In this document: piece after piece, positions 1-5,659 of the stretch
Layout of the letters: each line of letters opens with the position of its first letter
How positions within the stretch are numbered: position 1 is the stretch's first letter
Assembly: GCA_046760225.1 (NCBI GenBank)
Contig: JBHIDR010000039.1
Location: 1 to 5,659, forward strand
From: Candidatus Aenigmatarchaeota archaeon
GTDB taxonomy: Archaea; Aenigmatarchaeota; Aenigmatarchaeia; Aenigmatarchaeales; JACQIB01
Length of the DNA: 5,659 nucleotides
Direction: 5' to 3'
Notes under the pieces: model-generated
Seen by the model: only the letters and a program-made list of their open reading frames with translations
Database searches by the model: none
What the model was told of the DNA's origin: nothing
Made by a program: the position numbers and the translations under genes

Positions 1-22
1 ATTTAAGTACAATTCTGATTTC

Positions 23-30
23 TTTATATT
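23..30 (+). promoter_or_regulatory. Probable archaeal TATA box for porB (leaderless-type spacing)
   Basis: TTTATATT at 23-30, about 20-27 nt upstream of the ATG at 50; no SD motif between them. Confidence 0.5.
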
Positions 31-49
31 CCAGAGACAAAATATTACT

Positions 50-940
50 ATGCTGATAAAGAGCATAAGGGAGGTTCCTGAGGAACATCTTGTGACAGGT
101 GGCCATGGCCTTTGCGCTGGCTGCGGACCGAGCATAGGCCTGAAGCTCGCACTGGCAGTGCTGGGGAAAAACACTTTCGTGATTAATTCTGCTGGCTGCT
201 TCACCCTGCAGCCAACATATCCTTATACGCCATTCAAGGTGCCATGGATACATCTTGCAATAGAGAACGGGGGTGCTGCTGCTGTTGGCATATGCTCTGC
301 GCTGAAGGCCCTGAAGAAAAAAGCAACCGTGCTTGCGTACATTGGTGACGGCGCAACCTATGACATAGGCCTTCAGTCCCTGAGCAATGCGCTTGAGCAT
401 GGTCATGATTTCATCTATATCTGCTATGACAACCAGAACTTTGCGAACACAGGACATCAGATGGATTCAGCAACACCAAAGCTCACATGGACAGAGACAA
501 CACCAAAGGGAAACCCGTTCTGGAGAAAGCCCATAAACAAGATAGTGGCAGCGCACGGCATACCATATGTTGCAACAGCAAGTGTAGGCTTTCCTGTTGA
601 TTACATAAACAAGCTGGAAAAGGCAAAGCGCATAAGGGGACCGAAATTCATTAACCTGCTGAGTCCGTGCCAGCCTGGATGGAAGGTTGACCCCTCACTG
701 ACAGTTGAGGCAGGCAAGCTTGCTGTTGAATGCGGTGCATGGCCGCTGTATGAGATTGAGGACGGGAAGTTCAGGCTGACCTACAAGCCGGAGAAGCTAA
801 AGCCAGTAAAGGAGTACTTGAAGATTCAGGGAAGGTACAGGCACCTCAAAGAAAAGGACATAAGAAAAATACAGGAATGGGTAAACGAGGAGTGGAGGCA
901 GCTTTCAGCAGGAAATTTCTGGGAGGCAAGGGAATACTAG
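50..940 (+). CDS. porB: Pyruvate/2-ketoisovalerate:ferredoxin oxidoreductase beta subunit (TPP-binding)
   Basis: 296 aa; GHGLCAGCG, SAGC and SPCQPGW supply the [4Fe-4S] cysteines; TPP-binding motif GDGATYDIGLQSL...YDNQNFANTGHQ; C-terminal PVKEYLKIQGRYRHL typical of PorB. Confidence 0.93.
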   Translation: MLIKSIREVPEEHLVTGGHGLCAGCGPSIGLKLALAVLGKNTFVINSAGCFTLQPTYPYTPFKVPWIHLAIENGGAAAVGICSALKALKKKATVLAYIGDGATYDIGLQSLSNALEHGHDFIYICYDNQNFANTGHQMDSATPKLTWTETTPKGNPFWRKPINKIVAAHGIPYVATASVGFPVDYINKLEKAKRIRGPKFINLLSPCQPGWKVDPSLTVEAGKLAVECGAWPLYEIEDGKFRLTYKPEKLKPVKEYLKIQGRYRHLKEKDIRKIQEWVNEEWRQLSAGNFWEAREY

Positions 941-1983
941 TTCAGGGGCGTGAACTCAAAGTCCCATGCATCATCTATGGGGTATTCCTCAACAACACCT
1001 ACCTTCAACTTTGTTTTCCTGGCTATGCTCCTGGCAATCGCCTCAGATGTCTGCATCCTTTTTCTTAGTTTATTGTAAGAGAACATTCTTGCTGGTACTT
1101 TCAGCCTCTTCATCTCCTTTTCTGTTTGTTTTTTTGTTCCAAGCACAACGCCCTTGAGCAGGAAGCCGTCCTTGGTTACCTTTTCAAACGGCTTCTTGAT
1201 GTTCCTTGCCCTGTTTGCCAGCCTGTTCCTGAGCTGGTGGTCCAGCTTGAGTCTGGCTGTGCAGAAATGAACATTAAGATTTTTCGCATTCCCTGCAGCA
1301 TACCTGAGGACAGACAGGGCTGTGTTCCTGCTTCCCCTGACAGCTGTGAGTGAGCCTGATGACAGGACCATTCCAAGCTTTTTCATTGGCTCGACATTCC
1401 TTTCAGAGAACTCCAGCTCGTTCAGGTTAAGGAACTTTGCACCTGCTGCATCCAGCCAGTCGGCCAGTCTGCACAGCTGTTTTTTCCTGCCCGGTATCAC
1501 AGGCACCTCCATGCCAACATCCCAGTCGAACTTGAGTGCTTCCTTGACAAGCTCCTGGTTTGTATGTATCCTGATTTCATCAAGTCCTGCCTCATAAAGC
1601 TTCTTCAGCGCCTTACCATCTATTGTGCCGTTGGTATAGAGGTGAAGGTGAAAATCCTTTCCAAACCTTTTCTTCAGAATCCTTATCAGCCTTGCTGTGC
1701 GTGCCAGCCTTGTCAGCGGCTCGCCCCCTGTCATGCCTGCGCCGGTTGAACCGCTCTTTCTTATCTCGCTGATCAGTTGCCTGGTGTTTTTTATTCGTGC
1801 CTCGTTTGCCCATACCTCATCCTTCTGCCACCTTTTCTTTGAGATCGAACAGTACCAGCAGTTCAGGTTGCATATGCCTGTGACAAAGACCACGGTCTTC
1901 CTTCCTTTTATGCAGGGTCTGCAGCCCTTGGGCAGGGTGCCGAGTGCAAAGGATTCACCGGATGTTCTTGAAATCTTTCGCAT
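937..1983 (-). CDS. Radical SAM protein, COG2108-like archaeal family (function unknown)
   Basis: LPKGCRPCIKGRKTVVFVTGICNLNCWYC (CxxxCxxC plus upstream CxxC), TGGEP, HLYTNG, LDEIRIH, FLNLNELEFS, VHFCT. ATG at 1983 preferred over the TTG at 2001 in the ORF track. Stop overlaps the porB stop in CTAG (937-940). Confidence 0.88.
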   Translation of the reverse strand: MRKISRTSGESFALGTLPKGCRPCIKGRKTVVFVTGICNLNCWYCSISKKRWQKDEVWANEARIKNTRQLISEIRKSGSTGAGMTGGEPLTRLARTARLIRILKKRFGKDFHLHLYTNGTIDGKALKKLYEAGLDEIRIHTNQELVKEALKFDWDVGMEVPVIPGRKKQLCRLADWLDAAGAKFLNLNELEFSERNVEPMKKLGMVLSSGSLTAVRGSRNTALSVLRYAAGNAKNLNVHFCTARLKLDHQLRNRLANRARNIKKPFEKVTKDGFLLKGVVLGTKKQTEKEMKRLKVPARMFSYNKLRKRMQTSEAIARSIARKTKLKVGVVEEYPIDDAWDFEFTPLN

Positions 1984-2015
1984 GAAAGAAATAGAGAGCA
2001 ATAACTCTTAAGTGT

Positions 2016-2053
2016 TAAAAAAGAGAAGGAAACGTGCAAGCGGGTGCTTGCAC
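2016..2053 (-). terminator. Hairpin plus U-rich tract downstream of the lysine-rich micro-gene
   Basis: Perfect 8-bp stem GTGCAAGC (2034-2041) / GCTTGCAC (2046-2053), 4-nt loop, followed on the minus strand by GTTTCCTTTCTCTTTTTT. Confidence 0.65.
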
Positions 2054-2076
2054 CCCAAATGAAAAGCGAAATGGTT

Positions 2077-2133
2077 CTATTTCTTCTTCTTCTTTGCTTT
2101 CTTCTTTCCCTTCTTTGCTTTCTTTTTGGCCAT
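2077..2133 (-). CDS. 18-aa lysine-rich micro-protein MAKKKAKKGKKKAKKKKK (not in ORF track)
   Basis: ATG at 2133 to TAG at 2079-2077; 13 of 18 residues are Lys with mixed AAA/AAG codons; GGTGA SD at 2143-2139, 5 nt before the ATG; own upstream TATA and downstream terminator. Confidence 0.75.
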   Translation of the reverse strand: MAKKKAKKGKKKAKKKKK

Positions 2134-2200
2134 TTTTTTCACCAATGATAAATCTTTTAAGCAAAAATATTTTTTGCCCTAAGAAATATTTTCCATAAGT

Positions 2201-2210
2201 TATATATAAA
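2201..2210 (-). promoter_or_regulatory. Probable TATA box for the lysine-rich micro-gene
   Basis: TTTATATATA on the minus strand (2210-2201), implying a start near 2180 and a roughly 45-50 nt leader containing the SD. Confidence 0.55.
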
Positions 2211-2243
2211 TGTATCGCAAAAAAATTCTAAAGAAAAAAACAA

Positions 2244-3408
2244 TCAAAGCATCCAAAACTGTCCTGGCTTTTTCTTCAGGGCTGCCTTTCCGATGCCTTC
2301 GAGATTCTTTTTGCTTATGTGTTCCCCGCCAAGCGAGACAATGAAGTCAAAAACGTTTTTTTCAGGTACAACAGACTTGATTTCAGGATAAAGAATGCCT
2401 CCTGCTCCGGGCGCCAGACTGTTGCTGATGACTGCAACTGCTTTGCAGTTTCCAAGTGCCTGTGAAATCTCCTTTTTTGGGAGCGGCCGTAGGCACCTCA
2501 GCTGGAGAAGCCCGGCCTTTACCTTCTTTTTTCTTAGGGAGTCCACAACAGCCTGAAGTGTTGTGCACATTGCTCCGAGGGCAACATACACGATGTCCGC
2601 ATCCTGTGTTTTATATTTTTCCACAACAGCATACTTCCTTCCAAACCTCTTGTTAAATTCACTGAAGATTTTGGGCATGAGCTGAAGGGCATTTAAGTGA
2701 GCCTTGTGCACCTGTGAACGGAATTTCATATAGCCTTCCATTACAGGGACGCCCATTGATATGGGCCTGTTCGCATCAAGCGATGTAACAGGCTTGTAGG
2801 GTGGTAGGAAGAGGTCGACCTGCTTTTGTTCAGGAACTTCTGTTGGCTCCCTTGTGAAGCTGAGTATGAAACCGTCCATGTTTACAATCGCTGGAAGAAG
2901 AACCTTGCTGTGTTCTGCAATCCTGAAGGAGAGTATTATGCTGTCAAGGACCTCTTGGTTGTTCTTGGCAAACAGCATTATCCAGCCTGAGTTGCGCAGG
3001 GCCATTATGTCATTGTGGTCGCTCCATAATGTTATTGGGGCTGAGAGACCACGCGAGCAGTTTGCCATCACAAGCGGCATCCTCATACCGCTGGCCACAT
3101 AGTGCATCTCGTGCATCAGCATCAGTCCCTGGGAGGAAGAAGCAGTGAATGTCCTTGCACCTGTTGCCTGGCTTGCTATTGCTGCAGATAGCACAGAGTG
3201 CTCTGATTCAACTGGCACGAACTCGCCATTCCATTTGCCTTCGGCCTTCCATTTTGCAAGGACCTCTATTATCTCGGTTTCCGCTAATCAGAGCCTAACT
3301 CGAGATTAATTGCGGTGTGATTGGGAAATTTGGAACAACCTGGGCCCTTGCCAGCCTTGCTCCCCATGCTGCTGCCTTGTTGCCGTCCATGAGCGTTTTT
3401 GCAGCCAT
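2244..3408 (-). CDS. porA: Pyruvate/2-ketoisovalerate:ferredoxin oxidoreductase alpha subunit, split into exon 1 (3408-3310, 33 aa) and exon 2 (3278-2244, 344 aa); 377 aa when joined
   Basis: Exon 1 reads MAAKTLMDGNKAAAWGARLARAQVVPNFPITPQ. Exon 2 continues TEIIEVLAKWKAEGKWNGEFVPVESEHS...GARTFTASSSQGLMLMHE...SRGLSAPITLWSDHND...DGFILS, in frame with the 324-aa ORF in the track, which lacks the real N-terminus. Confidence 0.92.
3279..3309 (-). other. 31-nt putative archaeal mRNA intron with a relaxed bulge-helix-bulge (BHL/HBh') motif
   Basis: Sense sequence TTAATCTCGAGTTAGGCTCTGATTAGCGGAA lies between codons Q33 and T34, shifts the frame and has an in-frame TAG (3297-3295). Fold: CCGC/GCGG 4-bp central helix, 3-nt bulges AA^U and AA^A, intron stem UAAUC/GAUUA plus GAGU/GCUC. 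Cutting after the second nt of each bulge gives CCG CAA ACC GAG (PQTE). Confidence 0.8.
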
Positions 3409-3420
3409 AACTAAATACTT

Positions 3421-3441
3421 GAAAACTATAAATATAAAAAA
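3421..3441. promoter_or_regulatory. Overlapping bidirectional TATA elements for porA (-) and the LAGLIDADG gene (+)
   Basis: gaaaacTATAAATATAAAAA: TATAAATA at 3427-3434 is 24-31 nt upstream of ATG 3458 with a purine-rich BRE-like GAAAAC. On the minus strand TTTATA at 3438-3433 is 25-30 nt upstream of the porA ATG at 3408. Confidence 0.6.
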
Positions 3442-3457
3442 CCATAAATGACATTAT

Positions 3458-4585
3458 ATGTATTTACGAAAATTATCAAATTTAACCAGAAAATACAATA
3501 TTCCAGAAGAATTTATTGTTCCAACTTACAGATACATTAAATCTCATTCTAAAAGGAGAAAGGACTTTGAAAAAAACTTCTTTAAGAGATTTTCAAAAAC
3601 GAAGAGGCAAAGAAGGTTTACATCAAAAAGAATATTGATCAAAAATAAAAGACATCCTGTTGAATTTGCAAGACTTAGGATGCATATAAGAGGCGACGGG
3701 GGTATAAGCAAAAGTGGATATGTATTTTATTACAATTCGGATAAGGCCTTGCTTAATGAATTTATAAACGATTCAAAAAAGGTATTTAAGAATACAAATG
3801 TTTGCATAGTTGGTGACAAGGTTTATCTTTCTAGGAATGTTTCAAGATTTTTTATAGAAAAATGTGGCTATATACCTGGATTAGAAATAACGCATAACTT
3901 GGGTGTAGATTTGGACATATTGAAATGTAATAAAATAATAAAATCTCAGGCAATACGTGCGTATTTTGACGATGAAGCGAGGTTTCATTCTAATGCTATT
4001 GAGATAGTCAGAACAAGAGACATGGGGTTTTTACCTGGGGATACATTGAAGAAGGCTATACAAAACCCGCGAAAATATCATAAATATGCTCCCAGATTCT
4101 TACATGATTTAAGGAGCATGTTAAAAGACCTGGAAATAGATACAGGTCTTCCGTTCGTTTACAAGGGAGACTTATTGATGCATGTTGATGTATACGGGTT
4201 CTTAAGACTGTCTGTTCCATGGAGGTTCTTAATAACAGGAGAAAGTAATTTAAGAAGGTATTACGAATTGGTAGGTTTTAAAAGTGAAAAAAAGATGAAA
4301 ATGCTTGGAGATTATCTGAGAAATATAAAGGTTCATAAAGCGAGAAAAAACAAATCAATAAAGCTTGCTATCAAAAATTGTAAGGATTTACAATCTAGAA
4401 GAGGTTTTATAACCGTAAGTTACCTTGCTGAATTTTCTAATAGAAGTGTAAGGCATTCTAGGAGGTGGATATACAAACTACTAGAGTTAAATAAAATAAA
4501 ACTCATTCAAGGTAGGACTGTATATCAGGACAATAAAGGTAGGATGTATAAAGGGTCGGACGAATTCAAATACAAATTGTGCTAA
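3458..4585 (+). CDS. Free-standing double-motif LAGLIDADG (DOD) homing endonuclease-like protein with C-terminal winged HTH
   Basis: 375 aa; motif 1 FARLRMHIRGDGGI (D80), motif 2 AIRAYFDDEARF (D171-E173), block-H-like RYYELVGFKSEKK (V272-F274); C-terminal GFITVSYLAEFSNRSVRHSRRWIYKLLELNKIK resembles a wHTH; no Hint splicing blocks. Sampled 60-nt lines are 25-37% GC versus 52-55% in porA. Confidence 0.82.
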   Translation: MYLRKLSNLTRKYNIPEEFIVPTYRYIKSHSKRRKDFEKNFFKRFSKTKRQRRFTSKRILIKNKRHPVEFARLRMHIRGDGGISKSGYVFYYNSDKALLNEFINDSKKVFKNTNVCIVGDKVYLSRNVSRFFIEKCGYIPGLEITHNLGVDLDILKCNKIIKSQAIRAYFDDEARFHSNAIEIVRTRDMGFLPGDTLKKAIQNPRKYHKYAPRFLHDLRSMLKDLEIDTGLPFVYKGDLLMHVDVYGFLRLSVPWRFLITGESNLRRYYELVGFKSEKKMKMLGDYLRNIKVHKARKNKSIKLAIKNCKDLQSRRGFITVSYLAEFSNRSVRHSRRWIYKLLELNKIKLIQGRTVYQDNKGRMYKGSDEFKYKLC

Positions 4586-4924
4586 TTAAGACTTCCTCCT
4601 GAATTCCTTTTTCACGTCCCTAATCTTGTCAATTGCCTTGACAGGGCAGTTTGCCCAGCAAAGGCCACAGCCCTTGCACATGTTGAAATCGAAAACAGGC
4701 TTGCCGACACTCTTTGCATCTGGAAAGGGCTTTTCCTTTTTCCATTTTATGGCCGAGTCAGGACAGAAAGCAAAGCATATTTTGCATGATATGCACTTGC
4801 TGTAATTTATTTTTGGCCTGAAAACCCTCCAGCCTCCCATATACTTTTTTGAGGAATTGCCTGCTTCAGCCACAAAGGGGATACCCTTTACATCCTCATA
4901 CTTTAGTTTCTTTTCCTCCTTCAT
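4586..4924 (-). CDS. porD: Oxidoreductase delta subunit (2x[4Fe-4S] ferredoxin-like)
   Basis: GGWRVFRP motif, CISCKICFAFCPD and CKGCGLCWANCP; start overlaps the porG stop (ATGA, 4924-4921). Confidence 0.92.
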   Translation of the reverse strand: MKEEKKLKYEDVKGIPFVAEAGNSSKKYMGGWRVFRPKINYSKCISCKICFAFCPDSAIKWKKEKPFPDAKSVGKPVFDFNMCKGCGLCWANCPVKAIDKIRDVKKEFRRKS

Positions 4925-5469
4925 CCGACCATCTCATAACATCTTTTTGCTGCCTCAATATTCTTTGGTATGGCCTCGGGGTGGCCTGCCTCTGTAAGCT
5001 CTATTCTTATGGCCTCTTCGAGCTTTTTGAAATCCATACCGAGAATTTTCACAGCAGCTCCCATGAGTGCTGCATTTGCAATGGGCTTTCCTATTAACTC
5101 AAGTGCAACCTCTGTTGCATCTATTGCATAGGCCTTGTTTCTTATCCTGAATTTTTTTCTGAAGAACGATGCTGGATTGGGGCTGTTCAGGAGAATAAAC
5201 GAGTTCCTCTTCAGCCCTTTCAACATCTTCTTGAAGTCCAATGTCTCATCGAATATTATTATGGTATCTGGCTCAAAAACATAGCCGCGCTCGAGCACGA
5301 TCTTTCTATCGCTTCGTACAAAGGATACTACAGGGGCTCCCCTCCTTTCAGCCCCGTACATTGCAAAATTCTGCGTATAGAAACCGGAAAGGAAATATGC
5401 GCGTGCAAGAAAGTTGGAAGACATCTTTATGCCCTGCCCGCCCCTGCCATGTATACGTACCTCAAACAT
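4921..5469 (-). CDS. porG: Oxidoreductase gamma subunit (PorG/PorC)
   Basis: EVRIHGRGGQG, YGAERRGAPVVSFVR, IDATEVALELIGKPIANAALMGA, NIEAAKRCYE. Confidence 0.93.
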   Translation of the reverse strand: MFEVRIHGRGGQGIKMSSNFLARAYFLSGFYTQNFAMYGAERRGAPVVSFVRSDRKIVLERGYVFEPDTIIIFDETLDFKKMLKGLKRNSFILLNSPNPASFFRKKFRIRNKAYAIDATEVALELIGKPIANAALMGAAVKILGMDFKKLEEAIRIELTEAGHPEAIPKNIEAAKRCYEMVG

Positions 5470-5501
5470 GATATATTAATATGCAGGCTGAATAAAAAAG
5501 C

Positions 5502-5659
5502 TTACTTGATTATTCTTATGTCAGCTGCCCAACAGCCCTCTGCTGTACAGAATACAGGGTTGATGTCGATTTCCTTTATCTTCTTCCTTATGACAAACCT
5601 GCTGAGCTTTGATACCATGTCATAAAGTGCCTTGAAATTTATTGGTTTGGCTCCCCTCA
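5502..5659 (-). CDS. 3' end (partial) of an ADP-forming acetyl-CoA synthetase beta subunit / ATP-grasp domain
   Basis: Frame from 5657 reads RGAKPINFKALYDMVSKLSRFVIRKKIKEIDINPVFCTAEGCWAADIRIIK*, matching the RG..P...L...LS...EIDINP...G..A.D.RI C-terminal signature; stop TAA at 5504-5502. Confidence 0.8.
   Translation of the reverse strand, partial: RGAKPINFKALYDMVSKLSRFVIRKKIKEIDINPVFCTAEGCWAADIRIIK

Follow-up and report, generated by a model that had tools for sequence, protein, structure and literature searches.

The window, by which we mean the whole stretch of 5,659 nt analysed, carries the genes porA, porB, porD and porG of pyruvate:ferredoxin oxidoreductase (POR), porA encoding the alpha subunit. 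On the minus strand, porA begins with an ATG at 3408 and is divided into two pieces: exon 1 (3310..3408, minus; 33 codons, MAAK...FPITPQ), assigned by translation and tblastn and 73-86% identical to the porA N-termini of eight relatives, and exon 2 (2244..3278, minus; 344 codons plus the stop, starting TEIIEVLAK), which matches Pfam POR_N over profile positions 20-224 of 231 (E 1.5e-52) as well as Pfam PFOR_II. The gene for the thiamine diphosphate-binding beta subunit, porB (50..940, plus strand; Pfam TPP_enzyme_C), is convergent with porA, a layout also present in genome G037. Farther along are porD (4586..4924, minus), encoding the delta subunit with its 2x[4Fe-4S] ferredoxin domain (Pfam Fer4 families), and porG (4921..5469, minus), encoding the gamma subunit (Pfam POR, E 1.5e-35). 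Between porD and porA, and directed away from porA, stands a free-standing open reading frame of 375 aa (3458..4585, plus strand). Searches of the window for Rfam families, and for tRNA with ARAGORN, returned none, and the host genome, which is 83% complete, yielded a single porA-family match.

The two porA exons are separated by a 31-nt insert (3279..3309, minus). Read directly, the gene proceeds from MAAK...FPITPQ through LISS to a stop at codon 38, leaving 37 codons before it; without 3279-3309, porA becomes a single open frame (including ...NFPITPQTEIIEVLAK...) with only the terminal stop, in which FPITPQTEIIE is regained. Translation and in-silico deletion therefore agree with the preliminary description, which had proposed that the insert breaks the gene in this way, and the frame and product were regained solely when the 31 nt were taken out. 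Because AA borders both ends of the insert, deletion of 3280-3310 or 3281-3311 gives an identical product. As the preliminary description had asked that the insert be supported by DNA, we note that it is covered, with neither indel nor joint, by contigs of four runs (X1-X4) belonging to one study, one of which may be the source sample; the 31-nt insert is real DNA.

The fold that had been suggested for this region, CCGC-[AA^U]-UAAUC...GAUUA-GCGG-[AA^A], was located at exactly the bases proposed. At the end of exon 1, the Pro codon and the first base of the Gln codon (H.1, CCGC, 3312..3315) pair with GCGG near the intron's other end (H.2, 3281-3284), forming a 4-bp helix H; this is adjoined by a helix h' of UAAUC (3304-3308) and GAUUA (3285-3289), which encloses a 14-nt loop (3290-3303). 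Bulge 1 occupies 3309-3311, its third base (3309) belonging to the insert, with the predicted cut between 3310 and 3309; bulge 2 consists of 3279-3280 and, as its third base, the first base of exon 2 (3278). Cuts after the second base of each bulge coincide with the frame-restoring deletion, as the computed product confirmed. With 56 nt of local sequence, this fold has the lowest energy (-11.8 kcal/mol, at an H-pair probability of 0.65), whereas in a 71-nt context the lowest-energy fold differs (-14.5 kcal/mol), the intron's 5' bases pairing with exon 2, and the z-score in that calculation is only -1.43. When the 31 nt were shuffled by mononucleotide, 33 of 200,000 sequences reached the same criteria, namely H of 4 bp and h' of at least 5 bp at a cut preserving the product.

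Inserts of 29-36 nt, with different sequences, interrupt POR-alpha genes at exactly the PITPQ^T boundary in 14 loci, comprising 13 species genomes (the host and 12 others, from at least seven families) and one metagenome contig, and spanning two paralogue groups, TEIIE-type and TH(I/V)xE-type. Whether such inserts preserve the helix and bulges had been set in advance as a test that could overturn the proposal. In all 14 loci the boundary is identical to the base, with H of 4 bp, 3-nt bulges that lie on opposite strands, each on the 3' side of a strand of H and with the predicted cut after its second base, and an adjoining inner stem, and compensatory changes accompany this geometry. Across the nine pairs of our 14-locus alignment (A4), 96.8% of the 126 cells are paired, compared with 66.3% in shuffles; the observed pairing was matched in 0 of 500 shuffles, and sliding the partner strand lowered it to 34-44%. 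The covariation score is 0.795 versus 0.179, and all five h' pairs vary on both sides. One pair of H (12-47 of A4), which includes the synonymous third base of the exonic Pro codon, also covaries, appearing as AU (six loci), GC (three), UA (two), UG (two) and GU (one). Permuting H.2 among loci reached the observed pairing in 6 of 100,000 trials, or in 11 of 100,000 with a same-genus trio collapsed.

Between the exons themselves, as the preliminary description had anticipated, there is no comparable pairing: only 17.9% of cells are paired in the outer helix h, against 94.3% in h'. The canonical hBHBh' motif has both helices; because h is missing from the porA intron, the motif is the relaxed HBh' form of bulge-helix-bulge, with its 4-bp H joining the 5' exon to the 3' part of the intron. 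This counts against the splicing reading, since it leaves the bulge at the 3' splice site open, so that only an enzyme accepting relaxed motifs could cleave the transcript. Insert lengths leave remainders of 0, 1 and 2 on division by three in four, three and seven loci, respectively, and every insert contains an in-frame stop; the insert is therefore no tolerated peptide insertion. Presence varies within genera: three of the four genomes of genus g165 have the intron, and one of the five of genus g118 has both the intron and the endonuclease gene described below. Taken with the computed product, the fold and the shuffles, these alignments make it very probable that 3279-3309 is a relaxed HBh' splicing-endonuclease intron within porA, one that would be removed at the RNA level.

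We weighed this reading against others that could account for an interrupted porA. The two exons might be translated apart, with a 33-residue peptide assembling onto the remainder, or some other RNA or DNA process might remove the insert. Split protein genes are known in Nanoarchaeota (PMC3655853), and a shortened protein could begin from a GTG at 3218. Exon 2, however, opens with a Thr codon, a start codon stands at the boundary in none of the 14 loci, the boundary does not differ by even one base between the two paralogue groups, and a simple split would leave the conserved structure there unexplained; we regard both possibilities together as very unlikely. It is highly improbable, too, that porA is a pseudogene whose 31-bp insertion happens to resemble a hairpin. 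Such decay would suit the truncation seen on direct reading, as well as the failure to find porA in the six other genomes of the host's family, which hints that the gene may be dispensable in this lineage. Against it, the 344 codons of exon 2 and all of porB, porD and porG are intact, and the 14 loci are broken at one codon boundary with their exons preserved. The preliminary description had called for dN/dS on both exons; since the comparison of host porA with that of G037 was saturated, selection was measured on closer intron-bearing pairs, and among three intron-bearing congeners the ratio was 0.11-0.18 for both exons, so that both are under purifying selection in these relatives. Moreover, a dead gene would not keep a helix that covaries with a silent exon base.

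Ribosomes might instead skip the insert by hopping, in the manner of phage T4 gene 60 and the mitochondrial 'byp' elements, which this locus superficially resembles in having a short insert, an early stop after the take-off site and a hairpin. Bypassing requires the landing and take-off codons to match, and here the last codon of exon 1 is CAA or CAG whereas the triplet preceding exon 2 is GAA, GUU, GAG or GAU, with no match in any of the 14 loci; the conserved 4-bp exon-intron helix with its 3-nt gaps is, in addition, the geometry of EndA and no hopping signal, which leaves bypassing extremely improbable. An assembly or sequencing artefact, which would fit a window that is a short contig (5.7 kb) from a metagenome-assembled genome, has next to no probability and is refuted for practical purposes by the four runs and by the same-site inserts, with other sequences, of one independent metagenome contig and the genomes of 12 other species.

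The genome encodes candidate machinery for the splicing reading. Two genes with an EndA domain lie on one contig (C2): the first product keeps the catalytic His and is nearest to the alpha subunit of Nanoarchaeum equitans (3iey, E 4e-35), while the second has Gly at that position. The host EndA is therefore probably a heterotetramer of one catalytic and one non-catalytic paralogue, and gene content suggests that it would accept relaxed motifs. An RtcB gene was also found, and ARAGORN predicted an intron in 13 of 21 tRNA genes. rtcB itself contains two inserts with the geometry of that in porA, one of 32 nt that breaks the frame and one of 30 nt in frame; because the ligase gene is thus interrupted, its supply relies on ligase already made, a point against the splicing reading. 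Genome-wide scans that joined open reading frames gave the same counts as controls with shifted cuts (e.g., 20 vs 17-21), and do not discriminate because shifting both cuts preserves the frame and neighbouring genes join by chance. A stricter motif filter, which overlooked the in-frame insert of rtcB, returned four frame-breaking candidates (porA, rtcB and two others) and 27 in-frame matches.

We propose the following sequence of events. In the porA pre-mRNA, the CCGC close to the end of exon 1 would base-pair with the GCGG towards the 3' end of the intron, giving helix H, upon which the intron hairpin h' would stack, placing the splice sites in 3-nt stretches, [AA^U] and [AA^A], on opposite strands. 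The host EndA would sever each stretch between its second and third bases, and RtcB would ligate CCGCAA to ACCGAG, so that ...PITPQTEIIE... is regained; the excised 31-nt intron would probably be freed as a circle. Both the cleavage and the ligation of this pre-mRNA are inferred from the features described above.

In eukaryotes, the HAC1/XBP1 mRNAs lose a small intron by protein-only excision at stem-loops followed by RtcB-type ligation, with a change of reading frame. The proposed splicing of porA resembles theirs in its protein-only excision, its RtcB-type ligation and its effect on the frame, but the nuclease there is IRE1, acting in a regulated stress response, whereas the candidate for porA is EndA. 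This unconventional splicing is mentioned in PMC8718801 and among the works cited by PMC5829648. Closer parallels come from archaea. The cbf5 pre-mRNAs of Crenarchaeota contain BHB introns of 16-44 bp whose splicing has been demonstrated experimentally (Watanabe 2002; Yoshinari 2006; Yokobori 2009, PMC2738675). Like them, the porA inserts (29-36 nt) are short BHB-type introns in coding sequence with no open reading frame of their own, and the cbf5 accounts describe removal by the tRNA-splicing endonuclease, with a hetero-oligomeric EndA and relaxed motifs, a likeness that for porA is predicted from sequence. The two nonetheless differ in that (i) cbf5 is an RNA-modification enzyme of Crenarchaeota and porA a central metabolic enzyme of DPANN archaea, (ii) the porA intron adjoins a free-standing homing endonuclease gene (HEG) in five of 14 loci, whereas the cbf5 paper notes only that its intron is too short to contain one, and (iii) the splicing of cbf5 has been shown at the bench and that of porA is predicted from sequence.

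Relaxed BHB motifs (HBh', hBH and BHL) also occur in non-canonical introns of tRNA and rRNA, which are cut by EndA of the (alpha-beta)2 or epsilon2 type, and HBh' is a recognised substrate class of the broad-specificity enzyme (PMC5829648). These introns share with the porA intron a 4-bp helix, 3-nt bulges and the loss of one flanking helix, implying the same enzymes. In porA, by contrast, the substrate is an mRNA whose junction must hold the reading frame, and helix H is built from codons and coevolves with synonymous sites.

The reading frame between porD and porA is a homing endonuclease of the LAGLIDADG type, a membership that we base on its modelled fold. Its AlphaFold model (pLDDT 89.6) has the double alpha-beta-beta-alpha-beta-beta-alpha arrangement with two LAGLIDADG helices bearing acidic residues; the best Foldseek matches are intein- or intron-encoded LAGLIDADG endonucleases (7qsu, 1.1e-7; 1dq3; 2dch; I-DmoI), with a probability of 1.00 to PI-PfuI, I-Tsp061I, I-DmoI and the TliVMA intein endonuclease. 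Ten family members show no variation at G79-D80-G81-G82 and D172-E173. Against the curated Pfam model LAGLIDADG_3 the protein scored 19.3 bits, under the 22.5 cut-off, and a profile search of the family against PDB sequences gave only chance matches to bromodomains. Neither the identity of this gene nor the spread of the intron had been recognised in the earlier reading of the letters. The 30 nt beside the HEG start (3428..3457) recur unchanged in G037 and nearly unchanged in G248, and probably serve as promoter and leader of the cassette itself; in runs X1-X4 this is the exact point at which a G037-like contig branches off. Because the conserved cassette block ends upstream of porA, about 20 nt from its ATG, the intron is physically outside the HEG cassette.

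Homologues of the HEG occupy the same position in G037, G248, G288 and metagenome contig L038. All five copies found beside a porA-family gene co-occur with the intron, and the HEG is present at none of the eight uninterrupted porA loci of the order, counts that overstate independence, the loci being phylogenetically related; nine of the 14 intron loci lack it over the ~2 kb inspected, which speaks against a link. Further searches for copies gave only that of G248 and a distant paralogue among genome contigs, one contig among metagenome contigs and none among viral contigs. In G105, G029 and G027, none of the distant paralogues (~26-30% identity) adjoins porA.

More tentatively than for the splicing itself, we suggest that the intron is tied to this adjoining HEG. 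In intron-less porA, the endonuclease would cleave at or close to the conserved DNA that encodes PITPQTE, its putative target; the intron would disrupt that target and protect its carrier, and repair of the cut allele from the carrier would copy both gene and intron ('collaborative homing'). A comparable arrangement occurs in cyanophage S-PM2, where the free-standing endonuclease F-CphI adjoins an intron-bearing psbA, as outlined in PMC6083498 (Zeng, Bonocora and Shub 2009). At the psbA loci covered by that account, as at porA, a free-standing HEG stands beside a conserved gene whose intron lacks an endonuclease, and every endonuclease-bearing locus has the intron. The psbA intron is, by that same account, a self-splicing group I ribozyme, whereas that of porA is predicted to depend on host proteins; likewise, the cleavage of intron-less alleles by F-CphI is described as demonstrated, whereas the porA HEG is of the LAGLIDADG type, with a putative target and a proposed link to the intron drawn from co-occurrence. 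By analogy, archaea may possess a form of collaborative homing with the mini-intron as an 'immunity patch', in which only target-breaking inserts that EndA can remove would be tolerated alongside the HEG. If so, this would explain why inserts of 29-36 nt that look unrelated keep appearing at a single phosphodiester bond, across both paralogue groups and with variation within genera, and homing endonucleases would be a source of protein-spliced mRNA introns in DPANN archaea as well as a means of their spread. The HEG-flanked mini-introns in tRNA genes of the host genome may follow the same logic, and the twice-interrupted rtcB would then sit in a self-dependent loop.

The preliminary description knew of no porA example, and our literature searches for BHB introns in porA or POR, or for mRNA introns in DPANN archaea, likewise found none, most subscription journals lying outside their scope. 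A 2009 paper limits experimentally confirmed archaeal pre-mRNA splicing to cbf5 (PMC2738675), and NAR papers of 2018 (PMC5829648) and 2025 still refer to the cbf5 work alone for pre-mRNA; in the literature searched, cbf5 is thus the only confirmed case. If the splicing of porA is borne out, the sole POR alpha subunit of a reduced genome, and with it core energy metabolism, would depend on the tRNA-splicing machinery. The same-site intron recurs across many DPANN lineages; such genes would be annotated as pseudogenes or fragments, biasing metabolic reconstructions of these archaea. The coevolution of exon codons with intron bases would offer a clean natural system for the origin and persistence of protein-spliced introns, and the association with a free-standing HEG makes their origin and spread directly testable in vitro.

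The window constitutes all of contig C39 in a genome of 851 kb and 83 contigs (83% complete). On the minus strand it carries porG (4921-5469), porD (4586-4924), and porA (2244-3408), in that order, with a 375-aa open reading frame (ORF) on the plus strand between porD and porA (3458-4585). Rather than following porA as in a porGDAB operon, porB (50-940, plus strand) is convergent with it, as is also the case in the relative G037, and a radical-SAM gene (937-2001) lies between the two. Translated from its ATG at 3408, porA, encoding the alpha subunit of pyruvate:ferredoxin oxidoreductase (POR), yields 33 good codons, as far as FPITPQ, followed by LISS and a stop. Removal of 3279-3309 produces a single open frame containing ...NFPITPQTEIIEVLAK... 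Exon 2 (2244-3278) aligns to Pfam POR_N beginning at profile position 20, and also to PFOR_II; exon 1 (3310-3408) is 73-86% identical to the N-termini of relatives' porA products; and this is the only porA-family match in the 83% complete genome. Because of the restored frame, the matches of both exons, and the absence of a second porA-family match there, the preliminary description of a frame-breaking 31-nt insert in an otherwise intact porA is correct to the base. The DNA support that it proposed checking was found: contigs from four runs of one study, one of them perhaps the source sample, span 3279-3309 with no indel or joint, and the insert is real DNA.

The layout of the porA mRNA, CCGC-[AA^U]-UAAUC-(14 nt)-GAUUA-GCGG-[AA^A]-CCGAG, agrees with that of a pre-tRNA intron, in which the 5' exon pairs with the intron's 3' end to give a 4-bp helix, H, and the intron forms its own helix, h'. 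The bulges are of 3 nt each, lie 3' of each H strand, and are cut after the second base. This fold, which had been proposed from inspection, is present in the sequence and is the minimum-energy structure of a 56-nt context (-11.8 kcal/mol; H pair probability 0.65). In a 71-nt context another fold is lower in energy (-14.5 kcal/mol) and the z-score is an unimpressive -1.43, a result that speaks mildly against a splicing intron. An equally good motif at a product-preserving cut arose in 33 of 200,000 shuffles of the 31 nt. The outer exon-exon helix, h, is absent (17.9% paired across the 14 insert-bearing loci aligned), and therefore the motif is the relaxed HBh' form, as previously claimed. By its structure, the insert belongs among the archaeal splicing-endonuclease introns of this relaxed type, and it probably functions as they do.

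We inspected 10 porA-family loci within the order. PITPQ|T is uninterrupted in seven orthologues and one paralogue, and porA of G037 is broken at exactly the boundary used in the window, by an insert of 36 nt in which two stops fall in frame. At the G020 locus (L015 and L056, contig C5) no exon-1 match was found; there the porA match begins at residue 32 of exon 2, within an open frame of 526 aa that follows porG directly, and porG and porA may be fused or the N-terminus rearranged. Across the phylum, porA-family matches occurred in 148 of 371 genomes, and nine of the 18 loci that were fetched because their open frame seemed too short carried a same-boundary insert. The genomes G248 and G288 and one metagenome contig, reached through the ORF neighboring porA, were added. 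Same-boundary inserts are thus present at no fewer than 14 loci (13 species genomes from at least seven families, plus the metagenome contig), a lower bound drawn from the porA-family matches listed, with 25 more beyond these, and most of those listed were judged by open-frame length only. Insert length ranges from 29 to 36 nt; six inserts are in TEIIE-type genes, orthologous to that of the window, and eight are in a TH(I/V)xE-type paralogue with 36-42% identity to the window protein.

All 14 inserts keep an H of 4 bp and bulges of the form [A(A/G)^N] and [NN^A]; each also has a stem next to H, and these stems are very different in sequence and length. When nine pairs (the four of H and the first five of h') were scored in an alignment of these loci, 96.8% of cells were paired, compared with 66.3% in column shuffles, none of 500 of which reached the observed value; pairing was 34-44% with the partner slid by one to three columns, and the covariation score was 0.795 versus 0.179. 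Within H, the pair that involves the Pro codon's silent third base is AU at six loci, GC at three, UA and UG at two each, and GU at one. When H.2 was permuted among loci, only 6 trials in 100,000 reached the full observed pairing (11 in 100,000 with a same-genus trio collapsed); the loci being related, both the pairing and the permutation figures overstate independence. Within that trio a stem pair changes from U-A to C-G, a compensatory change among close kin of the kind that the preliminary description had suggested seeking.

A ribosome that hopped over the insert would also yield the full-length product, but the triplet before exon 2 matches the last exon-1 codon at none of the 14 loci, which argues against hopping. 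A tolerated peptide insertion is excluded, because the lengths fall into all three classes modulo 3 (0 at four loci, 1 at three, and 2 at seven) and every insert has an in-frame stop. Nor are the intron-bearing genes decaying as pseudogenes would: among three congeners that carry the intron, dN/dS is 0.11-0.18 in exons 1 and 2 alike, and a more distant pair, for which dS exceeds 1, gives 0.06-0.08. We regard it as highly probable, from sequence evidence, that the porA insert is an intron spliced by the tRNA-splicing endonuclease, EndA, and the ligase RtcB, and the tRNA-type reading put forward earlier is supported.

Two EndA-domain genes are located on contig C2 of the same genome. For the first, the nearest match is the catalytic alpha subunit of the Nanoarchaeum equitans heterotetramer (3iey_A, E 4.4e-35), and the histidine of REH(T/S)KW is retained; the other has a Gly aligned to the position in the M. 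jannaschii enzyme that we take to be the catalytic His. This pattern of one subunit with and one without the catalytic His suggests an (alpha-beta)2 enzyme. Enzymes of that composition are one of two types reported (PMC5829648) to cut relaxed motifs. RtcB is also encoded, and its gene is itself interrupted twice by BHB-type inserts (contig C35, about 1560-1700; locus L004:1154-1700). A frame-breaking 32-nt insert, UAGG-[AU^U]-GACUAAA..UUUAGUC-CCUA-[AA^A], yields GGIG|YDINCG upon removal, and an in-frame 30-nt insert at GHEGY|GFPIGG, AAGG-[AU^A]-UUCUG..CAGAA-CCUU-[AA^A], accounts for exactly 10 residues that Pyrococcus horikoshii RtcB lacks at GHQGY|GFPIGG. Production of the ligase would therefore need pre-existing ligase. 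An archease-like gene is located directly upstream of rtcB, and ARAGORN predicts introns in 13 of the 21 tRNA genes of the genome.

The 375-aa ORF beside porA has only a sub-threshold Pfam match (LAGLIDADG_3, 19.3 bits), and its family comprises just 10 proteins in a collection of 5.8 billion sequences. A confident model built from the family alignment (pLDDT 89.6) gave as best structural matches the LAGLIDADG homing endonucleases (the TliVMA and PI-PfuI intein endonucleases, I-Tsp061I, and I-DmoI), and all 10 family members share the GDGG and DE of the two motif helices; the ORF is thus predicted to be a LAGLIDADG homing endonuclease gene (HEG). Homologues were found at four other loci, all intron-bearing, between porD and porA and pointing away from porA: in G037 (58% identity), G248 (about 50%), the metagenome contig (about 40%), and G288 (27%, beside the paralogue). 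None was found at the eight uninterrupted porA loci of the order, where porD abuts porA, or within the flanks examined at nine of the 14 intron loci. A 30-nt block adjoining the HEG start (3428-3457) is unchanged in G037 and nearly so in G248, and the remaining approximately 20 nt to the porA ATG differ. A G037-like contig branching exactly at 3428-3457 co-occurs in all four DNA runs, and therefore two lineages bearing both HEG and intron share samples. In genus g118 the intron and HEG occur in G248 alone (one of five genomes), and in genus g165 the intron occurs in three of four genomes, most genomes in both being judged by open-frame length.

At L046 (G064:C22), a 281-aa ORF without a Pfam match (2289-3134, plus strand) adjoins an intron-bearing porA paralogue, points away from it in the same position as the HEG in the window, and could be an unrecognized endonuclease. 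At L052 (G215:C13), a reverse-transcriptase ORF (2172-3236, minus strand; Pfam RVT_1, E 2.6e-21) directly upstream of another such paralogue may belong to a group II intron or retron-like element. In another species, porA (L055, G341:C11) contains a 327-residue in-frame intein (1757-2737, minus strand) around residue 86 of exon 2, with Pfam Intein_splicing, Hom_end_hint, and LAGLIDADG_3 matches; the metagenome contig L038 probably has one also, at about 486-1457. In this phylum, porA is therefore struck by selfish elements of no fewer than two kinds. The window's own genome yields 37 matches to LAGLIDADG_3, of which some fall within inteins and others are free-standing. Three are in or near tRNA genes (C3:24967-25736, C16:1954-2594, and C72:49-440): one within a 693-nt ARAGORN-predicted tRNA-Tyr intron, and two at a distance of 23-33 nt from genes for tRNA-Gly and tRNA-Pro in which 28-29-nt introns are predicted, apparently the same layout, an HEG adjoining a mini-intron, as at porA.

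At porA, the HEG always occurs with the intron, and the intron often occurs without the HEG. In collaborative homing, as presented in PMC6083498 for F-CphI and psbA, an ORF-less intron shields the genome of a free-standing endonuclease and travels with it. The asymmetry at porA is what that model predicts; because the loci are few and related, we advance collaborative homing here only tentatively, as somewhat less than an even prospect. The closest published relative of the porA insert is the cbf5 pre-mRNA intron, which the preliminary description had named as the documented archaeal mRNA intron. According to the 2009 cbf5 paper (PMC2738675), cbf5 was then the only archaeal gene with confirmed splicing of its pre-mRNA, with some other cases predicted, and papers from 2018 and 2025 still cite cbf5 work alone. 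In agreement with the earlier statement that no porA example was known, a literature search, with most subscription journals outside its reach, found no published POR or DPANN mRNA intron. What is new here is the host gene, the phylum, and the wide recurrence at the same site, to which partnership with a free-standing LAGLIDADG endonuclease possibly adds a new twist.

Follow-up and report, generated by a model that had tools for sequence, protein, structure and literature searches.

To our knowledge, the cbf5 introns of Crenarchaeota are the only well-documented introns in archaeal protein-coding genes. These pre-mRNA introns are 16-44 bp long and of the bulge-helix-bulge (BHB) type (Watanabe et al. 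2002; Yokobori et al. 2009, PMC2738675). As presented in PMC2738675, such archaeal introns are too short to carry a mobility gene, and the route by which they arrive is therefore open; the same source describes BHB introns and LAGLIDADG enzymes as an established archaeal partnership. In phages, collaborative homing has been described for cyanophage S-PM2, where the free-standing endonuclease F-CphI is associated with the ORF-less group I intron of psbA (Zeng, Bonocora and Shub 2009, via PMC6083498). Furthermore, phage T4 mobE is involved in the trans homing of the defunct I-TevIII/nrdB intron (PMC2790892), and T4 MobA is associated with the 50-nt bypass insert of gene 60 (bioRxiv 10.1101/2022.08.31.505936).

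We analysed a stretch of 5,659 nucleotides (the window) from the 0.85-Mb genome of a Candidatus Aenigmatarchaeota archaeon (G000). It contains a free-standing LAGLIDADG endonuclease gene next to porA, which carries a 31-nt insert close to its 5' end. On balance, we regard it as somewhat probable that both parts belong to one selfish cassette, located in the 5' end of porA and similar in its mode of action to collaborative homing. Our literature search found no archaeal description of such an endonuclease-plus-intron cassette. As in F-CphI/psbA according to the cited account, the free-standing endonuclease gene adjoins a gene whose conserved coding site is occupied by an ORF-less intron, and by analogy the same logic would apply, the intron blocking self-cleavage and the endonuclease giving mobility to the intron. 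However, the host is a cellular archaeon instead of a phage, the intron is a 31-nt BHB element that host enzymes would remove instead of a self-splicing group I ribozyme, and the enzyme is of the LAGLIDADG family whereas F-CphI is Endo VII-like. The insert is not a group I intron (31 nt, BHB geometry and no Rfam match at this place, the only match in the window being a sub-threshold InvR inside the endonuclease gene), so that the porA locus would work like the phage system without being a member of it.

By analogy with T4 mobE as reported, the free-standing endonuclease may mobilize flanking DNA, including an intron that is immobile alone; the nrdB case comes from a phage, with an enzyme of the HNH type and an intron of group I, and in the source the intron is not likewise proposed as an immunity device. 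T4 MobA and gene 60, as described in the preprint, resemble the porA locus in that a short non-coding insert in a conserved gene accompanies a neighbouring free-standing endonuclease and would be neutralized after transcription, although this is a phage with an HNH-type enzyme and ribosomal bypass, in contrast to the RNA splicing proposed here. The likeness to the cbf5 introns, as far as PMC2738675 describes them, lies in a short BHB-type intron of an archaeal protein-coding gene, too small for a nuclease ORF and gained or lost by lineage; that description mentions no endonuclease gene adjoining cbf5, and both host gene and phylum differ (Crenarchaeota versus a DPANN-type genome here). The predicted fold of the endonuclease is common with enzymes encoded in archaeal rRNA BHB introns (I-DmoI and I-Tsp061I) and in inteins (PI-PfuI and TliVMA). 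Unlike these, the porA endonuclease gene lies outside the intron, on the opposite strand and 149 nt away, and its product has additional N- and C-terminal domains. To the question of arrival, the porA locus offers a concrete and testable answer, in which the neighbouring endonuclease would provide mobility and the host-spliced insert immunity, and nature provides seventeen intron variants and seven endonuclease variants as material.

The porA gene, encoding the alpha subunit of pyruvate/2-oxoacid:ferredoxin oxidoreductase, is located on the minus strand and divided into exon 1 (3310..3408; 33 codons, MAAKTL...NFPITPQ) and exon 2 (2244..3278; 344 codons plus stop, from T34, TEIIE...), which matches Pfam POR_N (1.1e-47) and PFOR_II (1.3e-23). 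The insert between them carries stop codons and disrupts the frame, and without splicing the porA frame ends at a stop four codons inside it. Excision of 3279-3309 (31 nt, minus strand) restores one frame of 1134 nt encoding a PorA of 377 amino acids, with ...NFPITPQ|TEIIE... at the junction. The motif split by the insert, P(I/V)TPQ-T, is seen in all 56 porA-like loci scored and is the most conserved stretch near the insertion point of the endonuclease. The endonuclease ORF (3458..4585, plus strand) starts 149 nt from the last intron base and lies between porD and porA. A 49-nt spacer of 16% GC (3409..3457) separates the divergent start codons of porA and the endonuclease gene and is presumably a two-way archaeal promoter; a sigma-70 and terminator scan of the window was set aside as not applicable to archaea. 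Positions 3428-3460 are identical over 33 nt to 2629-2661 of locus L003 (genome G037). On its other side, the endonuclease gene is tail to tail with porD (4586..4924, minus strand), which encodes the delta subunit, a 2x[4Fe-4S] ferredoxin matching Pfam Fer4 families; no spacer separates both genes and their stop codons abut. porD is followed by porG (4921..5469, minus strand; Pfam POR, 1.5e-35), encoding the gamma subunit. The GC content of the endonuclease gene is 31.9%, versus 43-50% in the neighbouring genes and 43.9% in the genome. The initial annotation had placed an insert in the most conserved codons of porA and a low-GC free-standing LAGLIDADG gene between porD and porA; the former is borne out with exact coordinates and a frame that its removal mends, and the latter by composition, two motifs and fold matches.

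In the RNA of the minus strand, the insert (3279..3309) parses as CCGC / AA|U / UAAUC...GAUUA / GCGG / AA|A. Intron bases GCGG (3281-3284) can pair with CCGC (3312-3315) in the last six bases of exon 1 (3310-3315), forming a central helix of 4 bp. The other two bases of this hexamer (3310-3311) are those of exon 1 in the 5' splice bulge, while the 3' splice bulge is formed by 3279-3280 and the exon base 3278. The intron stem has 5 bp (UAAUC...GAUUA), with 3304-3308 paired to 3285-3289. Only 3 of 20,000 shuffled versions of the window insert fit this geometry. Inserts at the same codon junction, P(I/V)TPQ|T, were found in sixteen other genomes, and all seventeen, although 20-36 nt long and of dissimilar sequence, show the BHB core (a 4-bp helix and two 3-nt bulges with the splice sites inside) and an intron stem, whereas shuffles of each fit in 0-8 of 20,000 trials. 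At the third central pair, the synonymous third position of the Pro codon and the intron base opposite it vary together, giving five pair types (G:C, G:U, U:G, U:A and A:U). The intron-side helix asked for by the BHB definition is present with 5-13 bp in 15 loci and broken by a 2x2 mismatch in the other two (L083 and L084), and a compensatory change from U:A to C:G is seen between L078 and L080. BHB motifs are cut after the second base of the bulge, which matches exactly the frame-restoring porA junction. The outer exon-exon helix of the strict hBHBh' form is absent from the inserts, their flanking bases pairing at most once and inconsistently; therefore the motif is a relaxed BHB, the kind described as needing a broad-specificity EndA (PMC5829648). 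The minimum free energy fold of 3255-3335 (minus strand; -14.5 kcal/mol, z of -0.65) is no better than shuffles and chooses another pairing, of the intron 5' part against exon 2, so that the BHB reading rests on comparative evidence. This shared geometry, with its compensating pairs and shuffles that almost never fit, agrees with the BHB mini-intron initially proposed, and from sequence comparison we assign the porA insert to the relaxed BHB-type introns. According to gene prediction, the organism encodes the splicing endonuclease and the RNA ligase that splicing in vivo would use: two tRNA_int_endo genes on contig C2 (85 and 66 bits), whose EndA products are paralogues that differ in the His of the conserved EH(T/S)K stretch, present in one and absent from the other, and RtcB (497 bits) on contig C35, with archease beside its gene.

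From this anatomy we infer the following steps. In the pre-mRNA, the last exon-1 bases CCGC (Pro-Gln codons) would pair with GCGG near the 3' end of the intron, the two 3-nt bulges (AA|U and AA|A) would flank the 4-bp helix, and the 5-bp intron stem-loop would come next. The host splicing endonuclease would cleave both bulges, and RtcB with archease would ligate the exons into an mRNA for PITPQTEIIE. The endonuclease gene would be transcribed divergently from the shared AT-rich 49-nt spacer, and its product may cleave intronless porA alleles within the DNA encoding PITPQ|TE. By splitting this target in its own genome, the intron would render the carrier immune while porA stays functional. Repair of a cut allele from the carrier copy would, by co-conversion, transfer the intron along with exon 1 and the endonuclease gene, and the endonuclease gene may later decay and vanish, with the intron persisting.

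Comparison of 56 porA-like loci, in which the intron state was scored by direct reading of the motif, shows endonuclease and intron in seven, intron alone in 10 and neither in 39, and none with the endonuclease beside an intronless porA. Scoring by tblastn continuity had overlooked four in-frame or short inserts (L031, L077, L083 and L084) and was dropped. The intron is thus present in 7/7 loci with the endonuclease and 10/49 without it (one-sided Fisher test, 8.4e-5, without correction for kinship or ascertainment). Of the seven endonuclease loci, four came to light through searches for the endonuclease itself, and related genomes do not count as independent; the locus count furthermore omits the surroundings of as many as five family members (P0002, P0004, P0006, P0007 and P0008). 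In the close family, all six recovered loci (the window, L003, L044, L045, L046 and L047) show the gene directly upstream of porA, divergent and with the intron present, and the distant paralogue of L053 is likewise directly upstream of an intron-bearing porA and divergent. The far-side neighbour varies, being porD in six loci and two extra genes in L003, and the porA 5' end is the constant side of the seven endonuclease loci. The ten genomes with intron alone have no family member at E <= 1e-20, and searches at the order and phylum levels did not enlarge the genome sets already assembled from relatives and the class. An endonuclease beside an intronless, unaltered porA had been named in the initial annotation as the finding that would speak against its proposal; such an arrangement is seen in 0/7 endonuclease loci, and the 39 intronless loci lack the endonuclease, so that collaborative homing passes its first refutation test.

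The alternative that survives best, although rather unlikely, is a classical free-standing homing endonuclease with its target elsewhere near its insertion point, for example in the spacer, exon 1 or porD; the intron, at a distance of 149 nt, would then be carried in the co-conversion tract and not be needed for immunity. Joint gain of both parts is predicted here too, and mini-introns without a free-standing endonuclease at other conserved sites of G000, as well as distant paralogues without an adjacent intron, are compatible with it. However, linkage through a tract should decay, yet 7/7 loci keep the intron, even between endonucleases that are 41-44% identical and in the case of L053. Furthermore, no stretch nearby is more conserved than the split motif, whereas spacers and far-side neighbours vary between hosts and would therefore be poor endonuclease targets.

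Returning to the cassette, its states are scattered on the porA tree like shuffled labels (10 changes), on a tree in which L031 is labelled as having neither part though intron-bearing, and L113 likewise though its site lies off its contig. G256, with both parts, is nested among six relatives without either (G253, G254, G258, G257, G259 and G051). Alignment of G256 with four of these six relatives shows no larger insertions other than the endonuclease block and the intron of 32 nt, from which we conclude by sequence comparison that both parts were probably gained together. The endonuclease gene also has a foreign composition, its GC content being 0.23-0.34 across loci regardless of that of the host flank (0.29-0.55). 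A co-conversion tract is not visible in the sliding identity, which is flat because G256 and its relatives are too diverged (60-84% identical throughout porA). A weak dip in GC3 is seen only in exon 1 of G256 (0.41 against 0.57-0.70, over 32 codons), and exon 1 of the window is not AT-rich (GC3 of 0.50).

The pairing is repeated in a second host gene. In L055, an endonuclease paralogue is directly upstream of an AdoMet-synthetase gene that has a 33-nt insert at ELVERK|GIGHPD with the same geometry as the porA inserts. For the majority of distant paralogues, located beside Nre, eIF6/prefoldin, DNA ligase and pyrB, the neighbours show no intron; the suggested search for inserts beside paralogous endonucleases was thus fruitful for AdoMet synthetase and fruitless for these. 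BHB scanning of the endonuclease loci gave many false matches, and we discarded a candidate of 58 nt that would join the endonuclease frame to that of Nre in L054, as it lies in the Nre coding start. A G000-wide scan for BHB geometry and frame repair gave 238 candidates against 111 in a reversed-genome control and therefore had a background too high for a census; a case was retained only where splicing would rebuild a known motif in the product. G000 shows at least four mini-introns, in porA, rtcB, aIF2-gamma and aEF2, and the latter three have no free-standing endonuclease alongside. Two of the four are followed, after 14-15 nt, by an intein that carries a LAGLIDADG domain of its own. One of the four interrupts rtcB, whose product is the very ligase needed to seal every one of them. 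ARAGORN predicted introns in 13/21 tRNA genes, which suggests an intron-rich lineage.

Inserts of this type at conserved sites are therefore common in G000, and their link with an endonuclease could be looser than in the porA cassette. An explanation by two independent elements supposes that mini-introns are frequent at conserved motifs and spread by another route, and that the endonuclease landed upstream of porA for unrelated reasons. The ten intron-only genomes, the three or more further mini-introns of G000 and its tRNA introns agree with it. Nevertheless, we judge it improbable, since it leaves aside that the endonuclease adjoins the intron in all seven of its loci versus an intron in 10 of the 49 loci free of it, that G256 acquired both parts among six relatives without either, and that a paralogue is paired with an intron in the same way at the AdoMet-synthetase locus.

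The anatomy and the comparative predictions thus favour the collaborative homing put forward in the initial annotation, within limits set by the introns free of endonuclease and by the invisible co-conversion tract. Given the intron-only genomes, the endonuclease-free mini-introns of G000 and the lack of a visible tract, an adjacent endonuclease would be at most one route by which BHB introns enter protein genes. It is conceivable, although we would rather bet against it, that LAGLIDADG endonucleases, either free-standing (porA and AdoMet synthetase) or intein-borne, generally seed and spread BHB mini-introns in these small archaea, each marking and immunizing a homing site, as a general route of intron gain in archaeal protein genes. 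If the endonuclease cleaves as proposed, collaborative homing would no longer be confined to the group I introns of phages but would include cellular archaea and protein-dependent splicing, the placement of the inserts in the most conserved codons would be explained, and new LAGLIDADG enzymes with known natural targets would be at hand.

The product of 3458-4585 (plus strand) has 375 amino acid residues, with an N-terminal helical region (about residues 1-47), a double LAGLIDADG core (about 68-260) and a C-terminal helical or winged-helix-like region (about 277-375). The first LAGLIDADG motif, RMHIRGDGGI (residues 74-83; 3677..3706, plus strand), contains the candidate catalytic residue D80, just after helix 68-78. 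In the second, YFDDEARFH (residues 169-177; 3962..3988, plus strand), the candidate catalytic residue is E173, at the end of helix 159-173. The family of ten members keeps RMHIRGDGGI and YFDDE(A/G)RFH, with M75, I77, G79, D80, G81, G82 and I83 of the first motif and Y169, F170, D172, E173, R175, F176 and H177 of the second invariant in 10/10. Pfam LAGLIDADG_3 scores 19.3 bits on the window protein, below the cut-off of 22.5, and distant paralogues found with the family profile pass this cut-off (23-36 bits). NCBIfam gave only weak matches to intein-bearing proteins, and the family profile has no match at E <= 1 among PDB sequences. The AlphaFold model has a pLDDT of 89.6, and its top Foldseek matches in the PDB are LAGLIDADG homing endonucleases, the TliVMA intein, PI-PfuI, I-Tsp061I and I-DmoI, with E-values from 1e-7 to 1e-4 (7qsu, 1.1e-7; 1dq3, 2.5e-6; 2dch, 4e-6; I-DmoI entries, around 1e-4) and target-normalized TM-scores of 0.55-0.63 for the small enzymes. 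According to the motifs and the predicted fold, the protein is a free-standing, single-chain LAGLIDADG endonuclease with two motifs.

WhiA, which combines a LAGLIDADG core with a C-terminal helix-turn-helix, ranks fifth and sixth in the same fold search, and the model has its own winged-helix-like C-terminal domain. Both could point to a domesticated protein without nuclease activity, that is, either a WhiA-like regulator that would control the por genes by binding DNA, or a splicing helper shaping the relaxed BHB, which the missing outer helix makes conceivable. Several results make such domestication hardly probable. Both acidic residues at the helix ends are invariant, and the gene is seldom found (10 among 5.8 billion proteins, and close matches numbering 3 in 371 genomes), has a patchy distribution over the host tree and is richer in AT than its flanks, unlike a host regulator. 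Against a splicing helper, ten genomes retain the intron in an open porA frame without the endonuclease.

Contigs of four metagenome runs, of which two may themselves have given rise to the window, carry the insert unchanged, and no joint removing the intron or the endonuclease gene was found in these four DNA runs, so that ongoing polymorphism is not seen. A joint from 2819 to 5333 was disregarded, having only 26 letters on one side. A reading of the insert as damage or artefact (pseudogene, misassembly or recoding site), as its stop codons and the broken frame might suggest, is extremely improbable, because four runs contain it and sixteen other genomes have structured inserts at the same junction between open and conserved exons. 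Automatic annotation will call porA, rtcB, aIF2-gamma and aEF2 broken here, which distorts metabolic reconstructions of DPANN archaea.

The window makes up all of contig C39 in a genome bin (G000) of 851,505 bases in 83 contigs, 83% complete and with 43.9% GC. It carries porB (50-940, +), a radical-SAM gene (937-2001, -), porA with both exons and the insert (2244-3408, -), an AT-rich endonuclease ORF (3458-4585, +), porD (4586-4924, -) and porG (4921-5469, -). The PorA sequences nearest to that of G000 come from another family within the order, and none of the six further genomes in its own family (80-92% complete) has a match to porA at E ≤ 1e-20; either mis-binning of the 5.7-kb contig or lateral acquisition of its por genes is possible. 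Public records of close relatives are labelled Woesearchaeota or plain 'archaeon'.

The porA gene lies in two frames. Deletion of the 31 nt at 3279-3309 fuses exon 1 (33 codons) to exon 2 (344 codons) and gives a PorA of 377 aa whose joint reads NFPITPQ|TEIIE; with the insert retained, the frame ends four codons inside it. A plain fold of the insert region alone is unconvincing (z -0.65) and favours a different pairing. Parsed by hand, the final exon-1 bases CCGC pair with GCGG close to the insert 3' end, forming a 4-bp helix with a 3-nt bulge on each side (AA|U and AA|A); the intron itself is closed by a stem of 5 bp, UAAUC:GAUUA. The splicing endonuclease cuts after the second base of each BHB bulge, and cuts at this position in both bulges give exactly the frame-restoring joint. 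Because porA inserts lack the exon-exon helix found outside the bulges in a strict BHB, the motif is a relaxed BHB, a type reported to require broad-specificity endonucleases (PMC5829648).

Comparison across genomes was decisive for reading the insert as a relaxed BHB-type intron, whose splicing is predicted from sequence. Inserts of 20 to 36 nt, dissimilar in sequence, are found at the identical codon junction in 16 more porA-like genes. The 4-bp helix and both bulges form in 17/17 inserts, the window counted, and a bulge-adjoining stem of 5-13 bp in 15 of the 17; the inserts of loci L083 and L084 show 2-3 bp, a 2x2 mismatch and then 5-8 bp. When inserts were shuffled with their exons kept, the geometry recurred in 0 to 8 of 20,000 trials per insert. 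Whether G, U or A stands third in the Pro codon, the base opposite it in the intron pairs with it in every case (G:C, G:U, U:G, U:A or A:U), and close relatives show compensatory changes, e.g., L078 and L080.

G000 also encodes two EndA paralogues, at C2:22791-23282 and C2:23748-24356 (1791-2282 and 2748-3356 of locus L104), with one gene between them. One contains AREHTKW (...AREHTKWVVFA) and the other, in the corresponding position, KQGKVKW (...KQGKVKWIVFA), in which the His is absent. Judged by these motifs, they look like a catalytic and a structural subunit, and the analogy suggests a heteromeric splicing endonuclease of broad specificity. RtcB and archease are encoded on contig C35. ARAGORN found just 21 tRNA genes in G000 and reported introns in 13, although some reports are doubtful (e.g., 693 nt in tRNA-Tyr); these counts fit a lineage of heavily disrupted tRNA genes.

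Encoded on the opposite strand, the endonuclease ORF begins 149 nt away from the insert, and its stop codon abuts that of porD. Its GC content is 31.9%, in relation to 43-50% in the neighbouring genes. The window protein scores 19.3 bits against Pfam LAGLIDADG_3, under the cut-off of 22.5, which remoter paralogues from the family-profile search exceed. The family comprises 10 proteins at E ≤ 1e-3 (5.8 billion clusters searched), with RMHIRGDGGI and YFDDE(A/G)RFH unchanged across the alignment; its profile gave no match at E ≤ 1 to PDB sequences. In the structure model from this alignment (pLDDT 89.6), D80 and E173 terminate two helices, each followed by a strand, and this modeled layout is the LAGLIDADG arrangement. 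The top Foldseek ranks are the LAGLIDADG homing endonucleases TliVMA intein, PI-PfuI, I-Tsp061I and I-DmoI. Beyond this core, the window model has a helical part at the N-terminus and a winged-helix-like one at the C-terminus.

Six close family loci were examined (the window, L003 of genome G037, L044, L045 of G256, L046 and L047). In all six, the endonuclease gene is directly upstream of and divergent from porA, and porA has the intron. On its other side, the endonuclease gene adjoins porD in five loci and a pair of unrelated genes in L003; therefore the porA 5' end is the constant neighbour. In G292, a distant paralogue (profile E 1.4e-31) lies between porD and a porA paralogue, which is split at the window porA junction by a 32-nt intron. 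The motif was read directly in porA-like loci and the family profile was run on six-frame translations of L001-L096; 12 porA-like loci were left unscored (motif different, N-masked or beyond the contig). Among scored loci, seven have endonuclease and intron, 10 the intron only and 39 neither, with no endonuclease next to an intronless porA (one-sided Fisher 8.4e-5, which ignores kinship and includes four of seven endonuclease loci found via the endonuclease itself). The initial annotation had claimed a BHB mini-intron in porA and a low-GC LAGLIDADG gene between porD and porA, and both are borne out by these data; the co-occurrence test it suggested came out in favour, at 7 loci against 0.

The three states require 10 changes on an ML tree built from 49 PorA sequences, compared to about 10.6 for shuffled labels, with one locus mislabelled (L031, which has the intron) and one labelled though unscorable (L113). 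G256, with both parts, is nested within six relatives with neither, and differs from four of them by the endonuclease block (~1.3 kb), a 32-nt intron and two short gaps. Two intron-only genomes, G352 and G335, are sisters to the intronless G354 and G344, respectively. No conversion tracts were seen in the DNA alignment of G256 with its relatives, where they are invisible because these are only 60-84% identical. Exon 1 GC3 is ordinary in the window and weakly lowered in G256, and the endonuclease gene has 23-34% GC irrespective of its flanks (29-55%). Window 3428-3460 and L003 2629-2661 agree in all of 33 bases, which span the start codon of the endonuclease gene and the spacer beside it; the two endonuclease proteins are only 58% identical. 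Public run contigs break at 3432-3457, where loose ends run on as G037-type sequence; by these and the loose ends at 3428, the window organism and G037 share runs and samples.

The best explanation, which we hold at somewhat better than even chances, is that the porA locus is a collaborative-homing-like cassette. The endonuclease would cut intronless porA within the DNA coding for PITPQ|TE, a target that the intron would split in a carrier; repair would copy intron, exon 1 and endonuclease gene as one, and later loss of the endonuclease gene would leave orphaned introns. This accounts for the strict nesting (the endonuclease occurs solely with the intron, the intron without the endonuclease too), the gain of both parts in G256, the invariable neighbour on the porA side and the siting of the intron in the most conserved codons. 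Hitch-hiking of an intron with no immunity role is a weaker candidate, and mutual independence of endonuclease and intron is improbable. Equally improbable is a domesticated protein, either a regulator (the LAGLIDADG-derived regulator WhiA holds Foldseek ranks five and six) or a splicing helper; against the helper, the family profile had no matches at E ≤ 1e-20 in the whole genomes of ten intron-only bearers, so that the intron can do without the endonuclease protein. That the insert is damage or an artefact is very unlikely, as it is identical in contigs from four metagenome runs of a single study, of which two may have yielded the DNA of the window.

Archaeal rRNA introns harbouring LAGLIDADG genes are well known. 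Full-text searches that covered few subscription journals yielded no account of an archaeal protein gene whose BHB intron is coupled to a free-standing endonuclease. In cyanophage S-PM2, F-CphI and the psbA intron follow the logic proposed here (PMC6083498), which also resembles T4 mobE/I-TevIII (PMC2790892) and MobA/gene 60 (bioRxiv 10.1101/2022.08.31.505936), and BHB introns of archaeal protein genes are documented in cbf5 (PMC2738675).

The porA-type geometry splits three further genes of G000, with a known motif rebuilt in each spliced product. In rtcB, a 32-nt insert (C35:1646-1677, identical coordinates in L103) has a UAGG:CCUA helix, bulges AU|U and AA|A and a 7-bp stem, and splicing would rebuild GGIGYDINCG at GGIG(Y)|DINCG. 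RtcB is the ligase sealing BHB splice products, yet its own gene is split by such an insert. Archease is immediately upstream, and rtcB has an in-frame extra SVNDFCRTLNG between PDGHEGY and FPIGG. The BHB-type inserts (31-32 nt) of aIF2-gamma (C3:19481-19511; L101 2482-2512; GTVGH|VDHGK) and aEF2 (C46:687-718; L102 687-718; GIVSH|IHHGK) occupy the homologous spot in the GTPase P-loop. In both genes an intein with a LAGLIDADG_3 domain begins right after GK, 14-15 nt past the insert, and thus a mini-intron and an intein lie inside one homing-site length twice.

A scan beside related LAGLIDADG ORFs, suggested in the initial annotation, yielded an archaeal AdoMet-synthetase gene with a BHB-type insert. 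In L055 (G068:C108), an endonuclease paralogue (1438-2694; LAGLIDADG_3, 36 bits) immediately precedes this gene and shares its strand, and a 33-nt insert (2765-2797) of porA-like geometry, fitted by 2/20,000 shuffles, parts ELVERK from GIGHPD. Distant paralogues (profile E 1e-43 to 1e-23) are free-standing beside conserved genes: directly upstream of Nre in three genomes (L054, L005 and L052), between prefoldin and eIF6 (L058), by DNA ligase (L056), pyrB (L057) and an Lhr-type helicase (L051), and near rpS3 (L006); no intron was seen in the genes adjoining these eight. L046 has a 30-nt BHB-type insert in porG (3831-3860, -) at YGAE|RRG, a 29-nt porA intron and an in-frame porA intein (about 521-1458, -) at SLW|CDHSD with motifs LAGVADGDG and LGGIYDAEG; its por operon holds three or four selfish inserts in total. 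In all 22 parsed mini-introns, the first exon-2 base is A and the 5' bulge begins with A. In porA these are dictated by the Gln and Thr codons; both recur in the five non-porA genes, all with a 3' bulge AA|A.
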